Shown here piece by piece: positions 1 to 50,884 of a DNA stretch of 50,884 nt. The DNA is taken from positions 1 through 50,884 of the IMG/VR virus record IMGVR_UViG_3300045970_000272; one strand, written 5' to 3'. Within the stretch, counting starts at the first letter, position 1. Each line of letters starts with the position of its first letter. Source of the stretch: a virus. Its lineage: Duplodnaviria; Caudoviricetes. Under the pieces are notes generated by a model. That model saw only the letters and a list, made by a program, of their open reading frames with translations, made no database searches and was not told where the DNA came from. Made by a program: the position numbers and the translations under genes.

Positions 1-127
1 GTAAGGGTTGGTAGCGAGGGCAAGACCGTGCGCCGATCGTGGCGTGAGCGTGACGCGATGCTCCGAGATGCGGAGGCAAGATGAAGGCATTTGGTAACTT
101 TATGGCAAGTTTGCTGTGGATGTTCAA
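1..127. repeat. Terminal 127-bp direct repeat (copy 1); circular assembly overlap
   Basis: 1..127 is identical to 50758..50884. ORFs read straight through the junction (66-aa ORF 50641..50841, then ATG at 81/50838). 127 is a common maximum assembler k-mer. Confidence 0.95.
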
Positions 128-239
128 CCTCATCTATGGCTTCATGTACCTGCCGACGTCGGGACTAAAGTTCCTAAACATCTTCGTGCCGTTTGCCGTC
201 GTTTATGACTTGGTGTTGAAAATAGGGAGGCTCAGATGA
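81..239 (+). CDS. Small hydrophobic (membrane) hypothetical protein, 52 aa
   Basis: Read by hand: MKAFGNFMASLLWMFNLIYGFMY...; SD GGAGG upstream; ATGA overlaps with both neighbours. Confidence 0.6.
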   Translation: MKAFGNFMASLLWMFNLIYGFMYLPTSGLKFLNIFVPFAVVYDLVLKIGRLR

Positions 240-427
240 AGAAGCCAAGCGAACTGTTTGAGGACGCGCGCTCTTGTGTTCAGTGCGGTGCTGCGATGGA
301 CGTGGGGCTGACCGACTTGATGAGGTTCTGCACCGATCCCAAGTGTCCTAACTACGGGTTAATTCAAATAGGAATTGAGCGCATGAAACGCATCAAGGAC
401 GCATATGACAATAGTGATATCAATTAA
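236..427 (+). CDS. Zn-ribbon hypothetical protein
   Basis: CVQC...CTDPKC motifs; SD GGGAGG; ATGA coupling. Confidence 0.65.
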   Translation: MKKPSELFEDARSCVQCGAAMDVGLTDLMRFCTDPKCPNYGLIQIGIERMKRIKDAYDNSDIN

Positions 428-584
428 TAAACACAAATGGAAGTGGTTGCTGTACCACCTCGGCTGGTCGGACGATTATTGCCTAAAGCATGACATCGAC
501 AAGATGGGTCACGGTTACCACAACGATCGCTTCACTTGCCCCGAATGTGATAAGGAGGAACGTGAGAAACTGGATACAAAGTAG
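405..584 (+). CDS. Small Cys/His-rich hypothetical protein, 59 aa
   Basis: Read by hand (below ORF-track cutoff): CLKH...CPEC; AAGGA upstream. Confidence 0.5.
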   Translation: MTIVISINKHKWKWLLYHLGWSDDYCLKHDIDKMGHGYHNDRFTCPECDKEEREKLDTK

Positions 585-705
585 AGCGATGGAACTGTTC
601 ATTTGGTGGGGTCACAAGATGCTTGGCTACAACGCCGTAACGCTTCACTTGAACCGTCGTACCAAGAAGTATGTGGTAGGCATTACCTTTGGGAAGACGC
701 GGTGA
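562..705 (+). CDS. Hypothetical protein
   Basis: Part of ORF 490..705; GTG at 562 follows AAGGAGG. Confidence 0.45.
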   Translation: MRNWIQSRAMELFIWWGHKMLGYNAVTLHLNRRTKKYVVGITFGKTR

Positions 706-1043
706 GGTTCTGCTGCTGGTGCGGTAAGGTTGAGGACACAGAGTTCTGTGAGTCCGAGAGCCTTGACCGCGCCGTCAAATACCATATCGCTCAGCTTGCC
801 AAACGGTACAACTGGGCGATTGCAGACAATGGTGTAAAAGGATATGATGCACTAAATATAGGAAAGGAAACTATGGTAGACAAAGTAACTCAGCAAGACA
901 AATTGATGCACGTTCTTGAGTGGTTATACACGATGGACGGCGAGTACGACACCAAAGGTGAGTGGCGCGACGACCTAGTGTCCCACCTCTATTGGTTAGC
1001 TGGCGTTGAACAGCCAGAAATGGTGGAGGACGACGATGCGTAG
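702..1043 (+). CDS. Hypothetical protein with N-terminal CCWC motif
   Basis: Part of ORF 603..1043; GTGA overlap with the previous stop; a possible internal start at 873. Confidence 0.55.
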   Translation: MRFCCWCGKVEDTEFCESESLDRAVKYHIAQLAKRYNWAIADNGVKGYDALNIGKETMVDKVTQQDKLMHVLEWLYTMDGEYDTKGEWRDDLVSHLYWLAGVEQPEMVEDDDA

Positions 1044-1470
1044 CCAATCGTGGACGTGCGAGCGATGCGGCGCACAGACCGATTCATTGGAGGACTACAA
1101 AGCGCACCGCGTGTTGCACAACACGGGTGATATCCCTGACAAATCTATCAACCAAATCTACGAAGAGGAACGTTTGGCGGGAATGCCCCCAGATGCGGAG
1201 GTAGTAGCAACCGTAACTCACGCAGACGAGCCGATTCAGCCCCAAAACACCGCCCCCACCCCGAGTAAGAAGCCTGCAAAACCAGCCCCGTGGCGCGCGG
1301 AAGGTGGAATTCACCTCGAATACAAGTACGTGGGGTACTGTTCGTGCGGATTTGAAATAGACACGCTCACGTTGGACGAGGTTGTGGACGATAAAAAGGT
1401 CGTGGTCGTAGTGGCGTGGTGCAATCAGTGCAAGAAGAAGTGGGAGCAACGCAAAGTGGCGAAGTTATGA
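1036..1470 (+). CDS. Zinc-finger protein (C2H2-like N-terminus plus C-terminal CxC/CxxC)
   Basis: WTCERCG...YKAHRVLH, then CSCG and CNQC; SD GGAGGA. Confidence 0.65.
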   Translation: MRSQSWTCERCGAQTDSLEDYKAHRVLHNTGDIPDKSINQIYEEERLAGMPPDAEVVATVTHADEPIQPQNTAPTPSKKPAKPAPWRAEGGIHLEYKYVGYCSCGFEIDTLTLDEVVDDKKVVVVVAWCNQCKKKWEQRKVAKL

Positions 1471-1649
1471 TTTGTGAAAAGTGTAAGAAACACATCGCTG
1501 CTTCGTGGGACGACCCAATGGTGCTGATTTGTGACGGTAAACGTTGCAGGTGGATGTGCGGCAGGTGCGCGGAAGCCCCTGTTAAGCATTTATTTACAAA
1601 GAAAGGAGCTTCCCGTGTTAACAAGAAGACTGCGAGCGACCAACTTTGA
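1467..1649 (+). CDS. Cys-rich zinc-binding hypothetical protein
   Basis: CEKC, CDGKRC, CGRC; ATGA overlap. Confidence 0.55.
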   Translation: MICEKCKKHIAASWDDPMVLICDGKRCRWMCGRCAEAPVKHLFTKKGASRVNKKTASDQL

Positions 1650-1863
1650 CGTTCAGGTGCAAGACGACCCGCCGGTCCATACTTACATCGTAACGTCCGA
1701 GGGACGCACCGCCTCGTTCAAACTCAACGGGGTATGGTTTGGGGAGCTGCATGGCAACATTCAACAGAATTATGTGGCAAACGTCCGTAAAGAGATGCTT
1801 TTACACGGCTGTAAGCTGCACGGACCAACGCTCACGCACTACTTGAAACAAGTGGGGAGATAA
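1615..1863 (+). CDS. Hypothetical protein
   Basis: Part of ORF 1531..1863; GTG at 1615 follows AAAGGAG; its stop abuts the next ATG. Confidence 0.5.
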   Translation: MLTRRLRATNFDVQVQDDPPVHTYIVTSEGRTASFKLNGVWFGELHGNIQQNYVANVRKEMLLHGCKLHGPTLTHYLKQVGR

Positions 1864-2772
1864 ATGCTTCTACCTGTCACGCGCAATCCGCGCAATAGAT
1901 TCACGGTGGCTACCGTTCATTACTCGGCTGATCCTGACAAGGCTTCCGAGGAGTGGATCAAGATGGCTATGCAGGGTATGCCCGAGCGCGGTTGGATGCG
2001 TGAGTACGAGATTGATTACACGATCTTTGAGGGCAAGACGTTCTTTGCCGAGTTCAAACAATTCAACGTGGAGAACTGCGCCTACATTCCAAAGGAAACC
2101 ATCTACCGTGGGTGGGACTACGGCTACCACCGCCCAGCCTGCCTGATTACCAAACTCAACAAGGACGGTCAGTGGTGCTGGTTGGAGGCGATCATGGGTA
2201 AGGACGAGGGCGTGCTGGAGTTCGGTCGGCGTATGCGCACGCACTGTATCTCGCACTACCCTGGCGCGGATTACGTTGATGTGGGCGACCCTGCTGGTGA
2301 GCAGATGTCCGACAAGGGTGAAAAGACTTCCGTGCAGATTTTGGAAACCGTTGGTATCTACATTCACTCACGCAAACAACCTGTAAAGCAGGGGTCAGAG
2401 ATTATCCGACAGAAGCTTGGTATGCGGGTGGACGGTAAGCCTGGGTTGATCGTCGACCCATCGCAACAGCTCGTCATTGATGGCTTCCGAGGTGGGTTGC
2501 ACTTCCCCGACGTCAAAGAGGGTCAACCACAACGGGAGCATTACGAGAAGGACGGTTACTACGAACACGTCTTTGACTGCGCGCGCTACCTTGCCACGGA
2601 TATGTTTACGGTGATTGGTCAGGTGCAAATGCCGAACCGCCTGTCGTCGTTCTCCGAGGAGGAGAAGTACCGCATGGGACGTCCCGTGGACGATGACTCC
2701 AACAACGACCTATCCAGTTTGGCGCACGACCTAAACTCTGATACAACTGACTTAGGAGATTACTTTGGATGA
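1864..2772 (+). CDS. terL: Terminase large subunit, C-terminal nuclease half (RNase H-like)
   Basis: WMREYEIDY linker; RGWDYGYHRP (first catalytic Asp); GDPAG; C-terminal EHVFDCARY (usual TerL D-H-x-x-D-x-x-RY). No Walker motifs. Confidence 0.85.
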   Translation: MLLPVTRNPRNRFTVATVHYSADPDKASEEWIKMAMQGMPERGWMREYEIDYTIFEGKTFFAEFKQFNVENCAYIPKETIYRGWDYGYHRPACLITKLNKDGQWCWLEAIMGKDEGVLEFGRRMRTHCISHYPGADYVDVGDPAGEQMSDKGEKTSVQILETVGIYIHSRKQPVKQGSEIIRQKLGMRVDGKPGLIVDPSQQLVIDGFRGGLHFPDVKEGQPQREHYEKDGYYEHVFDCARYLATDMFTVIGQVQMPNRLSSFSEEEKYRMGRPVDDDSNNDLSSLAHDLNSDTTDLGDYFG

Positions 2773-3005
2773 TTTCATTCGACCACAAGAACTTACTCCA
2801 ATTCCTCAAAGAGCAGTACCCACACCTGTACGACGTGCAATCGCAGGTCGATAGGATTTGTGAAATCTCGGGGTTTGGTGACGTTTCGATGGTGCTGCAC
2901 ATCAGCAAGCGTCTGGTGACCAACGGAGAGATCCTGGGTGCTGCCAAGCGGTCGTACTTCAAGCAAATATCCGATGGCACGATGGTAAAGACGCGGTTGG
3001 ATTGA
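2769..3005 (+). CDS. Hypothetical protein
   Basis: 78-aa ORF with ATGA overlap to terL-C; GFGDVSMVLH beta-hairpin. Confidence 0.6.
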   Translation: MISFDHKNLLQFLKEQYPHLYDVQSQVDRICEISGFGDVSMVLHISKRLVTNGEILGAAKRSYFKQISDGTMVKTRLD

Positions 3006-3031
3006 CGCGCGTAATTGGAACGTGCTATAAA
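3002..3031 (+). promoter_or_regulatory. Sigma70-like promoter
   Basis: TTGACG-18 bp-TATAAA with TG extended -10. Confidence 0.45.
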
Positions 3032-3064
3032 GAAAGCGGCCTTACTATTGGCTATAAAAGGAAG

Positions 3065-3091
3065 AACTCCCACCACTGATGGGAGTTTATT
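3065..3091 (+). terminator. Hairpin / weak intrinsic terminator
   Basis: AACTCCCA-7 nt-TGGGAGTT followed by TATTGGTTT. Confidence 0.4.
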
Positions 3092-3096
3092 GGTTT

Positions 3097-3408
3097 ATGG
3101 ACACCAACGAGACAGATTTACTCAAACTGATCCAAGAAGCCACCGACGCTGAGGACTATGACGCTGTCAAGGCGCACATGGCTCACTTAATAGAACATCA
3201 AAGCACACTCCCCCAGACCAATTTGACCAATGAAGACCTGGTTGAAAAGGGGTTCGACATTCTCCTCATTCAAAAGGAGCGCGCGCTGCGCGACTCCATC
3301 AACCAACTCAACCAAGACGGTGACTTTGCCACCGCCACTCAGAAGATGCGCGAGTTACGCCAGCTACAACGATTACAACCAAAGTACACAGGAGTAAAAC
3401 TAAGATGA
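3097..3408 (+). CDS. Helical hypothetical protein
   Basis: ORF 3079..3408; ATG at 3097 preferred because 3079 lies inside the hairpin. Confidence 0.6.
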   Translation: MDTNETDLLKLIQEATDAEDYDAVKAHMAHLIEHQSTLPQTNLTNEDLVEKGFDILLIQKERALRDSINQLNQDGDFATATQKMRELRQLQRLQPKYTGVKLR

Positions 3409-3659
3409 GTGCCAACGTAGACAAAGTCCTCGAGTACGTTTTGAAGAACACCAAGGAACTACCTGCCGATAAGATACAGGCTCTTGCCAGCGTGATCAAA
3501 GCTCTCGGCACAGAGATCCCCGAGGCTCCCAACTCCGTGGACGACACCCCCGATACAACCTTTGCAGACGAACAATCCCCCCTAGACCTGACCAAGATCA
3601 CTGAGGTCATGATTGATGGGCGCAAGCAGAAAATTAATATCGTTGGTAATACCAATTAG
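3405..3659 (+). CDS. Hypothetical protein
   Basis: 84-aa ORF, ATGA-coupled, directly before the portal. Confidence 0.65.
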   Translation: MSANVDKVLEYVLKNTKELPADKIQALASVIKALGTEIPEAPNSVDDTPDTTFADEQSPLDLTKITEVMIDGRKQKINIVGNTN

Positions 3660-3671
3660 AAAGGTAATGCT

Positions 3672-5888
3672 ATGGCTGATGTACCCAAACCTAAAGACGA
3701 AACATCTCAAGCCGACACAATGGACTTAGCAAAGATTGCTATCCAGCGTGAAGAGCGTCAGAAGGCTGAGCTGCTGTTTACGTCAGCCTCCGATTCCCGC
3801 AAGAGATACGACTGGGAGTGGTTGAACCGCGACCTGTTCCGCAGAGGATATCAATTTTCAAACAGCAATCCTAATAACAACACGGTGGTGTTGCAGTCAC
3901 GCTCCAACGCGCGCATTCCCATTAACATCGTCCACGCTCAAATGCGAACGATTAAGAACCAGGTCACCTCTATCCGACCCAAGTGGGAGGTTACTCCCCG
4001 TGGGCTGTCCGACGAGGCTGTCAAGAACGCGCGTTACTCAGGTAAATTGCTGGACAATTACTACGACTATTTGGGTCTGCGCCGATTGCTCAAGGACGTG
4101 GTCATTCAGGGGTTGGAATACTCCGTGGGTGGTCCCTGGCAGATAGGTTACGACCCGTACGGCGGAACTGACGGCACAGGTGACGCGTTCATCTGGTTGG
4201 TCGACCCCTTTGATTTCTACATCGACTCATCGGCAACCACTCCAAACAACGCCGAGTTTGTCATCAAAGCGGTGCGTACACCTCTCAACAAGGTGCGCTC
4301 CAACCCCGATTACAACTGGTCAACTGACAAGTACGAGATACAAGGCGACCAACGATTAGCTGCGTCCGAGTACAAACAGTTCTTGCTGCAAGCCATGAGG
4401 CGCAACCAGAACCAAAACAAGAGCGAGGAAGAGTCGGGCGTCATCTTGAAGGAAGCCTGGATCAAAGTTCACCTGGACGATCGCAACATGGAGGAGATGA
4501 AGACTGAACTCGAGGAGAACAACGAGGACACTGAGAACCTGCGCATGGGTGAAATCATCATGCGGTACGTGGTTTACATTGACTCGTTGCAAGACCCGCT
4601 CCAATGCAAACTACTCCGCGAGAGCGAGTTCCCATTCTCACTGTTCCAAGCCGACGTAAACCCGATGGAGGTGTACGGCGAGTCCTGGATCAAGCACGTC
4701 ATTCCAATGAACCGCGCGCTGAACGCTTTGGAGTCGTCCATCTTCCGTTACAACTACAAATACGCCATAGGGCGCATCATCATCGACAAGAACTCTGGTG
4801 TCCGAATGTTCTCCAACGAACACGGCGACATCATCGAGAAGAACGCTGGGTCAGAGGTGTCGTCAATGGCACTCCAACCGTTACCCAGCTCGTACCAGCA
4901 ACAGATTTCCAACATGAGAATGTACATCGAGGACATCGGTGGTGCGCACGAGGTTTCAATGGGTCGTGTCCCAGCAGGGGTTAAGTCAGGCATCGGTATT
5001 GCCGAGCTTAAGGCTGCAGACGCGGTCAACCAACAGGACTTGATTGATGGTTTGGAGGACTTCTTGGTGGACGCGGGTAAGAAACTGCTCAAGGTTATCG
5101 CCAAGAACTTCGACGTACCCAAGGTTATCAAGGCTCTCGGTAAGGGTGGCAAGCCCGAACACTTCGCCATCATTGGTGAGAACGCTGCGTCATTCCGCGA
5201 GAACCTCTCCACAGTTAAGATCGGCACGGACACCTTTGACCTATCGGTGATTGGTGCTGACAACGAGGTGAAAGTATCGGTCGGATCGTGGCTCGCCTAC
5301 ACCAAGGGCGCACGTCTTGAAATGTTGAAGGAATGGTTTGGTGCAGGGTTAATTGACCAAAAGACGTTCCTTGAACACGCTGAGTTTGCCGACATCTCGG
5401 GTATCGTTGACCGCACGCGCCAAGAGGAACTCTTGAAGCGCAACCAAGGTGCTGAGTCTGCAACCGACCCAGGTGTTACGGACGAGGAGATCGCCAAGTC
5501 TGAGAACGCATTGATGACAGAAGATGGGCGCGACGACGTCAAGGCTATGCCTGAGGACAGACACCAGGTTCACCTGGCTATCCATCAGGAGGCACTTGGT
5601 ACAAAGGGCGACCCAATCGTAGAGGCGCACATGGCAGAACACGAGGATTTCATTAGGCAGGGAGTCAGAACTCCTGCACGACCAGAGGCGCAACTTGCAC
5701 CTCCTCAGGCTCCAATGCCTCAAGGTATGGGTCAACCTCAACCTGCTATGGCTCCCCAAACGGTAGCTCCACAAGCGGGTCCCGTTGCACCTCCACAAGC
5801 CCCGATGCCTGGTCAGGGCGGACAACCAATGAGTCCAGAAGAACAGGCACTTCTGCAAAGCCTCACGGAGATAACGGGAGGTAGGTAA
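3672..5888 (+). CDS. Portal protein (P22-like)
   Basis: 738 aa after terminase; IPINIV...IRPKWEV, VDPFDFYID, YGESWIKHVIPMNRALN, EVSMG...SGIGI motifs; Q/P-rich C-terminal tail. Confidence 0.85.
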   Translation: MADVPKPKDETSQADTMDLAKIAIQREERQKAELLFTSASDSRKRYDWEWLNRDLFRRGYQFSNSNPNNNTVVLQSRSNARIPINIVHAQMRTIKNQVTSIRPKWEVTPRGLSDEAVKNARYSGKLLDNYYDYLGLRRLLKDVVIQGLEYSVGGPWQIGYDPYGGTDGTGDAFIWLVDPFDFYIDSSATTPNNAEFVIKAVRTPLNKVRSNPDYNWSTDKYEIQGDQRLAASEYKQFLLQAMRRNQNQNKSEEESGVILKEAWIKVHLDDRNMEEMKTELEENNEDTENLRMGEIIMRYVVYIDSLQDPLQCKLLRESEFPFSLFQADVNPMEVYGESWIKHVIPMNRALNALESSIFRYNYKYAIGRIIIDKNSGVRMFSNEHGDIIEKNAGSEVSSMALQPLPSSYQQQISNMRMYIEDIGGAHEVSMGRVPAGVKSGIGIAELKAADAVNQQDLIDGLEDFLVDAGKKLLKVIAKNFDVPKVIKALGKGGKPEHFAIIGENAASFRENLSTVKIGTDTFDLSVIGADNEVKVSVGSWLAYTKGARLEMLKEWFGAGLIDQKTFLEHAEFADISGIVDRTRQEELLKRNQGAESATDPGVTDEEIAKSENALMTEDGRDDVKAMPEDRHQVHLAIHQEALGTKGDPIVEAHMAEHEDFIRQGVRTPARPEAQLAPPQAPMPQGMGQPQPAMAPQTVAPQAGPVAPPQAPMPGQGGQPMSPEEQALLQSLTEITGGR

Positions 5889-5891
5889 ATC

Positions 5892-6638
5892 ATGCCGTTC
5901 GATCGCAAGAAACTAATAGCCTTGAGAAACAACGTTCAAGCCATGATTGGTAAAATTGAACGTGAGGACAAGCTCGGCAACTTAGACAACATCATTAGTG
6001 AGAACACTAACGGTGCGATCACGGCGGCGTTTGCGCAGATGGAGTCACGCATGGAGCAGGCGATGTCCGCTCGTGGTGGTGGCGATTTGGAGGAGGTTAT
6101 TGAGAAGCTTGGTCGGCGCATCACGTCGGCGTACTCCAGTGCCTCCCCTAAGGACAGGACGGACGAGGTTATCACCGCCATCTCAAACATACGGTTCCCA
6201 GAGGTCAACTTCCCCAACACGGTATCTATCGACAACTTCCCTCCCCAAAAGATACCCAACCCCGTCACGAACATCAAAGCGACCATCGTGGGCGACACCA
6301 CAGGGTTGCTCGGTGGCGACACCGTCCACAAGTTCGGTGAGCAGACGGTGGCGGCAGGCAACACGGTCGCGTTGGCAACGTACACCGTCCCCGTCGACTT
6401 ATCTTTATTGGTGAAGGGCGTTTATGCGGAGGGGATAGACGACGGCTTATTCGCCCTCTACATTGACAGTACGAAGGTGTGGCAGGCGCGCAACTCATGG
6501 ACGCAGCGCAACGTGGAGTCCGACATTCAATTCAATTCAGTGGCGACAGGCTTGGTAGTCGAGCTGAGAGTGACCAATCTTAAAAATCTATCCAAGCAGT
6601 ATTCAGGAGGTTTCTATGGCATCAGAGTTAACCCGTAA
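5892..6638 (+). CDS. Virion protein: helical N-terminus plus C-terminal YTVP-type beta-sandwich
   Basis: C-terminus aligns by eye with that of 6847..7521; N-terminus resembles 9733..9936. Confidence 0.6.
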   Translation: MPFDRKKLIALRNNVQAMIGKIEREDKLGNLDNIISENTNGAITAAFAQMESRMEQAMSARGGGDLEEVIEKLGRRITSAYSSASPKDRTDEVITAISNIRFPEVNFPNTVSIDNFPPQKIPNPVTNIKATIVGDTTGLLGGDTVHKFGEQTVAAGNTVALATYTVPVDLSLLVKGVYAEGIDDGLFALYIDSTKVWQARNSWTQRNVESDIQFNSVATGLVVELRVTNLKNLSKQYSGGFYGIRVNP

Positions 6639-6828
6639 ACAACAGATCACCTTAATGGAGCTGGAGGACAAGGTTCCTATGCTCAAACTTAAACGCCGAC
6701 AAATCCAAATGGAGATGATGCGGCTGGAAGATAAAATCAACGACTACAAACAGTCACTCGAAGATAGTGACGCCGCCATAACCAAAGCGGAAGCGGAGTT
6801 CGCTGATTACAAATTAAGCCTTAAATAA
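6616..6828 (+). CDS. Coiled-coil protein
   Basis: 70-aa heptad-rich ORF; SD AGGAGG. Confidence 0.65.
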   Translation: MASELTRKQQITLMELEDKVPMLKLKRRQIQMEMMRLEDKINDYKQSLEDSDAAITKAEAEFADYKLSLK

Positions 6829-6846
6829 GGGAGGTGAAATAGACAA

Positions 6847-7521
6847 ATGGCAGATTACAATTCAAGTTTACCCGTAAGAACAGAAGCTGACGGTGACTTA
6901 GGTGCGCGTATCGTTGGTGCAACACCCGCGAACGTCTGGGTCATTGATGCAAGTGGTATCGGTCAGGTAAATCTCAATGACGGTACTAACGCATTGGCGA
7001 TTAATGCGGCTGGTGGTATCGGCGTTACTTTGGCAACAGGATCAGAAGTCAAGATCACTGATGGCACAGACACGCTCGCTATTACTTCGGCTGGATCAAT
7101 CACATCGCTTATTTCTGATGGTACCGACACTTTGGCTGTTAATACTGACGGCTCACTTAATGTGAACGTGGTCACCAGCACCGCTGGAGATCAAGTTCAT
7201 TCCTACGCAACCAGTGCTTCGTTAGCAGCAGGCGCAACAGCAACCGTGGTCAGTTACACCGTTACAACCGCAAAGACACTCTTACTCGCTTTGGCTCATG
7301 CTTCGGCATCAGGTAAAGCTAAGGTGGAAGTGTTAAGTGGAGTATCAGGTTCAGAAACCGTCAAGGCTGTATTCTTTATCAGCACCTCTAATGGATTCGG
7401 TACCGCTGAGTTCCCCAACAGGATCGAAGTGGCTGCAGGAGACAAAGTCCTCGTAAAGATGACCAACCGCGACAACCAGAGCCAAGATGTGTACGCATAC
7501 ATCAATGGTGTTGAAGTTTAA
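6847..7521 (+). CDS. Fibre/decoration protein with short beta repeats
   Basis: Three (I/L)xDGT(D/N)xLA(I/V) repeats; C-terminal beta-sandwich; strong SD GGAGGTGA. Confidence 0.65.
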   Translation: MADYNSSLPVRTEADGDLGARIVGATPANVWVIDASGIGQVNLNDGTNALAINAAGGIGVTLATGSEVKITDGTDTLAITSAGSITSLISDGTDTLAVNTDGSLNVNVVTSTAGDQVHSYATSASLAAGATATVVSYTVTTAKTLLLALAHASASGKAKVEVLSGVSGSETVKAVFFISTSNGFGTAEFPNRIEVAAGDKVLVKMTNRDNQSQDVYAYINGVEV

Positions 7522-7543
7522 TAAGCGTACGCCCCAACGTGGT

Positions 7544-7567
7544 GGTGGGTGGAGCAGTCTACCCACC
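7544..7567 (+). other. GC-rich hairpin after stop codon
   Basis: GGTGGGTGGA-GCAG-TCTACCCACC; no clear U-tract. Confidence 0.5.
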
Positions 7568-7596
7568 CCCCGTTAGGTTTATGATAGGATCAAAAT

Positions 7597-9306
7597 ATGG
7601 CAGATATATTGGCACCAACATCAGATGTTTCAATCTTTGATAACGACTCTAGCGTCTACGCTACGGTCAATGCCAGCCATGAATTATTGACCAAAGACAC
7701 CACCGCCGATAACTCCTTGGCGGGTATCAAAACTCAAACCGACAAACTCACCTTTACGGGTTCAAACCTTAACACCAACGCAACGGTTGCAGCGGTATCA
7801 ACGGGCGGTGACCAACCCAACGCCGAGGTTGCTCTCAACCCAGGCGACACTTCCCCCCTACTGCTTGATGGTAGCGGCAACCTCCAAACGCGCGCGCTTA
7901 TCCTGACGGACGAGGGTTCTATCTCTGAACCGTTTGCAGGCACTTCTCTCCCAGCAGGGTGGACATCGGTGGTTGGTACAGGCGGTTCAGTGAGTGTCGC
8001 CAATTCAATCTTGACGATAGCCTCTGGCACGACAGCCAATTCAGAAACGTATGTGACTTTCCCGATTGATTATTTGCCAATCAGAATTGATTTGATTGCC
8101 CAGGTTTCCCAGCGAATAGCTAATCAGGATATTTACATTGGGGTGTCCGACACTGTTAACCCAGCGACAGAAACCCAGTACGCTCGGTTGCGTTTCAATG
8201 GAACGAATAACTTGGCGGTTCTTTGTGAAACCGCAGCCCACACTGGCACAGGTGGTCAGGAGAGTGACGCGAGTGTTTTGAACAACAGCTCGGCACTCTA
8301 CCAGAGCTACAACATCAGTTTATTGCAAGAGCTGGTAAGTTTTGAGGCGGGTCTCACTCGTATCGAGCGCGAAGTTTTGCAGGCAGACGAAACCCAAATC
8401 CCCTCACCATACACCCCCCTTTTTATCAGGTTCCGTATCAAGAATGGGGCGGTGGCTCCAGCGTCCTCCACTGCTTTGAAAATTGATACCGTTCGTGTTT
8501 TGAACATGAACCGTGTGGATATTGCTCAAAAGGACACCCAGGATAGTGCGGTGGTTTCGATTGTTGGCTACGACACATACAGTCAGGTAAACAGACGAGT
8601 GAACGTGGACACCGCTGGACGGTTGCTCATTTCCCAGGAGAACCCCGCCTCTCAATTGATGACGTTTCGATACGAGGCGGTGGTTAACTTTGCAGGGGCA
8701 TTGGTTGGTCAATGGTGGGAGGCGATTGAATACATTGTCCCAGCGGGGTACAAATACAACATCACCAACGTCATGTTCTCGTCCCTTGATACAAAAATGA
8801 CTGGTCGATTATCGAAATACATTAGGGGCGGGACGTGGAATATCGCCACCAATGCTTTCACACCTACGGGATTTTCTTACCCAGCACCATACTTTGCAGA
8901 CTACTTGGAGCTTGAGCTTGACACTACGGTTGGAAATGCTGACGTAACCGTGACGGTGACTTACACCAATCAAGATGGAGTGGCTGGGAAACACGCAACA
9001 GCGGTAGTTCCCAAGAATACTGTGGCAGGTTTCAAAATCCCAATGACGCTTGAAACTGGCGACACGGGCGTGAGGGCAATCTCCGCGGTGAGTGATAATT
9101 CCAACGTTGCAGGGACATTGACCCTCAATATGGGTGTGACCATCTATCAACAGACTTGTACGATTGTAAATGAAACCTATCGAATACTCCCTCCAAAAGA
9201 CATCGTGGTTTACCCAGGAGAATTGGTTGTGGCGGATATAACGGTCAACGGCTCATCCAACGTCAATAGAATGATTAACATTACAGGTAAGATGGAGAAA
9301 CTATAA
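7597..9306 (+). CDS. Large beta-rich virion protein (head fibre/spike, lectin-like core)
   Basis: 569 aa, T/S/V/N-rich; FAGTSLPAGWT lectin-like start; YIVPAG domain near the C-terminus. Confidence 0.6.
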   Translation: MADILAPTSDVSIFDNDSSVYATVNASHELLTKDTTADNSLAGIKTQTDKLTFTGSNLNTNATVAAVSTGGDQPNAEVALNPGDTSPLLLDGSGNLQTRALILTDEGSISEPFAGTSLPAGWTSVVGTGGSVSVANSILTIASGTTANSETYVTFPIDYLPIRIDLIAQVSQRIANQDIYIGVSDTVNPATETQYARLRFNGTNNLAVLCETAAHTGTGGQESDASVLNNSSALYQSYNISLLQELVSFEAGLTRIEREVLQADETQIPSPYTPLFIRFRIKNGAVAPASSTALKIDTVRVLNMNRVDIAQKDTQDSAVVSIVGYDTYSQVNRRVNVDTAGRLLISQENPASQLMTFRYEAVVNFAGALVGQWWEAIEYIVPAGYKYNITNVMFSSLDTKMTGRLSKYIRGGTWNIATNAFTPTGFSYPAPYFADYLELELDTTVGNADVTVTVTYTNQDGVAGKHATAVVPKNTVAGFKIPMTLETGDTGVRAISAVSDNSNVAGTLTLNMGVTIYQQTCTIVNETYRILPPKDIVVYPGELVVADITVNGSSNVNRMINITGKMEKL

Positions 9307-9566
9307 TGAACTACCTTTACCTTTCAACAATTCAGCGATACACCGACAGCGTTCAAGACCAAGCAGAGGTTACTGACTTTGAGGCGTTGAAAAGTGGCAC
9401 GGTTTTGGTGAGCAACATTTTCTTGGCAGAGAACACTTTTATCATTGAAGAGCCGTACGACACTTTCAAAACCCACATTGTTGCACCGATTGCTTGGGGT
9501 GACGTGCGTAGAACCGAGCTTGGTAAGGAATACAAAATGTACCTAATAACAGGGGAGGCATTGTAA
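9306..9566 (+). CDS. Hypothetical protein
   Basis: 86 aa with TAATG coupling on both sides. Confidence 0.65.
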   Translation: MNYLYLSTIQRYTDSVQDQAEVTDFEALKSGTVLVSNIFLAENTFIIEEPYDTFKTHIVAPIAWGDVRRTELGKEYKMYLITGEAL

Positions 9567-9736
9567 TGGCAGCCAAGTACAAATCAAACGTTCTGACAGT
9601 AACCCCATCATGGACGAACGCTCAACTGACCACCGCATTGGACACCCAGCTCGCATTGGGGTGGGAACTCAAGCAGGTGGTGACGATTACCGCCACCAAC
9701 GTCAAGGCATTATTTATCAAAAAGGTATCAGAATGA
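9566..9736 (+). CDS. Small DUF4177-like protein, 56 aa
   Basis: Read by hand: MAAKYKSNVLTV...LDTQLALGWELKQVV (GWEL motif); SD GGGGAGG; coupled at both ends. Confidence 0.6.
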   Translation: MAAKYKSNVLTVTPSWTNAQLTTALDTQLALGWELKQVVTITATNVKALFIKKVSE

Positions 9737-9936
9737 GTTACGACGTAAACAAGCTCCGCGCGTTGCGCGACAACATAGACGGGTATCTGTCTCAAGCCAA
9801 CAAGGACGACGCCCACATCTACGAGGCGTTGGAGCAGTCCATCAGCCAGTCGGTAGCGCAGGCGATGAAGCCTTTGGTGGATGAGTTCGGCAAGCACGTC
9901 GACCGTCTTATCGAAGCTAATAAAACAAGTAAATAG
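9733..9936 (+). CDS. Helical protein, paralogue of the N-terminus of 5892..6638
   Basis: MSYDVNKLRALRDNI versus MPFDRKKLIALRNNV; ATGA overlap start inside ORF 9610..9936. Confidence 0.6.
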   Translation: MSYDVNKLRALRDNIDGYLSQANKDDAHIYEALEQSISQSVAQAMKPLVDEFGKHVDRLIEANKTSK

Positions 9937-9937
9937 T

Positions 9938-9966
9938 TTGACACGCCCATCGGCGTGTGTTACAAA
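9938..9966 (+). promoter_or_regulatory. Sigma70-like promoter with a palindrome across the -35 and spacer
   Basis: TTGACA-17 bp-TACAAA, TG extension; ACACGCC-CATC-GGCGTGT at 9941..9958. Confidence 0.55.
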
Positions 9967-9981
9967 TAATTAAAGAGAGAA

Positions 9982-10014
9982 CCTCACAGCCGTTTGGCGT
10001 GGGGCTTTTTGTTT
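9982..10014 (+). terminator. Intrinsic terminator
   Basis: CCTCAC(A)GCC-GTTT-GGCGTGGGG followed by CTTTTTGTTT. Confidence 0.6.
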
Positions 10015-10028
10015 ATAAGGAGGCTTTT

Positions 10029-10286
10029 ATGAAACAACCCAAAACTCCCGCTCAGATCCAGGGTCCCGAGTTAATCACCGACCGACCCGATAAATATCAG
10101 GTAAAGGTTGACCCCAATTCGTCCGTGTCCGCGCCAAGTCAGGACAGTGAGTGGTCTGAGAAGGTACCCGTTGACCTCAACTACGCCTTCGTCCCAACTG
10201 AGTTAACTCAAAAAGACAAGGAATCACCAGACAACCTCCAGAAAACGTTGGATACAACGATGGAGCGGTTTGGTCTTAAATATTAA
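10029..10286 (+). CDS. Hypothetical protein (head module)
   Basis: ATG at 10029 follows AAGGAGG within ORF 9957..10286. Confidence 0.65.
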   Translation: MKQPKTPAQIQGPELITDRPDKYQVKVDPNSSVSAPSQDSEWSEKVPVDLNYAFVPTELTQKDKESPDNLQKTLDTTMERFGLKY

Positions 10287-10300
10287 ATAGGAGAACTTTT

Positions 10301-10528
10301 ATGGATGCTGTAGCACAACAGAACGACAAAGCCATGAGTGCCGCCGAGGAAGCATTATGCTGCGAAACCTCAAGCGGTGAGGGTGGTCATTTTATTTCCA
10401 AATCGTCCTATCGTGGCGATATGCACGTTGGCGTACCCGCGACCGCTTCGGTTGTCGGCAACCAACCTGAACAAAGCTCATCTGATATTAACTTTACTGG
10501 GAAACCAGCAATACCAGGTGGAGAGTAA
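10301..10528 (+). CDS. Hypothetical protein (head module)
   Basis: 75-aa ORF; SD AGGAG. Confidence 0.6.
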   Translation: MDAVAQQNDKAMSAAEEALCCETSSGEGGHFISKSSYRGDMHVGVPATASVVGNQPEQSSSDINFTGKPAIPGGE

Positions 10529-10630
10529 TTTAACAATCCTATCGAACTGAACCCCATCGAGTCACGATCGTAATCGTTGTAGGGGCGAGGAGAGACGAAC
10601 CATTCGCGTTAAGAATGATAAGGAGGCAGT

Positions 10631-11401
10631 ATGGCAGACACGCCAGAGGTCAATGATCAACTGACCAACGCATCGCCAGCGGGAACAAGTGATCCAGAGA
10701 ATCATGATGATTCTGGAAATAGCGTAACTGAGAATTCGACCACTCAGCCAGACCAAAACGACTCTGTCGGAAGCGCAGCTCAAAGTCGCATCCGTAAGCT
10801 GTCCGCTACTGTAAAGCAAGCGGCACAGGAGGCTTCTTACTGGCGAGATGTCGCACGTAGGTATGCCGAAGCTGATAGAAATGCGATAGCGAGTGGTACG
10901 ACCGCTCCTGCTAACCGCGCGCCTCAAAACGCACCTGGTTATCAGACAGAGGAAGTACAACGGGCGTTCAGTACATTAAAAGCCGAGGGCATGGCAACCC
11001 AGGATGACCTAAAGGAAGCTCTTTTGAGAGTCCAATGGGATCGTCAGCACGATAGAAACGAGAACGATATCAACAAGAGAGGTTCTAATATGCCGCACTA
11101 CGACCGCGAGGAAGTGGAGCAGTATGCTAGAAGTCGAAGTATCCCCGACCCAATGGTCGCGTACCGAGAACTCTACTTTGATGAGATCGTTGACGCAGCT
11201 CGTCGTGGTGACGTCAAACCTCAGGGTAGTCGAATCACAACCCAGAAGCCGACCAAAGCTCCAGATGTAAGTCGAGAGCCGATGTCAGTCGAGTCATTTC
11301 GATCAAAGCTTGCTGGTCCAGAGGGGAAGGCATTTTACGATAAGTTAATGCAAAATCCCGCGGAGTTCGACAGGCTCATGCGAACTTGGAACGACGAATA
11401 G
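10631..11401 (+). CDS. Capsid scaffolding protein
   Basis: Acidic disordered N-terminus, AQSRIRKL helix, directly upstream of the major capsid gene; SD AAGGAGG. Confidence 0.75.
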   Translation: MADTPEVNDQLTNASPAGTSDPENHDDSGNSVTENSTTQPDQNDSVGSAAQSRIRKLSATVKQAAQEASYWRDVARRYAEADRNAIASGTTAPANRAPQNAPGYQTEEVQRAFSTLKAEGMATQDDLKEALLRVQWDRQHDRNENDINKRGSNMPHYDREEVEQYARSRSIPDPMVAYRELYFDEIVDAARRGDVKPQGSRITTQKPTKAPDVSREPMSVESFRSKLAGPEGKAFYDKLMQNPAEFDRLMRTWNDE

Positions 11402-11462
11402 CCTTGCTGAAGAGTTTAATAAATTAGTGACATACCAAGACGCTTAACAGCGCAAGGAAGAT

Positions 11463-12323
11463 ATGGCAAATTTTACAACCACAACTTCTGCGGTGTTCAT
11501 CCCTGAGGTATGGTCTGTTGAAACTTTGCGAGCAGCCGAACGATCACTCGTTATGGCTCCTCTCGTAAAGCGGTATGACTCGTTGGTCAAACAACGCGGC
11601 GATACCATTCACATTCCACACATCTCGAACTTGACCGCCAACGATAAAACTCAGAACAACGAAGTCACCCTTCAAACGGTGAGTGAGACTGAGACAACCA
11701 TTTCCATCAACAAGTGGAAAGAGGTTTCATTTGAGATTGAAGACATCGTCAAGGTGCAATCTCAGTACGATTTACGAAGTGAATACACCGCCAAGGCTGG
11801 TTATGCTATCGCTCAACGAGTAGATAGTGACCTTTTGGCTTTGTACGCTTCCCTCGCTTCAACTGACGTTGGAACCTATGGTTCTGACATCACTGATGCA
11901 ACAATCGTAGCTGGGCTGCAGGCTCTTGATGAGGTCGACGCTCCTTTGGAAGATCGTTACTTCGTAATCGCTCCTTCTCAAAAAGCTGCGATCATGAAGC
12001 TCGACAAGTTCGTCAAAGCTGACTTCTTAGGTCAGTATGACCAACCAACTCCAGTCAAGCGTGGTCCCAACTCAAGATATTTATGGGGTGATATTTATGG
12101 AATCCCAACCTACTACACCAACCAGGTTCCAACCACGGCGGGTACTCCCCTCCAAACCCATAACATCTTATTCCACAAAGAAGCATTCGCTCTTGCGATG
12201 CAATTGAGTCCACGTACTCAAGCTTCTTATTGGCAGAAAGATTTGTCTTGGCTAATCACGGCAGACACTTTATATGGCGTAGCTGTTATCCGCGATACCT
12301 TTGGTGTCGAGGTAAGAAGCTAA
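11463..12323 (+). CDS. Major capsid protein (HK97 fold, P22/N4-like)
   Basis: FIPEVWS, GDTIHIP, YAIAQRVDSDL, DRYFVIAP, GDIYGIPTY, DTLYGVAVIR motifs. Confidence 0.9.
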   Translation: MANFTTTTSAVFIPEVWSVETLRAAERSLVMAPLVKRYDSLVKQRGDTIHIPHISNLTANDKTQNNEVTLQTVSETETTISINKWKEVSFEIEDIVKVQSQYDLRSEYTAKAGYAIAQRVDSDLLALYASLASTDVGTYGSDITDATIVAGLQALDEVDAPLEDRYFVIAPSQKAAIMKLDKFVKADFLGQYDQPTPVKRGPNSRYLWGDIYGIPTYYTNQVPTTAGTPLQTHNILFHKEAFALAMQLSPRTQASYWQKDLSWLITADTLYGVAVIRDTFGVEVRS

Positions 12324-12337
12324 CGAAAGGTCAACTC

Positions 12338-12364
12338 GGTGGGGGGGGCTGTCCTCCCCCCACC
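12338..12364 (+). other. GC-rich hairpin downstream of the major capsid gene
   Basis: GGTGGGGGGGG-CTGT-CCTCCCCCCACC. Confidence 0.5.
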
Positions 12365-12390
12365 ACCCGACCTCTATTTGAAAGGACAAC

Positions 12391-12591
12391 ATGGTTACTG
12401 ATCAGGAATACAACCAAGGCGGATACGCCAAGGTAGGCGTAAAGAGAGAATACTTAGAAGAAGTGAAAACTCGCACCACCGATGACTCAGGAAAGGTCTA
12501 TCGGGGTGAAGCTGGCAAACAGCTACTCAGGCGCAAGCTTGAAAGACAAGCCTATTATGATAGAAACAACAAGCAGTCAAACGACCATTAA
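12391..12591 (+). CDS. Hypothetical protein
   Basis: 66 aa; SD AAAGGA. Confidence 0.6.
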   Translation: MVTDQEYNQGGYAKVGVKREYLEEVKTRTTDDSGKVYRGEAGKQLLRRKLERQAYYDRNNKQSNDH

Positions 12592-13204
12592 GATTGTTGC
12601 AGGACTCCCTACGAGGGGGTTTATCTTTGCGCAGTCACTCATCTCCCTCCAGAGAAATGGCGTCACCGACGTTTGTTATGTCACAGGATTAACCATTCCC
12701 GACTGTCACAACGAAGCTACTAAGCAAGCCCTCGCAAAGGGCGCAACGCACGTTCTCTTGTACGAAGAGGACATGGAAATGCCCGATGGCACGATCGAGA
12801 AGATGCTCGAGGTCAACGGGAACATTGTCGTGGTGGACTACGCCATCGGCGATCAAGGTAAATGGCACTGCACTTACAAGAAGGACGGCAAGATCCTCTT
12901 TGGAGGCACAGGCTGTATGCTCGTGCGCCGAGAGGTGTTTGAGCGTATGCCGTACCCGTGGTTTGAGAACGACAAGACGTTCGACATCAAGACCTGGGAA
13001 CCGCTCGATGTTCAGTGCGAGTACGGCGGACAAGACGTATATTTCTGTTACAAGGCGCGCAAGATGGGCATTGAAATCCAGGAAGTACCCGACTGGCACT
13101 GCAAACATTGGAGGTGCAAGAACCTCGAGCGAGTCAACTCCAACGACGGACGGTACACCTTCTTTGAAATCGATTATGTAGACGTAAAGCAAGTAGGAAA
13201 GTAG
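12557..13204 (+). CDS. Glycosyltransferase, GT-A/GT2-like
   Basis: IVAGLPTRG, CHNEATKQALAKGATHVLLYEEDM (DxD-like), GTGCMLVRREVFERMPYPWF, GQDVYFCYKARKMG. Start 12557 chosen within ORF 12482..13204. Confidence 0.8.
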   Translation: MIETTSSQTTIKIVAGLPTRGFIFAQSLISLQRNGVTDVCYVTGLTIPDCHNEATKQALAKGATHVLLYEEDMEMPDGTIEKMLEVNGNIVVVDYAIGDQGKWHCTYKKDGKILFGGTGCMLVRREVFERMPYPWFENDKTFDIKTWEPLDVQCEYGGQDVYFCYKARKMGIEIQEVPDWHCKHWRCKNLERVNSNDGRYTFFEIDYVDVKQVGK

Positions 13205-13211
13205 GAAAATC

Positions 13212-13649
13212 ATGCCATTACCATCACCTCAAGTGTTACAAATGCGCCAACAAGCCATGACTGCTCCAAAGACGAGCGGTGGTGGGCTGCTTACCGACGA
13301 GGAAGTGCAACGAATCGTCCAAGAAGAGATGCAGGCGGCAGGAATTGACCCCAGAAAGCAGGCTGAGGACGCGCTGCGTGCGCAGATCCGCCAACAACTC
13401 GCCAAACAGCGCGGTGGTGCAAAACCGATGGGCAACGCACAGGGATCAAACCCCATGCAACCTGGTCAACCACCTAGAATGCAGGCTCAATCTCCCCAAC
13501 CCTTGAATGCTGGTAGGACTGTTCCACCCCGACCAGGTATCCCAACCCCCCGACCCAACGCAGGACTTGACGACTTTATGGCTAAGTTCGGCGGAATGAA
13601 CGGCACACCCTCGCCCAGAATACCAAGTGGAACATTTAATAATAAATAG
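13212..13649 (+). CDS. Q/P/G-rich disordered protein
   Basis: 145-aa ORF with SD; low complexity. Confidence 0.6.
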   Translation: MPLPSPQVLQMRQQAMTAPKTSGGGLLTDEEVQRIVQEEMQAAGIDPRKQAEDALRAQIRQQLAKQRGGAKPMGNAQGSNPMQPGQPPRMQAQSPQPLNAGRTVPPRPGIPTPRPNAGLDDFMAKFGGMNGTPSPRIPSGTFNNK

Positions 13650-13657
13650 GAGGTCTT

Positions 13658-13936
13658 ATGGCAATCGTTGGAAAGACAGTAGAGAGCATCGCCCTTGCTT
13701 TCACCACCAGTGCTTCCGCTCAAGCTAACTTCAAAACAGCCACGGCGGGTTTAATTAGAGCGTGCGTGTTGGCGACAGACGCAGACGTTTACATCAACTT
13801 TGATGCTGCTGCGGACGACACCAATTTCATTCTGCAACCAGGAGTTCCGTTGCACATTCACGACATACAATTTACTACATTAGCCGTCAAAGGCGTTAAT
13901 GATGCTGGCACCATGTACGTGCTGGCAATGAGATAA
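13658..13936 (+). CDS. Small beta-sandwich virion protein (spike-base/decoration-like)
   Basis: 92 aa, all-beta pattern (DVYINF, ILQPG); SD AGGAGG. Confidence 0.55.
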   Translation: MAIVGKTVESIALAFTTSASAQANFKTATAGLIRACVLATDADVYINFDAAADDTNFILQPGVPLHIHDIQFTTLAVKGVNDAGTMYVLAMR

Positions 13937-13946
13937 GGAGAACAAT

Positions 13947-14273
13947 ATGCCAGGTTTCTATCCAATTGGAGCTGTAGATTTCAACTCCAGCACAACCACC
14001 GCCGATGCCACGACTGGCATGACCGTCAAAGCTGGGGTGGCAAATAAAGTCATCTACGTCACCGACATGATGATTAGCACCGACACCGCGATGGACATTG
14101 AATTGCACGACACAGACAACACCGTTATTTTTGAGCATATGTACTTCCCCTCGAAGAGCATCTGGTCAAAGACGTGGTCAACTCCAATCGCCATCACACT
14201 CGGTAAAGGTTTGAAAGTCGTGTCCTCGGTCGCAGGCAACGTCACCTCAACAATTACTGGGTTTACCAAGTAG
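13947..14273 (+). CDS. Small beta-sandwich virion protein, paralogue A
   Basis: Aligns end to end with 14283..14603. Confidence 0.6.
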   Translation: MPGFYPIGAVDFNSSTTTADATTGMTVKAGVANKVIYVTDMMISTDTAMDIELHDTDNTVIFEHMYFPSKSIWSKTWSTPIAITLGKGLKVVSSVAGNVTSTITGFTK

Positions 14274-14282
14274 GAGTAAATT

Positions 14283-14603
14283 ATGCCCGACATTCCAGAG
14301 GGGGCGACCCCATTCAGTGATGTTGTAACCACAGCAGACGCTACGAGCGGGGTGGTTCTCAAAGCTGGCGAAGTGGGTAAGCAAATCTTTATTACCGATT
14401 TGGTGATGGAAGATTCCGACAAGGACGGTCTGGTGTTGCGCGACGACACGGGGGACATTGTTTACAAGATGTTCTTCCCAGCCACGCAAACCTGGCAGAA
14501 TACTTGGGAGTTTCCAATCACGGTGGCGATCGATTCAGGTGTCAGGTTGTTTTCTGATAATGTAAACAATATGTCAATTACAATTAGCGGTTATGTCATC
14601 TAG
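14283..14603 (+). CDS. Small beta-sandwich virion protein, paralogue B
   Basis: TTADATSGVVLKAG...IFITDL versus TTADATTGMTVKAG...IYVTDM. Confidence 0.6.
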   Translation: MPDIPEGATPFSDVVTTADATSGVVLKAGEVGKQIFITDLVMEDSDKDGLVLRDDTGDIVYKMFFPATQTWQNTWEFPITVAIDSGVRLFSDNVNNMSITISGYVI

Positions 14604-14611
14604 GGGGTTCT

Positions 14612-17600
14612 ATGCTATCTGGTTGGACTAAATACCTTCAAGTAAAAATCCCCGCATCAAAAGTAACCGCCGTGCTGACGGACTTCCCTGTTTACGTGGA
14701 CGTTTCCACTCTTCCCTGGGCGTTCTCCGCAGGCATTAACCAGGTAGATGGGCGCGACATCCGCGTCACTCTTGCCGATGGTACGACCGAAGTACCTCGA
14801 GAACTGGTCGCCATGAACCCAGCAGGTCGCACGGGCGCGATCTACTTCAAAGCAACCTTAAGCAACGTCACCGACAACATCTTCCAAATCCAGTACGGCA
14901 ACGCCGCCGCCACCGAGCCTGCCAAGACCGCTACTTACGGGTCAGGCAACGTTTGGAACACCAGCTACCAGGCGGTTTACCATTTTGGTGATTTGGCAAT
15001 TCCAACCCTTTCAACTAGCTTTAGTGATAATTTCACCGCTCCCAACGGAACTTACCTAATCAATTACAACTCGTCAGTCTACGTTCTCGACCCATTTGGG
15101 ACTCAATACTTAATCATTCAATCCAACCGAATCAATCGTGGTGGAAGTGCCTCATGCAACCACGTTATTAAGCACGACCCTGGCGTAAATGACTACTACT
15201 ATGAGGGTCAGGTTTCGATGGGCGATGTTGACACTACCGCCTCAATTCAGCTTTTCATTCGTAGTAACTCAGCCACCACCTATTCTACCCAAGCGTATGG
15301 AGGTATCTGGGACTGGTTGAACCGCACGGTCAAACTTTACAGAAACGGCGTCCAGATTGGCGCGACGTACTCTTACACCGCTGGAACCACAGGAGTCATC
15401 GGATTCACCTACACCTACAAGGTGGAGGCTTTGGGGAATGAAATCAAAGTCTATATTGATGGAGTAGTGGTTTGCTCTTACACAGATCCCTCTCCTCTTA
15501 CGGGTCGATACGGCGGAATCAACTTCGCTGGTCGATTGAACTCGGGCGGGTCATTTGACAACTTCGTCATTGGTAAATACTCGTCCTCCACCACCACCAC
15601 AACCGATAGTACCAAGAACAACCGTAACGCCACCGCGTACGGCGCATTGATCGCTGGTCAAAGCGTAACGGGCAAGATGGATAAGGCTCTCAGTCTTGAC
15701 GGCATAAACGACGCATTGACTGTCCCCTGGGGCGGAGTCAACGGCGCGGTAACCGTGCAAGGGTGGGTTAGAACTCGCACCGTAACTGGGGCGCGCACCT
15801 TCATCGACATGGGGTCAGACAGTGATCCCGTAGGTTCAGGCGGCTGGGGTTTGAGTATGTACCAAAACCCTACCAACTGGGGTGGGTCAATCATCGCAGA
15901 ACCTCCCACAACTCAATTCGGCGTAACGGGTTCGGTTGTCACCATGAACACCTGGAAACTGCTCCACACCACCTGGGTATCAGGCTCCCTCAAATACTTC
16001 GAGGACGGCGCGCAGGTTGGATCAACAGTCACCACCGTGGGGACTATCCGCAAGAGTGCAACCGTGTCCTCAATGGGAGGGTTCTACAACAAGCCTACTT
16101 TCTCAAACTTTGTGGACGGTTTAATTGACGAGGTGCGCTACGTTAGCACCAACTTGTCTACCAACTGGATCGCTGCAGAGTATTCCAACCAAAACTCTCC
16201 CAGCACCTTTTACGAGGCAACCTTCCCCGAGTACAAACTGACTGACTATTCTGGTAACACCAACACGCTGAGTGCTGCAAACGCAGGAGATGGGTCGGTA
16301 GTGCTGTACACCAACAACTTCTCGTCCACAGGATTGGGCGCAGACTGGACGGTCAACGCGGGCGTACTCTCATTGTCTGGTGGCTATCTGACCAACACCG
16401 ACGCAGGTGCAAACGCCCTGTTCTATTACAACCCATCAATGGGAAGTGCCAACCAATCAATCGAGGCGGTACTCAACCCGACCACGGGCGATGGGTTCTT
16501 GCAGTTCGTCTTGAGGGCATCTGGAATAGACACATTGCGCGCAGCCGAAGGCTATTACGCTTACGCTCAATACAACGGAGGGGTGTCGTACACCTTCCAA
16601 ATCTTAGAGAACCACGGCGGGACACTCAACACGGTGCTTGCCTCAGTTACCCAAAACTCAACCGTCCCTGTGACGGTAAAGTTCACAGCCGTAGGCTCCC
16701 TCTTAACTCTGTATGTAAACGGAGTGTCTACTTTGACTGCAACCAACGCCGACATCACTCAGATCGGCACGGTCGTCGTAAGATTAGGATACAACGGCAA
16801 CCAGATGGACGACCTCACAGTCAAGAAGTTCGTCACCAGAAACTCCACCCAACCATCATCGTTAGTGCCTTATTCTGGATTAGACTTCTCTACCCAGCTT
16901 GCAACCTCTCCCTCTTACCTATCAGCCCTGGACAGCGCGTCGCTCTCCATTACTGGTCCAATCACTCTCGAGGGCTGGTTCTACATCAACACCCTCCCCT
17001 CCGAGGTTTCCCACCGCGTAGTGTTGGCGTCAAAGACGTCCACAACCGCCGCAGGACTGTCCTACTACTGGATTATCGAGCCAAACAACCCAAGCAATCC
17101 GATGTGGTTCTACTATTGGGACGCCTCAAGCAACTCGAGTAATTGGCACGCAACCTCATGGGTTCCCACCAAGAATGTGTGGACTCACCTCGCCGTGGTG
17201 TGCGACACGCCAACCGCTACTGCAACTTTCTACGTCAATGGCTCGCCAATCGCCACCACCAGGGACAACCCATCTGCAACGTCAATTAACAACTCTGCCG
17301 ATGAATTATGGTTTGGAGCGGGTGACGCATCTACTCAATTAGACGCATACATCGCTGAATTACGCTTATGGAACAAGGCTCGAAGTGCGGCTCAAATCGC
17401 CTACTACTACAACCGCCGTATCGCTAACACCACCCCAGGCTTGGCTGCGTACTATCCATTCTCGAACGGCACGGTTCCCGCCAATCCTGTTCCTACCACC
17501 ACGCTCAATTCACCGTTTAGTGGGGCGTTAATCCCAGGCAACATCGTCCCACCGCTCATCTTTACAGGCGTCACGCTCGGTGAAGAGGACATCACCTACC

Positions 17601-17893
17601 GACTCCAACTAGATGTGGTCAACACCTTCGACGGAACAGGTTTGGTCGATGTTTACTCCGCCACCAACCCAGGGTTCTCGGCAACCGCCGACACCGACCC
17701 ATTCAGCACAGGCAATCAGGTCACGTACACAATCCAAACCGCCCTGCTTCCCTCCACCACCTACTACTGGCGCGTGATGGGCAAGAACACTGGCACGGGT
17801 GCATGGGGATCATGGACTGCTGCAAACAGCTTTATAACAGGCGTCGCTGGCGGAGACTTCCGCGTATTTGGCGATGAAGGATTAGTAGCATAG
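14612..17893 (+). CDS. DUF2341-like plus multiple LamG/ConA lectin domains; adhesin/fibre
   Basis: N-terminal LTDFPVYV...DGRDIRVT...IQYGN; LamG motifs ALSLDGIND, GLIDEVR, ITLEGWF, WTHLAVV, IAELRLWN; C-terminal TTYYWRV FN3-like. Confidence 0.8.
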   Translation: MLSGWTKYLQVKIPASKVTAVLTDFPVYVDVSTLPWAFSAGINQVDGRDIRVTLADGTTEVPRELVAMNPAGRTGAIYFKATLSNVTDNIFQIQYGNAAATEPAKTATYGSGNVWNTSYQAVYHFGDLAIPTLSTSFSDNFTAPNGTYLINYNSSVYVLDPFGTQYLIIQSNRINRGGSASCNHVIKHDPGVNDYYYEGQVSMGDVDTTASIQLFIRSNSATTYSTQAYGGIWDWLNRTVKLYRNGVQIGATYSYTAGTTGVIGFTYTYKVEALGNEIKVYIDGVVVCSYTDPSPLTGRYGGINFAGRLNSGGSFDNFVIGKYSSSTTTTTDSTKNNRNATAYGALIAGQSVTGKMDKALSLDGINDALTVPWGGVNGAVTVQGWVRTRTVTGARTFIDMGSDSDPVGSGGWGLSMYQNPTNWGGSIIAEPPTTQFGVTGSVVTMNTWKLLHTTWVSGSLKYFEDGAQVGSTVTTVGTIRKSATVSSMGGFYNKPTFSNFVDGLIDEVRYVSTNLSTNWIAAEYSNQNSPSTFYEATFPEYKLTDYSGNTNTLSAANAGDGSVVLYTNNFSSTGLGADWTVNAGVLSLSGGYLTNTDAGANALFYYNPSMGSANQSIEAVLNPTTGDGFLQFVLRASGIDTLRAAEGYYAYAQYNGGVSYTFQILENHGGTLNTVLASVTQNSTVPVTVKFTAVGSLLTLYVNGVSTLTATNADITQIGTVVVRLGYNGNQMDDLTVKKFVTRNSTQPSSLVPYSGLDFSTQLATSPSYLSALDSASLSITGPITLEGWFYINTLPSEVSHRVVLASKTSTTAAGLSYYWIIEPNNPSNPMWFYYWDASSNSSNWHATSWVPTKNVWTHLAVVCDTPTATATFYVNGSPIATTRDNPSATSINNSADELWFGAGDASTQLDAYIAELRLWNKARSAAQIAYYYNRRIANTTPGLAAYYPFSNGTVPANPVPTTTLNSPFSGALIPGNIVPPLIFTGVTLGEEDITYRLQLDVVNTFDGTGLVDVYSATNPGFSATADTDPFSTGNQVTYTIQTALLPSTTYYWRVMGKNTGTGAWGSWTAANSFITGVAGGDFRVFGDEGLVA

Positions 17894-17902
17894 GAGACAA
17901 TT

Positions 17903-18622
17903 ATGGCGAAAGACTTGGCTTACTTACGAGCGCAAACACGAACCTATCTCGATGAGGCGGCGTCCGCTGACTGGTCAGACGGAGAGGTTGACCGTGAGAT
18001 AAATGCTGGTTACCAGGAAGTCGTCACCGCCGTGATAGGCGCGTACGAGGACTTTTACGTGACCTCCGCACTGTTCAACACCGTCGCCAATAAACAGGAA
18101 TATGGTCCAACTGACGGTTTACCCGCCAAGGTGTACAAGTTCCGTCGAGTGGAACTCAACTACTCGCCCTCTCAATCCACCCGCATGATTAAGGTGCGCG
18201 CCACTACCATCGACCACGTTATGAGCGACCTCGGCAACTCCGTGTTCTCAATCAACATGAGAAATGAACCTGTCTACTACGTTTTGGGCGGCGGTTCACC
18301 CGACTACAAGATCGGCTTCCTACCCATTCCAATCGAGTCTGGAACTAACGTCGGCAAGATTTGGTATGTGCAGGAAGTGGACGAGCTGGTGGACTCCACC
18401 GACACGGTAAACATTCCCTACCCAGACCGATTTGCACCCCTCATCAGCAGGTACGCTGCATCGGTGCTTTTGAACAAAGGTCAGCAAGAGGACAAGTCTG
18501 CGCTCACGTATATGCAGTTATTTCAAACAGGGTTACTCAAGATGGAACAACAATTACGGGATAGAACCGCTGACGGCGCACGCACAGTCGTGGACACCGT
18601 CGGCGCGGATTTAATGTTCTAA
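17903..18622 (+). CDS. Head-to-tail adaptor protein
   Basis: LRAQTRTYLDE...WSDGEVDREINAG; IPYPDRF...YAA; typical position before the nozzle gene. Confidence 0.7.
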   Translation: MAKDLAYLRAQTRTYLDEAASADWSDGEVDREINAGYQEVVTAVIGAYEDFYVTSALFNTVANKQEYGPTDGLPAKVYKFRRVELNYSPSQSTRMIKVRATTIDHVMSDLGNSVFSINMRNEPVYYVLGGGSPDYKIGFLPIPIESGTNVGKIWYVQEVDELVDSTDTVNIPYPDRFAPLISRYAASVLLNKGQQEDKSALTYMQLFQTGLLKMEQQLRDRTADGARTVVDTVGADLMF

Positions 18623-18623
18623 T

Positions 18624-20165
18624 ATGGCACAAGCACTACAAAGAATAATTGAGTCCAACTTCATCTTGGGTTACAACGACCGAGATAAGCCTGAGGATTT
18701 GCGCAACACCACAACGGGTGTGATTTTCATGTCAATGATTAAGAACGCCTTTGTGGAGCAGAACAAGATCATCAAGTGGCAGGGCTATCAGCACGTAGGC
18801 GACCACCTCGTATCAAAAATGATCCTTGGTCAAGACCGCCACGAACCGTACGGTGGGTCAAAGTACATTCTCCGCGCAATTGACAACGCTCTCGGGACTA
18901 ACTCTCAGATTGAGGGTTGGTCTGGCTCTGGTAACTGGACGGCACTCACGGGGGCAACCGCTCAAACCGCAGGCGCACGCACCAGCTTTGTAGTCGCCAA
19001 CAACTCCACCTACATCTTTAATGAAGCCAACGACGTGGTACTCAAGACTGCCAACGGAACCACCGCAACCACGGTCGCGGGTATTCCCAAGGGGTCAAAC
19101 GCCATCTGGTTCCACAACTTCCTATTTGTATGGGGCGTGAACACTGACCCGACCACACTTTTCATTTCAAACGTAAACGACCCAGAAACATTCAACCCGA
19201 CGACAGGGTTGTTACCCGTAAACAAGGGTGACAACGAACCCATCATCACCTGCCAGGTACTCGGTAATGAACTGTTCATTATCAAGAACAGCCGTGTATG
19301 GGCTTTGACGGGATTCGGTACTACCGACTTCACGTTGGACGACCTGGGTGCGCGAGTCACATCGGTGGGTTGTCCAGCCCCCCGAGGTGCGGTGTCCTCT
19401 GGGAATGATGTGTATTACATTTCATACAGGGGGTCAACACCTCATGTGCGCTCGATCAAACGCACCACTCAAGGAGCGGTTGTCGATGGAGGAATCCTGT
19501 CAGACGCCATCACGGGTACGATGAACCGCATCAACGTCAACCAAATCCACAAGGTTGTGGCAGAGTTTGATGGTCGCCGACTGTGGTTTGCCGTCCCTAT
19601 GGACTCCGCTACGGAGTGCAACGAGATCCTCGTCATGGACGTTATCAACAATGCTTGGACTCGGATTACAGGCGTGTACGTGGCAGATATGCACATTTCT
19701 ACAATCAGCGGTGCAGTTAAGCTCTACATCGGCGACTCACGCGCAAACGGTAAATCCCACTTGCTCAACAGCGGTAAATCCAACGACGGCGACCCGATCG
19801 ACTTCCAGGTCTTGTCACCGTTCTACAACCCCCAACCAGGCTACCAATCACGCTACAAATATATGTATTTGACCGCCGACACCGACCAGGACGTAACCTT
19901 GACGGTGGAATACTCGGTGGACGGTTTCACTTTCAATCCTCTGGCTACTCTCGACCTAACAGGACTTGGGTTTGCGTTCGGATTTGGAATGTTCGGTACG
20001 CATAAGTTTGGGGCAACAACGACTGTCAAACACCGCATGGATTGGGCGGGTGGCACTGCCTACTATATGCAATACCTCTTCGCCAATAACGCGGCCAACG
20101 AAGATGTAACATTAAGAGAGTGGGAAATCTTTTACCAAAATAGAGGCTTGCGAGCGACTAAATAA
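18624..20165 (+). CDS. Tail nozzle / DNA stabilisation protein (P22 gp10-like beta-propeller)
   Basis: 513 aa with propeller-type repeats (HNFLFV, LFIS...DPETF, ELFIIK, VGC.AP). Confidence 0.7.
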   Translation: MAQALQRIIESNFILGYNDRDKPEDLRNTTTGVIFMSMIKNAFVEQNKIIKWQGYQHVGDHLVSKMILGQDRHEPYGGSKYILRAIDNALGTNSQIEGWSGSGNWTALTGATAQTAGARTSFVVANNSTYIFNEANDVVLKTANGTTATTVAGIPKGSNAIWFHNFLFVWGVNTDPTTLFISNVNDPETFNPTTGLLPVNKGDNEPIITCQVLGNELFIIKNSRVWALTGFGTTDFTLDDLGARVTSVGCPAPRGAVSSGNDVYYISYRGSTPHVRSIKRTTQGAVVDGGILSDAITGTMNRINVNQIHKVVAEFDGRRLWFAVPMDSATECNEILVMDVINNAWTRITGVYVADMHISTISGAVKLYIGDSRANGKSHLLNSGKSNDGDPIDFQVLSPFYNPQPGYQSRYKYMYLTADTDQDVTLTVEYSVDGFTFNPLATLDLTGLGFAFGFGMFGTHKFGATTTVKHRMDWAGGTAYYMQYLFANNAANEDVTLREWEIFYQNRGLRATK

Positions 20166-20175
20166 GGAGGCATTT

Positions 20176-20784
20176 ATGGCATCAATAACCCAACAGTATG
20201 TCGCAGTAACAGGTGACACGCTCACGGCTGCGATCTGGAACACCGAGTTCCAAAACATCATCAACACTTTCAATGGAGGCATTTCCAACTCAAACATTCA
20301 GGTTGCTGCAGGCATCGCCTACAGTAAGCTCGCCTTGACTGGCGCAATCTTGAACGCTGATTTGGCAGGCTCAATCGCCGCCACCAAGGTGTCCGACACG
20401 GCTGTCACTCTGACCGCCACCCAGACTGTAAACAACAAGACTCTGCAAAACATCACAGTCAACGGCTCGTTGCACCCAATGGAAACCGTCACCTACAACT
20501 CCTCGCTGGTGTTTGACTTCAACCTGGTTACGTTCAAACCCAACCATAAATACTGCGTGTTAGGCGGTTCACCCATCATCACGTTCAGCAACATGGCAGA
20601 CGGTCAACTTGGAATTATTCATCTTGACCAGGGCGCAGGTGGGTTTACGGTTACCTGGCCCGCAGTTCGATGGGCTGGCGGAACAACTCCAGCTCTCAGT
20701 ACAGGCGCAAACAAGGTCGATACGTTCGGATTTATTAAGCATGGTACAGACGTATTCGGTTACGTCATAGGTAAGGGCATCTAA
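20176..20784 (+). CDS. Tail fibre protein
   Basis: WNTEFQNI anchor; C-terminal GGFTVTWPAVRWAGGTTPALST...DTFGF fibre domain. Confidence 0.7.
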   Translation: MASITQQYVAVTGDTLTAAIWNTEFQNIINTFNGGISNSNIQVAAGIAYSKLALTGAILNADLAGSIAATKVSDTAVTLTATQTVNNKTLQNITVNGSLHPMETVTYNSSLVFDFNLVTFKPNHKYCVLGGSPIITFSNMADGQLGIIHLDQGAGGFTVTWPAVRWAGGTTPALSTGANKVDTFGFIKHGTDVFGYVIGKGI

Positions 20785-22092
20785 ATGGCTGTTAATCAAA
20801 AAGTGGGTGAGTTCCAGCTAAGAACCTCACCAGGAACACAGAGCATCACAGGATTGGGTTTCCAACCCAAGGTCGTGCTGTTCTTCCACACTCCCGACAC
20901 GGTCGACATCGCCTCTCAAACCGCCAACTACAACATGAGCATCGGCGCGGACGACGGCACTTCCAAAGGTGCAATCTGTGAGTTCGCTCCCAACGGCAAC
21001 TCTGGAGCAGAAACCAACTACGTCGCTCAATGCTACGGCTGGTCGATAGTGGGGTCGGTTGACGCCTCCTCCATTTGGAGAGCGGGTATCAGCTCAATGG
21101 ACGCGGACGGCTTCACCATCACGGTGGCGGCTGCACCAACTCTGGGTTACCGAGTCGGTTACATGGCGATGGGCGGTGTGGGAATGACAGGCGTAAAAGT
21201 CGGTTACTTCCCCATGACCACAGGCGTGCAAACAATCTCAGGATTAGGCTTTCAACCCACAGGTTTGATCGCGTTCAGCGCAGGTTTGACCTCCCTCCCT
21301 CTCGACCCAGCGTTCGGCGGAAGCCACGCAAGCTCGGTAGGAATTGGCTTTAGTGACGGTGCTTTGATGCGCGGACACGGTGAGTGGCATCGCGCCTCTG
21401 GTGTGAGTGTCAAAGTCCGTGCCAGAACCGACCGCAACGACAATATGCTGGCGGCACCACTCTCCTCAACAGGATATGCGTACGCTTTCTCCTTTGGGGC
21501 GTTCAACGCCGACGGGTTTACTATCTCAAACAACGTGAACGGCGGAAGCGCGTACGCCTTTTATGTCGCCTTCAACGGCGCAACGGTTAGTGTCGGCAAC
21601 ATCACCTCCCCAGCAGTCACGGGCGCGTTCTCGATTACAGGGCTTTCATTCAACCCCAACGCAGTCTTAATGGCTTCCTCCTGGCAACCCACCTACAACT
21701 CAATCATAGGGGGTGGAACGACACCGAATGGCCCGGGATCAATGTTGTCCTTGGGTTTTGGGACGGCTTCCACCGAACAGTTAACAATGGGCGCGACCGC
21801 CATCGACTTTACCGTTACATCGGTAGAAGCGCACCACTCCGACAGCACCAAATTAATGAAGCGGTACTCGACCAATCCGTTCACCACGCTCGAGATGGAT
21901 TTTGCACTCGCCAACTTCGGTACGGGTCAGATAGACTTAATGTGTACCACGGCAAGTGCCACCACCAGCGTCATCTCCTATATGGCTATCCAGGGAGATG
22001 CAATCACGCCACCAACACCACCAACCGATCCAACAGGGGGAAGCGGGGGTCCCGATAGTCCCGATAGCATATTTTTGATGAATTTTGTCTAA
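20785..22092 (+). CDS. Tail fibre / receptor-binding protein with three internal repeats
   Basis: Three QSITGLGFQP / QTISGLGFQP / FSITGLSFNP repeats, with DADGFTI / NADGFTI. Confidence 0.7.
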   Translation: MAVNQKVGEFQLRTSPGTQSITGLGFQPKVVLFFHTPDTVDIASQTANYNMSIGADDGTSKGAICEFAPNGNSGAETNYVAQCYGWSIVGSVDASSIWRAGISSMDADGFTITVAAAPTLGYRVGYMAMGGVGMTGVKVGYFPMTTGVQTISGLGFQPTGLIAFSAGLTSLPLDPAFGGSHASSVGIGFSDGALMRGHGEWHRASGVSVKVRARTDRNDNMLAAPLSSTGYAYAFSFGAFNADGFTISNNVNGGSAYAFYVAFNGATVSVGNITSPAVTGAFSITGLSFNPNAVLMASSWQPTYNSIIGGGTTPNGPGSMLSLGFGTASTEQLTMGATAIDFTVTSVEAHHSDSTKLMKRYSTNPFTTLEMDFALANFGTGQIDLMCTTASATTSVISYMAIQGDAITPPTPPTDPTGGSGGPDSPDSIFLMNFV

Positions 22093-22101
22093 GGAGGAAC
22101 A

Positions 22102-23187
22102 ATGAGGTCTGTAAACATCTTCGGCTTACAATTGGACGTACCAGAAAGCGTCAACGATGTGGCGACTCTTGCACAGCGCGCACCATCAAACATGAACTTC
22201 AACGCTCCGTCTGCCATCATTCAGACGCTTGGTGCTAACAAGAACCTGCAAACGGCTAACGCTGTGGCGCGTATGCAGCCCGCAGTCGCTCCATTTGTAC
22301 CAACTTTGTCAAATGGTCAGCCGATGAACGTACCAGTCAACACCACCAGCACTACAAACACGACCTACAACACTCCTGGGACGATCACATCTGGTGGGGC
22401 TACAACACTTTCCCAGGAAATACCCAATGTTAAGCCTTTCTCGTACGATTGGACGGGTGAGGAGAACAAAGCGTACACAAGTTTGGAAGCTTTTTACAAC
22501 AAGTTACTGGATTTCTCGGGCGGCAAGCTGGATCTCGCCAAACGTATCCTTGAATACACCTACCAACAGGGCTTGCGTGAAACCAAAGACACCTACGACA
22601 GCCAAAAGGGTGAGTACGAGCGGTTGTTCCCACAGGAGAACGCGCAGCTTTCCACCAATCTTAATAAGAGAGGGGTGTTGGACTCAGGGTTTGGTAAAAG
22701 TGACGTCGGTGTACTAAAAGCTGGTCAGGACGCGCGTATGTTGGCGGTAGAGAACGCCAAAGCCAACAAGGAGAGCCGATTATCCGCACAACGAGGGTTT
22801 GATTTGGAAACCAATGCTAAAACGTCCGAGGAGGAGAAGTTCAACTTAGAGCGACAACGCCGACAAGAGGCTCAACAGATGGCGTCCAGAACTTACGGAA
22901 TTAAGGGCGATCAGTACAACAGCCAACTCCAAGTCGCTCAACAGGCGGAAGCACGCCGAGTGCAGGGGCTAACCAACAACGCTACTCAGGGGATAATTGG
23001 GGGCGCAACCACAGGAGCGTCCGCCACTTCCTCAGGCTCAAGACCGTCTGGTTATGGCGTAGGCGATGACGAATTCAAACGATTTATGCAGTCTACAGGG
23101 AAACAGGCTGAACTCGATAAAGCGACATCAGGCTCAACCCAACAAGGCGCGCAATATTATGCAATGAAGAGAAGTTACGGATTCTAA
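22102..23187 (+). CDS. Putative DNA ejection (internal virion) protein
   Basis: 361 aa, Q/A/T-rich and helical; LNKRGVLDSG; follows the tail genes. Confidence 0.55.
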   Translation: MRSVNIFGLQLDVPESVNDVATLAQRAPSNMNFNAPSAIIQTLGANKNLQTANAVARMQPAVAPFVPTLSNGQPMNVPVNTTSTTNTTYNTPGTITSGGATTLSQEIPNVKPFSYDWTGEENKAYTSLEAFYNKLLDFSGGKLDLAKRILEYTYQQGLRETKDTYDSQKGEYERLFPQENAQLSTNLNKRGVLDSGFGKSDVGVLKAGQDARMLAVENAKANKESRLSAQRGFDLETNAKTSEEEKFNLERQRRQEAQQMASRTYGIKGDQYNSQLQVAQQAEARRVQGLTNNATQGIIGGATTGASATSSGSRPSGYGVGDDEFKRFMQSTGKQAELDKATSGSTQQGAQYYAMKRSYGF

Positions 23188-23196
23188 AGGAGGATT

Positions 23197-24645
23197 ATGG
23201 CAGACAACCCTATTCTTGATGCACAAGGCACGATGGCTAACAACAACCCGAGCATCATTTCTGATACCTACACGGGTGCAAAAGCTCCCGAGAACACCAC
23301 CATTCCTTTGCAGGCTGCACCGCCAGCTCCAGCTCCAACCATGCCCTCGGTGTCGCCGAGCATGACTCAAGCCAATGACGTTATAAGCAACCTTTCAAGC
23401 CAACTTTACAGCGGTGGTCCCGTAGCGGGCATGGAGAACCAGCGCGCAGCCATGCTGGGCGAACTGGCTGGTTACGACTCCCAACTCGGTCAGGTGTACG
23501 GCGGACAATCACCGTTCCCAACCGTCCCTGGTTATGTGGACAACCCGAACGACTTAATGGGCGGATTGTCGTCCATCTCTGGCATGACCGCAGGAAACAT
23601 CGGCAGAACCACAGGAGCTATCGACACCACCGAGCGCGCGTATCAACTCGCCACCTCCACGGTAATGAGTCAATTCATGGACTTTATGAAGCAACAGAGT
23701 GCCGACAGGTTCAACGAACAGCAACTCCAAATTGAAAAGGAGAAGCTTCAACTTGAACGCGAGAAGGCTGGTGCTGGTTCCCAAAACAATATGCTCAAGA
23801 TACTGGCTGCCTGGTCGGGCGTATCGCTTGACGATGCGGGCGGATTATCTCTGGACAAGGTTAGTAAAGAGCTTCAAACAATGACTCCCGAACAGAAGCA
23901 GGCGCGCAAACTGTCCGCTATGGCATACGCCAAAGACCCCGCGGAAGCAAAACAACTCAACGACTTATTTGACACCTACTCCAAGGGCGGAACGGCAGGC
24001 ATGGTATCTCCAGAAGATCGTGTGGCGGTGTCCAGCTTGAGGAAAGAGTTCCAAACTTCTACCTCAGACTTTGATGCGGTGCGCACGTCCTACGTGAACG
24101 CCAAGGCTGCAACCGACTCTCCAATGGGTGACGAAACGCTTGCGCAAGCCTACTTGGTATCGTTGAACCCACGGTCTTTCACCACGGGTACGGCGTCAAA
24201 GCTTGACCTGTTCAAGAACGCTGAGTCGTTACCTGGCAAGATGGGTGACGCTTACAGGAAGATTGTCCTGGGACGTAGCTTAAGTGCCGACCAACGCCAA
24301 GAGATGATTCAAAACATCGAGAACAAGTTCAAAGAGTATGAAAAGCAATACAAAACGATCGTCGGCAATTACAAGCAACTCTCCGAGTCGTACGGACTTG
24401 ATCCTCAAACCATCATCGACAATCCTTATGGCAATGGCTACGGGCTTGCAATTTTGAACAGAAACCTGGACAGTGAATATGCGGGGATAACAACTCCCCA
24501 GGGTTATTTAGCACCCACGCAAGCACCCGAGATTGACGTCAACCAGTATATCAAAGGGAATGAAATCACCTACCCCTCTGGCAACCCAATCAAAGATTTA
24601 TTAACACCAAAGAAATACCCCGTTGAACCAAATTACGGTGGATAG
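23197..24645 (+). CDS. Putative DNA ejection protein
   Basis: 482 aa; LRKEF...D.....AYLVSLNP...LSADQR pattern; located in the ejectosome block. Confidence 0.55.
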   Translation: MADNPILDAQGTMANNNPSIISDTYTGAKAPENTTIPLQAAPPAPAPTMPSVSPSMTQANDVISNLSSQLYSGGPVAGMENQRAAMLGELAGYDSQLGQVYGGQSPFPTVPGYVDNPNDLMGGLSSISGMTAGNIGRTTGAIDTTERAYQLATSTVMSQFMDFMKQQSADRFNEQQLQIEKEKLQLEREKAGAGSQNNMLKILAAWSGVSLDDAGGLSLDKVSKELQTMTPEQKQARKLSAMAYAKDPAEAKQLNDLFDTYSKGGTAGMVSPEDRVAVSSLRKEFQTSTSDFDAVRTSYVNAKAATDSPMGDETLAQAYLVSLNPRSFTTGTASKLDLFKNAESLPGKMGDAYRKIVLGRSLSADQRQEMIQNIENKFKEYEKQYKTIVGNYKQLSESYGLDPQTIIDNPYGNGYGLAILNRNLDSEYAGITTPQGYLAPTQAPEIDVNQYIKGNEITYPSGNPIKDLLTPKKYPVEPNYGG

Positions 24646-24655
24646 CAGGAGGAAT

Positions 24656-26302
24656 ATGGCAGAACTCGATGTCGACAAACTAAAGATTGATCACCCCTAC
24701 CTGGACGATGCGCAGATTGATGCATTGGCGGCAAAGGCTAATTTGACCAGAAGCGATCGCACCTTTATGGGGCGATTAGCTGGCGGTGCAAAGGCGGTCA
24801 CCGATGTTCTGTTCCCCACAGCTAAAGATTACGTTGGTCGTGCGTGGTCTGACCCACAATCTTTCAAAAGCACTCAAATGGAAAATGTGGCTCACCAACA
24901 GGTAAAGAACGGTGATTGGGCTTCGGCAGTTAAGGGTTTACCAGCCTATTTGGGTCAATCATTCTCTGAACAGATTGCCCCTGCGGGCGAGGTCGCTCCC
25001 TGGCTTATGCCACCTGCAAAAGCGTTCGGTATGGCGTCCCCCGTGGCGCGTATCGCCAACATGGGATTAACAGGCATGAGTGGTGGAGCCGTCCGAGGAT
25101 TTACCGCCCCTGCTGCAACCGCCGAGAAACGGATTGAAACTGGAGTGATGTCGTCTTTAGCAGGTCTTGGCACAGGTTTGGCATTTGGTGCGGGATCAGA
25201 GAAGATCTCCTCATTAAGAAACGCCGCGAACTTGCGCAAACTCCAAGAGCAACAGGCTGCCAACGTGGGAAACATTGACACCATCGCCTCTTTACCCCCA
25301 GACGTTGTCCCGGACCAAATTAACCTCGATAACATCCTGACTCCCAGAAAGACCTACGCCCCCACTCAGGGCGAGCAGATGATTTTGGAGCAGTTCAAGG
25401 TGGGGTCACGCGCAGCGCAACGCTCCCTCCGACTTCCTCAAACCATTAAGAATATCAATGAATACGGCTTATTAAGCTCTGACTTCAATAAAATGGGTCA
25501 ACAGGCTGAACAGGCTGGTAGGTTGGTCGACCATGTGGTCAACTACTCGTTACCTCCAGTCCCTGTCAACGTCGATGAGGCAATGTCTGCTGCAAAACAG
25601 GCGTCAACTTACGCCGTTGGCGTAACCGACCGAGATGTAAACGCTGTCATGCAAAAGATCGCTGACACCACCAAGTACGGCGACACCATCGGTTTCCAAA
25701 ACGCTGACGTAGCGATGGATACCTACCGCAAGATTAGAAACTTTGGAATGATCCAGGCAAGCAAGGCTGTGCGCGGCGGAGAGGCTGGTCAATTCAGCCA
25801 AATGTCCGACCCTGCTGCAGAGAGTTTGGCAGACATTTATTTTGCTTTCTCCGACAAATTGCTCGCCAATATCAACCGAGATGTTGGTGGTGCGCCCGTA
25901 GCGGCTGCTAAAACACCTCAAGTAATGGCGGTTGCAGAGAAGATCAGTCCGCTCTTGGCGCAGAAGCTTAATGCAGCAACAACCGTGGGTGAAATCAACA
26001 GGATTGGTGCAGACTTTTGGAGATTATTGGGTGGAATCAACATGACCAACGACGCAGCAACGTCCCCCATTTACAACGCCATGCTTAAGTCGGGTGGGAT
26101 GATCCCTGCTATAGCGCGCGCTACCATTCAAAGCCGTCCCGTTGCGATTGAGGGGGGTAAGGCTCTCATCAACGCCACCAACTCACTCACCAACCCCGCG
26201 CTGATGCCTGTTTACGACAAAGTTCAGTCATTAGTGAAGCCTGCGATGAGGGTTCTGACACCATTCATTACGGGTTCCACGGTTAAGCAGGTTAACCAAT
26301 AA
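24656..26302 (+). CDS. Putative DNA ejection protein
   Basis: ATG at 24656 follows AGGAGG; G/A-rich hydrophobic stretch. Confidence 0.55.
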   Translation: MAELDVDKLKIDHPYLDDAQIDALAAKANLTRSDRTFMGRLAGGAKAVTDVLFPTAKDYVGRAWSDPQSFKSTQMENVAHQQVKNGDWASAVKGLPAYLGQSFSEQIAPAGEVAPWLMPPAKAFGMASPVARIANMGLTGMSGGAVRGFTAPAATAEKRIETGVMSSLAGLGTGLAFGAGSEKISSLRNAANLRKLQEQQAANVGNIDTIASLPPDVVPDQINLDNILTPRKTYAPTQGEQMILEQFKVGSRAAQRSLRLPQTIKNINEYGLLSSDFNKMGQQAEQAGRLVDHVVNYSLPPVPVNVDEAMSAAKQASTYAVGVTDRDVNAVMQKIADTTKYGDTIGFQNADVAMDTYRKIRNFGMIQASKAVRGGEAGQFSQMSDPAAESLADIYFAFSDKLLANINRDVGGAPVAAAKTPQVMAVAEKISPLLAQKLNAATTVGEINRIGADFWRLLGGINMTNDAATSPIYNAMLKSGGMIPAIARATIQSRPVAIEGGKALINATNSLTNPALMPVYDKVQSLVKPAMRVLTPFITGSTVKQVNQ

Positions 26303-26377
26303 CAGTCTAACTACAGGAGTGCCAATTAAAAAGTAACACAGAATAGGTTGATATAGCGCAATATAAAGGAGCCGTTT

Positions 26378-29300
26378 ATGCCCATAACAAACCAAAGAAT
26401 ACCAAAACCTCTCAATGATTTCACCAACGGACTCAAAACCGCAGGCAGAAACGTGGCGATGGCTATCCCATCACTTCCCGAACTACGACAGGGAGTCAAA
26501 GACTTCCCTAAATCGTTCGGTGAGTTCACCAAAGCAATTCCTGAGGGCATGGGTTTGGCGATGCGCGCTGCCGATCCAGTATCCGCGTTAGGTGGAGAGC
26601 TTTTGGGTCAGGAATCACCCGACCCCACCAGAACTTTGCAACGTAACGGTCCCGACGAGGGGTTAGCCTCACGAACTGCCAAAGCAATCTATGAGGGTAA
26701 GAGTTTGTACGGCGGGTTACGCCAAAAGGGTGTTCACCCTGCGTTAGCGTTTGGTGCAGAAATGCTCACTCCTTCAATGTGGAACCTGACCGCTATTGGT
26801 CAAGCTGCGAAGAACTTCTCAGGTGGTGTTAAGATTAACAAGGCGTCCCCCACGGCTGTTTTGAAGGCTGTCGGTGACTTCGCCAAAGAGTCTGGCACGT
26901 CCCTTTCCACCCCCCAAATGGCGGGTATCGCTGCAGGGTTCCAACCTGAGTTTGACGAGAACGGCAACTTCAAAGGTATGGGTTACAACGAGAAGCGCGC
27001 AGGTGCGGCACTCCTTATACTCAACCTCGGCTTACCCGTTGCAGGCATGATTGCAGGTAAAGCTGCTAAGGGCTTCAAAGATGGCAACCAATTCAACCGT
27101 ATCGCTGACGGTGCGGAGGGCGCGACCAAGTTTGAAATCCCCGACGTCGACGCAAAGATTAACCTAAACGACGAGAGCATGAAGGGCTTAATCCGCTCGG
27201 GCGGAGAAGTCACCTACAAGCTGGGCGACGTACTCGATCACAAGGGATTATTTGAGGGCTACCCTGAACTCAAGGACGTGGACGTGACGATTGCGCGCAA
27301 TAACGACGCTTTCACCAACAAGACCGCGTTGGCAGAGTCCAACACCGACACCAACGGCATCACAATCCGACCCGTGGGTAACGTCGACCAATTCCGACGC
27401 AACCTGCTCCATGAAATAGAACACTTCGTTCAAAACATTGAGGGGTTCCAAACTGGCACACTCCCCGAGAAGATGGACATTGACCCCCAATTGGCTATCC
27501 AGCGCAACGTGCTGATGCAGGCGCGTGTCGCCACCGAACTCAAGGAGAAACTTGGGTCTTGGGAGGCTGCGTCCACTCAAATGGCAAACGACATCAACCC
27601 AGAAATAGCCAAATCCGCCGTCAGTGCTGCCAAACAGTACGATGGGTTGGAGGACATCAAACTTGCTCAACAGAACATTAAGAGCGCAATAGAACTTGAT
27701 ACCTGGGAGAAGTACAACAATATGCCTGGTGAGTCCGAGGCGGGTGCGGTTGAAACGCGCGCCAGTATGACCCCAGAACAGCTCGCCAGCACCGACCCGT
27801 ACGCAGCTCCAAAACTTGCTAATTCGGGGGAAATGGGTAATATACCCAAGCCTATGTCAAACATCCGCCCAGAGGACGCTGATTGGATTAAGCGTTCCGT
27901 AGACGACGTTGAATTAATGCCAAATCAGTTCCGTAACAACCTCGAGGACGCTGGGGTTGACCCCGCTATCACCGACAGACTTGTTAATATCAAAAATGAT
28001 GTGGCGCGATACAAGAACGACCCAGAAACGTTGCAAACCATCAAACAAGACTTGGAAAGCGTAATAGGATACCGTGGCAGAGGCGCAGTTCCCCCATCAA
28101 CTCTTGATGTACGAGCAGAAGCCAAAGCTGGTCTTGAACGTTACAACGGCACGAACGCAGGCGATGGGTACGACTATCCTGGCGTTGCTGGCAAAGTCCC
28201 CCAACCTGCCGATGACTCCGCCTGGGTCAAAGACCAGCTCGTAAATGACGATATGTCCTCCGATGAGGAGATGTACAAGCTGTTCGTCGACAACGGCATC
28301 AATCCCGCGCAAGCCAAAGAGGTAATTAAGCTCCGACAGTCGGTAATGACCGACCCCTACGCTGGAATGAACGGTAGTCCCCAAATGAACGCCGTTGAGA
28401 AGATCATGGGCGTAACCCCCAGCGAGAGCGCCGTTCCTGGCGTGTCGCAAGCCGACCTTGTCGCAGCCATGAAGAAGACCGCTGGCAAAGTCCCTGCACC
28501 GACTGGAGATGTGGGATCTAATTCCCTTCCGTACAAGCGAGCGTTCTCTTCACAACAAGAATACATTGATAACGTCAATTATCTAAGAAAATTGAAAGTG
28601 CCTGAATCAGAAATTGCCAGGATTGTCCCAACTGTCCAAGACCCCAGCACCTACAACGAGACGGTCACGGGCGGTAAATATGTTCCTCAAAAATTAAACG
28701 CCATAAGCTCTAGAGAGGGCATACTGAATGGAACTATCAAAGACCTTGAGAGTCAAATCCAGGCTGAAATATCTAGTGGCGCGCAACCATACCAGTACCG
28801 ACAGATCCAGGACGAATTGACCAAGGCTAATAACGATCTTTATGACCTGCAGCAATATAAATCTGGGGTGTCTGGCAAGGTTCCTTCTCCAGAATTACAA
28901 ACCAAATTAGACCAAAACAAAGCAATACAACAGGAAATTCAGGATCACCTGGACGATCCAATGGTCAACCCAAACGACCCAGATACATTGGAATACAAAC
29001 GAGAATTAAATAAACTCGCCCTAGAGGAAACTAAATTGTGGGAAGCCATTCATGGGGACGACCTCAAAGTGGCTGGCAAGGTTCCCCAACCTGACGACTA
29101 CACGGAGTGGACATTCACAGGTAAAGATGGAACTAAGACTACTGTGAATGGACTACGGCTAAAAGAAATGGGGATGGATATTGCCGACTATATTACCCAG
29201 GAGGGTGGTCAACCGTTTGATGTAAAAGTAAATGAAAACCCCGTTTATGGTGGCGACACGAATTACGATACCACCAAACCAGACTCTCTATTTGACTCGA

Positions 29301-31189
29301 TGACTGGTAGGGGTGCTTGGTCAAAGACATCTGGTAAGATCCCCCAACCCAACCCCGACCAACTCTCAATCTTCAACAAGAACGTCCCCTCGTACCACAC
29401 CGCCAAGGTGACAAACTCCACCGATGGTTCGGTCACACAGATGAACCTGCGCGACGTTAACCAGAATGCCGGTCCGTTCAGAACGGCAAGTAACCTGGGT
29501 TCGGACGTGGCTGGGAAGGTGCCAGCCCCATTCAACTACCAGCATGAACTGACCAATAAATCCATGATGAAGTCCCGAGGGATTATGTCGCTATTTGAGC
29601 CTTACATGGACAAGCAGGTTGGCAGGTTTGAAACGGCAACAGAGCAAGATGACTTTGTAGGCAAGATGTTCAACGAGATTGAAACCAAGATTGCCTCTGG
29701 TAAAGAACTAACCTTGGCGGATATAAAGTCAAACCTTAGAAATAACTTCCCCATGTTTGAGGGCAACCCCGAAGGGTTGAACCGTGCTGCGCGCGATATC
29801 CACAGCAATATGAAGTCATTTGGTGTGGCAGGCAAGGTTCCCTCTCCAAAAGAGATGGCTGACATGGAGTCATTCCTGCGCCAATCGGGTTCGACAGAGT
29901 CCGACATTAAGAGCGTGATGGAGCAGTACGCCAAAGCGGACGCCATCGCCCCCAACGCGCGCGGTAACGCCTTCACGGAAGCCAACCGAACGGACATCAA
30001 CACGGCGGGAAAGATACCCCAACCAACCAGCGTAGAACAGGACATTAAAGAGATAGCGCGCGCCTCTGAAGATTCGTTCGTGAAATACAAAATGCAAGAT
30101 TTGGTTAGGAATATGGGGGGAATGAGTAAAGACCAGATAGCTGCTGAACTTACCAAGCTATCAACATCAGACACCCTTGACAGCTTTGATAGGGAGAACC
30201 TGTCAAGCTTGTCCAATAAGCTCAACGGCGGCACCTACTCCAGCGCAAACGGTCGGTACGATATTGCTGGCAAGATTCCCAAACCTGCCGACGACGCCAT
30301 CGACATGATGCCCTGGTTGAAGAAGCAATCCAAAGAGGTACAAGACTTGGTATTTGGTGAGATTGCTGGTCAAGAAAATATGAGCGGTGACTTCTCCAAA
30401 GACTTCACCCAAGATGGACAGAACGCCTGGAACATTGAGATGCGCAAAGAGGCTCAAAAGTTTATGTTTGAACCCAAGAAAGTAGATCGAATTCATGCCC
30501 TGATCAACTCCCAATTCGGTCGAATGAACTTTGAGGATTACTACGATCCTATGGTCAAAGACCTCCAAAAGCTCGCGCAAAGCAAAACCCCCGTAGGTGA
30601 GGAGCAGGTGCAGGGAGTTCTTAAAAAGTACATCGGTGAACAGAACAACCAAGCTGGGACAATATTCTCTGAGGGAATGGAAATGATCCGTACAGGCAAG
30701 CTCCCCACCGTGAGCAAGGTGTCTGGAAAGATCCCCCAACCCATGAGCGCGGCCGACATGAAAGCGTTCGGTGGCAGGGACTACGGGTACGACCCAAATG
30801 AGACAAAGATACCTCAACAGCCCGTGCCAGTTCCCAAGCAAACTTTGGATATACCTCTCGATGAGGTTCAAGCAGAGATTGATGACGCGCCAGGTGACTA
30901 CACCAAGAACGCTGCACCAATGCTCAAAAAGGTGTGGGACGCAGGGCTTAGCCCTGACCAACTCAAAGTCGCCAGGGACGGCACAGTTACATTCCGACAG
31001 AGCTACTACTACAAGATGGGCAAGTCGCCTGAATTGTTAGCCAAACAGATTCAAAGCGCACTACCTGACGCGCAAATTGTCAGCACCAACGACGAGTTTG
31101 CACAGTGGCCCAAATCCAGCTACTTCGCGGTGAAGTTCAAAGTGCCAAAGGCAACTTCTGGAAAGATCCCGCTCATCCCAAAACGGTAG
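26378..31189 (+). CDS. Large polyvalent ejection protein (LPD23-like domain, HExxH metallopeptidase, 11 [AS]GK[VI]P-delimited modules)
   Basis: KFEIPD...KLGDVLDHKGLFEGYPELKD; LLHEIEHFVQNIEGF at about 27410; Y...PGESEA..VE.R; repeated linker motifs. Confidence 0.75.
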   Translation: MPITNQRIPKPLNDFTNGLKTAGRNVAMAIPSLPELRQGVKDFPKSFGEFTKAIPEGMGLAMRAADPVSALGGELLGQESPDPTRTLQRNGPDEGLASRTAKAIYEGKSLYGGLRQKGVHPALAFGAEMLTPSMWNLTAIGQAAKNFSGGVKINKASPTAVLKAVGDFAKESGTSLSTPQMAGIAAGFQPEFDENGNFKGMGYNEKRAGAALLILNLGLPVAGMIAGKAAKGFKDGNQFNRIADGAEGATKFEIPDVDAKINLNDESMKGLIRSGGEVTYKLGDVLDHKGLFEGYPELKDVDVTIARNNDAFTNKTALAESNTDTNGITIRPVGNVDQFRRNLLHEIEHFVQNIEGFQTGTLPEKMDIDPQLAIQRNVLMQARVATELKEKLGSWEAASTQMANDINPEIAKSAVSAAKQYDGLEDIKLAQQNIKSAIELDTWEKYNNMPGESEAGAVETRASMTPEQLASTDPYAAPKLANSGEMGNIPKPMSNIRPEDADWIKRSVDDVELMPNQFRNNLEDAGVDPAITDRLVNIKNDVARYKNDPETLQTIKQDLESVIGYRGRGAVPPSTLDVRAEAKAGLERYNGTNAGDGYDYPGVAGKVPQPADDSAWVKDQLVNDDMSSDEEMYKLFVDNGINPAQAKEVIKLRQSVMTDPYAGMNGSPQMNAVEKIMGVTPSESAVPGVSQADLVAAMKKTAGKVPAPTGDVGSNSLPYKRAFSSQQEYIDNVNYLRKLKVPESEIARIVPTVQDPSTYNETVTGGKYVPQKLNAISSREGILNGTIKDLESQIQAEISSGAQPYQYRQIQDELTKANNDLYDLQQYKSGVSGKVPSPELQTKLDQNKAIQQEIQDHLDDPMVNPNDPDTLEYKRELNKLALEETKLWEAIHGDDLKVAGKVPQPDDYTEWTFTGKDGTKTTVNGLRLKEMGMDIADYITQEGGQPFDVKVNENPVYGGDTNYDTTKPDSLFDSMTGRGAWSKTSGKIPQPNPDQLSIFNKNVPSYHTAKVTNSTDGSVTQMNLRDVNQNAGPFRTASNLGSDVAGKVPAPFNYQHELTNKSMMKSRGIMSLFEPYMDKQVGRFETATEQDDFVGKMFNEIETKIASGKELTLADIKSNLRNNFPMFEGNPEGLNRAARDIHSNMKSFGVAGKVPSPKEMADMESFLRQSGSTESDIKSVMEQYAKADAIAPNARGNAFTEANRTDINTAGKIPQPTSVEQDIKEIARASEDSFVKYKMQDLVRNMGGMSKDQIAAELTKLSTSDTLDSFDRENLSSLSNKLNGGTYSSANGRYDIAGKIPKPADDAIDMMPWLKKQSKEVQDLVFGEIAGQENMSGDFSKDFTQDGQNAWNIEMRKEAQKFMFEPKKVDRIHALINSQFGRMNFEDYYDPMVKDLQKLAQSKTPVGEEQVQGVLKKYIGEQNNQAGTIFSEGMEMIRTGKLPTVSKVSGKIPQPMSAADMKAFGGRDYGYDPNETKIPQQPVPVPKQTLDIPLDEVQAEIDDAPGDYTKNAAPMLKKVWDAGLSPDQLKVARDGTVTFRQSYYYKMGKSPELLAKQIQSALPDAQIVSTNDEFAQWPKSSYFAVKFKVPKATSGKIPLIPKR

Positions 31190-31220
31190 CCCCCACCCCC
31201 GTTGGTGGGGAAGTGGGGGG
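31177..31220 (+). promoter_or_regulatory. Candidate -1 programmed ribosomal frameshift signal
   Basis: In-frame C CCA AAA heptamer (31177..31183), spacer, then stem CCCCACC/GGTGGGG (31191..31210) and a downstream G-run able to pair with the loop. Confidence 0.7.
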
Positions 31221-31917
31221 AGAAATACCAGGAGGAGTGGCGGGAAAGATACCTAAACCCCTCATGGTGAACGAACAGGTCGCCCCCACGGATGTGGGTA
31301 AAGTCCGAGAAGATATTGGGGCTTTATTGAGTAAGAAATATAAAACCACGCTGGATGCATCGTTGGAAGACGAGCAGTTTAATCAAATAAAGAACGCCAG
31401 TCCTGGTGAGATAGAAAAGAGAATGGGATTTGTCTCCAATTTACTAGACACCGAACTGGCGAAGCGATGGAAGACAATCGACACCTACGAGTTAATAGCA
31501 AATAAAGCTGTACCAGACAAAGCCAAAGACAAGCTGATTGATGATGCCATCAAAGATTTGGAGGACGTTACTAAGTTCGCCGTGGTTAAGGTGGCTGGAG
31601 CAGACGGTAGAGAGGGTGAAGGGCTTGGCGCATTATCTGACTTCTTTAGTGAGGTGTACAAGGCGACTGGTAAAGATAAAGTCATCGCATTTGATAAGCT
31701 CATCAACATGATTCACTCCAACGATGGATCGGTACTGGCGGCCAACCTTGATATGAAGGTGGGTACGCCCGTGGCGAAGGCATTTAGCGAGATTGTTCTC
31801 GACAAACTCGATTCGTTGGCAGGAGGTATTCCAAAATCCTACTACCGCACCGAGTTTGGCAAATCTAGATACATACCAAAGTTTAGAGAATTACCAAAAC
31901 CAAAAGGAGTACGATGA
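31183..31917 (+). CDS. -1 frame C-terminal extension of the polyvalent protein (244 aa)
   Basis: Lies within ORF 31105..31917, which has no well-placed SD/start; contains a 12th AGKIPKP motif at 31240. Confidence 0.65.
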   Translation, partial: TVAPTPVGGEVGGEIPGGVAGKIPKPLMVNEQVAPTDVGKVREDIGALLSKKYKTTLDASLEDEQFNQIKNASPGEIEKRMGFVSNLLDTELAKRWKTIDTYELIANKAVPDKAKDKLIDDAIKDLEDVTKFAVVKVAGADGREGEGLGALSDFFSEVYKATGKDKVIAFDKLINMIHSNDGSVLAANLDMKVGTPVAKAFSEIVLDKLDSLAGGIPKSYYRTEFGKSRYIPKFRELPKPKGVR

Positions 31918-32132
31918 ACGAGTCCGCACTACAAAACATCCTCGAAAGCGGACTACTGGGAGCGATGCTTGTCATCGCGCTTGGGGTAATCGCTTTCCTT
32001 TATCGAGAGCTTTCAAAAGAGAAACAGGATCGGCTCGACGATCTTAAAGAGGTCTGGAAAGGTGACCTCGTATTCCGCGAGCAGATTAAGCAAACCCTAG
32101 AAAATATAACCGAACTGCTAAGGGGGAAATAA
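31914..32132 (+). CDS. Holin-like membrane protein
   Basis: One TM helix (SGLLGAMLVIALGVIAFLY) followed by a coiled coil; upstream of the peptidase. Confidence 0.55.
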   Translation: MNESALQNILESGLLGAMLVIALGVIAFLYRELSKEKQDRLDDLKEVWKGDLVFREQIKQTLENITELLRGK

Positions 32133-32344
32133 TGTGCCAAGAACATAAACACAATTTCATTAATCATCTGCTCGGTCGGTGCAAGCATCAGGAACGTATC
32201 CAAGAGCTACACCAACAGATCGCTGAGACACGGCAGATTACCAGCGATGAACTCGAGGAGTTCAATCAACGACTAAACATAATAATTAAAGATGAGAACG
32301 TGAGGATTACCCTCAAGAACATCAAGAAAGTGAGCGGCAAATGA
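32132..32344 (+). CDS. Coiled-coil hypothetical protein (lysis region)
   Basis: 70 aa, TAATG-coupled. Confidence 0.55.
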   Translation: MCQEHKHNFINHLLGRCKHQERIQELHQQIAETRQITSDELEEFNQRLNIIIKDENVRITLKNIKKVSGK

Positions 32345-32685
32345 CACTCGACCTATTCCTGAACATCATTTTGTTCGCTGCGCGCGTGCTGACTGCAATC
32401 TTTACATTCATATTGGCGTTCAACTTGCTGGCGGAGTGGAGAGGTGCGACTGAAGAGTCCAGCGGGCTTCAAGATACTCGTGTCACGATGGTCATATTGA
32501 TCGTTTCCCTGTTGCTGGAGAACTTCTTGTACACCTTGGCGTACATTCACGGCGGGTTCGATACCTTGAAACTTAACCAATGGATCACCGATGTTAAGCC
32601 CCTTTTTATCCTGTCCCGATGGGGGATATTTGTGGCGGTGCTTAGATTATTTCTGTTATTTTACCGTAAGCACAAGGAGGAATGA
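32341..32685 (+). CDS. Three-TM membrane protein (holin candidate)
   Basis: Three hydrophobic segments and a basic C-terminus. Confidence 0.6.
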   Translation: MTLDLFLNIILFAARVLTAIFTFILAFNLLAEWRGATEESSGLQDTRVTMVILIVSLLLENFLYTLAYIHGGFDTLKLNQWITDVKPLFILSRWGIFVAVLRLFLLFYRKHKEE

Positions 32686-33167
32686 TGTTAATCGTTGCGC
32701 CTTTGAGCCAAAGAGACCCGCGCTGGGCTAAGACCAAACTGGGCTTCTCCCCGTACACTATCGGTTCCGACGGTTGCACCGTCACCGCGTTCACCATGCT
32801 TGTAAACTTTGTGTACCGAACAAGCTATCGAGTCGATGAGGTCAATGAAAAGCTTAAATCAGTCGATGCGTTCGCCAAGAATACGGCTGGGTACAAATGT
32901 TTACTCATTTGGTCGGCGGCGTGCAAAGCGTACCCCCGATTGAAGTTCACTTGGAGAGCTTATAACTACGACAATCCGAAGACCTGGTGGTCTATCAATA
33001 TCCTCAAAATGCCCGTGATGGTGGAGGTAAATGCTGCGTCGATTGGCGCGTATCGTCATTGGGTGCTTTATCTGGGCGACCAGAAGTGCGTTGACCCCTG
33101 GGTGGGTCAGCTTGTTTCAACTGCAAAATACCCTGCTACTGGCTGTGCTTTTTACCAGTTAAGTTAA
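32682..33167 (+). CDS. C39-like cysteine peptidase (probable endolysin)
   Basis: SQRDPRW..LG...TIGSDGCTVT (catalytic Cys), HWVL, VDPW. Confidence 0.75.
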   Translation: MMLIVAPLSQRDPRWAKTKLGFSPYTIGSDGCTVTAFTMLVNFVYRTSYRVDEVNEKLKSVDAFAKNTAGYKCLLIWSAACKAYPRLKFTWRAYNYDNPKTWWSINILKMPVMVEVNAASIGAYRHWVLYLGDQKCVDPWVGQLVSTAKYPATGCAFYQLS

Positions 33168-33179
33168 GCTAGAAAGAGG

Positions 33180-33383
33180 GTGATTACTATTATCGAGTTC
33201 CTGATCACGCTATTACTCATAGCGGTGGTGATTTATGTTGTCAATTTGATCATCGGAATGTTGAACCTACCTCCCCAAGTGAAAACGATAGCCTTTTTGA
33301 TTATTGGCTTGGTGTTTCTCTTTTGGTTGCTGAACTTCTTCGGCATCTACAGTGGTGGCATCAACAAGCCAATGATCCGATAA
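33180..33383 (+). CDS. Small two-TM membrane protein
   Basis: Two hydrophobic helices joined by LNLPPQVK. Confidence 0.65.
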   Translation: MITIIEFLITLLLIAVVIYVVNLIIGMLNLPPQVKTIAFLIIGLVFLFWLLNFFGIYSGGINKPMIR

Positions 33384-33466
33384 CTTCGGGTATTCTGCTT
33401 CTTGCGCGTAGGGGTATTCATCGTGGTAAAAAAATAGGGAAGGGATTAATTAAATGACATCTGCCC

Positions 33467-34006
33467 ATGTCTCATGAGTTTCTGCAACAGTTACCTGAAG
33501 TGTTTAGATGGGGAGCATTAGGACTCCCCTTTTTATTAGCCCTTACCTCCAAGCAAAGACGAGAAATAATCGAACGAGATGACGGACAGTCTCAAATGCG
33601 CCACTACTCCGAGGAGCAGGGGTGGCACACGCTCCCGCCGTGCGAACCCGATGGCTGCAAACTCCAGGTACACCACATTCAACTGCAACGCGATGGCGGG
33701 CAAGATGTCCCCGATAACCTAATCACCCTGGCACAGTGCGAACACACAGGCAAGCGGTGTGACGGCACGATGGTCGACCCCACTCAAGACTTCGTGGTTC
33801 ACCCAGACGTGATTGACGCGGTCAACGCATACAGGGGGGGAGTAAAGAACGCGTTTGAGCTGATGGCACAGGCGCGTAACGAGGTTCTAGGACAGGGTGA
33901 GATTTACCACAACCCCGACCACGACGCGGAGATGGCAGAAACCGCCCTGGAGCGCACACTAAATGCGGTGGCTGCAGGCTGGAGATTTACCTTCGGCAAA
34001 CGATAA
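33467..34006 (+). CDS. HNH endonuclease
   Basis: QRREIIERD...LQVHHIQ...GGQDVPDNLITL...EH. Confidence 0.75.
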   Translation: MSHEFLQQLPEVFRWGALGLPFLLALTSKQRREIIERDDGQSQMRHYSEEQGWHTLPPCEPDGCKLQVHHIQLQRDGGQDVPDNLITLAQCEHTGKRCDGTMVDPTQDFVVHPDVIDAVNAYRGGVKNAFELMAQARNEVLGQGEIYHNPDHDAEMAETALERTLNAVAAGWRFTFGKR

Positions 34007-34108
34007 TCCACTCGGGGTGTTGGCATTGTAATGCCCGTGTTGATCCACGTCTTTTGCAATTCCCGAGAGATGGCTACCACGCGCCACCAACGATATTCAA
34101 AGCCGAAT

Positions 34109-34558
34109 TTATCCGTTCGGAATTGGCGCAGGTGGGGAATCTGCGGGCGGTTCGCCTATCGTGGATTGCAAATACCAATGGTAAAAGGCTGAGTCGCCTC
34201 CCAAATGATTCCACAGCTCCTTGCTCGCAACGCGCGCCGTGTCGTAATCCCACCCGTTGTTCAATAGGGCATCGGGATACTTGGCTGCGTTTCTCATCAA
34301 CTTCAATTCCACCACCTGCGCGGGGTCTAATCCGAGGTCGTTGCACATTTTCAACGCCAAATACAGCACGTCGCCCAGCTCGGACGCCACCTCAAACACT
34401 CCATTGGGTAAAAGATCAAAGTTCTCTACGGAAGTTACCAGCTCGTCAGACTCTTCGCGGATTTGCTTTGCCAGCGACGACGGGTCGTCGTGTTCCGACC
34501 ACGTTTGACGGTTTTGGTTCTGGCGCGCTATCTGCTTTTGGAGTGATTCGAGTGACAT
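34109..34558 (-). CDS. mazG: MazG-like nucleotide pyrophosphohydrolase
   Basis: IREESDEL...ELGDVLY...KLMRNAAKYP. Confidence 0.8.
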   Translation of the reverse strand: MSLESLQKQIARQNQNRQTWSEHDDPSSLAKQIREESDELVTSVENFDLLPNGVFEVASELGDVLYLALKMCNDLGLDPAQVVELKLMRNAAKYPDALLNNGWDYDTARVASKELWNHLGGDSAFYHWYLQSTIGEPPADSPPAPIPNG

Positions 34559-34805
34559 TGGTTTCTAAATTATCACTTTTTGGCTCGGGTTTGAATAAGA
34601 CCGTGTGGGCGTCCTCGTCGTGATCCTCCAAATACTGATTCTTCACCGCTCCAGGGGGCGCAGTTTGGTGCGTACCCAACGCGAGCAGTTTGGCGGCTTT
34701 CAAAACGTCCACCTCCATCACGCGACCACGAGAGTTTACGACTAATGTTGTAGGCATAGGCTCTACCTCAACTTTCTTCTGGGGTTGTTCCCAAATCAGT
34801 GACAT
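34446..34805 (-). CDS. Hypothetical protein
   Basis: 119-aa ORF between rusA and mazG; its 3' end overlaps mazG. Confidence 0.5.
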   Translation of the reverse strand: MSLIWEQPQKKVEVEPMPTTLVVNSRGRVMEVDVLKAAKLLALGTHQTAPPGAVKNQYLEDHDEDAHTVLFKPEPKSDNLETNVTRITPKADSAPEPKPSNVVGTRRPVVAGKANPRRV

Positions 34806-35151
34806 AAATGACCACCTTGTCTAATTTATCTTGATAACGCTTGGCTTCTAACCACACAATCAACCCGTCGTTCTTGTAAACGCGCGCCGTTTGCAGGACG
34901 TCAAACAGGAGCTTAAACGAGCTGTCGATGTCGCGCTTGTAGGTGACGTGCAGCTCTACGCTCACCTTGCACGGTCCCGTAATCATGGGTTGTTGCTTTT
35001 TGGCGTTTTGAATTACCACCCAGGCGTCCCTTTGCCACGCTTTCGCTGTAGAAGTCTTGTAGGGGTACGGACGTCCCTCACGCGAACTGGTTGATCGGTA
35101 CGCGTGGTTGAGTGTGGGTGGGAGTGGTAGTTCAATTTTCAATTCGGTCAT
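34768..35151 (-). CDS. rusA: RusA-like Holliday junction resolvase
   Basis: LPLPPTLNHAYR, RDIDSSFKLLFDVL, YKNDGLI; start at ATG 35151. Confidence 0.85.
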   Translation of the reverse strand: MTELKIELPLPPTLNHAYRSTSSREGRPYPYKTSTAKAWQRDAWVVIQNAKKQQPMITGPCKVSVELHVTYKRDIDSSFKLLFDVLQTARVYKNDGLIVWLEAKRYQDKLDKVVIYVTDLGTTPEES

Positions 35152-35156
35152 AGTAA

Positions 35157-35594
35157 CTATGCTGCGTGCAAATCGTAAGCCGACACCTTTACGTCGACTG
35201 CTGGTTTCATAAGAGCAGTATATGCCTTCCACTCAGCGTTGTACTTTTTGGTATCCTCATCGACCGACATTCCAAACATCATCATGGTTCCGATGGCGTG
35301 CCATTTACCTTCAAGGTCAATGAACGCGTACGGCTTGCTGACTTGATTGAATATAATGTCCTCGATAAGTGCTTCATCACAGCGTCCTTTTGGGTAGGCT
35401 GGGTTGTCGAGCAGAGTCGAGGGATCGCCCTGCTTGCCGACAGACCCCTTTCGCAATTTGAAGTAGGCATACCAGCGTCCGCCGAGCTTGTACCAATCCC
35501 ATTTTGGATCGGGACCGTCCGCGCGGAACTGGTGCAGAATATCCTTAGGATTTTCATTTTTACGACTAAACACAACACACGCAAAATGGCTCAT
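35157..35594 (-). CDS. Conserved phage hypothetical protein
   Basis: MSHFACVV, PKWDWYKLGGRW, YAFIDLEGKWH..G, YDLH; ATG 35594 follows AAAGGA. Confidence 0.7.
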   Translation of the reverse strand: MSHFACVVFSRKNENPKDILHQFRADGPDPKWDWYKLGGRWYAYFKLRKGSVGKQGDPSTLLDNPAYPKGRCDEALIEDIIFNQVSKPYAFIDLEGKWHAIGTMMMFGMSVDEDTKKYNAEWKAYTALMKPAVDVKVSAYDLHAA

Positions 35595-35677
35595 ATTTCC
35601 TTTGTGGCTTTTGGGGGGCTGGTTTCCCAACCCCCCATTAACCTTCTAGCTAGACTGTTAAGCGTTGGCAAAGCCAA

Positions 35678-35827
35678 CTAAATAGGTTGCTCTCGGTTAT
35701 CATCAACTAGCTGTTGGTTGTCCTCCAGCTTCTTAACTCGAGCGTCTAGTATTACAACCAGACCCAAAACTTCCTTCACCATTGAGTGCAAATCTTTGAT
35801 GACTTGTAGTAATTTTGGGTTGGTCAT
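35678..35827 (-). CDS. Small coiled-coil protein
   Basis: MTNPKLLQVIK...RVKKLE within ORF 35678..35881. Confidence 0.5.
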   Translation of the reverse strand: MTNPKLLQVIKDLHSMVKEVLGLVVILDARVKKLEDNQQLVDDNREQPI

Positions 35828-35828
35828 A

Positions 35829-36566
35829 TTAGTACAAACGAACTCTACTTTTCTTGGCGTTGAAATTGTAAACAGTTTCAATCGCCTTAAGGTACTCCTC
35901 TCGGGTTACCTGTTTACCAAAGGTTGTACCAGTCAGCTCCAATTTTGCAATCAAAGTTTCATGGCTCAACTCAAATCGGTAGTAGAAAAGGTGCATCGCT
36001 TGAATGAACATTCTGTTCTGCCAGACGTTCCCGATCGTGTACCTGGATAGCTCCTTGAGTCTGGCTACAAACTCTTCAGAGGCTTCCATGTCAGTCACTT
36101 CAAACTTGCCCTCTCTGAACACTTTGCCGTGCATTACTACGGTTTGTGTCCTACCTGCAAACAAGATGGCGATCGCGTTGGCGATGGACAGTCCATGCTC
36201 GTTTGCGAATGGGTGGATCTTCTCGTACTCCTTATTCCCATTCTTGACGTGAGATTGCAGGTAATCTTCGGTCGTCCACATTTTGGATCGGGAGTTAAGC
36301 GTTATAACGTCGCTCAGCTTGAGTCCCTTACCGATAATGTAGAACACTTCAACTTGGAGGCGTTTGGCGGCTTCCAAGCGGTGTTGTCCGTCGATGATCT
36401 GCATATTCTCGTTTACGAGGATTGGTTGGTATTGCAGAAGGTTGTTGGCGCGTACTGCGGCGATAAGGTTTGCGAGATGCCCTCTGTCAATTAATCGGTT
36501 CCCCGTAACTGTGTCAAAGATGCTGTACTTCGAGGTGTTTTGTATTGTTAAGTTCAATTTAATCAC
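35829..36566 (-). CDS. ParB/Srx-like domain protein
   Basis: GNRLIDRGHL, PILVNENMQIIDGQHRLEAA; the true start may be TTG 36557. Confidence 0.75.
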   Translation of the reverse strand: MIKLNLTIQNTSKYSIFDTVTGNRLIDRGHLANLIAAVRANNLLQYQPILVNENMQIIDGQHRLEAAKRLQVEVFYIIGKGLKLSDVITLNSRSKMWTTEDYLQSHVKNGNKEYEKIHPFANEHGLSIANAIAILFAGRTQTVVMHGKVFREGKFEVTDMEASEEFVARLKELSRYTIGNVWQNRMFIQAMHLFYYRFELSHETLIAKLELTGTTFGKQVTREEYLKAIETVYNFNAKKSRVRLY

Positions 36567-36583
36567 CCCCCTTCTTGAGGTCT

Positions 36584-36619
36584 ACTATACCTCTAAGATG
36601 GGGGAAATGCCACCTTTAC
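36584..36619 (-). promoter_or_regulatory. Early promoter, copy 1 of a shared motif
   Basis: GTAAAGGTGGCATTTCCCCCATCTTAGAGGTATAGT on the - strand; near-copy at 45564..45598. Confidence 0.55.
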
Positions 36620-36623
36620 ACCA

Positions 36624-37034
36624 TTATGCTTTGCGCATGGGTGCTGGGCGGTAATACACCTCAAAGTTCTTATACTCGGACGCTTTGTCTTTGGTTTCCT
36701 TCATTCCCGCGTACTCAATCCGCACCTCGTTACCGACCGCAATTTTCACCGAGCCGTCGTCGTTGAAGAACTTGCCGTCAATCACGGTTGATCCCCAAAC
36801 GCCGTAGGTATTGCCGGTCCCAGGTTGCTGGATTATGTAAAGGTTTGACTTGTGTTTGCCGATGTCGTGGCGCACTTCCAGCAACAGACCTTCGATGGCT
36901 GCGCCGTTCTTGGCAAAGTCCCAAATCTCCTCTTCGCCACCGCCAACCTTAGTCCAGCCGTTGTCGCCAGGGGGAAAGGTGTCGTTGAGTGCCATTGATA
37001 AATCCGCCGTACTCATCTTGTCTACCGTAACCAT
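36624..37034 (-). CDS. Single-stranded DNA-binding protein-like (OB fold)
   Basis: IWDF...IEGLL, YGVWGST, GNEVRIEYAG, YKNFEV; adjacent to the exonuclease. Confidence 0.55.
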   Translation of the reverse strand: MVTVDKMSTADLSMALNDTFPPGDNGWTKVGGGEEEIWDFAKNGAAIEGLLLEVRHDIGKHKSNLYIIQQPGTGNTYGVWGSTVIDGKFFNDDGSVKIAVGNEVRIEYAGMKETKDKASEYKNFEVYYRPAPMRKA

Positions 37035-37038
37035 AAGG

Positions 37039-37707
37039 TTATCTCCTGTAATAATTAACTTTTGCTAACATATCCTTGTTCGACCATTCCCAGAGCTTTT
37101 TGGCTGCCAGGAACGCTTCAAAGTCGTCCTCCATCCATTGGAACTTGTACACACCCTCGGGCATCAAAAGCAAGACGCCGATGCGCTTGATGTCCATGCC
37201 GTCACAGTGCTTGTAGGCGGACAATTGAAGCCCCGATTCCATGTAAATATCCTTCCCCGTTTTCACATCAATAATGCAATCGTCCCCTCCAACTTTGAGG
37301 TGAAGGTCCAATGTCCCGCCGTAGCCCTCTTTCTCGTTTACGACAGTCTTTTCATGCTCCAAGATAACAGCCTGGTACTCTTTGACCCAGGTGTCGAACG
37401 CCGTGGCGTACCCCTGGTACTCAGCGTTCTCTGGAGTGAGGACGCGCCCTGTTTCTTTGAAAGATTCAACGATTGAATGGACGGTTGTACCGCGATTCTT
37501 CGCCTTACCTGACACCGACCAGGGTGCTGCTAAGGCTTCCTTTTCACCGATGCCTGGGGTGCGGACTGTCGCCCAGTAAACTTCACGACCAAACCAGAAC
37601 CGAAGTGCTGGCTTGTCTATGATTTGCAAAATGCCTGTCACCGATGCGTAGGGTAATCCGTTGTGGAAATAAAACCCACCGCGCTTGTTTGATTTTTGAT
37701 TTGCCAT
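37039..37707 (-). CDS. PD-(D/E)XK exonuclease
   Basis: SVTGIL, RGTTVH, YGGTLD, IIDVKTG, QLSAY. Confidence 0.85.
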   Translation of the reverse strand: MANQKSNKRGGFYFHNGLPYASVTGILQIIDKPALRFWFGREVYWATVRTPGIGEKEALAAPWSVSGKAKNRGTTVHSIVESFKETGRVLTPENAEYQGYATAFDTWVKEYQAVILEHEKTVVNEKEGYGGTLDLHLKVGGDDCIIDVKTGKDIYMESGLQLSAYKHCDGMDIKRIGVLLLMPEGVYKFQWMEDDFEAFLAAKKLWEWSNKDMLAKVNYYRR

Positions 37708-37724
37708 AGGTACAAATTACCACA

Positions 37725-38033
37725 TTACACCTTTGATAACAAGAGGATCCTATCTGCACGGATTGACTGGAACAGCTCCACGTAGTCCAACGCAAGCTGC
37801 TTCATTTCTGGGAGTTTTGCTTCCCCCGAGGTGCGCGCAAACATCTCCACGGCGTCGTCGCAAAACCCGACCACAAAGTCCTCGCCAGGGTACTCGTCGT
37901 GCTTCAAAATCTCGGGCCACGATTCGGGCGGAGGGTCTTTGTGAAGTGGGTACGCTTGCAAGAACTTCACAATCTGCCACATACTGCTCTCGTCTTTTAT
38001 ATCTTTTGCTTCTTGGTTAGGTAGACTCCCCAC
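37725..38033 (-). CDS. Hypothetical protein
   Basis: 102-aa ORF filling the gap between dnaB and the exonuclease; start uncertain. Confidence 0.5.
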   Translation of the reverse strand: MGSLPNQEAKDIKDESSMWQIVKFLQAYPLHKDPPPESWPEILKHDEYPGEDFVVGFCDDAVEMFARTSGEAKLPEMKQLALDYVELFQSIRADRILLLSKV

Positions 38034-39295
38034 ATATCCTCCTTCATATTTTCTATCTTCCCGTAGGAATAATCGGTTAATACATAACTCGTTGCAAGTC
38101 GCCCACTACGGTTCTTGGCGAGTACGAGCTTTCTCCGCTCGTCCTCGTGGTTCTTTGGGTCGCCAAATTGGTAGATGAGCGCGCAGTCCGCAGCATTTTC
38201 AAGATTGCCTGACCCCTTGAAACCAAACACTCCGCTGTTCTCGAACTGCTCGGTCTTTTGGGAGTCGCGGTTCATTTGGGAGAAGGCAACCACAAAGACG
38301 TTCTTTTCCACCGCGAGGTGTTGGAGCTGGCGCACCACCATGTTCATGCCGTCGTACTCGCTCTTCTCGTTGGTGGAAATGTTTTGGAGGTAATCAACCA
38401 CGATGCACTTCACGTCGTGGGCGTAAATCTGGTACAGGATCTCAAACATGGCGCGATCCCAATCGTGGACGTAATCCACGCAGTAAAGCGGTTCGTGCTG
38501 GAACGCCTCCAAAGCTGCGTCAAACGCGTCCTGCTTCTCTTGTGGCGCGGAACCGTGTTCGATGTCGTCAAGGGTTATGGTGGAGTCCTCCATGCGCTGG
38601 ATCAGGGTGCGCCAAAGCAACTTCTCTCGGCTCATTTCAAAGGAAACCCAGAGGACGGGGACGCCCTCCTTGAGAAATGCGTTGACCATTTTGGTCGCAA
38701 CCCAAGTCTTTCCCACGGACGTCTGCCCTCCAATGAGCCACATTTCCTGGGGGCGCATACCGTAAGTCACAAAGTCTATGGCACTAAACCCCGTGGGAAT
38801 ACCTTTACCTCCAGCCTCGCGCGTGCGCTTCCACTGCTCTCGCAGCTTGCGTACCCCCTCAATGTTGGAGGCGTCCTCCCCATCAAAGCGCACCTGGTTG
38901 AGGTCTTGCATCATGCGTACCGCCAACTCGTCAGGTTTGGTTTTGGTTAATTCGCACTCCTTGAGGGCTTTCTCCAGGGTAATCTTCAAATTGGCAAGCT
39001 GGGTACGGGATTTGATTTGCTTGATGGGATCTTCAAGCTGCGTGGCGTAGTAGTAGCTCGACCAATAATTCAGGATCATGTCCTTGTCGATGCCGTCCTC
39101 CTCGAGTTTGGCGTAAACCATGCGGTTGTCGACGTTGGATTTGGAGGAGAGTTCCTTCAAAGCAACGAAGGCTCTTTTGCAAAGGGGATCACTAAAGTCA
39201 TATTCCGTCAGGCTGTGCAGCAAAATTGGCAGAGTTTCCTTTGGGTAGAGTATTGCCGTGCGGATTACCCGCCCCTCGTAGTTAACCTTGCCCAT
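37997..39295 (-). CDS. dnaB: Replicative DNA helicase (DnaB family)
   Basis: GIPTGF, GGQTSVGKT (Walker A), SFEMS, VDYLQ, SQMNR, KGSGNLENAAD, KNRSG. Confidence 0.93.
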   Translation of the reverse strand: MGKVNYEGRVIRTAILYPKETLPILLHSLTEYDFSDPLCKRAFVALKELSSKSNVDNRMVYAKLEEDGIDKDMILNYWSSYYYATQLEDPIKQIKSRTQLANLKITLEKALKECELTKTKPDELAVRMMQDLNQVRFDGEDASNIEGVRKLREQWKRTREAGGKGIPTGFSAIDFVTYGMRPQEMWLIGGQTSVGKTWVATKMVNAFLKEGVPVLWVSFEMSREKLLWRTLIQRMEDSTITLDDIEHGSAPQEKQDAFDAALEAFQHEPLYCVDYVHDWDRAMFEILYQIYAHDVKCIVVDYLQNISTNEKSEYDGMNMVVRQLQHLAVEKNVFVVAFSQMNRDSQKTEQFENSGVFGFKGSGNLENAADCALIYQFGDPKNHEDERRKLVLAKNRSGRLATSYVLTDYSYGKIENMKEDMWGVYLTKKQKI

Positions 39296-40070
39296 GTTCT
39301 TCTAACCTTTCCTTTTCAAACCTGATGTGCGCGTCACGGTGTATTTGATCACGTTCCATATTTCCCTCTTTACCTCGCCTTTCGCAAGCGGCAAGTCGAT
39401 CCCACTCCTCATCGGTAAAAGGGGAAGCCTGCTTAACACGAGGTTTTGGAATAAACACGGGTTCACCCCGTGGCTCGTTTGCACTCCGCACCCACGGAGT
39501 TTCGCTCGTTACTGGTTTGGGTGGGGGGGGCGCGTTAAGCGCACCCACCCCGTCACTGTTTTGGTTATCAGATATCTTTTTATGGAAAGTAAAGGAAATT
39601 TCATTTCCTTTCCTTTCCTTTAGGGGGCGACGCGTCCCCTGCGCGGGACGACTCGTTACGGATGAGTTACGGTTAGCCTGGTTCTGCTGCACCATTGAGT
39701 ACAAATCGGTCTTTTCTTTATCTAAATACGCTTTGAGCTTCGTTGTGTAGTGGTGGTCTACGTGTTTGAGAACTTGTGGGATATACAGTCTGCCGTCGGT
39801 TGACTGATAGGTGAGTCCAATCTCGTCCATTACTGCCAAAATCTCTCTAAGACGGTCGGGGGTTACGTTGCATTCAATTGCAAGGGACTCCGCGTCGTGC
39901 GAGGGGTCGACCTTGCCCCAATCTTCAAACGGGATGCTTGCCCCCAATGTTTCCTGAGCAATTTCACAAAGATCCCACCATACCGCCTTTCCCTCGTTAC
40001 CGCATCGATCTACCAGTTTCTTTATTTTGGGGTCACGCCTAGAGTTCGTTTCATGACCAAAATACTTCAT
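39282..40070 (-). CDS. Replication initiator (DUF4373/Lin1244-like N-terminal winged helix)
   Basis: MKYFGHETNSRRDPKIKKL...GKAVWWDLCE; KERKGNE linker; directly upstream of dnaB. Confidence 0.7.
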   Translation of the reverse strand: MKYFGHETNSRRDPKIKKLVDRCGNEGKAVWWDLCEIAQETLGASIPFEDWGKVDPSHDAESLAIECNVTPDRLREILAVMDEIGLTYQSTDGRLYIPQVLKHVDHHYTTKLKAYLDKEKTDLYSMVQQNQANRNSSVTSRPAQGTRRPLKERKGNEISFTFHKKISDNQNSDGVGALNAPPPPKPVTSETPWVRSANEPRGEPVFIPKPRVKQASPFTDEEWDRLAACERRGKEGNMERDQIHRDAHIRFEKERLEEHGQG

Positions 40071-40134
40071 TGGGACTCCTTTGCTAATTGTGTTGTGTGG
40101 TCAACTTACCACTTTGCACCAGATACGGCAAGCA

Positions 40135-40173
40135 AAAGAAAAGCCCCACTCTTGAGCATGGCGAGGGGGCTTT
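40135..40173 (-). terminator. Intrinsic terminator in the leader of the replication operon
   Basis: On the - strand: AAAGCCCCCTC...GAGTGGGGCTTTTCTTTT. Confidence 0.55.
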
Positions 40174-40223
40174 CAAAACCTCCCAGTGGGGGATTATGTC
40201 CCAGACCACGAGGCGTACCCATA

Positions 40224-40262
40224 TTTGTACCATTTGTCATCGCTTGTTGCAAATGCTACACT
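40224..40262. promoter_or_regulatory. Overlapping divergent promoters
   Basis: - strand TTGCAA-17-TACAAA (40252..40224); + strand TTGTCA-17-TACACT (40234..40262); both have TG extensions. Confidence 0.55.
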
Positions 40263-40268
40263 TGCACC

Positions 40269-40421
40269 ATGAAAAAGAAAATCCGCGTGACATTTTATAT
40301 CGAGGAAGATATGTATCTCCTCCTGCGATCTCAATTAATTATTAAGAAAATGACGGTGTCGTCTTGGCTGAGGGAGCGTGTGAGTCGGTTTGTCGACAAC
40401 CATCTCAAAGGCGATAAATGA
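40269..40421 (+). CDS. Ribbon-helix-helix (CopG/Arc-like) regulator, 50 aa
   Basis: MKKKIRVTFYIEEDMYLLLR...MTVSSWLRERV: alternating beta strand followed by two helices. Confidence 0.75.
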   Translation: MKKKIRVTFYIEEDMYLLLRSQLIIKKMTVSSWLRERVSRFVDNHLKGDK

Positions 40422-40600
40422 GCGAACCAGTAATGGGTCGGTGGCATAAAATGAAAATGCGCTGCGAGAAGTGCGGGCGCGTGCGCGACGAGGTTTACGT
40501 CGTATCCGACCCCCCAGTCACAGGCAAGTTTTGCAGTGCTTTCTGTTATCAAGCAGCTCGAAAGGAAGTAGAAAATGGCAAGCCAGACAAAGAAGTATAG
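40418..40600 (+). CDS. Zinc-finger protein (TRASH/MYM-like)
   Basis: CEKCG...KFCSAFC. Confidence 0.65.
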   Translation: MSEPVMGRWHKMKMRCEKCGRVRDEVYVVSDPPVTGKFCSAFCYQAARKEVENGKPDKEV

Positions 40601-40838
40601 TTTCACCGAGGACGAGTTCCTCTACATCTCCGAACACCGCAGCATGGTCGAGTGGCATCGCTCCTTGATCAACCGCTACATCCAACTCAAGGTATACAAG
40701 CGTTGCGCAGTAAACCCAGAGGGCATGGAAATCGTGATGAATGCAGGCGGCGACGGTATCGAGGTTACTCCTGTACCAAAGACAGCTCCAACTGAGCCTG
40801 TCGCGGACGCAGCTCCAGCCGAATCACCCACTAAATAG
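40575..40838 (+). CDS. Hypothetical protein
   Basis: 87-aa ORF; SD AAAGGA. Confidence 0.6.
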   Translation: MASQTKKYSFTEDEFLYISEHRSMVEWHRSLINRYIQLKVYKRCAVNPEGMEIVMNAGGDGIEVTPVPKTAPTEPVADAAPAESPTK

Positions 40839-41078
40839 TTTCTGGGTCGCCTCTTTATCAAATTCAATCTTGGTATGACATTCAATGCAAAGCAGTCGCC
40901 ATTGGGAACGATCCCAAAGCAACTCGTCGGGTTTGTCGTAGTACCACACCCGCTTGTGTAGGTGCGCAAAGGTAAGCCCGAACGTACCACCACATTTCTC
41001 GCAGTACATTAGGTCGTGGTCGATGCACCAACGCTTCATCTCCTCATTGGCTTTCTTGTTGATTTTGGTGCGGTTCAC
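40824..41078 (-). CDS. HNH/NinG-like zinc nuclease-fold protein
   Basis: CEKCG...FAHLHKR...LLCIECH. Confidence 0.65.
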   Translation of the reverse strand: MNRTKINKKANEEMKRWCIDHDLMYCEKCGGTFGLTFAHLHKRVWYYDKPDELLWDRSQWRLLCIECHTKIEFDKEATQKLFSG

Positions 41079-41371
41079 TGCTTGTTGGCTTTGTTCTTGC
41101 GCGTAACCGTGATAACCACCAGACCTTCCTTGCCCTTATTCCATTTCTTTACGCAGGTGAAAAGTATGTCCGTCTTGTGATCGTAGAGGTAGATGTCGTT
41201 TACAATCGACATTCCCAACGCTTCAAACTTAAACCCCCACAGCTCCTTGGGGAGTTCGGAGAGGGTGGAGTCGCGCCAAGCTTGCAACATCTCGGGCATC
41301 TTGATGCTGTAAAAGTCCGCCCGCTCCAACGCATGAGTCGTCCACACCGCCCGCTTGTTCTGTAGTGACAT
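41075..41371 (-). CDS. DUF4258/RelE-like fold candidate
   Basis: VWTTHALERA N-terminus and VVITV C-terminus; ATG 41371 follows GGAGG. Confidence 0.45.
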   Translation of the reverse strand: MSLQNKRAVWTTHALERADFYSIKMPEMLQAWRDSTLSELPKELWGFKFEALGMSIVNDIYLYDHKTDILFTCVKKWNKGKEGLVVITVTRKNKANKQ

Positions 41372-41495
41372 TAGCCTCCATGATTGCAAACTTGTAGATG
41401 AAGTCATTGTATCCAGGCGTCACTAATCGGCGGTCGTCGCCAGACGCCAAGATTTCACCATTACCAAAATATCCTACTTTTATCCATTCGTTCAT
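41229..41495 (-). CDS. Hypothetical protein
   Basis: ATGA-coupled to the upstream gene; its 3' half overlaps the next gene. Confidence 0.4.
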   Translation of the reverse strand: MNEWIKVGYFGNGEILASGDDRRLVTPGYNDFIYKFAIMEANVTTEQAGGVDDSCVGAGGLLQHQDARDVASLARLHPLRTPQGAVGV

Positions 41496-41743
41496 ATCTT
41501 GTTTATAACCTTATCACTTGGCACCAATTTGCCATCGACTAACTTCAAAATGGGGAATCGCGTGATGTCCCTTTTAATGATCCCGAGCCAGCGATCTAGT
41601 TCCTCAAGTGTTTCTGTGACCAAAATGGGAGAGTCCGCGTACGAGAGTTTGCCATTGTCGTCAAAGACTTCAAAAATACCGTAGTTATTGCCGATAGCTT
41701 TATCGGGATACTCAAGTTCAATGATTTGATAGTGCCATGTCAT
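41492..41743 (-). CDS. Conserved phage hypothetical protein
   Basis: MTWHYQII...YGIFEVF...ETLEEL...PIL pattern; coupled. Confidence 0.65.
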   Translation of the reverse strand: MTWHYQIIELEYPDKAIGNNYGIFEVFDDNGKLSYADSPILVTETLEELDRWLGIIKRDITRFPILKLVDGKLVPSDKVINKI

Positions 41744-41943
41744 ATTAAATCCTGGACTTCATCGTCCTCTTTCAATTTTTTACTGCTGTAAATACCAAAG
41801 TCATGTGGCGCGGACGCGCACGCGGTGTTTTGGCGACCACAAATGTCGCAGGTGTCGGTCCACACGCCGAAGTAACGCTTGTGTTTGGTGTCCCGTTGGC
41901 GACCACAATCCAAACAGACGGTCAGAATGTCATCTACGCCCAT
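41740..41943 (-). CDS. Zinc-ribbon hypothetical protein
   Basis: CLDCG, CDICG, HDFG. Confidence 0.65.
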   Translation of the reverse strand: MGVDDILTVCLDCGRQRDTKHKRYFGVWTDTCDICGRQNTACASAPHDFGIYSSKKLKEDDEVQDLI

Positions 41944-42494
41944 TCAGCCTCCTCGGAGTCCACTCCAAAGTGTTCGTCCACCATGCGCGTGAGCCGTTCT
42001 ACATCGGCAAACACAGCTTCGTATTCCTCTTTGGTCACGCTGGTCGACATTCGATAGGCGAGGCATTTGCGCTGGATCTCAAGGGCAAGCGTGCCGATCT
42101 CCGTACCTTGGAACACCTTGGGTATGTTGAAATTGAACAGGTGGTCGCCTGCGCCGTTGAACCAGATCGCGATGGCGTGGTTTTGGTCGAGGTCGCACTT
42201 CTTATAATCGTCCATCATCCTGGTCACGCGCTCGGCGTGCTTTGCAAACAGTATGAGGTTGTAAATGAACCCCGTACCAAACTCCGACTTGTCGGCGGTC
42301 GTGTTGCGTTTCATATGATCCTTTTCTTGAGTTAATTGATTTTCTTTAATTGCTCGACGGATACATCCTGCAGCGATATTGAGACGCCAACGTAGCACGC
42401 GAAGGTGTTCATCATCGTGCGGTTGATCTATCGCTTGGGTTATGTGGGTGAGTGCCTGATTAAGGACGATTTTGGTTATTAATTTTGATTTCAT
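41934..42494 (-). CDS. Hypothetical protein
   Basis: 186-aa ORF; probable second in-frame start at MKRNTT after AAAAGGA. Confidence 0.6.
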   Translation of the reverse strand: MKSKLITKIVLNQALTHITQAIDQPHDDEHLRVLRWRLNIAAGCIRRAIKENQLTQEKDHMKRNTTADKSEFGTGFIYNLILFAKHAERVTRMMDDYKKCDLDQNHAIAIWFNGAGDHLFNFNIPKVFQGTEIGTLALEIQRKCLAYRMSTSVTKEEYEAVFADVERLTRMVDEHFGVDSEEAEWA

Positions 42495-42931
42495 ATCGTT
42501 TCTTTTACTTTGGCGACTAAATCTGTATTTATTATTCCAGACAGTTCGTTGTAAGTGTCATACTTTCCCTGCCACAACTCAAGCTCATTCAACGCCCGCG
42601 TGAGGATTTGCGCAAGCATATCTTTGTCGGAGAGTATTCTGTAGGTGGAATAGTAACCGCGAACGGGGCGGTCATCTATTCTCACCGTACAGTTTTGAAA
42701 GGCTTGCACCTTCCTGTGGTCGATAACAACGCGGACGCTGTTGATTATTTGGCGCGCCTCGTGAATTCTCCAGTTATCGGACGCAACGCCGTCGTCCCAA
42801 GTGAACTCGTTGTGAAGTGGGTGGAGTGACGAAGAAGCCTCCGCCACTAATACCTCTGGTTGGATACTCCCGTCCCGTTTCTCAATCTCAGAGAGTATCT
42901 GAACTTTAATTTCATTATTAGCTTTATTCAT
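42491..42931 (-). CDS. Helical protein downstream of the array; putative accessory of the Cas7-like system
   Basis: GSIQPEVLVAEA...HPLHNEFTWDD..A...WRIHEARQII; SD GGAGG; first gene after the array. Confidence 0.7.
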   Translation of the reverse strand: MNKANNEIKVQILSEIEKRDGSIQPEVLVAEASSSLHPLHNEFTWDDGVASDNWRIHEARQIINSVRVVIDHRKVQAFQNCTVRIDDRPVRGYYSTYRILSDKDMLAQILTRALNELELWQGKYDTYNELSGIINTDLVAKVKETI

Positions 42932-42954
42932 AAAGCCTCCATTAATTATTATTT

Positions 42955-43736
42955 CAACACACCTCGCCTTGCCATATATTGACTTAACAATACTGACCGC
43001 GACTCACCATAACTGCCACGTCATACCGCCCTATCCTCAACCCAACTCGACTCACCATTACTGCCACACCCTACCTGTCCATGTCCTCCACTACTCGACC
43101 CGACCCTCCCCAACTGCCAGACCATGACGCGCCACAATACACCGTGACTCACCCCTCCTTACCTCTGCGCACCACTACTGCCCTACCGCACCTCACATTT
43201 CCCCACCGAACAATCCGTACCATAACTCGACTCACCACTACTGCCGGTCCGTGCCTAACCAAGACTCACCCCGCACCCCTTACGTTGCGCCACCGCTCCT
43301 CACCGCTACAGCCTCAACGCTCCTATCCATGACTCAACTTTCCCCATCGTACCTTTCCATTACTGCCTAACCATAACTTACCGCTCTCAGACCTACCCCG
43401 ACATTCCATACCGACCAGTACACTCCTAACCTTTACTGCCATCCGTACCGCACAGACCTCGGCTCTCCATAACAACCGCGACACTCCACTACTGCCAAAC
43501 CAATCAAAACCAATCCCGTGCGGACCCCAACATAACATTCCTTTACTGCCGTCCCCGACGTTCCAGAACTATCCCACCTGTCCATAACAACCATAACTCA
43601 CCGTTACAGCCAAACCGTGACAACCTAATCAGACCTCGCCTCCCTCTCCATTACTGCCAAACCGAGACCCACCTGACCTCTCCCCACCTGACCAAATTAC
43701 ACCAAAACATTACGCGCCCTCCGGACCATTACTGCC
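42955..43736 (-). repeat. Non-coding array of 13 GGCWG-headed units made of 5-nt GGY-like/NN steps; putative guide-RNA array
   Basis: + strand ACTGCC/ACAGCC at 43012, 43060, 43113, 43177, 43240, 43308, 43362, 43435, 43491, 43545, 43606, 43653, 43731; ACC/TCC/GAC/AAC recur every ~5 nt between them; no credible ORF. Confidence 0.85.
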
Positions 43737-43741
43737 ACGAA

Positions 43742-43763
43742 GGAGGGGTGGGCAGCCCCCTCC
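43742..43763 (-). other. Hairpin between the Cas7-like stop codon and the array
   Basis: GGAGGGG...CCCCTCC 7-bp perfect stem, 5 nt from the stop and 5 nt from the first unit. Confidence 0.7.
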
Positions 43764-43768
43764 ACAAT

Positions 43769-44440
43769 TTATGAGGATTTCACCTCAAACGTACCCGAAT
43801 CTCCATCTCTCTCAGGTCGCCATTCGCCGAGTCCTTGTGAGAAACCCGCCGTTTGAATCAGATTTGCAATCTGTTCTGGTGAGAATAAGTCTGCATTGAA
43901 ACGGATAACTAGAGCCATGCTCCAATTACGAACCGCTCCACGGTAGCGCAAGTCTGCGCTTCCCATGCCGACCCGAACCATGTCCTCCCGAAGGATAACT
44001 TGGCTGGTTTTGGGGTCGTATGCGAACACGTTTTCACCCTTTTCACCATTCGCCATTTCTGGCTTCTTAGCTGGTTTGAACGGTTTGCCGTCAATTAAGA
44101 CGCGCACCAAGCCGTCTTGATCTCCTTTGATGAAGATCGCGCCACGGATCATGGTCATTTTCAAACCTTCTATCGACCGAGCTGCTCCAACTACCGCCTG
44201 TTTGATTGCCAAAGCTGGGAAGCAGATGTAGCCTTCTTGGTCGTAGTAGAAACTAGCCAAGTATTCTTCAATGGGGTTACGCACGCCGTGGGGTTGTTTG
44301 ACCCTTTTAGCTTGCTTGGCTCGGATCATTTCCTTTGCTTTCTCTGACCACTTGTGAAAGATGATCGGACTGACACTGGCGATTTCGAGCTGCATTGTTT
44401 GAATATTTGGTGCTGGAATTACTATGTTTGTTTCTGGCAT
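43769..44440 (-). CDS. Stand-alone Cas7/RAMP-like RNA-binding protein
   Basis: RAMP-type order of motifs: LEIASVSPIIFH (beta1), YICFPALAIKQAVVGAA (P..xxK helix), REDMVRV...DLRYR (thumb), C-terminal Gly-rich loop GFSQGLGEWRPERDGDSGTFEV. Confidence 0.75.
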   Translation of the reverse strand: MPETNIVIPAPNIQTMQLEIASVSPIIFHKWSEKAKEMIRAKQAKRVKQPHGVRNPIEEYLASFYYDQEGYICFPALAIKQAVVGAARSIEGLKMTMIRGAIFIKGDQDGLVRVLIDGKPFKPAKKPEMANGEKGENVFAYDPKTSQVILREDMVRVGMGSADLRYRGAVRNWSMALVIRFNADLFSPEQIANLIQTAGFSQGLGEWRPERDGDSGTFEVKSS

Positions 44441-44478
44441 AAATTGTTAATTCACCACCTTTCAATTGATCGGTTCAT

Positions 44479-44766
44479 TTATGATTCCGATTTATCTGTG
44501 AGTGCCTTTTGGTGTAGGTGGCAGTGCCGTGTGGCGATCACCTCGAGGTCTTTGAGTATTTCCATGATGGGCGGAATGATGTCGTTTGGAAGTTCAAACT
44601 TGGCGTCCTCGCGCCAACCGTCCGTGCTGATGGAGTATGTGGTAATTGTTTGACCGCCGTCTGTCATGAGGGCGATGGACGCCTCTACTTCGGGCTTGTC
44701 CTCGTTCAACTTCACCCCAAACGACACGATGCGCGCGTTGGTGATGTTTATGTTAATCTTTCTCAT
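44479..44766 (-). CDS. Hypothetical protein
   Basis: ATG 44766 follows AAGGGG within ORF 44479..44802. Confidence 0.6.
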   Translation of the reverse strand: MRKININITNARIVSFGVKLNEDKPEVEASIALMTDGGQTITTYSISTDGWREDAKFELPNDIIPPIMEILKDLEVIATRHCHLHQKALTDKSES

Positions 44767-44810
44767 AGTCCCCTTAATTGATAAAGCTGGTGGGGCAGTC
44801 ACCAGTTTAA

Positions 44811-45275
44811 TTAATCTTCGTCGTTTTGTTCTTCGCGTGCAGCAAGTTCCTCTCGAACTTGTTTGCCGATCTCGGCTTTGTTAGCCTGGAACATAAACTC
44901 GCAAATCATTCGTATGCCAGATGAGGTCATTCTGAGATCGCTCTCCATGTAACCCATCTCAATCATTGCGATAACGTCTGCGTCTAAGAACTTCTTCTGT
45001 AGATTTGATGCCATGTTTTCTTTCACCTCCGTTCCTATTGGTTTCAAGTTATTGAATAAATCGTTGATTTCTGCATGGAAAGGAAAGGGGTACGATTGGC
45101 GCGCAGTGAAGGCTCCTGCGGAGTATTGGCGCAACTTCTCACGGGTGATGTACTCCTCTTTCTTGCGCCGTAGGGCGTCGTCGTAAAGTTTGGTGATGCG
45201 CGCAGCGCACTGCTCGCTCGTAGGTCCACCCTCGCTGTAACCCAGGGTCGAATTAAACTCGTCACTTAATGCCAT
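44811..45275 (-). CDS. Hypothetical protein (internal in-frame start at 45014)
   Basis: 154-aa ORF; SD AAGGAG at the first start, GGAGGTGA at the internal start. Confidence 0.6.
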   Translation of the reverse strand: MALSDEFNSTLGYSEGGPTSEQCAARITKLYDDALRRKKEEYITREKLRQYSAGAFTARQSYPFPFHAEINDLFNNLKPIGTEVKENMASNLQKKFLDADVIAMIEMGYMESDLRMTSSGIRMICEFMFQANKAEIGKQVREELAAREEQNDED

Positions 45276-45552
45276 CTTTGACTCCTTGTGTGATAATTTT
45301 TGATGCTCTCCACGTTATATCCTTGATGTAGGTGTCGCCAAACTCCCAGCGACCGTCCGTGAGGGGGGACTTGGCTGCAACGAACCAGCGTGCGTAGGGG
45401 TTGTTGGCTTCACCGCGCGGTCCTTGGTACTTTTTGAGGACGCGCCACTCCCAACCGTTTACCTCATCGACCCAAATCTCGTAGGGGTCGTCGACTTTGC
45501 GTGTCTTACCGCAGAGGTTCTTTTCATGCTTGCCCATTTTTATCCCTTCCAT
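45262..45552 (-). CDS. Conserved viral hypothetical protein
   Basis: GWEWRVLKKYQ...NPYARWFVAAKSP...EFGDTYIKDI. Confidence 0.7.
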   Translation of the reverse strand: MEGIKMGKHEKNLCGKTRKVDDPYEIWVDEVNGWEWRVLKKYQGPRGEANNPYARWFVAAKSPLTDGRWEFGDTYIKDITWRASKIITQGVKDGIK

Positions 45553-45563
45553 TCATTTTCTGG

Positions 45564-45598
45564 AGTGTACCTCTTTATGGGGTAAATGTCCACTTTAC
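45564..45598 (-). promoter_or_regulatory. Early promoter, copy 2 of a shared motif
   Basis: GTAAAG-TGGACA-17 bp-TACACT on the - strand. Confidence 0.6.
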
Positions 45599-45601
45599 CC
45601 A

Positions 45602-45625
45602 CAAGAAAGCCCCCAAGTGGGGGCT
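45602..45625 (-). terminator. Intrinsic terminator
   Basis: On the - strand: AGCCCCCACTTGGGGGCT-TTCTTG, just after the stop of 45632..45913. Confidence 0.55.
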
Positions 45626-45631
45626 GTCTGG

Positions 45632-45913
45632 TTATTTCATTCTAAATCGTAAGGATTTATGCGTCTTTTTGGTCGCAACACCGTCGGCTTGTTCTTGTAG
45701 CTTGATCTCGGCGAGGTCAGCTTCGAGTTTTGCAACTCGCTCAGAATAGACGTATGCAACGCTATCTGCTAGGTAGAACGTACCGTACTCTTTCCTTACT
45801 GGTTCCTCGTGGCGCGCAACGTACGCTTCCAGTCGGGGTTTCAACAACTCCTGGGCGTGCTTTGCTGCCTTCTCGGCGCGGTATAACTTGTTGTATTGAG
45901 CGTAGATGTCCAT
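45632..45913 (-). CDS. Hypothetical protein
   Basis: 93 aa; YVYSERVAKLE...EQADGVAT...LRF. Confidence 0.65.
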   Translation of the reverse strand: MDIYAQYNKLYRAEKAAKHAQELLKPRLEAYVARHEEPVRKEYGTFYLADSVAYVYSERVAKLEADLAEIKLQEQADGVATKKTHKSLRFRMK

Positions 45914-45915
45914 AT

Positions 45916-46209
45916 TTACTCCAATTGTACCCAGGGTTCACCGCTGGGGTAAAAAATAATGCCTCTCACGATTCGGTTGGACGGTCGTTTTGGTCTGTTT
46001 GGTAGGGTTAATGTCCCTACTCCGCAGTCAACCAGTTCAACGTGGTGGAGAGAGTTTCCCTCCTCGTCCGAGGACATAAAGACCTCGCAACCAGGATACT
46101 TTTTGGCGAGATTTGCTATCTCGTTGGCGTAGTATTCGAGCAACATAAGTTTCCTTCCTAAAAGGATAGATTTTAATGGGTTGTTAATGTGCCTTGCTTG
46201 GCGTGCCAA
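45916..46209 (-). CDS. Hypothetical protein
   Basis: VFMSSDEEGNSLH motif; the start may be the internal ATG (MLLEYY). Confidence 0.55.
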   Translation of the reverse strand: MARQARHINNPLKSILLGRKLMLLEYYANEIANLAKKYPGCEVFMSSDEEGNSLHHVELVDCGVGTLTLPNRPKRPSNRIVRGIIFYPSGEPWVQLE

Positions 46210-46288
46210 GCATAGTCACGACATTACCATAACTATAGGACTAAAGTCAAGCTATTCTCCAGATGTGCCACGCAGCGCAAAGGGGTAG

Positions 46289-46317
46289 TTTACAGCGTAC
46301 CAAGCTAATGTTACATT
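46289..46317 (+). promoter_or_regulatory. Sigma70-like promoter in the divergent region between the two genome arms
   Basis: TTTACA-17 bp-TACATT with TG extension. A possible opposite-strand TTGACT...TAATGT lies at 46250..46221. Confidence 0.45.
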
Positions 46318-46378
46318 TGGTTGTATGCTTGGGCTTCACAATCGGGTATAACGTAGTGGAAAGGGTTACAATTCACCT

Positions 46379-47584
46379 ATGAACAAAGATATGCGTCCGA
46401 TTAGTAGTTTGACTCTGTGGGACAAGAACCCCAGGTCAATCTCCAAAGAATCATTTGAGTCCCTCAAGAACAAAATCAAACGCTGGGGTCAGTTCAAACC
46501 GCTGTTAATGACTCCCGAGGGGATCATCATTGGTGGCAACATGAGGTTGCGCGCGTACAAGGAGCTGGGTATCAGCGAGGCGTGGGTGTCCGAGATCCAC
46601 CCCAAGGGTGAGGCTGAGATGATTGAGATTGCGTTGGCGGACAACGAACTCGCAGGTCGCTGGGACAGGGACGCTTTGGCAGAATTGGTGTACGGCTACA
46701 AAGACGAGATCAATTTGGGCGACTACCAGCTAGACTTAGGCAAGCCTGCCGACTTAAACCAACTCCTTTCACAGTACGGTCCCTCCGCCGAGGAGGACGA
46801 AGTGCCTGAGGTGTCCGATGAACCGCCCGTGTCGGTACGCGGTGAAATCTACGAACTCGGTCAGCACCGCTTAATGTGTGGCGACTCCTGTTCGTTGGAC
46901 GACGTAACCCTGTTGATGGACGGCAAGAAAGCTGACATGGTTTTCACTGACCCTCCCTACAACGTCAACTACGGCGAAACAATGAAGGACGAGCTGCGTG
47001 GCGGTAACCGCACGATCATGAACGACAACATGGGCGACGCTTTCCCTCAATTCTTAAACGATGTGTGCGTCAACTTGGTCATGTTTACCAAGGGCGCGAT
47101 TTACATTTGTATGTCCTCCTCTGAACTGACCACCCTCAAGGAAGCCTTTGTCAGCGCAGGTGGGCATTGGTCAACTTTCCTTATTTGGGTCAAGAACACA
47201 TTCACAATGGGACGCTCCGACTACCAACGCCAGTACGAGCCTATTTTGTACGGGTGGAAAGAGGGTACGGATCGTTACTGGTGCGGTGCGCGCGACCAGG
47301 GCGACATCTGGGAGGTCAACCGACCCACCAAGAATGATTTGCACCCCACCATGAAACCGTTGGAACTGTGCGAGCGCGCTATCAAGAACTCGTCCAAGAC
47401 TGAGGACATCGTGTTGGATCTATTCTTAGGCTCAGGCTCTACGCTGATCGCTGCGGAACAGACGGGGCGCGTGTGCTTTGGTATGGAACTCGATCCCAAA
47501 TACTGCGATGTGATACGTAAGCGTTATGCAAAATACATGAACAAGGAGGAAGAATGGCAGACACTAACTCCCAAACTCGCATAG
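46379..47584 (+). CDS. ParB-N domain fused to an N4-cytosine/N6-adenine DNA methyltransferase (beta class)
   Basis: WDKNPR, IIGGNMRL, LGQHRLMCGDS, FTDPPYN, HPTMKP, VLDLFLGSGSTLIA. Confidence 0.92.
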   Translation: MNKDMRPISSLTLWDKNPRSISKESFESLKNKIKRWGQFKPLLMTPEGIIIGGNMRLRAYKELGISEAWVSEIHPKGEAEMIEIALADNELAGRWDRDALAELVYGYKDEINLGDYQLDLGKPADLNQLLSQYGPSAEEDEVPEVSDEPPVSVRGEIYELGQHRLMCGDSCSLDDVTLLMDGKKADMVFTDPPYNVNYGETMKDELRGGNRTIMNDNMGDAFPQFLNDVCVNLVMFTKGAIYICMSSSELTTLKEAFVSAGGHWSTFLIWVKNTFTMGRSDYQRQYEPILYGWKEGTDRYWCGARDQGDIWEVNRPTKNDLHPTMKPLELCERAIKNSSKTEDIVLDLFLGSGSTLIAAEQTGRVCFGMELDPKYCDVIRKRYAKYMNKEEEWQTLTPKLA

Positions 47585-48531
47585 CCGAGTCGGTTACCTA
47601 TTTGCACCCTGATAAAATCTGCGACCAAATCTCCGACGCGGTCGTTGATGCCTGTTTGAAAGTCGACCCGTACGCTCGGGTGGCGGTTGAAACAATGGGC
47701 GGTCACGGCATACTCACTCTCACGGGTGAAATCACAATGGACGAACGAATTGATGTGGCTCAGGTTGCAGGCGACGCCTACCGCGCGATGACGTACAAGG
47801 ACATCGGCGTGCAGACAAACATCGTGCAACAGTCCGACGAGATATCCAACAAGGTCGACAACGGCGGGGCTGGCGACCAGGGTGTAATGGTCGGGTACGC
47901 CTGCCAAGACAACCCAGACTTCATTCCTCAAGAGCTGCACTTGTCGCGCAAACTACTCGAGAACTTCAAGCGTGACGGTAAAAGCCAGGTGGTGTTGGAC
48001 GACGGACACCTGACCTCGGTGGTGCTGTCGGTTCAAAACGAATCCAAGGAGGGATTGGAAGCTTACGTCCGCAAAGTCCTAAAGAGTTATGGGCCAATCG
48101 ACTCGCTCTACTGCAACAACATCGGTTCATTTTCTATGGGAGGGTTTGACGCCGACACAGGGGTAACTGGTCGCAAGATCGTGGTGGACGCATACGGTCC
48201 GCGCGTACCTGTGGGGGGCGGAGCTTTCTCGGGCAAGGACGCAACCAAGGTAGACCGCTCTGCTGCGTACATGGCGCGCTGGTGTGCCTTGAAGTTACTT
48301 CACGACTCGGGTGCAGATGAGGTCACGGTACGTTTGGGTTATGTAATAGGAAGCGAGTATCCTTTACTGCAAGAAGCGTGCATTGACGGCAGGTACCAAA
48401 AGATACACGAGGACTGTCGTCCACAAGCAATTATCGAACGGTTTGATTTACGAACACCCATTTACCAAAAGACAGCACGGTACGGTGCATTTGGGAGTGG
48501 GATGTTCAAGTGGGACAGATACGATGACTGA
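47554..48531 (+). CDS. metK: S-adenosylmethionine synthetase
   Basis: ESVT..HPDKICDQISD, GAGDQG, DADTGVTGRKIVVDAYG, GGGAFSGKDATKVDRSAAY. Confidence 0.95.
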   Translation: MADTNSQTRIAESVTYLHPDKICDQISDAVVDACLKVDPYARVAVETMGGHGILTLTGEITMDERIDVAQVAGDAYRAMTYKDIGVQTNIVQQSDEISNKVDNGGAGDQGVMVGYACQDNPDFIPQELHLSRKLLENFKRDGKSQVVLDDGHLTSVVLSVQNESKEGLEAYVRKVLKSYGPIDSLYCNNIGSFSMGGFDADTGVTGRKIVVDAYGPRVPVGGGAFSGKDATKVDRSAAYMARWCALKLLHDSGADEVTVRLGYVIGSEYPLLQEACIDGRYQKIHEDCRPQAIIERFDLRTPIYQKTARYGAFGSGMFKWDRYDD

Positions 48532-49003
48532 ACAAATGTTGGCAAAGACTAGTGGCAAGGTTCTCCCTGCCGCTGGTACTGGCAGACCGTCTGATGTAAC
48601 GGAGGAGGTTACCGCGAAACTGGACGAGGTGTTCAAGCTCGGGGTAACCGTTGAAACTGCTTGTCGGTACGCGCAAATCTCGATCGACTCATTTTATAGG
48701 GCTTGCAAACGGGACGAGGCTTTCGCAAGGAAGATGGATACAGCAAGGGAATTTGCACGTTTGGCTGCTGGACAAGTGGTCATGGACGCGATCGTCCACG
48801 ACAAGGATTTACCCACCGCCAGATGGTATTTGGAGAAGAAGCACGGCGCAGAGTTTAGTGGTCCGCCCAGATTAGAACTCAATCAAAACAATCAAATAAT
48901 TAACGTGGAAGCAAATCATGAGCAACTATCAGAAAGACTCGCTCAGCTCTTTGGCGTCACTGCCACCGCAAGTGCGGTTGAAGATGGTGAAGAGGCTGAG
49001 TAA
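48524..49003 (+). CDS. terS: Terminase small subunit
   Basis: GRPSDVT...TACRYAQISIDSFY HTH, ARWYLEKK; directly upstream of the TerL ATPase gene; ATG 48524 overlaps the metK stop. Confidence 0.75.
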   Translation: MTEQMLAKTSGKVLPAAGTGRPSDVTEEVTAKLDEVFKLGVTVETACRYAQISIDSFYRACKRDEAFARKMDTAREFARLAAGQVVMDAIVHDKDLPTARWYLEKKHGAEFSGPPRLELNQNNQIINVEANHEQLSERLAQLFGVTATASAVEDGEEAE

Positions 49004-49658
49004 AGAGGAGCTGGAGGAAGTGTCGCGCCTCACGGCTGTGGCGGAGGTTGAGCGTGCAAAGAACGACCTCTTTTACTACCTGGAGAACATGGTGTGGACG
49101 ATGGACGAACACGACGAGGATCACCCCACCAAGAAGCTTCCGATGGAGAAGCGTTACTTGCAGGAACTCGCCTACCACTTCTTGAACGAGAAGCTGCTGT
49201 TGGTCGAGAAGTCCCGTCAAATGATGGTGACGTGGTTGATGGTGGCGTGTCATTTGTGGGACGCACAGTTCCACGAGGGGCGGCGCATCTTCTTCCAATC
49301 CAAGAAGGAGGCGGACGCAAATCACCTGGTTGACCGCGCCAAGTTCATCTACAACAACTACCCACCCGTGTACCGTGAGATTATCCACACCAACTACGCT
49401 GCGCGCACTCCGATGGCGTACCTTAAGCTGGAGTTTGGCAAGCTCAACTCAATCATACAAGGCACTCCCCAGGGGTCGGACGTTCTCCGCCAATACACCG
49501 CCTCACGTATCTTTATGGACGAGGCTGCGTTCCAGGAGAAGGCTGAGGAGACGTGGATTGCTGCCAAACCTACTGTGGTGGGTGGCGGGTCGGTCGTGAT
49601 GGTTTCCACTCCAAACTTTAAGAACTTCTTTTATCAAGTGAGGAGCGATTCTCTATGA
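48918..49658 (+). CDS. terL: Terminase large subunit, N-terminal ATPase half
   Basis: Walker A EKSRQMMVTW, Walker B IFMDEAAF, coupling motif VSTP, then a stop 14 codons later. Confidence 0.88.
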   Translation: MSNYQKDSLSSLASLPPQVRLKMVKRLSKEELEEVSRLTAVAEVERAKNDLFYYLENMVWTMDEHDEDHPTKKLPMEKRYLQELAYHFLNEKLLLVEKSRQMMVTWLMVACHLWDAQFHEGRRIFFQSKKEADANHLVDRAKFIYNNYPPVYREIIHTNYAARTPMAYLKLEFGKLNSIIQGTPQGSDVLRQYTASRIFMDEAAFQEKAEETWIAAKPTVVGGGSVVMVSTPNFKNFFYQVRSDSL

Positions 49659-50644
49659 TCAAGTACATCGACCTGTTTGCAGGCGTGGGAGGGTTTCATT
49701 ATGGATTTGACAAAGCTAATAACCTTTGGTCGTTGGCTGAGGGGTTTGATTGCGTTTACTCAAACGAGTGGGACAAGTACGCCGCCAGCGTTTACAGGCG
49801 TCACTACAACGAATGTGACGAGCGGGACATACGAACCGTACCATCTCAAGACCTCCCAAGCTTCGACCTCCTCTGTGGAGGATTTCCCTGTCAACCCTTC
49901 TCGGTGGCTGGACGACATGGAGGTTTTGATGACACCAGGGGAACGCTCTTCTTTGAGATTGTTAGGATACTGTTCGATCGCCAACCCAGACTCGTACTAC
50001 TTGAAAACGTCAAAGGGCTGCTCAGTCATGACGGTGGACGCACTTTCAAAAGAATCATCTCCGCGCTTGATGAGCTGGGGTACAACGTTCAATGGGATGT
50101 GCTTAACAGCAAGGATTACGGGGTACCGCAAAACAGGGAGCGCATCATCATTGTCGGCTATCTTAGAGGAACACGTAGACTCGAAGTATTTCCTATCCGA
50201 CGCAGCAGTTCAGAAGATACTTTGGCGCGCATCGCAACCAAGGTTTACGAACCGTTCCCGCAAACCCACCGACTATCAGACGCGTTTAGAATCCGAGGAG
50301 TAGATGGTGTGAGCGCAACCCTCAAGGGGCTGGGTGGCGGCATGGGTGCAAAGACTGGACTGTACGCCGTACGCCAACCGCTCAAGTTTCTCGACCGTAA
50401 CCAGCGCAACATCGAGGGCGACTACTCGTACACCGTGGACAGTTTGAACACGGGCGGCGTTCGGATTGGTACAAAGGTGCGCCGACTGACACCCGTGGAG
50501 TGCGAACGGTTGCAGGGTTACCCAGACGACTGGACCAAGTTCGGAGAAGATGGTAAGTTAATGAGTGACAGCCAACGCTACAAGATGATGGGAAACGCTG
50601 TCACTACAAATGTTGTCACAGCCGTGGCAGAAAGGTTGGTATGA
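49655..50644 (+). CDS. dcm: DNA (cytosine-5) methyltransferase
   Basis: DLFAGVGG, GGFPCQ, ENVKG, QNRERI, RRLTPVECERLQGYP, GNAV. Confidence 0.95.
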   Translation: MIKYIDLFAGVGGFHYGFDKANNLWSLAEGFDCVYSNEWDKYAASVYRRHYNECDERDIRTVPSQDLPSFDLLCGGFPCQPFSVAGRHGGFDDTRGTLFFEIVRILFDRQPRLVLLENVKGLLSHDGGRTFKRIISALDELGYNVQWDVLNSKDYGVPQNRERIIIVGYLRGTRRLEVFPIRRSSSEDTLARIATKVYEPFPQTHRLSDAFRIRGVDGVSATLKGLGGGMGAKTGLYAVRQPLKFLDRNQRNIEGDYSYTVDSLNTGGVRIGTKVRRLTPVECERLQGYPDDWTKFGEDGKLMSDSQRYKMMGNAVTTNVVTAVAERLV

Positions 50645-50841
50645 GAGCAGACAAAGACATTCTTAACATTGAGCAACTGATCGACGAACACTACGACTCC
50701 ATGTTTGATTGGCTGTGCAAGGAGAGCGGCGACGACTTCCACGACTTAGTCATTGAGGTAAGGGTTGGTAGCGAGGGCAAGACCGTGCGCCGATCGTGGC
50801 GTGAGCGTGACGCGATGCTCCGAGATGCGGAGGCAAGATGA
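50641..50841 (+). CDS. Hypothetical protein
   Basis: 66 aa, ATGA-coupled on both sides; spans the assembly overlap. Confidence 0.6.
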   Translation: MRADKDILNIEQLIDEHYDSMFDWLCKESGDDFHDLVIEVRVGSEGKTVRRSWRERDAMLRDAEAR

Positions 50842-50884
50842 AGGCATTTGGTAACTTTATGGCAAGTTTGCTGTGGATGTTCAA
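50758..50884. repeat. Terminal 127-bp direct repeat (copy 2)
   Basis: Identical to 1..127. Confidence 0.95.

Follow-up and report, generated by a model that had tools for sequence, protein, structure and literature searches.

A repeated junction motif behind a zincin-type domain in a giant protein of an uncultured podovirus-like phage: candidate sites of self-processing

The 3C protease of picornaviruses and the NIa protease of potyviruses are embedded in polyproteins and cut them at a conserved junction consensus. Among the prohead proteases of phages, gp21 of T4 cuts at L/I-x-E and gp175 of phiKZ at S/A/G-x-E. In zincins a hydrophobic residue is typically preferred at P1', and the HExxH signature occurs in alpha-ketoglutarate-dependent peptide hydroxylases too. 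The polyvalent proteins of phages are giant multi-module proteins with a zincin-type HExxH domain that are encoded in the virion gene block; Iyer et al. (2017; PMC5512222, main text as available) predicted their autoproteolytic processing by such zincins, with release of domains; their modules also occur as stand-alone proteins. The same available text reports that N4 vRNAP, ArdC and TraC1 are packaged or transferred without being processed, although they contain domains of this kind. Other giant HExxH virion proteins, vRNAP gp50 of N4 (PMC13434306) and the 2811-aa gp47 of phi24B (bioRxiv 10.64898/2026.04.10.717836), are regarded in the accessible parts of these sources as ejected with the DNA, and for the metallopeptidase of gp47 the authors propose a peptidoglycan role. 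An eight-residue junction tag with lineage variants does not appear in the available main text of PMC5512222 ('linker' and 'interdomain' occur 0 times, 'cleavage site' in the references only), and junction motifs go unmentioned for N4 gp50 and phi24B gp47 in the accessible parts of the two sources given above. No description of such motifs was found in the literature searched. The self-cleavage prediction of 2017 has lacked defined sites; the protein described here, a single polypeptide, has 12-14 candidate sites that are exact and nearly identical, and in its relatives the sites differ in defined ways.

The protein, P0001 (1603 aa by translation; 26378-31189, + strand), is encoded by the largest late gene of an uncultured podovirus-like phage, whose 50,884-bp record, analysed here in full as the window, is that of a complete virus and carries terminal repeats. 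In the + strand structural block no large gene comes after the P0001 gene, and genes for a portal, a major head protein, an SU10-type adaptor and the tail lie before it; after the adaptor and tail genes come ORFs of 482, about 550 and finally 1603 aa, the largest last, an order matched in the relative L082 (487, 693, then the giant ORF). With ~13 segments in 1603 aa and this position in the structural block P0001 fits a large multi-domain phage protein in a virion or early-delivery context. The initial annotation had named it an ejection protein, a label based solely on gene position; its packaging and ejection are putative. Similarity to the T7-type proteins gp14-16 (e.g., the lytic transglycosylase of gp16) was absent in Pfam and PHROG searches. 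P0001 shares with the polyvalent proteins (PMC5512222, as far as available) the giant multi-module build, an HExxH domain of putative zincin type, the location in a virion gene block and modules that also occur alone; it differs in that no recognised effector or LPD domain was found among its modules (Pfam) and in that its zincin has no Pfam model. Like N4 gp50 and phi24B gp47 it is a giant HExxH protein, whereas for N4 vRNAP packaging without processing is reported (PMC5512222, available text); no sequence similarity of P0001 to these two proteins beyond the generic zincin level was found. In Pfam, P0001 matched 0 families at E<=0.01 and gave two chance-level rows at E<=1; its relatives and the small homologues likewise yielded no informative match. 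Tblastn against phage records matched residues 224-497 only, megablast of the gene against phage records gave no match, a scan of viral contigs for close relatives with the whole of P0001 as query found none, and a word-indexed search with residues 590-1603 returned only the self-match.

The conserved chassis (residues 1-485; 26378-27832, + strand) is the sole part common to P0001 and its relatives P0013, L082 and P0006. It carries the only strongly hydrophobic stretch, of 19 residues (residues 208-226; 26999-27055; Kyte-Doolittle mean 1.94), and the HEIEH zincin-type motif (residues 345-349; 27410-27424). H345, E346, H349 and Q352 (HExxHxxQ) are invariant in 87 aligned sequences, and the zincin core is modelled at pLDDT 87-97. 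Further downstream lies PGESE (residues 450-454; 27725-27739), in which P450, G451 and E452 are invariant in a three-protein alignment; E452 is a candidate third metal ligand, and to judge from the sequence PGE.E would fit the gluzincin type. The zincin domain matched no Pfam peptidase model, a PDB sequence search with residues 1-500 found nothing, and Foldseek of the zincin model against the PDB gave no row at E<=0.001, the best being the non-significant row to ArdC 6sna (E 2.6, probability 0.06). The matches of a wide VIA-align search were taken up by a long insert of helices (best Z 8.1 over 70 residues) and carry no information on the zincin core. When this core was modelled together with a junction peptide of 35 residues, the predicted complex scored 0.02 (mark 0.32). 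The N-terminal part had also been called LPD23-like. This did not hold directly, as P0001 has no Pfam LPD23 match, and holds in part transitively: residues 231-475 align with residues 983-1239 of P0141 (E 2e-15), a stretch overlapping the end of the Pfam LPD23 match of that protein (971-1016).

The region behind the zincin is punctuated by a short motif. Scanning all six frames of the window with the regular expression [AST]GK[VIL]P gave 13 matches, of which 12 lay in the P0001 ORF and one in the next ORF (-1 frame, 31240), with none outside these two, and thereby reproduced the copies and start coordinates of the initial annotation (TGKLP counted). The full copies on the + strand are AGKVPQP (28187-28207 and 29072-29092), AGKVPAP (28481-28501 and 29510-29530), SGKVPSP (28871-28891), SGKIPQP (29330-29350 and 30722-30742), AGKVPSP (29828-29848), AGKIPQP (30005-30025) and AGKIPKP (30266-30286); the degenerate TGKLP (30692-30706) lies 10 residues ahead of the next full copy, and the last copy, SGKIP (31157-31171), 10 residues short of the stop. 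A degenerate first junction, MGNIPKP (residues 486-492; 27833-27853), follows directly behind the last zincin helix in coil of pLDDT about 50-56; both degenerate copies had been noted before. In 5000 residue shuffles of P0001 the mean was 0.023 copies and the maximum 2, compared with the 12 observed. The segments between the motifs measure 98, 130, 67, 86, 60, 106, 59, 87, 142+10 and 145 aa, in agreement with the range of 59-152 aa first given. The motif proved wider than originally described, since position -4 is V/T/I in 11 of the 12 copies and P stands at +2 past the motif in 10 of the 12 ORF copies, resulting in an eight-residue consensus tag, [VTI]-[AS]-G-K-[VI]-P-x-P. All 12 copies are C-terminal of the HEIEH region, and in the AlphaFold2 model the tag usually lies a few residues ahead of a module's first helix. 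Whether the motifs fall inside folded domains had been set as a check beforehand; they do not, as 12/12 overlap coil of pLDDT<50. The chassis itself begins with a half-site, RIPKP (residues 7-11; 26396-26410, + strand), and P0001 ends in IPKR, the relative P0006 in LPKR. A cut at the copy 10 residues from the C-terminus would free a heptapeptide only, which speaks against the cleavage reading.

Since modules do move at the tag (see below), the repeats might be a scar or microhomology at the DNA level that serves module-shuffling recombination, with no role for the peptide. The nucleotides make this hardly credible: pairwise identity between copies is 0.45 at third codon positions as opposed to 0.88 at first and second positions, several codons are used for each residue within the motif (Gly 4, Pro 4, Val/Ile/Leu 7, Ala/Ser/Thr 5), and the copies have no long DNA word in common. 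The synonymous variation asserted earlier is thus real and, together with the several codons per residue, indicates that selection acts on the motif peptide and not on the DNA.

Three relatives with the same chassis and architecture were found, namely P0013 (32% identity to the P0001 chassis, E 1e-48), P0006 (30% over 143 aa, E 4e-12) and the partial L082 (34%, E 1e-71); the chassis of P0013 and L082 are 56% identical to each other. Scans with the three-protein alignment covered 80 viral, 26 metagenome and 3 genome loci, among which L082 alone shares the chassis, and the searches with the N-terminal part and with this alignment otherwise returned distant relatives at the zincin level only. Distant chassis relatives bear the Pfam domains ART-PolyVal and LPD23, and inspection by eye of P0140 and P0142-P0144 revealed no obvious junction tag. 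Within the family, each relative repeats a variant of its own at all its junctions: Q[AT]NVP in P0013 and L082, AKNIP in P0006 and [AS]GK[VI]P in P0001. In P0013 and P0006 every junction copy lies C-terminal of the zincin. The motif therefore tracks the chassis, which is the only common part. Variants of this kind would be expected of a recognition site whose reader co-evolves with it; the covariation consists of three independent variants among four known family members, one of them partial. The relatives also have N-terminal half-sites, MNVPK in P0013, MIKVNIPKP in L082 and MPIPK in P0006; the residue before the N-terminal [IV]P is R in P0001, N in P0013, N in L082 and P in P0006, and follows the protein's own variant in 3/4 cases. 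Neither this half-site nor a full site that opens the next ORF is needed for a pure cleavage role.

A reading that would account for both leaves the tag uncut, as a linker or handle in a protein that stays whole like beads on a string; the tag would be a flexible or docking element (to the chassis, to the portal or to the inside of the capsid, for example) or an aid to domain-by-domain passage through the tail. The position of the tag in coil, usually just ahead of the next module's first helix, agrees with it, and the half-site in 4/4 family members and the full site that opens the next ORF fit a handle for every unit; known zincin-bearing virion and transfer proteins are moreover reported as unprocessed (PMC5512222, available text). 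We nevertheless consider it unlikely, since eight conserved positions are more than a passive linker requires, and such a linker gives no reason why the sequence should alter together at every junction from one relative to another. Motif discovery, admittedly crude, was extended to 46 sequences of at least 900 aa (P0001, P0006, P0013 and ORFs from 43 loci) and to 14 further loci. A comparably strong junction motif was not found by this crude search in most other zincin-bearing giant ORFs, a point against the cleavage reading; the strong recurrent words outside the P0001 family were FSL in 17 related ORFs of 4-5.5 kaa and a few weaker ones. Junction tags are therefore not universal at the sensitivity of this search.

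The units between the tags are about 12 small, mostly unrelated modules, which AlphaFold2 models mostly as confident small domains (10-residue block means up to 98), several being short helical bundles or disordered. Homology between segments had been suspected; for the first two it is weak (23% identity over 57 aa, E 0.003 in a single comparison), although the alignment is in register from the motif. Module 'A' (residues 604-701; 28187-28480, + strand) is a small helical domain with pLDDT 84-93, with homologues in P0006, P0013, P0099 and the stand-alone 80-aa protein P0075. Its ordinal position behind the zincin changes from 2nd in P0001 to 1st in P0006 and 4th in P0013, and the 2nd module of L082 matches the last one of P0013 (47% identity) in an alignment that starts at the motif's first residue. 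Module shuffling at the motif boundaries, a check named beforehand, is thus seen in the homologues.

The last module contains an alpha/beta domain (residues 1513-1592; 30914-31153, + strand; pLDDT 88-98) that belongs to no Pfam family and is matched by over 100 cluster representatives, of which 111 are proteins of 130 aa or less. An [IV]P occurs within the first 15 residues in 4/111 of these stand-alone homologues, compared with 9% of background windows. The tag was considered as a general N-terminal targeting signal of stand-alone homologues and rejected on this count (4/111 only); because these homologues are without the tag, it belongs to the polyprotein context. One stand-alone homologue, looked up in the Atlas, has a small alpha/beta fold of generic type that points to no function (T2SS-M/PilO-like models match it with TM about 0.55-0.6), and a BFVD search with a 1029-residue model gave only low-TM rows to models of 'large polyvalent protein' and one 86-aa phage protein. 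No module had a Pfam family or a match in phage records, which leaves unsupported the proposal that the modules are early effectors such as anti-defence proteins.

Our best reading, for which we consider the odds about even, is that the tags are recognition and cleavage sites of the zincin in cis, putatively releasing about 13 small proteins. P0001 would be a polyprotein-like virion protein in which a 485-residue chassis, with its hydrophobic segment and HExxH zincin-type domain, precedes ~12 modules; the zincin would read the tag and cut each junction, in cis or between copies, and about 13 small proteins and the chassis would be freed inside the capsid or after delivery to the host. The layout of a self-processing polyprotein, with a protease-like domain and a conserved junction consensus in one polypeptide, is present. 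Our inferences are an active peptidase in the zincin domain, recognition of the tag by it, and cutting together with the place where this would occur. The interpretation first given is partly supported. Based on the preference of zincins for a hydrophobic P1' residue, the predicted scissile bond lies between K and [VI]P in P0001 and between N and [VI]P in the relatives.

Picornavirus 3C and potyvirus NIa offer the same arrangement of one ORF, a cis protease-like domain and a short junction consensus that differs by lineage; they differ in being cysteine/serine proteases of eukaryotic RNA viruses that release essential replication products, whereas P0001 has a zincin in a late gene of a dsDNA phage and its cutting is putative. 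With the prohead processing of T4 and phiKZ the likeness would lie in the cutting of packaged internal proteins at a short phage-specific consensus, sometimes with several sites per protein. There, however, the protease has a gene of its own, and capsid and scaffold proteins carry the sites too.

The T4 and phiKZ head proteases, whose targets are numerous internal proteins with short consensus sites, nevertheless suggest that the tag may be cut by another protease, of phage maturation or of the host envelope or cytoplasm, while the zincin does something else, for instance cleaves the cell wall or host proteins. Different hosts could then account for the different variants, and the phi24B gp47 metallopeptidase is proposed to act on peptidoglycan (bioRxiv 10.64898/2026.04.10.717836, accessible part). 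This appears quite improbable to us: from terminase to giant gene no protease family was found by Pfam and PHROG scans in the other structural-block ORFs, though many match nothing, no peptidase-like signature other than the cis HExxH was found in the structural module, and the strict tag, unlike the T4 and phiKZ sites, is confined to P0001 and its neighbour ORF.

The invariant [VI]P core, preceded by K or N, might instead be a site of covalent modification, with the HExxH domain as a peptide-modifying enzyme acting on Lys/Asn-[VI]-Pro. HExxH is common to zincins and other enzymes (PMC13434306, accessible part), and Foldseek listed an alpha-ketoglutarate HExxH domain, 8s5f, without significance (E 7.9). 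The searches revealed no significant similarity to enzymes of this kind, and the conserved downstream PGE.E would rather fit a third ligand of gluzincin type, which renders modification very unlikely.

The self-processing reading can be extended to a private eight-residue code for each lineage, placed at every junction and read by the lineage's own zincin. The chassis N-terminus and the neighbour ORF would carry the same code, the zincin would recruit and trim cargo supplied in trans, and the gene and its neighbour would deliver ~14 small proteins into the host, with cargo freely exchangeable at the code; we regard this fuller version as possible but rather doubtful. Should the self-cleavage prediction hold true, some dozen small protein families would be candidates for delivered phage proteins, including one with >100 stand-alone relatives and no annotation, and the units of other giant phage proteins could be delimited with the help of junction tags.

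The next ORF, in the P0002 frame, may be translated from GTG (31237-31917, + strand, inside the ORF 31105-31917) and then opens with the full AGKIPKP (31240-31260); no homologue was found in phage records (tblastn), PHROGs or Pfam. AGGAGGA lies directly ahead of this GTG. Of the 8 in-frame X_XXY_YYZ heptamers within the P0001 ORF, one, the slippery candidate C_CCA_AAA (31177-31183), is situated 4 nt ahead of the stop codon. It is followed after 6 nt, directly behind the stop, by a G/C-run hairpin (31190-31219; 11 pairs, -22.1 kcal/mol). The elements of a -1 frameshift are hence all present (in-frame heptamer, 6-nt spacer, stable hairpin and an open -1 frame with the junction tag), and the next ORF is possibly a separate protein, restarted at GTG 31237, or possibly a -1 frameshift extension of P0001, the signals being ambiguous. 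The partial L082 sequence stops before the corresponding region. In 41-nt windows a value of -22 kcal/mol is reached at only 4 positions of the genome, the hairpin being one of them, and similar G/C-run hairpins follow the ends of two further genes, at 7521 and 12323.

The pattern [AST]GK[VIL]P occurs 12 times in P0001, the 1603-aa product of the giant ORF (26378-31189, + strand), and once more in the -1 frame, at 31240 within the next ORF (GTG 31237, to 31917), with no further match in the six-frame translation of the window. Across residue shuffles of P0001 (n = 5000), the copy number averaged 0.023 and never exceeded 2, which confirms the repeated motif (hereafter tag) reported in the initial annotation; its coordinates, spacings and degenerate copies all proved correct in the six-frame motif scan and by segment length. 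The tag is longer than was described there: position -4 is V/T/I in 11 of the 12 copies, and x-P follows the core in 10 of the 12. The looser pattern [KRN][VI]P.P had 19 six-frame matches in the window, 13 of them within P0001 and the next ORF, including RIPKP at residues 7-11 of P0001. Two single loose matches to the tag core, QKIPNP at 6249 (ORF 5892-6638, after the portal) and VNIPYP at 18410 (ORF 17903-18622, the adaptor protein), are probably due to chance. Pairwise codon identity among the tag copies was 0.45 at third positions versus 0.88 at first and second positions; the copies differ at synonymous sites, and selection therefore acts on the peptide and not the DNA, as had been claimed, and an origin of the tag as a DNA scar is highly improbable.

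The virus record is complete (50,884 bp) and carries direct terminal repeats. Structural genes occupy the + strand from about 1.8 to 32 kb and comprise a terminase-like ORF, the portal (PHROG 156, E 2e-29), the major head protein (11463-12323; PHROG 267, E 2e-48), a 1093-aa ORF with a ConA-like lectin domain, an SU10-type adaptor (Pfam PF24175, E 3e-14), tail ORFs, and three ORFs of 482, about 550 and 1603 aa, the last being P0001; the replication module comes next, on the minus strand. Because of this gene order, P0001 was placed by position where podoviruses keep internal or ejection proteins; no homology to T7 gp16 or similar proteins was found in Pfam, PHROG and phage-record searches. The annotated TTG start of the ORF at 24623-26302 is unlikely, AGGAGG lying at the usual distance before ATG 24656, and its protein probably has about 548 aa. 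Two DNA methyltransferase genes are present (46379-47584 and 49655-50644), the former fused to a ParB-like N-terminal domain (PHROG 498, E 2e-130; PHROG 116, E 6e-96).

The N-terminal part of P0001 (residues 1-485, the chassis) contains a single strongly hydrophobic 19-mer (residues 208-226), an HExxH region, the putative zincin, with HEIEH at 345-349, and a conserved W..Y...PGE.E stretch (443-454). The H, E, H and Q residues were invariant across an 87-sequence alignment of the HExxH region. AlphaFold2 modelled the zincin core at pLDDT 87-97 and, less confidently, a long helical insert; the degenerate first tag, MGNIPKP, lies in coil after the last zincin helix. In the model of residues 575-1603 (mean pLDDT 65; alignment deep for the last module only), small helical bundles and a single alpha/beta domain follow one another with low-confidence coil between them; many reach pLDDT 85-98. 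Residues ~943-1067 are disordered along the whole stretch. All 12 tag copies overlap segments with pLDDT<50; of the 16 segments in this class, 10 include a tag. The overlap is a weak test alone since the tag's Gly and Pro content itself favours a coil prediction. At most junctions the modelled tag closes the linker, with 2-5 residues left before the first helix of the next module, and therefore belongs to the module start.

No full-length relative of the module string was found, and a word-indexed search with it recovered only P0001 itself. An exhaustive HMMER search with residues 575-1603 against 1.84 billion representatives returned 138 proteins at E<=1e-3, nearly all of which match the last module alone (residues about 1513-1592, window 30914-31153); 111 of the last-module matches were stand-alone proteins no longer than 130 aa. 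Only 4 of these 111 had [IV]P within the first 15 residues, against 9% of background windows; the stand-alone homologues thus lack the tag, which is a feature of the fused state. The last-module family (among P0003-P0139) is large and unannotated, with about 75-120 aa, a small alpha/beta fold, the conserved pattern G..YFYRHG...W.WPK.SYF.V.F and no Pfam family or match; it also occurs inside other giant proteins (P0037, P0095).

The same chassis was present in two giant HMMER hits, P0013 (1193 aa, 32% identical to P0001) and P0006 (999 aa, 30%), and in a metagenome contig, L082 (34% identical to P0001, 56% to P0013), which ends 693 residues into the protein and whose ORF order upstream is that of the window (487 aa, then 693 aa). 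Each carries a module string behind the zincin with a tag of its own: Q[AT]NVP.P in P0013 (about 8 copies plus variants), [QE]AN[VI]P in L082 (4 copies in the available part) and AKNIP[KS] in P0006 (5 copies plus 2 variants); a fragment, P0099, has QANIPAP. The residue before the invariant [VI]P is K in P0001 and N in the relatives, and earlier positions also depend on lineage. Half-sites stand at the N-termini: MPITNQ-RIPKP (P0001), M-NVPK (P0013), MIKV-NIPKP (L082) and MP-IPK (P0006).

Module A (P0001 residues 604-701), matched by 3 HMMER hits, is second after the zincin in P0001, first in P0006 (42% identity, E 1e-24) and fourth in P0013, and the last alpha/beta module is second-to-last in P0001 and P0013 alike. 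The second module of L082 corresponds to the last of P0013 (47%, 60 aa, E 9e-13, single comparison) in an alignment starting with the tag's first residue; these two proteins, with chassis 56% identical, have no further module in common at E<=1e-3. The cargo therefore turns over fast, with breakpoints that fall at the tag.

Between family members the tag changes at every junction together, and the chassis is the only part common to the family, so that the simplest reader of the tag would be the chassis. Most plausibly its zincin would recognise the tag at every junction and process P0001 there, a reading that we regard as evenly poised. The tag's invariant hydrophobic-Pro core would presumably suit the P1'-P2' position, judging from general zincin specificity. 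Pfam and PHROG scans of the structural block detected no other protease family, which counts for the cis zincin and makes a site for another protease improbable, though several ORFs there match nothing. The lack of the tag in stand-alone homologues of the last module fits the cis zincin as well. Processing by the cis zincin also agrees with the 2017 prediction, in the main text of PMC5512222, that zincin-like metallopeptidase (MPTase) domains process polyvalent proteins. Against such cutting, the same text gives precedents of zincin-bearing proteins that stay unprocessed (PMC5512222), and no significant structural or Pfam link of the P0001 zincin to a characterised peptidase was found (Pfam, PDB sequence, Foldseek and a wide structure search). 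Those precedents, together with the positions of some tags (N-terminus, 10 residues before the C-terminus, start of the next ORF), favour an uncleaved handle or linker, which we consider unlikely; the positions do suggest a handle function besides or in place of cutting. A modification site is very improbable. With its lineage-specific tags and modules rearranged at the tag, P0001 remains a candidate self-processing polyprotein. The interpretation in the initial annotation is thus partly supported; nothing was found to support the "anti-defence effectors" named there.

P0001 is a polyvalent-type protein with an explicit, lineage-specific code at its junctions, which the chassis matches with a half-site at its own N-terminus. 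No description of junction motifs in polyvalent proteins was found in the accessible parts of the literature on their metallopeptidases, cleavage sites and proteolysis; the main text of PMC5512222 contains neither "linker" nor "interdomain", and has "cleavage site" solely in its reference list.

Because the tag is so rare, the copy at 31240 must, on the sequence evidence, be translated. At 31177 lies an in-frame C_CCA_AAA heptamer, and a 6-nt spacer that includes the P0001 stop codon separates it from a hairpin 3' of it (31190-31219, 11 pairs, -22.1 kcal/mol); a -1 slip here would enter the next-ORF frame via a short Gly/Pro-rich stretch and add a further module. Alternatively, translation would restart at GTG 31237, directly preceded by AGGAGGA, and the product would begin with the tag. 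Against a frameshift, the P0001 ORF holds 8 in-frame heptamers and the hairpin z-score versus shuffles is modest (-1.8). Just 4 sites in the genome have hairpins reaching -22 kcal/mol (41-nt windows), all of them G-run/C-run hairpins (GGTGGGG... paired with ...CCCCACC): 7534-7575, 12328-12368, 39517-39552 and 31190-31219, the last with its C-rich arm first. Since two of the others lie just past the stop codons of ORF 6847-7521 and the major head gene (11463-12323), the hairpin at 31190 may be a gene-end element, which also weighs against a frameshift; the four may form a family of gene-end RNA elements, e.g., terminators or processing sites. A programmed -1 frameshift is possible, if doubtful.

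P0001 (31172-31189) and P0006, with chassis only about 30% identical, both end in a tag, a few residues, [IL]PKR and the stop; P0013 ends in PKVQPR. The C-terminal peptide of P0001 and P0006, or the nucleotides beneath it, may be under constraint, and the common [IL]PKR-stop ending would fit a conserved slippery site.

In other giant zincin-bearing ORFs (L007, L029 and 15 related viral loci; 3.6-5.5 kaa), x-K-F-S-L-[KR] occurs in 7-10 copies (expected count about 0.7), 73-770 residues apart and upstream of unrelated sequence, and is possibly a second junction tag of a different lineage. In the zincin-bearing ORFs of L026 (8414-13510) and L045 (8285-13018), the extreme N-terminus is made up of short peptide units in tandem, 11 residues x5 and 13 residues x3, respectively.

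Follow-up and report, generated by a model that had tools for sequence, protein, structure and literature searches.

The window, that is, the whole 50,884-nt stretch of phage DNA analysed here, contains at the end of its late, structural gene block a giant gene, the last one before the small genes in lysis position. The features at and around its 3' end are the following.

26378..31189, + strand: zero-frame giant ORF, 1603 aa, with non-homologous modules between linker motifs
27410..27424, + strand: HEIEH, an HExxH zincin-like motif, inside a domain at about residues 250-365
31154..31183, + strand: last zero-frame linker copy, TSGKIPLIPK
31177..31183, + strand: slippery heptamer C CCA AAA, in frame with the 1603-aa ORF
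31180..31917, + strand: -1 reading, shift-site Lys plus 244 codons, ending with TGA at 31915-17
31187..31189, + strand: zero-frame stop TAG, preceded by the codon CGG
31190..31219, + strand: 11-bp G:C-rich nested bulged hairpin, 6-nt spacer after the heptamer, -22.1 kcal/mol
31237..31260, + strand: VAGKIPKP, a -1-frame copy of the linker motif, 28 residues beyond the preceding one
31294..31818, + strand: helical core within the last module, corresponding to residues 39-213 of the 245 aa used as query, with disordered flanks
31914..32132, + strand: next gene, encoding a small protein of 72 aa that weakly matches membrane-protein DUFs

The giant protein and its linkers

Thirteen copies of a linker motif, [VTI][AS]GK[IV]PxP with variants, are distributed along the 1603-aa ORF, among them one of the IPKPL type near the N-terminus (residues 7-12, MPITNQRIPKPL) and, at the extreme C-terminus, a degenerate copy. 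The 13 motif-delimited segments display neither internal similarity nor repeats in self-BLAST. The domain around HEIEH is common to P0004, a relative introduced below where the equivalent motif reads HESQH, and, according to tblastn, to giant proteins of F116-like phages. This zincin-like region matches the entry phrog_13543 (E = 3.8e-9), while its best Pfam match, DUF6782 'putative metallopeptidase', falls below threshold (E = 0.085). In one F116-like phage the giant gene is situated immediately 5' of holin, and the 72-aa gene that follows here occupies the position of holin in these phages, its Shine-Dalgarno (SD) sequence falling within the end of the -1 ORF. A scan with the zincin domain matched 15 related IMG/VR loci, and in the nine of these inspected for KIPxP repeats the [AS]GK[IV]PxP linker was absent from the large ORFs (at least 500 aa).

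Such an architecture, a giant late-gene protein with many unrelated modules and, putatively, an HExxH zincin-like domain, is shared with the polyvalent proteins, for which Iyer et al. 2017 proposed that the zincin-like domain processes the polypeptide (PMC5512222). The word 'frameshift' does not occur in that paper (PMC5512222). In its size and its numerous, mutually unrelated domains the protein fits their description, and it resembles in position the giant 'PLxRFG domain-containing protein' of F116-like Hollowayvirus; in contrast to the polyvalent proteins, however, no Pfam or NCBIfam model reaches threshold.

The junction at the end of the giant frame

According to the first-pass annotation, the giant ORF ends ATC CCA AAA CGG TAG and carries there an in-frame X XXY YYZ heptamer, and both statements are accurate: the frame extends over 26378..31189 with its stop at 31187-31189, and C CCA AAA occupies 31177-31183. 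The codon preceding the stop, CGG, is the rarest Arg codon in this genome (8%). Because of the motif copy TSGKIPLIPK, the zero frame can be trusted to at least 31171, and the change of frame is therefore confined to 31172-31189; that the heptamer sits within this sole 18-nt stretch able to join both readings counts in favor of frameshifting. Of the five I-P-K motif copies, this one alone has the slippery coding ATC CCA AAA, with a chance of about 0.07 from codon usage, which likewise speaks for frameshifting. Moreover, the short product terminates in ...IPKR, and all three last modules (the one here and those of the two relatives described below) have an [IL]PK[PA] motif 1-5 residues before their stop, suggesting that the zero-frame stop is designed.

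We then placed the junction within the genome by surveying in-frame heptamers in 44 gene models of our choice (13,103 codons). Among the 45 recovered, C CCA AAA at the junction has the stablest 40-nt downstream fold (-22.1, the next being -15.6), the longest open -1 frame (246 codons against 108 for the next) and the closest stop, two codons downstream. Equally stable 40-nt windows are rare, 28 of 33,896 genome-wide, and those on the + strand at or below -22.1 kcal/mol form three other clusters, two of which are intergenic and one located where the gene models are on the - strand. The claimed signal anatomy of heptamer, spacer and stable structure is thus outstanding within this genome.

The structure itself nevertheless differs from the one originally drawn. 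The arms CCCCACC (31191-97) and GGTGGGG (31204-10) are indeed perfectly complementary around a CCCGTT loop, but this 7-bp stem is not the best fold, amounting to -14.4 kcal/mol on its own with a pair probability of about 0. Instead, 31190-96 pairs with 31213-19 and 31197-31200 with 31207-10 around the loop GUUGGU, with pair probabilities of 0.98-0.995. The H-type pseudoknot likewise proposed was not upheld, as the 11-bp hairpin is more stable than the stem on which it was built and already takes the same G-run, which makes a pseudoknot unneeded; the folding scores behind this comparison cover nested structures.

Two controls on the stability of the hairpin point in opposite directions. When the linker was recoded synonymously, no more than 12 of 3000 versions reached the same stability, so that codon choice maximises the hairpin, in support of frameshifting. 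Conversely, shuffling the dinucleotides of 31184-31245 gave a fold of equal or greater stability in 63 of 200 cases (z = -0.38), which counts against it: the stability reflects the local composition of C-runs and G-runs, and the hairpin could be a by-product of the Pro (CCC) and Gly (GGN) codons in the linker. No upstream SD-like enhancer was discerned by eye at the junction, and no promoter-like or terminator-like site was detected near it on the + strand.

The last module and its relatives

The -1 frame is open as far back as 31069; in agreement with the earlier description, it runs on to the TGA at 31915-17 and includes a further VAGKIPKP, which begins at 31237, 19 codons past the Lys of the shift site. 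All other linker copies are separated by at least 59 residues. A joined product would comprise 1846 aa, 244 of them after the shift, and the stop of the -1 ORF overlaps the ATG of the next gene (ATGA). Gene callers instead report a 270-aa ORF, P0002, from GTG 31105 with an 85-nt overlap with the giant gene, a start that is almost certainly wrong.

The AlphaFold model of the last module has a pLDDT of 67.6 with a confident helical core; Foldseek recovered nothing similar to it from PDB or BFVD at E <= 0.001, and neither Pfam, NCBIfam nor PHROGs suggested a function. Among 1.84 billion representatives, two relatives were recovered, both as proteins and both conserving the helical core; their DNA did not turn up in the viral, metagenome and genome collections scanned. 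P0003 (E = 4.6e-26) is a separately called 259-aa ORF, whereas P0004 (E = 2.2e-13) is a 1672-aa protein in which the module is fused in frame (residues 1514-1657), with QANIPxP as linker motif. Judged by its sequence, the -1 ORF is therefore a genuine coding sequence, homologous to two other proteins. Congruent with the proposal that the module belongs to a giant polypeptide, P0004 carries it at the C-terminal end of one. The first-pass annotation had also stated that fused or independently initiated genes in relatives would speak against frameshifting, and here the outcome is divided: P0004 is fused, but P0003 is a separate ORF that may be either independently initiated or frameshifted. Frameshifting is consequently not universal in the family, given the fusion in P0004 (an argument against), yet this genome is not alone in having the two parts split, given that P0003 is unfused (an argument in favor). 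The tripeptide HPK is common to the -1 frame here and the N-terminus of P0003, although by itself this is not significant, as 13-15% of random peptide pairs of like lengths share an exact 3-mer.

Further candidates were discarded. P0005 (1154 aa, E = 5e-5), a repetitive protein matched in four stretches, was set aside as unrelated, and an IMG/VR hit to a 302-aa ORF (L001; 26% identity over 96 residues) was judged spurious. A genome contig scan yielded two loci in metagenome-assembled genomes, with housekeeping-type ORFs of about 1000 and 375 aa, presumably aminoacyl-tRNA synthetase, sharing a '..AELAQRWK..' pattern alone. The phage GenBank collection gave no match by blastn (30400-32400) or tblastn (P0002), word-based searches among proteins, run with the giant protein, the module and the alignment A1, recovered the own proteins of the window alone, and scanning IMG/VR for the module, for P0003 and P0004 and for two genes upstream returned nothing usable. 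Metagenome contig scans with A1 and P0003 gave no match, and tblastn of the three module sequences against 16 loci detected no module.

Proposed frameshifting and its alternatives

The reading we put forward as the likeliest, with confidence evenly balanced, is that a programmed -1 ribosomal frameshift at C CCA AAA would join the last module to the giant protein. Most ribosomes would translate ATC CCA AAA CGG and stop at TAG, releasing a 1603-aa product with the degenerate linker at its end. Some would however pause while CCA occupies the P site and AAA the A site, because the hairpin would then lie at the mRNA entrance, and both tRNAs could re-pair one base back (on CCC and AAA); translation would continue through a Pro/Gly-rich spacer, the further linker motif and the conserved helical module to give the 1846-aa isoform. 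We infer the slipping itself and its efficiency, and also that the linker motifs would be processing sites, which would leave the 28-residue spacer with its RNA signals disposable; a sub-stoichiometric dose of the last module is a supposition that follows the same line. Of the features expected for -1 frameshifting, the junction has an in-frame heptamer, a stable structure 5-9 nt downstream (here a 6-nt spacer) and a coding -1 segment without a start of its own, apart from a possible weak or re-initiated one.

The latter point leads to the foremost alternative, a serious one albeit on balance unlikely, namely that the last module is a separate gene yielding its own protein from GTG 31237 or GTG 31213. 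The claim that no properly spaced SD and start exist was right as to spacing, none being usable, with the caveat of a strong AGGAGGA 1 nt before GTG 31237 (duplex of -10.3 kcal/mol). This very strong SD, ending beside a start codon, speaks for a separate gene, although its spacing of 0-1 nt departs from the 2-12 nt seen in the 24 of 42 genes with an SD duplex of -6 kcal/mol or stronger, and GTG is a rare start (3 of 42 genes, with ATG in the other 39). GTG 31213, preceded by a weak GGTGGGG, lies in the 3' arm of the hairpin, and a start codon in such an arm is the classic layout of translational coupling; a ribosome stopping at TAG 31187-89 may thus melt the hairpin that buries it and reinitiate, but a scanning ribosome would meet the wrong-frame TTG 31202 and GTG 31205 before it. 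ATG 31264 and GTG 31105 are without SD. Favoring separation further, P0003 is called separately and begins with M 19 residues before its motif; the window, on the other hand, has AAA at the position of that start codon. An IPKPL motif is likewise found a few residues from the N-terminus of the giant protein, and a protein starting ...AGKIPKPL would look alike, so that each protein would begin and end with a motif, which would explain the odd 28-residue spacing. Even so, separate initiation leaves the slippery I-P-K coding without a reason, and P0004 carries the module covalently fused.

An improbable explanation is that the gene still is, or until lately was, a single frame as in P0004, the A or C run having lost one base through a recent mutation or a sequencing error, in which case the full-length product would arise from adventitious slippage alone. 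Indels arise preferentially in homopolymer runs, and the runs that make up a slippery site are also indel-prone; the fusion in P0004 and a -1 frame intact over 244 codons, as after a recent event, point in the same direction. Against this, an independent assembly, the contig that Logan built from the probable source run (50,696 nt at a depth of 13.4), agrees with the window without differences or gaps over 30000-32500, even if this run is probably of the same sample and contigs hide minority variants; a second pond study supplied fragments with 100% identity to other parts of the region, the junction lying outside their span. None of the sequencing runs listed as carrying the sequence is an RNA run. 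Neither a top-ranked, codon-optimised hairpin nor a second motif copy 28 residues away is expected from a random frameshift, a stop within two codons would occur in about 9% of cases by chance (our estimate), and P0003 is unfused too. Very improbable, finally, is a hairpin with another role, for instance in RNA processing, in RNA stability or in pausing, with a coincidental heptamer and a -1 ORF reached by an unrecognised route: the remaining very stable + strand folds are mostly intergenic and regulatory-looking, and no Rfam family matches in the junction region, but the hairpin has no T-run after it and is thus not an intrinsic terminator, and the joint occurrence of heptamer, stop and long coding -1 frame would be left unexplained. 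Read-through of TAG was rejected, as the zero frame meets another stop after 26 codons and never reaches the module, and transcriptional slippage was judged unlikely on an A-run of only four.

Returning to the programmed frameshift, its mechanism is canonical, whereas the gene context is new. As in lambda G/GT, the heptamer lies near the 3' end of a late gene, and a minority of ribosomes would add a C-terminal domain encoded in the -1 frame; in lambda this sets the molar ratio of the two products at 30:1 (PMC5009743). Yet G/GT is a small chaperone pair directly 5' of the tape measure, with equivalents conserved across tailed phages, whereas here a 1603-aa, HExxH-bearing protein precedes lysis genes, the heptamer has a strong hairpin on its 3' side and the module is fused in one relative; the giant gene is accordingly no tail-assembly chaperone in the sense of a small pair immediately upstream of the tape measure. 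In T7 and T3, a -1 shift near the stop of a virion gene (10A/10B) yields a minor, C-terminally extended isoform, the extension of T7 10B being short in comparison with the 244-aa module. The T7 gene 10 frameshift site is of the G_GU type with a long-range stimulator (PMC5009743).

Comparable in anatomy are the bacterial signals of IS3/IS911-type elements and dnaX, which, like the junction, combine an X XXA AAZ heptamer with a stable structure about 6 nt further 3', a stem-loop or pseudoknot, although at the junction the last letter of the heptamer is A and not G. A study in E. coli lists C_CC.A_AA.A among the shift-prone heptamers, a point in favor, and reports that C_CC.A_AA.G with the IS3 pseudoknot reached 54% (PMC4066793). 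Efficient heptamers in E. coli end in A_AA.G, however, and A_AA.A ranks low among tetramers, which counts against frameshifting here (PMC4066793). Should the frameshift be real, -1 frameshifting in tailed phages would extend beyond tail chaperones and capsid proteins to a giant, multi-module and probably virion-delivered protein, and mutating the heptamer or fusing the frames would alter the dose of the last module, providing a handle on its role and on the reason for a dose unlike that of the other modules.

A polyprotein reading that would join these observations appears to us rather doubtful as a whole. In it, the giant protein would be self-processing, with cargo modules between [AS]GK[IV]PxP linker or cleavage motifs (QANIPxP in P0004), and the recoding cassette of slippery site, stop and hairpin would reside in a disposable 28-residue spacer between two motifs. 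Amino acids dictated by the RNA would then be trimmed away, while the efficiency of frameshifting would set the dose of the one cargo module conserved in the family. The phage of P0003 might then possess the cassette as well, its N-terminal 'W-HPK-S' corresponding to the -1 frame of a zero-frame xSGIPK. The linker, a regular motif shared with a distant relative, is in any case a candidate, open to testing, for the sites at which polyvalent proteins are postulated to be processed.

Reading frames and RNA structure at the junction

Inspection of the sequence bore out the letters on which the first-pass annotation had based a programmed -1 frameshift. The giant zero-frame ORF (26378-31189, 1603 aa) terminates ATC CCA AAA CGG TAG, with the heptamer C CCA AAA at 31177-83 in the register X XXY YYZ, and the -1 frame runs without a stop between 31069 and the TGA at 31915-17; its VAGKIPKP motif starts 19 codons past the shift-site lysine. 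A shift would add 244 aa and yield a joined product of 1846 aa. Only the junction copy among the five I-P-K motif copies is coded ATC CCA AAA (chance by codon usage about 0.07), and the CGG between heptamer and stop is the rarest Arg codon of the genome (8%).

The claimed structure required revision. The 7-bp stem is present (-14.4 kcal/mol), but is outcompeted in the ensemble by a longer nested hairpin (-22.1 kcal/mol, pair probabilities 0.98-0.995) that pairs 31190-96 with 31213-19 and 31197-31200 with 31207-10, with an AA bulge and a GUUGGU loop, starting immediately 3' of the stop, 6 nt past the heptamer. As this hairpin takes up the G-run previously assigned to a pseudoknot, the latter is not needed. 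Rfam gave no match for the junction region, and no promoter-like or terminator-like sites were found near it on the + strand.

A census of 44 gene models hand-picked from the ORF list (13,103 codons) returned 45 in-frame heptamers. The one at 31177, two codons from its own stop, has both the most stable 40-nt downstream fold (-22.1 vs -15.6 kcal/mol for the next) and the longest open -1 frame (246 vs 108 codons). Genome-wide, with both strands counted, an equally stable fold was reached by 28 of 33,896 windows of 40 nt; apart from the junction, + strand windows that score -22.1 kcal/mol or lower form three clusters, two intergenic (~7531 and ~12325) and a third at 39514, where the gene models are on the - strand. 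With the linker peptide APTPVGGEVGGEI kept and its codons redrawn from the genome's usage, recoded linkers averaged -13.7 kcal/mol (sd 2.8), and only 12 of 3000 reached native stability. Counting against a selected fold, dinucleotide shuffles of 31184-31245 were at least as stable as the native sequence in 63 of 200 cases (z = -0.38); hairpin stability thus reflects the local C-run/G-run composition, which Pro and Gly codons can supply.

An independent Logan contig of X1, the run that is probably the source sample (50,696 nt, depth 13.4), shows no differences and no gaps over 30000-32500, a contig-level comparison to which minority indel variants are invisible. In X2, a run from another pond study, four fragments of 168-238 nt are 100% identical within 30000-31800, with 30597-31561 uncovered; the same genotype is therefore present in at least two data sets.

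The giant protein and relatives of its last module

A full phmmer search with the 245-aa -1 reading against 1.84 billion representatives (E <= 0.001) matched four proteins: P0002, the window's own -1 ORF as called; P0003 (259 aa, 39% identity, E = 4.6e-26; Logan, one 8,059-bp contig); P0004 (1672 aa, 34% identity, E = 2.2e-13; JGI, one 25,842-bp contig); and P0005, a repetitive protein that was dropped. P0004 carries the last module as an in-frame fusion (residues 1514-1657), shares the HExxH domain of the window giant (36% identity over 110 aa, E = 3e-11) and has its own repeated linker, QANIP[KPM]P, analogous to that of the window, while the middle modules are unrelated. The family plan is thus a conserved zincin-like domain, then variable modules with an IPxP linker between them, and lastly the conserved final module. 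In all three members the last module is preceded by a motif and then '..VAPT[DN]' or 'MPTD', and has an [IL]PK[PA] motif at its end, 1-5 residues ahead of the stop. An [IL]PK-type motif likewise closes the 1603-aa product, 1-5 residues short of its stop.

The window linker, [VTI][AS]GK[IV]PxP and variants, occurs 13 times in the giant and once more in the -1 ORF (26378-31917). Copies in the giant are 59-481 residues apart, the intervening segments lack mutual similarity, and the core [KR][IV]PxP is found elsewhere in the six frames of the genome only once, at 6249. These linkers are candidates for the sites at which the embedded HExxH domain would process the protein. The giant begins MPITNQRIPKPL and the last-module motif reads AGKIPKPL; both contain IPKPL, in the former a few residues in (26396-26413 and 31237-31263).

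By tblastn, the HEIEH domain (residues ~250-365) matched giant proteins in 43 records (best E = 2e-12), from Xanthomonas phage DES1 and F116-like Pseudomonas phages. In Hollowayvirus Baskent_P6, a 3782-aa 'PLxRFG domain-containing protein' immediately precedes holin, glycoside hydrolase and spanin; the window giant gene occupies the same position, ahead of small genes from 31914.

Giant proteins with the same HExxH domain in named phages
L019 (Pseudomonas phage Baskent_P6), 440-11788: 3782 aa, upstream of holin, endolysin and spanin
L018 (Xanthomonas phage DES1), 4403-10873: 2156 aa

Iyer et al. 2017 (PMC5512222) propose that zincin-like peptidases of polyvalent proteins process multi-domain polypeptides. 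The window giant fits this class by architecture rather than by model, since no Pfam or NCBIfam model passes for the giant or the last module. The last module is predicted to be a helical domain (residues 39-213, pLDDT mostly 75-91) flanked by disordered, motif-bearing tails, and its model gave no fold match.

Frameshift, separate start or lost base

We consider programmed -1 frameshifting the best reading, one that commands about half of our confidence. A -1 shift would account for the slippery coding with a stop two codons later, for the optimally placed, codon-optimised hairpin and the missing start, for the P0004 fusion, and for a short product that ends in the motif, as every full-length family member does. 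Because the two motif copies at the junction are just 28 residues apart (at least 59 elsewhere), the heptamer-stop-hairpin cassette may lie inside a spacer that would be removed should the motifs serve as processing sites. By analogy with E. coli, modest efficiency is plausible, as C_CC.A_AA.A is among the shift-prone heptamers and C_CC.A_AA.G the best known there (PMC4066793).

A separate or re-initiated gene is a distinctly weaker, tentative alternative. P0003 is its own ORF, the giant has an N-terminal motif of its own, and two GTG codons are suggestive, one behind a strong, mis-spaced SD and one within the hairpin arm. Strong Shine-Dalgarno sites are in use in this genome: in 24 of 42 gene models the anti-SD duplex scores -6 kcal/mol or better, with pairing ending 2-12 nt before the start, and ATG is the start codon of 39 of the 42. 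All four candidates for the -1 ORF are poor, consistent with the earlier statement that it lacks a properly spaced SD/start.

Candidate starts of the last module (+ strand)
31105, GTG: SD duplex -2.5 kcal/mol; overlaps the giant ORF by 85 nt; gene-caller's start of P0002
31213, GTG: SD duplex -5.5 kcal/mol; spacing ~1 nt; inside the hairpin 3' arm
31237, GTG: SD duplex -10.3 kcal/mol; AGGAGGA ends 1 nt upstream
31264, ATG: SD duplex -3.3 kcal/mol; pairing ends 17 nt upstream, hence no usable SD

The 1-nt spacing of GTG 31237 recurs at 32682-32690, where AAGGAGGA is followed by ATGATG; as the first ATG has this spacing, translation of that gene probably starts at the second (32685). P0003, a separately called ORF, begins MGVWHPKS, 19 residues ahead of its motif; the counterpart in the window's -1 frame is ...GNFWKDPAHPKT. 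If the P0003 phage encodes xSGIPK in the zero frame at this point, its 'WHPK' would be the -1 reading of the nucleotides that correspond to the slippery site of this phage, no more than a hint, given a 13-15% chance that two random peptides of such lengths share an exact tripeptide.

A split through recent one-base loss or sequencing error is improbable: a homopolymer site and the existence of a fused relative speak for it, but it leaves the hairpin, the immediate stop and the unfused P0003 unexplained.

Concerning programmed -1 frameshifting, the signal type is textbook, already known from lambda G/GT, T7 gene 10, IS3/IS911 and dnaX (PMC5009743). The full-text literature search retrieved, by title or abstract, no frameshift in a phage polyvalent protein, and the word 'frameshift' is absent from PMC5512222. 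The gene context is thus undescribed as far as these searches reach.

Genome setting and other folded sites

The IMG/VR record is complete (50,884 bp, direct terminal repeats), and the phage occurs in pond metagenomes. PHROGs matches identify a portal at 3672-5888 and show that a + strand block of late genes closes with the giant gene. The junction region had no nucleotide or protein match in the GenBank phage collection, and neighbouring genes had no relatives in IMG/VR; in these collections the phage has no close relatives.

The second most stable fold downstream of a heptamer (-15.6 kcal/mol) follows an in-frame CCCAAAG, the heptamer type that shifts best in E. coli, at 38153-38159 (- strand, gene 37997..39295), where the -1 frame is open for 17 codons only. 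Other very stable 40-nt folds (-24 to -29 kcal/mol) lie at 7531-7580, 12325-12376, 35605-35653 and 39514-39562, with both strands strongly folded at 12325, 35605 and 39514, and may be terminators or regulatory hairpins.

Follow-up and report, generated by a model that had tools for sequence, protein, structure and literature searches.

VIPR and related RNA-guided systems

VIPR (Viral Interference Programmable Repeat) systems are a discovery only months old, described in April 2026 (bioRxiv 10.64898/2026.04.26.720920; PMC13142463) as minimal RNA-guided DNA binders with a non-contiguous guide code, and argued to be older than CRISPR. The accessible text of the preprint defines a VIPR system by a vipr gene, a vap gene and vrRNAs of 9–16 YNNGG repeats, with a scaffold consensus of GGY/NN 'or a related consensus'. 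These systems are said there to be mostly viral and to fall into seven types, some with staggered arrays, in which the last nucleotide of each vrRNA doubles as the first of the following one (fig. S18 legend).

The type II system of Escherichia phage SUSP1 (NC_028808.2; vipr YP_009199429.1, vap1, vrRNA1–4; structure 36pp) has guides encoded as separate genes of ~100 nt, each with a structured pseudoknot tail of 40–60 nt. The accessible text of the cryo-EM preprint on SUSP1 names H17, R138, D177, W178 and R179 for binding of the scaffold guanines G1 and G2. More distantly related are the Cas7 proteins of CRISPR–Cas systems (Csm3, Cmr4, type VII Cas7 and Cas7-11), in which one subunit covers a fixed stretch of guide RNA and flips out bases at regular intervals, as would by analogy be expected for Vipr; CRISPR guides carry a contiguous spacer, whereas VIPR guides place two informative bases in each unit of a scaffold with a 5-nt period. 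Here, we describe a locus from an uncultured phage and compare it with these systems.

A VIPR locus in a tailed pond phage

The window (the whole stretch of DNA that was analysed, 50,884 nt) constitutes a complete virus genome bounded by terminal repeats, which encodes portal, capsid and terminase proteins and derives from an uncultured, tailed, 50.9-kb phage from a pond. On its minus strand, a 223-aa gene is followed by a 7-bp hairpin, an 837-nt G-rich gap (42932–43768; 42% G and 12% C on this strand) and a 146-aa gene, and the array is neighboured by DnaB, exonuclease and ParB-like genes (an early or replication operon). The genes, hairpin, gap and repeat marks that an earlier note had pointed out were all recovered in place:

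43769–44440, minus strand: vipr gene, encoding a 223-aa minimal RAMP (Cas7-like) protein; PHROG 4652 at E 4e-25
43742–43763, minus strand: hairpin just 3′ of the vipr stop codon, with a 7-bp stem GGAGGGG/CCCCTCC and loop GCTGCCCA
42954–43740, minus strand: putative vrRNA array of ~165 tandem G-[G/T]-[A/C/T]-N-N units with 13 GGCWG marks, the only such array in the record
42491–42931, minus strand: vap-like accessory gene of 146 aa; PHROG 15946; GGAGG five bases 5′ of the ATG

Consistent with the earlier note, which had seen neither cas genes nor a repeat–spacer array, a Pfam search of 69 ORFs (5 at E≤1, 64 at E≤1e-4) yielded no Cas family, and the whole record holds no CRISPR-like repeats, its sole short-range direct repeats being the array itself. 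In these scans of the record, cas1, cas2, cas6, cas10 and a large subunit were not found. We rejected a class 1 CRISPR–Cas system on this basis, as only the Cas7-like fold is held in common.

The locus thus combines a Vipr homologue that retains the guanine-binding residues, tandem pentamers, an adjacent vap gene and a viral location with the absence of cas genes and CRISPR, and we consider it very likely to be the VIPR system of this phage. The earlier note had suggested such a match, and the publication of VIPR and the kinship of the 223-aa protein to the Vipr of SUSP1 (see below) agree with it. The locus is not a new system and adds no new principle; it is a clean natural example from outside E. 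coli and Pseudomonas, the sources of the systems studied to date.

The Vipr protein

In a phmmer search of the PDB, the 223-aa protein matches chain 36pp_D, 'SUSP1 Vipr protein', with an E-value of 2.5e-4. BLASTP aligns it to SUSP1 Vipr over residues 155–209 (1e-8), and hhalign extends the alignment to 183 columns from a 59-sequence profile (probability 97.9%, E 5e-13), at an identity of ~21%. An AlphaFold2 model (pLDDT 90, pTM 0.85) predicts an RRM core, a thumb and a glycine-rich loop (GLGEWRPERDGDSGTF), features also present in the Cas7 family. The Foldseek matches listed for this model are all Csm3/Cas7 chains from type III, type VII and Cas7-11 complexes (probability 1.00, E-values from 3e-7, 118 matches at E≤1e-3), with TM-scores of just 0.35–0.51 and identities of 8–17%. 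Homology and predicted fold together identify the protein as a Vipr, a Cas7-related RAMP of minimal size with a single RRM, and bear out its earlier reading as a RAMP/Cas7-like protein.

BLASTP and hhalign both align H29, R167, E206, W207 and R208 with the SUSP1 guanine-binding residues H17, R138, D177, W178 and R179, so that the histidine, both arginines and the tryptophan are identical and D177 is conservatively replaced by E206. These positions are nearly invariant in 160 relatives (H29 in 159, R167 in 160, E206 in 154 with aspartate in the other 6, W207 in 158 and R208 in 160). The SUSP1 pocket residues E71, M72, C173 and V175 correspond in the hhalign alignment to L77, A78, Q202 and L204; residue 175 of SUSP1 is valine in the aligned sequence and is given as T175 in the preprint text. 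Compared with SUSP1 Vipr, the 223-aa protein carries an insertion of ~25 residues at about residues 120–145. The family as a whole is large, with 7,247 proteins at E≤1e-3.

The putative vrRNA array

The gap between the two genes contains only ORFs of 43–83 aa in varied frames, and a 5-nt period is not what coding sequence would show. GG dinucleotides in the gap show their maximal autocorrelation at a lag of 5 (44, compared with 26.2 ± 5.4 in mononucleotide shuffles; z 3.3), with further peaks at 9/10 and 14/15 that point to slippage. A tiling of the gap by EM and Viterbi decoding resolves it into 139 five-nt and 26 four-nt units, with a log-odds of 121 against 7.8 ± 5.7 (maximum 19) in 60 dinucleotide-preserving shuffles (z ~20).

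In this tiling, 92% of units have G at scaffold position 1, position 2 holds G (54%) or T (37%), and position 3 is T (49%), A (32%) or C (18%) and essentially never G. Only 48 of the 139 units (35%) have a strict GGY scaffold, which upholds the earlier remark on 'degenerate triplets', while 120 (86%) conform to G-[GT]-[ACT]. The locus therefore displays a drift of the scaffold triplet to G-K-H with the guanine-binding residues of the protein fixed.

The array is subdivided by the mark GGC[AT]GT[AT]NNGG, which occurs exactly 13 times in the gap; both strands of the remaining record (50,884 bp in total) add just 3 further copies. The marks start, on the minus strand, at 43736, 43658, 43611, 43550, 43496, 43440, 43367, 43313, 43245, 43182, 43118, 43065 and 43017. 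Mark-to-mark unit lengths are 47–86 nt, and the units carry 9–15 pentamer repeats apiece:

43659–43736, minus strand: vrRNA unit 1, 78 nt, containing an uninterrupted run of 12 pentamers
43612–43658, minus strand: vrRNA unit 2, 47 nt
43551–43611, minus strand: vrRNA unit 3, 61 nt, with the mark GGCTG
43497–43550, minus strand: vrRNA unit 4, 54 nt (GGCA plus 10 pentamers), the only unit in common with the sister phage G002
43441–43496, minus strand: vrRNA unit 5, 56 nt
43368–43440, minus strand: vrRNA unit 6, 73 nt
43314–43367, minus strand: vrRNA unit 7, 54 nt (GGCA plus 10 pentamers), whose candidate target is the exonuclease gene of the rival phage G001
43246–43313, minus strand: vrRNA unit 8, 68 nt, with the mark GGCTG
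43183–43245, minus strand: vrRNA unit 9, 63 nt
43119–43182, minus strand: vrRNA unit 10, 64 nt (GGCA plus 12 pentamers)
43066–43118, minus strand: vrRNA unit 11, 53 nt
43018–43065, minus strand: vrRNA unit 12, 48 nt
42954–43017, minus strand: vrRNA unit 13, with an approximate 3′ limit, as the periodicity fades ahead of the ribosome-binding site of the next gene

The earlier note had described a 5-nt-periodic array of 13 GGC(A/T)G units. Its periodicity and its thirteen marks stand, but a unit is better described as starting at GTWNN and ending with the following GGCWG, so that neighbours have one G in common.

Judged by the fig. S18 legend, the locus most resembles the staggered-array VIPR systems. 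Like them, it is phage-borne, combines a single Vipr RAMP gene and one accessory gene with a same-strand, non-coding pentamer array, and lacks cas genes and a CRISPR array; its units run head to tail, leave no room for separate promoters or tails and may shift by minus one base at their boundaries. Mark spacings of 5n-1, which would fit an overlap of one base, make up 379 of 501 GGCAG spacings (76%) across relatives and 3 of 12 in the source phage, where the other nine units have 1–3 extra 4-nt slips each. The slips, the relaxed scaffold and the position of the array between vipr and the accessory gene set the source locus apart from the staggered arrays as that legend presents them. The hammerhead ribozymes that characterize ribozyme-interspersed VIPR arrays (fig. 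S19) are absent from 42400–44500 (Rfam, E≤1).

The resemblance to SUSP1 is more limited. Both loci have homologous Vipr proteins, a vipr gene followed by a 146-aa gene, pentamer-repeat guides and a predicted target in an essential gene of a competitor, whose codons the guide would follow in register while skipping the wobble base. In contrast to the tailed SUSP1 guides, no structured, invariant 3′ tail was found in the source array, whose units have no invariant stretch other than the ~11-nt mark. The array folds barely better than shuffles (z -1.94), and an Rfam scan of 42400–44500 at E≤1 gave no family reaching threshold and one chance-level match, to the mcrA sRNA. With a partner protein that is also unrelated to vap1, an assignment to type II VIPR (the SUSP1/P. 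fulva clade) was rejected.

Relatives of the locus and the scaffold code

Of 162 related loci, 122 carry an array of at least 20 units in the same orientation as vipr and 2 carry one in the opposite orientation, and a homologue of the 146-aa gene is present in 127 of 160; the co-occurrence that the earlier note had proposed as a test of its reading is thus observed for both elements. In most relatives, the array is positioned after both genes, unlike in the source phage; the order vipr–array–partner recurs in L082/L083, in L001 and in the sister phage G002. The Vipr proteins of the source phage and G002 are 65% identical, and 12 of the 13 array units are unrelated between the two. The exception is unit 4 (alignment score 61; the null reached at most 24). 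Over its first six pentamers, none of 12 NN bases and none of 6 G1 bases differ, while 4 of 12 bases at scaffold positions 2–3 have changed.

This comparison bears on whether the G-rich tract could act as DNA and have nothing to do with Vipr, for instance as a replication origin, an iteron or other protein-binding array, or a G-quadruplex regulatory element. GG at a 5-nt spacing is formally a two-tetrad G-quadruplex motif, and the strand skew of the tract and its location among replication genes would suit such a role. Against it stands the same-strand association with vipr across loci from very different phages, and the neighbouring protein is a relative of SUSP1 Vipr, which binds RNA, forms filaments and has been solved in complex with such repeats. 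Moreover, whole units are replaced between phages while the scaffold is kept, unlike in iterons. We regard a purely DNA-level function as extremely improbable.

A second concern is that the array is a decaying or non-functional VIPR remnant, in which intact protein genes accompany guides that have for the most part degenerated and lost proper loading. The low share of strict GGY triplets, the 26 four-nt slips and the scarcity of 5n-1 spacings relative to other loci fit such a remnant, and some of the slipped units may indeed have decayed. However, G1 is kept and G is excluded at position 3 throughout the array, and the unit in common with G002 has changed solely at scaffold positions. The relaxed scaffold is also common to the nearest relatives (G002, L081, L082 and L084), where it goes together with substitutions at residues lining the third-base pocket, and therefore altered specificity is suggested over decay. 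Such decay is, in our view, unlikely.

The VIPR reading leaves room for a change in the code itself. Adenine at position 3 accounts for 33–40% of units in the G002/L081–L084 group and 72% in L098, compared with 5–8% in the rest of the family. It is tempting, if still rather speculative, to see in the source phage, G002, L081–L084 and L098 a Vipr sub-lineage with a shifted scaffold code, in which position 3 is not restricted to pyrimidines, U is allowed at position 2 and units one base short are tolerated within the guide, in step with the substitutions at L77, Q202 and L204, whose SUSP1 counterparts form the third-base pocket in the solved structure. These three residues are candidates for determining third-base specificity. 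If such a sub-lineage exists and goes beyond the logos of fig. S17 of the preprint, it would provide natural variants of the protein–RNA 'decoding' rule and a first view of the evolution of this rule.

Candidate targets of the guides

Guide targets were scored by pairing the NN bases with DNA under a 1-nt-skip rule, which for guide 7 (NN = AT AA AC GG AA GA AT TA GC GA) gives 20 informative bases. The best match of this guide within its own genome is:

37238–37266, minus strand: 17 of 20 informative bases agree and the skipped base coincides with the wobble position, inside the exonuclease gene (37039–37707) at the peptide VKTGKDIYME

Shuffled guides equalled this score in 0 of 200 and 4 of 300 trials, and among skips of 0–3 only a skip of 1 beat all 200 shuffled versions. 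The exact pattern of guide 7 has 1 match in viral_contigs, whereas genome_contigs, a far larger set, has 0. The single match lies in the exonuclease gene of G001, a phage that bears its own Vipr; all 20 bases agree, in codon register, and the skipped base again falls on the wobble position. This result is partly circular, as the guide was chosen for its own-genome match and homologous sites have a conserved core in common, and the joint chance of a few in a thousand is a rough estimate rather than a computed value. The two exonucleases are 46% identical and the two sites homologous; that of G001 encodes the PD-(D/E)xK active-site stretch IKTGKDIYAE. Among six known exonuclease alleles, only that of G001 scores 20, while the others score 17, 17, 17, 17 and 18. 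We thus propose the G001 exonuclease site as a candidate target of guide 7, with moderate statistical support.

The same match could be taken to mean that the system mainly regulates genes of the phage itself, for example the timing of exonuclease expression, rather than attacking rivals. The own-genome match is in frame and, at 85%, lies above the 80% NN cut-off that the VIPR paper uses for self hits, and the array is embedded in the early or replication operon. Against this, the rival allele matches perfectly, whereas the own allele and three others reach 17, and the remaining 12 guides have no match above null in their own genome. The natural targets given in the accessible text of the VIPR paper (PMC13142463) are other mobile elements, and the paper reports the absence of self hits at this cut-off for the type II, III and V guides that it screened. 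Regulation of own genes as the main function is thus highly unlikely. The scores of 20/20 for the rival allele and 17/20 for the own allele look like discrimination against self, as far as the pairing scores can tell, and this natural site pair could be used to gauge how many NN mismatches it takes to spare self.

For the other 12 of the 13 guides, the best matches to the genome of the source phage, to G001 and to 745 kb of related loci are at null level, and exact-pattern scans with four other guide patterns returned no match. This lack of detectable targets would also fit a decayed array, but it is expected in public data because the source is a pond phage with few sequenced neighbours.

The partner gene

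The 146-aa gene is a conserved neighbour of vipr, as accessory vap genes are: its homologues mostly lie directly downstream of vipr, and a tblastn search of 80 loci detected it in 73. BLASTP and hhalign reveal no similarity of its product to vap1 of SUSP1, and, of vap1–6, vap1 was ruled out as its identity by sequence. An AlphaFold2 model (pLDDT 93.5) predicts an N-terminal part of 100 residues with a weak likeness to a winged helix and a helical hairpin at the C terminus. Foldseek returned no match to this model at E≤1e-3, and the fold matches remain below the level that the tool treats as meaningful (best Z 6.1). The position of the gene and this borderline winged-helix-like fold weakly suggest that the protein is probably a Vap that binds nucleic acid.

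Proposed mode of action

Based on the architecture of the locus and the fig. S18 legend, the gap would be transcribed together with vipr from the leftward early operon. Processing would release ~13 head-to-tail, staggered vrRNAs of 9–15 pentamers, each extending from GTWNN to the next GGCWG and sharing one G with its neighbour, as that legend depicts for staggered arrays. One Vipr protomer would bind each pentamer, sequestering the scaffold triplet G-[G/T]-[A/C/T] and presenting the two variable bases outward, a step that we infer from the SUSP1 cryo-EM work and the conservation of H29, R167, E206, W207 and R208. By analogy with the published mechanism, the resulting filament would base-pair with double-stranded DNA through its NN positions, passing over every third base, and silence transcription of the bound gene. 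That a fixed triplet is gripped while variable dinucleotides specify the target was already put forward in the earlier note; it is the published VIPR mechanism, and it fits both the changes in unit 4 and the match of guide 7. Genes of competing phages are the most likely targets, with the G001 exonuclease gene as a moderately supported candidate, and the 146-aa partner would act as an accessory protein, probably through nucleic acid binding.

The hairpin downstream of vipr may also take part. Its stem arms lie at 43763–43757 and 43748–43742 around a loop of 8 nt, and a terminator scan did not call it, as no T-run follows the stem. It may contribute to processing or stability, or attenuate weakly. 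At the corresponding position, the sister phage G002 also has a stem of 7 bp, which differs in sequence but encloses a similar loop (CCTGCC).

The locus and its Vipr protein

The locus is a member of VIPR (Viral Interference Programmable Repeat), a kind of system published in April 2026, probably in its staggered array layout, and is not a new kind. As described in the main preprint (bioRxiv 10.64898/2026.04.26.720920; PMC13142463), VIPR combines Vipr, a small RAMP protein, with an accessory gene (vap) and with vrRNAs made of 9–16 YNNGG repeats. The NN bases of these repeats pair with double-stranded DNA, and one target base in three is skipped. The same text describes VIPR systems as mostly viral, divided into seven types and organized in several array layouts (PMC13142463). 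A literature search yields three preprints on VIPR, all of them from a single laboratory. In the window, the locus is laid out as follows:

43769–44440, minus strand: vipr ORF, 223 aa (ORF call)
43742–43763, minus strand: hairpin after vipr, at the start of the gap, with a 7-bp stem (GGAGGGG/CCCCTCC)
42932–43768, minus strand: G-rich gap of 837 nt between the vipr and partner ORFs, which holds the array (G 42% and C 12% on this strand)
42491–42931, minus strand: partner ORF, 146 aa, with a GGAGG ribosome-binding site (ORF call)

To the published systems this member adds a relaxed scaffold with pocket substitutions and frequent one-base slips inside units. It also adds a guide in which only the NN positions are conserved, and a single candidate natural target that has a nearly matching counterpart in the phage itself. 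We infer that the locus is expressed, that its RNAs are processed and loaded, and that they act in silencing.

The 223-aa protein is a Vipr. A phmmer search against PDB sequences matches it to the 'SUSP1 Vipr protein' (36pp_D, the solved Vipr of an Escherichia phage) over the G-loop region (E 2.5e-4), BLASTP against the SUSP1 vipr product gives 1e-8, and hhalign of a 59-sequence profile aligns the two proteins end to end (probability 97.9%, E 5e-13, 183 columns). The match to VIPR proposed in the earlier note is thereby borne out. The cryo-EM preprint ascribes binding of the two guanines of the scaffold to residues H17, R138, D177, W178 and R179 of SUSP1 Vipr. The hhalign equivalents of these residues are H29, R167, E206, W207 and R208, conserved among 160 relatives in 159, 160, 154 (with D in the other 6), 158 and 160 sequences, respectively. 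The AlphaFold2 model (pLDDT 90, pTM 0.85) supports the proposal of a RAMP/Cas7-like fold, as the Foldseek matches listed are Cas7-family chains only (Csm3, type VII Cas7 and Cas7-11; probability 1.00, TM-scores 0.35–0.51, 118 matches at E<=1e-3). The PDB set used by Foldseek runs to 8 April 2026, and Vipr structures are not among its matches; Pfam has no family for either the 223-aa or the 146-aa protein. The window Vipr (43769–44440, minus strand) and its closest relatives (222–247 aa) also carry an insertion of ~25 residues, KPAKKPEMANGEKGENVFAYDPKTSQ, at residues ~120–145. The hhalign alignment shows it as an insert, and the family majority of 195–200 aa lacks it.

A CRISPR–Cas system is ruled out, as no Cas family was detected in the 69 ORFs scanned and the record contains no CRISPR-like repeat, in line with the reported absence of cas genes and of a repeat-spacer array.

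An array of five-nucleotide units with a relaxed scaffold

The gap contains 13 copies of GGC[AT]GT[AT]NNGG, spaced 47–78 nt apart, against just 3 in the other 50 kb on both strands. GG dinucleotides recur with a peak at lag 5 (z 3.3), and further peaks at lags 9/10 and 14/15 point to register slips. An EM/Viterbi tiling divides the gap into 139 five-nt and 26 four-nt units, with a log-odds of 121 versus 7.8 +/- 5.7 for 60 dinucleotide-preserving shuffles, and no second array of at least 12 units is present elsewhere in the record. Scaffold position 1 is G in 92% of units, position 2 is G (54%) or T (37%), and position 3 is T (49%), A (32%) or C (18%) and practically never G, followed by two variable bases at unit positions 4–5. 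Strict GGY thus occurs in 48/139 units, while the relaxed G-[GT]-[ACT] accounts for 120/139. The earlier description of gene, hairpin, array and partner, including its '13 units' and 'degenerate triplets', is therefore accurate, as are its coordinates.

Two other readings of the gap are ruled out. A coding region does not fit the period of 5 and the presence of only short, mixed-frame ORFs, and an array interspersed with hammerhead ribozymes does not fit the Rfam scan of the locus, which returned one chance-level match and no ribozyme or other family.

The array also differs from that of SUSP1, for which the preprint text describes separate vrRNA genes with 40–60-nt pseudoknot tails. In the window, only ~11 nt per unit are invariant and there is little structure, the fold of the whole array (z -1.94) being barely above shuffles. 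It resembles instead the 'staggered' arrays of the fig. S18 legend of the VIPR preprint, in which adjacent vrRNAs overlap by one nucleotide (PMC13142463). A GGCAG spacing of 5n-1 fits such an overlap of neighbors, and the unit is therefore best read as GTWNN ... GGCWG, with one G in common with the next unit. This spacing dominates in relatives' arrays (379/501, the commonest distances being 49, 54, 59, 44 and 64), where the shorter GGCAG is conserved and the exact GGCWGTWNNGG is not (0–2 copies per locus). Only 3/12 spacings in the window itself are 5n-1 (units 4, 7 and 10), and the remaining nine units contain 1–3 extra 4-nt steps each (e.g. GGTT|G and GGAC|G). These steps could be further boundaries, tolerated slips or decay, and we cannot say which.

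Co-occurrence in relatives

The Vipr family comprises 7,247 proteins at E<=1e-3, from which 80 viral and 80 metagenomic loci were compared, together with two whole relatives. The array and the partner gene accompany vipr in most of these loci: arrays of at least 20 G-K-H units share the strand of vipr in 122/162 loci and are on the other one in 2, and tblastn finds a homologue of the 146-aa protein in 127/160 loci (73/80 of the viral ones), mostly directly after vipr, with many of the loci that lack one being short contigs. A looser detector calls an adjacent array in 128/160 loci, and 25 more are too short downstream. The seven others have at least 700 nt downstream yet no array called, although at least two of these (L069 and L074) do carry arrays that were missed by the position filter.

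The order vipr–array–partner recurs in the fetched loci L082/L083 (50% identity) and L001 (47%), and likewise in the sister phage G002, a complete relative whose Vipr is 65% identical. A hairpin follows vipr in G002 as well (L175:3201–3220), with a 7-bp stem of other sequence and a similar CTGCC-containing loop; it is absent in L082 and L001. The phage G001, a rival in our target analysis below, has a VIPR locus of its own (L166:13147–14592) with vipr, partner and arrays of canonical GGYNN units that start GGCAG-GTNN. Its arrays flank the partner gene, with two guides between vipr and partner and four beyond.

As a separate observation, L001 contains 9-nt tandem repeats (TGCAACTTC / TGCGACTTC) at 4865–5010, 3′ of its VIPR locus and unrelated to it, and an ORF is called at 4882–5076, over part of this repeat run.

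Scaffold drift and the third-base pocket

Low strict GGY is not peculiar to the window: the fraction is 45% in L082, 29% in L081 and 34% in L001, all among the nearest relatives, while distant relatives are canonical (90% in L002, 68% in L003). The relaxation at scaffold position 3 is correlated with residues of the protein. A makes up 33–40% of this position where Vipr has L77, L204 or Q202 (window numbering; 8, 8 and 4 loci, respectively, from one small clade), versus 5–8% in loci with the majority V/I residues at the pocket positions. By hhalign, window residues 77, 204 and 202 correspond to E71, V175 and C173 of SUSP1, and the cryo-EM study places E71, C173 and residue 175 (T175 in the text, V175 in the sequence) around the third-base pocket. 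Scaffold relaxation may thus go together with pocket substitutions, a lead that perhaps reflects a single evolutionary event.

One metagenomic locus, L098, has an array (~820–1059) of mostly GGA-NN units, in which A accounts for 72% of scaffold position 3. In the Vipr of this locus, window positions 77, 202 and 204 are L, Q and L, and D replaces E in the G-loop. L098 may use a purine-specific version of the scaffold code.

Guide turnover and candidate targets

Between the window and G002, 12/13 units are unrelated beyond the mark. The exception is unit 4 (43497–43550, minus strand), which the two phages have in common (alignment score 61 vs a null maximum of 24). Over its first six pentamers, 0/12 NN bases and 0/6 first G's differ, versus 4/12 bases at scaffold positions 2–3 (0/12 vs 4/12, one-sided Fisher ~0.05, our own estimate). 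Such a pattern would be expected if positions 4–5 hold the information and positions 2–3 need only class membership.

In the published target rule, as given in the preprint (PMC13142463) and the satellite paper, NN bases are joined by one wildcard. We scanned the phage's own genome, with the array masked, for guide runs of at least 9 pentamers at skips of 0–3. At skip 1, unit 7 (43314–43367, minus strand) matches 17/20 bases at 37238–37266, in the phage's own exonuclease gene (PHROG 298), where the skipped base is the wobble position. Shuffled guides equaled this score in 0/200 cases in one run and in 4/300 in another. The scan is otherwise null, both for unit 7 at skips 0, 2 and 3 and for the remaining guide runs at skips 0–3. 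At 85%, the self match exceeds the NN cut-off of 80% with which the VIPR preprint reports an absence of self hits (PMC13142463).

Picked on account of this self match, unit 7 was then scanned against databases with its exact 20-base pattern, which has one match in viral_contigs and 0 in the far larger genome_contigs, so that the guide gives no clue to the host. The 20/20 site is the homologous position of a 46%-identical exonuclease in G001, a 49-kb phage contig, and lies in codon register (IKTGKDIYAE vs VKTGKDIYME in the phage's own protein). Against the six exonuclease alleles found, guide 7 scores 20 for G001, 18, 17, 17 and 17 for others, and 17 for its own. The self match and the G001 match are not independent, since the homologous sites have a conserved core in common; we put their joint chance at a few in a thousand, which is a rough estimate and not a computed value. 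On these pattern matches, the site in the G001 exonuclease is a candidate natural target of unit 7, with a near-matching self site.

When all 13 full units were compared with G001 and the own genome, guide 7 alone stood above the null. For the 12 remaining guides, neither the own genome nor G001 nor 745 kb of related loci contains a target; in these related loci, three guides at skip 1 were matched by 1–2/60 shuffles and are not significant. Exact-pattern scans of viral_contigs with unit 1 (12-pentamer run), unit 10 (12 and 11 pentamers) and unit 4 gave 0 matches each, and none of the six G001 guides scored above the null against the window.

The partner gene

The 146-aa protein falls in PHROG 15946, a family without annotated function. 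A word-based homologue search finds only the protein itself, and its alignment was built from tblastn matches in the fetched loci. Its model (pLDDT 93.5) has an alpha/beta domain (residues 1–100) and a helical hairpin, and Foldseek finds no match to it at E<=1e-3. VIA-align gives a best Z of 6.1, with Z 5–6 to the winged-helix proteins SelB, PadR, MexR, AhrC and FoxP4 and to a putative nucleic-acid-binding protein, values that are under the tool's meaningful level and perhaps reflect only a common arrangement. Against SUSP1 vap1, which has the same length, BLASTP aligns nothing and hhalign gives a probability of 0.1%. For types II, VI and VII, the preprint predicts that the vaps bind DNA and describes some of these as winged-helix-like (PMC13142463); the weak fold signal of the modeled 146-aa protein is compatible with such DNA-binding vaps and does not establish it as one.

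Genome setting

Scans for promoter-like and terminator-like sites near the locus gave results at shuffle level, and a nucleotide search of the 'phages' collection returned no match. Only two public runs carry DNA of the locus, both pond metagenomes and neither RNA, and their contigs equal the window sequence wherever they overlap it, with no variation. The window spans an entire IMG/VR virus record of 50,884 bp, which has direct terminal repeats and is rated complete. It encodes an SU10/P22-like portal, adaptor, capsid, tail fiber and a terminase piece, as well as a DnaB helicase, an exonuclease, a ParB-like protein, two DNA methyltransferases and an SAM synthetase; the VIPR locus lies within a leftward early or replication block. 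Only a 246-aa ORF (48918–49658, plus strand) matches the terminase large subunit, with its C-terminal (nuclease) part alone; the ATPase part may be split or sit in a neighboring ORF without annotation. Finally, 47554–48531, 46379–47584 and 49655–50644 (all plus strand) encode a full S-adenosylmethionine synthetase (three Pfam domains) and the two DNA methyltransferases, of which one is a ParB-like/N6-N4 fusion and the other a C5 cytosine methylase. The set resembles a methylation kit with its own supply, which would presumably counter host restriction.

What the first reader, a model, noticed from the sequence alone, without database searches (positions are those of the whole stretch)
42955..43736. 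Array grammar: invariant triplet + variable dinucleotide, unit lengths quantised in ~5-nt steps
Seen: spacings between the 13 heads are 48, 53, 64, 63, 68, 54, 73, 56, 54, 61, 47 and 78 nt. Six of twelve are 5n+3 and three are 5n+4. On the - strand the units parse as pentamers, e.g. 43736..43659 ...GGC GC|GTA AT|GTT TT|GGT GT|AAT TT|GGT CA|GGT GG|GGA GA|GGT CA|GGT GG|GTC TC|GGT TT, and 43017..42955 GGT GA|GTC GC|GGT CA|GTA TT|GTT AA|GTC AA|TAT AT|GGC AA|GGC GA|GGT GT. Triplets are mostly GGT/GGA/GGC/GTC/GTT/GAC with occasional 4-nt steps; the dinucleotides vary freely. A period of 5 is incompatible with coding. Inference: information is stored in the interleaved NN positions (about 8-14 per unit), a non-contiguous code that BLAST or CRISPR finders would miss.
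Basis: partly seen in the sequence, partly recalled or inferred. Interest (0 to 1): 0.85.

Follow-up and report, generated by a model that had tools for sequence, protein, structure and literature searches.

The report
Phage VIPR guide-RNA array
This stretch is a phage's array of VIPR guide RNAs, a kind of RNA-guided DNA-silencing system first described in 2026, and two of its guides spell out a bacterial lexA gene and a rival phage's nuclease gene.

Summary
The 837-nt gap at 42932-43768 is G-rich and C-poor on the minus strand. It has a strong 5-nt period (lag-5 G autocorrelation z = 9.3) and 13 heads at exactly the reported spacings.

It is a VIPR array (Viral Interference Programmable Repeat; bioRxiv 2026 preprints). 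The gene just upstream (43769-44440, minus) is a Vipr RAMP/Cas7-like protein: profile match to the solved SUSP1 Vipr, E 7e-10, and a Cas7-type fold. The array parses into 13 vrRNA units of 10-16 G-K-H-N-N steps, each opened by a 4-nt "GGCA" step. An accessory gene follows (42491-42931).

Applying that rule gave targets:
- One unit matches 24/24 informative bases in a bona fide lexA gene (two metagenome contigs).
- One unit matches 20/20 in the PD-(D/E)XK nuclease gene of a related phage. The phage's own copy matches only 17/20.
- A third unit falls 7 codons downstream on lexA (16-17/19).

Verdict: a new member of a known kind. The lexA target does not appear in the VIPR texts I could search. 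RNA expression, the host and the VIPR type are untested.

The parts
43769..44440 (-). vipr gene: 223-aa RAMP/Cas7-like Vipr protein
   Evidence: A profile of 38 homologues matches PDB 36pp_D 'SUSP1 Vipr protein' at E 7.4e-10, over profile 18-197 and chain 2-187, with the G-x-G-[DE]-W-R-P G-loop aligned. hhalign against the SUSP1 gene L103:28474-29061 gives probability 97.9 and E 4e-13. The AF2 model has pLDDT 88.9. Top Foldseek PDB hits are all Cas7/Csm3-type chains, E 2e-6 and weaker. PHROG 4652; no Pfam hit.
43740..43765 (-). G+C-rich hairpin between the vipr stop codon and the first unit; no T-run follows it
   Evidence: Read directly from the sequence. The terminator scan did not call it. 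Its function is untested.
42954..43736 (-). vrRNA array of 13 head-to-tail units. 5' ends on the - strand are at 43736, 43658, 43611, 43550, 43496, 43440, 43367, 43313, 43245, 43182, 43118, 43065 and 43017. Each unit is a 4-nt GGCA/GGCT step followed by 9-15 steps of G-K-H-N-N. The 3' end of the last unit is uncertain.
   Evidence: GGCA accounts for 323 of the 409 four-nt steps in 71 related arrays.
43119..43182 (-). Unit with 12 regular pentamers (43178-43119). Its NN string, read as NNx codons, gives V-A-E-N-G-D-T-V-V-A-M-L. Predicted target is lexA.
   Evidence: The 10-NN pattern found 7 metagenome contigs. All 7 hits are in frame on the same S24-domain motif of LexA-family proteins. 2 of the 7 (L096, L099) match 24/24. 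Those two proteins are TIGR00498 lexA equivalogs at 217 bits, against a cut-off of 111.
43314..43367 (-). Unit with 10 regular pentamers (43363-43314). Predicted target is the PD-(D/E)XK nuclease gene of a related phage.
   Evidence: 20/20 at L083 3303-3331 (= G001), against a shuffle maximum of 16/20. That gene's product is 46% identical to the phage's own ORF 37039-37707. G001 carries its own vipr.
43441..43496 (-). Unit with three internal 4-nt steps. Its best local match is also on lexA, 7 codons downstream of the site above.
   Evidence: 17/19 in L100 and 16/19 in L096 and L099, against a shuffle maximum of 16. This is suggestive only.
42491..42931 (-). Accessory (vap-like) gene, 146 aa, conserved F-x-W-D-D motif
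   Evidence: 33% and 32% identical to the proteins beside the arrays in L075 and L049. PHROG 15946. 7705 representatives at E <= 1e-3. AF2 pLDDT 96. No significant PDB fold match. Not related to SUSP1 vap1 (hhalign probability 0.3).
37238..37266 (-). The phage's own near-target: the homologous site in its own nuclease gene (ORF 37039-37707), matching the unit-43367 guide at 17/20
   Evidence: The three mismatches lie in two variable codons of the motif.

Best explanation
The region is the guide-RNA array of a phage VIPR system.

Proposed mechanism:
- The array is transcribed on the minus strand together with vipr (upstream) and a vap-like gene (downstream).
- The transcript is divided at the 4-nt GGCA marks into 13 vrRNAs of 10-16 pentamer steps.
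- Vipr protomers bind one per pentamer. They sequester the G-K-H scaffold and present the two N bases.
- These N bases pair with double-stranded DNA at two of every three target bases (the 1-nt skip rule), which blocks transcription.

Predicted targets of this phage's guides:
- the S24-domain motif of a bacterial lexA gene (one perfect guide and one imperfect guide);
- the catalytic motif of a PD-(D/E)XK nuclease gene of a related phage that itself carries VIPR.

Shown here: the period-5 grammar, the Vipr homology and fold, the conserved gene-array linkage, and the perfect gapped matches.

Inferred from the published type II system: transcription, processing at GGCA, filament formation and silencing.
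For: Grammar. Lag-5 z is 9.3. There are 10-16 steps per unit, within the published 9-16 repeats.

Protein. Match to SUSP1 Vipr at E 7.4e-10 and hhalign probability 97.9. The histidine equivalent to SUSP1 H17, the thumb Y-R and the G-loop [DE]-W-R are aligned and are (near-)invariant in 38 homologues. The fold is Cas7-type.

Linkage. 73 of 80 loci holding a Vipr homologue carry a run of at least 8 such steps on the gene's strand. Only 1 of 80 does on the opposite strand. The same layout occurs in Mycobacterium phage Saal.

Targets.
- 20/20 on the relative's nuclease gene.
- 7 of 7 metagenome hits on one LexA motif, in frame, 2 of them 24/24.
- All matches have the sense of the mRNA with the skipped base at the wobble position. 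This fits the NN composition, which matches sense codon positions 1-2 best: -3.73 bits per NN, against -3.96 to -4.43 for the five other registers.

Chance estimate (my arithmetic). A 24-base pattern is expected about 0.01 times or less in 1e12 bases. The collection's size is my assumption.
Against: - There are no RNA data. No RNA run holds the stretch, so transcription, ends and processing are not shown.
- The scaffold is degenerate. Position 2 is G in only 77/138 steps and position 3 is a pyrimidine in 95/138.
- 12 of 165 steps are internal 4-nt steps whose reading is unknown.
- Only 2 units have perfect targets and 1 more has a partial one, out of 13.
- Guides from units 43736 and 43550 found nothing in viral contigs.
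- The 24-base lexA pattern found nothing in 185,579 species genomes.
- The organism that carries the matching lexA is not identified and is not shown to be the host.
- The 20/20 hit alone is not rare. I estimate about 0.3 chance hits in the viral collection. Its weight comes from where it lies: in frame, in a Vipr-carrying relative, and at the site homologous to the best self-match.
- One guide matches the phage's own gene at 85%. The preprint reports no self-hit at or above 80% for its systems.
- The accessory protein is unrelated to vap1 and has no significant fold match.
Confidence: 0.9

Rival explanations
1. It is a VIPR array, but the lexA-type match is aimed at a LexA-like or CI-like S24 repressor carried by a competing prophage or satellite. 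Alternatively it serves as a decoy or sequestration site. On this reading the host SOS repressor is not silenced.
For: The preprints report targets in prophage lysogeny-switch regulators and decoy sites in host genomes (passages seen). The matched motif is conserved across LexA-family proteins: 7 of 7 hits come from contigs with GC between 0.36 and 0.69.
Against: The two 24/24 hits are full-length lexA equivalogs with the LexA DNA-binding domain, and each lies beside a PAS histidine kinase gene. The same 20-base pattern found nothing in 2.9 million viral contigs.
Confidence: 0.25
2. The target matches are coincidences. The array is a VIPR array whose real targets are all still unknown.
For: I estimate about 0.3 chance 20/20 hits in the viral collection and about 2 chance 20-base hits in the metagenome collection. 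Only 6 patterns were scanned, and no shuffled pattern could be scanned as a control.
Against: 7 of 7 hits fall on one motif of one protein family in one frame, and 2 of them extend to 24/24. A second unit lands 7 codons away on the same gene. The nuclease hit is at the site homologous to the best self-match, in 6 of 6 family members examined.
Confidence: 0.05
3. It is not a guide array at all. It is a G-rich structural DNA or RNA element, such as an R-loop or G-quadruplex origin, a protein landing pad, a Shine-Dalgarno-like sponge or a Chi-like decoy.
For: There is extreme strand asymmetry. The array lies within the replication-gene cluster: DnaB-like helicase and initiator 4-6 kb away. These were my first ideas, before the Vipr match.
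Against: None of these ideas predicts a 5-nt lattice with variable positions 4-5, a Cas7-like neighbour in 73 of 80 loci, or perfect 3-nt-register matches to coding sequences. The RNA fold is no better than shuffles, z -0.85.
Confidence: 0.03

Closest known systems
Type II VIPR of Escherichia phage SUSP1 (KT454805; vipr at 28474-29061, vap1 at 28031-28471)
   Same: Homologous Vipr protein. Pentamer guides with variable positions 4-5. The system lies on the phage within an early-gene cluster. Targets match by the 1-nt skip rule in coding sequences, with the skipped base at the wobble position.
   Different: - SUSP1 vrRNAs are separate genes, each with its own leader and a conserved tail of about 40 nt (a pseudoknot according to the preprint). 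Here 13 units abut head to tail, are marked only by GGCA, and have no tail.
- The scaffold here is G-K-H rather than GGY.
- The accessory protein is unrelated to vap1.
- The Vipr proteins align with only 22% identity.
'Staggered' VIPR arrays with overlapping vrRNAs (legend of fig. S18 of 10.64898/2026.04.26.720920)
   Same: [quoted passage not shown] That fits units which abut at a 4-nt GGCA step, a step that shifts the register by one base.
   Different: I saw only the legend, not the figure or the data. I could not learn which type, motif or clade it shows, so the equation is unverified.
VIPR loci of the same clade in isolates, such as Mycobacterium phage Saal gp51/gp52 (NC_023580)
   Same: Vipr homologue at 34% identity. 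A vap-like gene with the same F-x-W-x-D-D motif. A (GGCNN)n array punctuated by GGCA.
   Different: In Saal the array lies upstream of vipr and has a cleaner GGC scaffold. The genes are annotated only as hypothetical proteins.
Class 1 CRISPR-Cas backbone (Cas7/Csm3 filaments on crRNA)
   Same: Same fold family. One protomer binds per fixed number of guide nucleotides. A thumb interrupts the pairing periodically.
   Different: There are no CRISPR repeats or spacers and no cas genes were found in the ORFs scanned. The step is 5 nt with only 2 paired bases, against 6 nt with 5 paired. The system is carried by a phage.

Membership tests
VIPR system | A Vipr (minimal RAMP: RRM core, G-loop, thumb) gene next to the array | tested here: met
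   (sequence and profile). (confident model, Cas7/Csm3 top hits). H29, R167 and E206-W207-R208 of the window protein align with SUSP1 H17, the thumb Y-R and D177-W178-R179, and are (near-)invariant in 38 sequences.
VIPR system | vrRNA made of at least 4 tandem 5-nt units, with a conserved GGY (or related) scaffold and variable NN | tested here: met
   The scaffold is degenerate here (G 91%, G/T 92%, not-G 100%). The preprint allows 'related consensus' forms (Methods section 20).
VIPR system | 9-16 repeats per vrRNA | tested here: met
   10-16 steps between successive GGCA marks in the 12 units bounded by two marks; the 13th unit has no downstream mark, so its step count is not fixed.
VIPR system | Targets found by the 1-nt skip rule (NN-x), typically in coding sequence with x at the wobble position | tested here: met
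   Perfect matches for 2 units and a partial match for 1. 10 of 13 units have no target so far.
VIPR system | No self-target at or above 80% NN identity (reported for the published systems) | tested here: not met
   One guide matches the phage's own nuclease gene at 17/20 = 85%. This equals the maximum of 100 shuffles. The other 5 guides tested do not exceed their nulls.
VIPR system | vrRNAs are expressed, processed and co-purify with Vipr; silencing depends on the NN positions | not testable with these tools
   No RNA run holds the stretch. Only DNA contigs from two pond metagenomes could be laid on it.
VIPR type II (SUSP1 / P. fulva clade) | Conserved 3' tail of about 40 nt (pseudoknot) after each repeat tract; vap1 accessory gene | tested here: not met
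   There is no conserved block beyond about 23 nt around each GGCA. The fold z-score is -0.85. The vap-like family against SUSP1 vap1 gives hhalign probability 0.3. So it is not type II. Which of the other six types it belongs to could not be decided, because the figures and supplements were not visible.
CRISPR array | Direct repeats of about 23-50 nt separated by unique spacers of similar length | tested here: not met
   Tandem Repeats Finder reports only one 48-nt, 2.1-copy repeat at 77% matches. The shared block is about 18-23 nt and the units abut.
Rfam RNA families | A match to any curated covariance model | tested here: not met
   Within 42400-44000 there were only two matches, E 0.16 and 2.2, both far below their gathering scores and both outside the array.

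The most novel reading that the evidence does not exclude
A phage uses VIPR guide RNAs against a host chromosomal gene. Two neighbouring guides sit on the conserved autoprotease motif of lexA. Infection would then silence the SOS repressor by an RNA-guided roadblock, switching on the SOS regulon or flushing out LexA-controlled resident prophages. A third guide disables a rival relative's nuclease gene and spares the phage's own copy through three informative mismatches. Host-directed VIPR targeting of a core regulator is absent from the VIPR texts I could search. No paper in the library holds both 'vrRNA' and 'LexA'. LexA and SOS are absent from the main text of two of the preprints. Supplementary target tables were not visible.
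Probability: 0.4. Interest if true: 0.7.

Novelty: new member of a known kind. Interest (0 to 1): 0.45.

Why it matters
That kind of system is now in print, so its value here is as a well-resolved natural example from an uncultured pond phage.

What this example offers:
- 13 abutting guides with a simple GGCA punctuation shared by 71 related arrays. That gives a rule for calling vrRNA boundaries in this large clade (about 7,000 Vipr homologues).
- Two concrete, testable targets.

If the lexA target is real in the host, VIPR would be used for host takeover through the SOS switch as well as for conflict between phages. The nuclease case shows how a phage can hit a conserved catalytic motif in relatives while its own copy differs at three informative bases.

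Tried and rejected
Ideas held before the Vipr match and then dropped:
- T7-like promoter series (the head resembles part of a T7-type promoter; this is from recall)
- T7-end-like repeat arrays
- iterons or an R-loop origin
- Chi-like decoys
- CsrA or ribosome sponges
- a TRAP-like ring-binding site
- a glycine-rich coding region

None of these explains the Cas7-like neighbour or the codon-register matches.

Searches that found nothing:
- blastn of the array against 50,697 phage records.
- Rfam.
- tRNA scan.
- Pfam on 10 flanking ORFs, apart from one initiator domain.
- Word-based homologue search and viral-contig search for the 146-aa protein. HMMER later found 7705 relatives.
- Foldseek PDB search for the vap-like model: best E 1.2, with weak winged-helix rows only.

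Target scans without result:
- Self-scan of 6 guides: none above the nulls except the 17/20 case.
- 6 window guides against 80 related loci: best 19/24 and 17/20, marginal.
- 163 guides from 63 loci against 659 kb, at skips of 0-3: no excess for any skip.
- G001's own 5 guides against the window: nothing.
- Guides of units 43736 and 43550 in viral contigs: 0 hits.
- The unit-43182 guide in viral contigs: 0 hits.
- The 24-base pattern in genome contigs: 0 hits.
- LexA relatives in genome contigs: none confirmed, so the host is unknown.
- Nuclease relatives in viral contigs: only 1 and then 5 loci.

Sequencing runs. No RNA holder is listed. The second pond run holds identical short contigs, so natural variation could not be used to compare NN with scaffold positions.

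Other limits. I scanned 30 ORFs against PHROGs and saw no integrase or repressor, but not all ORFs were scanned, so the lifestyle is undecided. Supplementary tables and figures of the preprints, which may list this clade, its type, its vap gene and any lexA targets, were not visible.

Full report
WHAT IS THERE

The window is a complete 50,884-bp IMG/VR phage record with terminal repeats. Structural genes run on the + strand from about 0.6 to 34 kb. A block of replication and early genes runs on the - strand from 34 to 46 kb.

The finding lies in an 837-nt gap (42932-43768) between two minus-strand ORFs. On the + strand the gap has C 354 and G 98. Its GC skew is unlike any other 1-kb bin.

On the minus strand, G autocorrelation peaks at lag 5 (z 9.3) and lag 10 (z 6.7) against 500 dinucleotide-preserving shuffles.

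HOW THE IDENTITY WAS FOUND

Homologues of the upstream 223-aa protein are common: 217 confirmed stretches in viral contigs and 7247 proteins at E <= 1e-3. None has a Pfam domain.

In related loci I saw the same kind of G-rich pentamer tract beside the gene. A profile of 38 homologues then matched one solved structure, 'SUSP1 Vipr protein' (36pp_D, E 7.4e-10). That name led to three 2026 preprints on VIPR systems and a fourth that recovers VIPR arrays by their 5-nt entropy period.

From the text I read:
- VIPR consists of a minimal RAMP protein, Vipr, and vrRNAs of 9-16 GGY/NN pentamers.
- One protomer binds each pentamer and hides the GGY.
- The NN bases pair with double-stranded DNA while every third target base is skipped.
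- The outcome is transcriptional silencing of competing phages, prophages and satellites.
- Seven types are described. Their array layouts include separate vrRNAs with tails, 'staggered' overlapping vrRNAs, ribozyme-interspersed arrays and single vrRNAs.

MEMBERSHIP

Protein.
- hhalign of the family profile against the SUSP1 vipr gene gives probability 97.9 and E 4e-13 over 184 columns.
- The residues the structure paper names for GG recognition have aligned, (near-)invariant counterparts: a beta-sheet histidine, a thumb arginine and the G-loop D-W-R.
- The AF2 model (pLDDT 88.9) finds only Cas7/Csm3-type chains at the top of the PDB search.

RNA grammar.
- A dynamic-programming parse gives 139 five-nt, 25 four-nt and 1 three-nt steps.
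- Position 1 is G in 125/138 steps. Position 2 is G in 77 and T in 50. Position 3 is never G. Positions 4-5 have the highest entropy.

Linkage.
- 73 of 80 related loci have a run of at least 8 such steps on the vipr strand, and 1 of 80 has one on the other strand.
- Stricter criteria give lower counts: 24 of 80 by Fourier power and 16 of 80 by skew.

Accessory gene.
- The 146-aa ORF downstream is homologous to the proteins beside the arrays in L049 and L075 and in Mycobacterium phage Saal.
- Its family has 7705 representatives. The model is confident, but there is no significant fold match.
- It is not SUSP1 vap1.

ARRAY ARCHITECTURE

Every unit opens with a 4-nt step, GGCA (11 units) or GGCT (2 units). 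This shifts the pentamer register by one base. In 71 related arrays, 323 of 409 four-nt steps are GGCA, among 3406 five-nt steps. So GGCA is the punctuation of this clade.

Unit length equals 5 x steps minus the number of 4-nt steps.
- The three 5n+4 units have no internal irregular step.
- The six 5n+3 units have one.

Unlike SUSP1, where each vrRNA has its own leader and a tail of about 40 nt, the units here abut and have no tail. The RNA is not more structured than shuffles (z -0.85). This may be the 'staggered' layout of the preprint's fig. S18, but I saw only its legend.

The window's array is more degenerate than its relatives. 12 of 165 steps are internal 4-nt steps, against 86 of 3833 in the related arrays.

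TARGETS

I converted uninterrupted runs of pentamers to NN-x patterns.

Self-scan. Nothing exceeded the nulls, except that the unit-43367 guide reached 17/20.

Unit 43367 and the nuclease gene.
- In viral contigs, the 9-NN pattern of unit 43367 had 4 hits.
- One of them (L083) extends to 20/20 and lies in frame in a PD-(D/E)XK nuclease gene.
- The 17/20 self-match is the homologous site in the phage's own nuclease gene. The two proteins are 46% identical.
- The L083 contig (G001) has its own vipr and arrays.
- In the four other family members I could fetch, the site matches 17, 17, 17 and 18 of 20. The differences are confined to variable codons.

Unit 43182 and lexA.
- The 10-NN pattern of unit 43182 had 0 viral hits but 7 metagenome hits.
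- All 7 are in frame on the same S24 motif of LexA-family proteins.
- 2 of the 7 match all 24 informative bases, 1 matches 23 and 4 match 22.
- The two perfect ones are lexA equivalogs (217 bits) with the LexA DNA-binding domain. Each lies beside a PAS histidine kinase gene.

Unit 43496. Among 845 kb of held sequence, its best match lies 7 codons downstream on the same genes (17/19).

Strand and register. All matches have mRNA sense with the skipped base at the wobble position. This agrees with the NN composition and with what the preprints report.

LIMITS

- No RNA evidence exists. The phage is seen as identical DNA in two pond metagenomes.
- The host is unknown.
- Exact-match scans were possible for guides of only 4 of the 13 units, and no shuffled control could be scanned.
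- My chance estimates rest on assumed collection sizes.
- The 85% self-match is unexplained.
- The VIPR type and vap family could not be assigned, because figures and supplements were not visible.

VERDICT

The kind of system has been in print since April 2026, so this is a new member of a known kind. It has a clean punctuation rule and two specific predicted targets. The lexA target appears to be new in the literature I could search.

Noticed in passing
window 37039-37707 (-), site 37238-37266: The phage's own PD-(D/E)XK nuclease gene carries a 17/20 (85%) match to one of its own guides. The three mismatches lie in two variable codons. It is unknown whether this is enough to avoid self-silencing.
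   Followed up: partly
window 43000-43099 and units starting at 43245, 43065, 43017: Tandem Repeats Finder reports a 48-nt repeat of 2.1 copies at 77% matches. Three units share their first three pentamers, which suggests that guides arise by duplication and divergence. Unit 43736 also holds an internal 10-nt duplication.
   Followed up: no
window 46379-47584 (+), 35829-36566 (-), 49655-50644 (+): There is a ParB-like/DNA methyltransferase fusion (PHROG 498, E 2e-130), a second ParB-like protein and a second methyltransferase. No integrase was seen among the 30 ORFs scanned, so the lifestyle (lytic, integrated or plasmid-like) is open.
   Followed up: no
L082 2065-2320 (Mycobacterium phage Saal, NC_023580, about 36579-36834): A (GGCNN)n array with GGCA punctuation lies just upstream of gp51 (Vipr homologue) and gp52 (vap-like). 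It sits beside the immunity repressor, the antirepressor and the excisionase. All are annotated as hypothetical. 27 Mycobacterium and 5 Gordonia phage records hold the protein.
   Followed up: partly
G001 (L088) 13165-14581: The related phage whose nuclease gene is the perfect target has its own vipr, a vap-like gene and 5 guide runs. None of the 5 matches the window above the nulls, so no reciprocal targeting was seen.
   Followed up: yes
L103 27480-28040 (Escherichia phage SUSP1): Each SUSP1 vrRNA is preceded by a conserved leader of about 35 nt and followed by a conserved hairpin-forming tail. This differs markedly from the abutting units of the window.
   Followed up: no
window 43740-43765 (-): A strong G+C-rich hairpin lies directly after the vipr stop codon, with no T-run. 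L049 has a terminator-like hairpin at the same place. It may set the ratio of vipr mRNA to array transcript, or it may be a processing or stability element.
   Followed up: no
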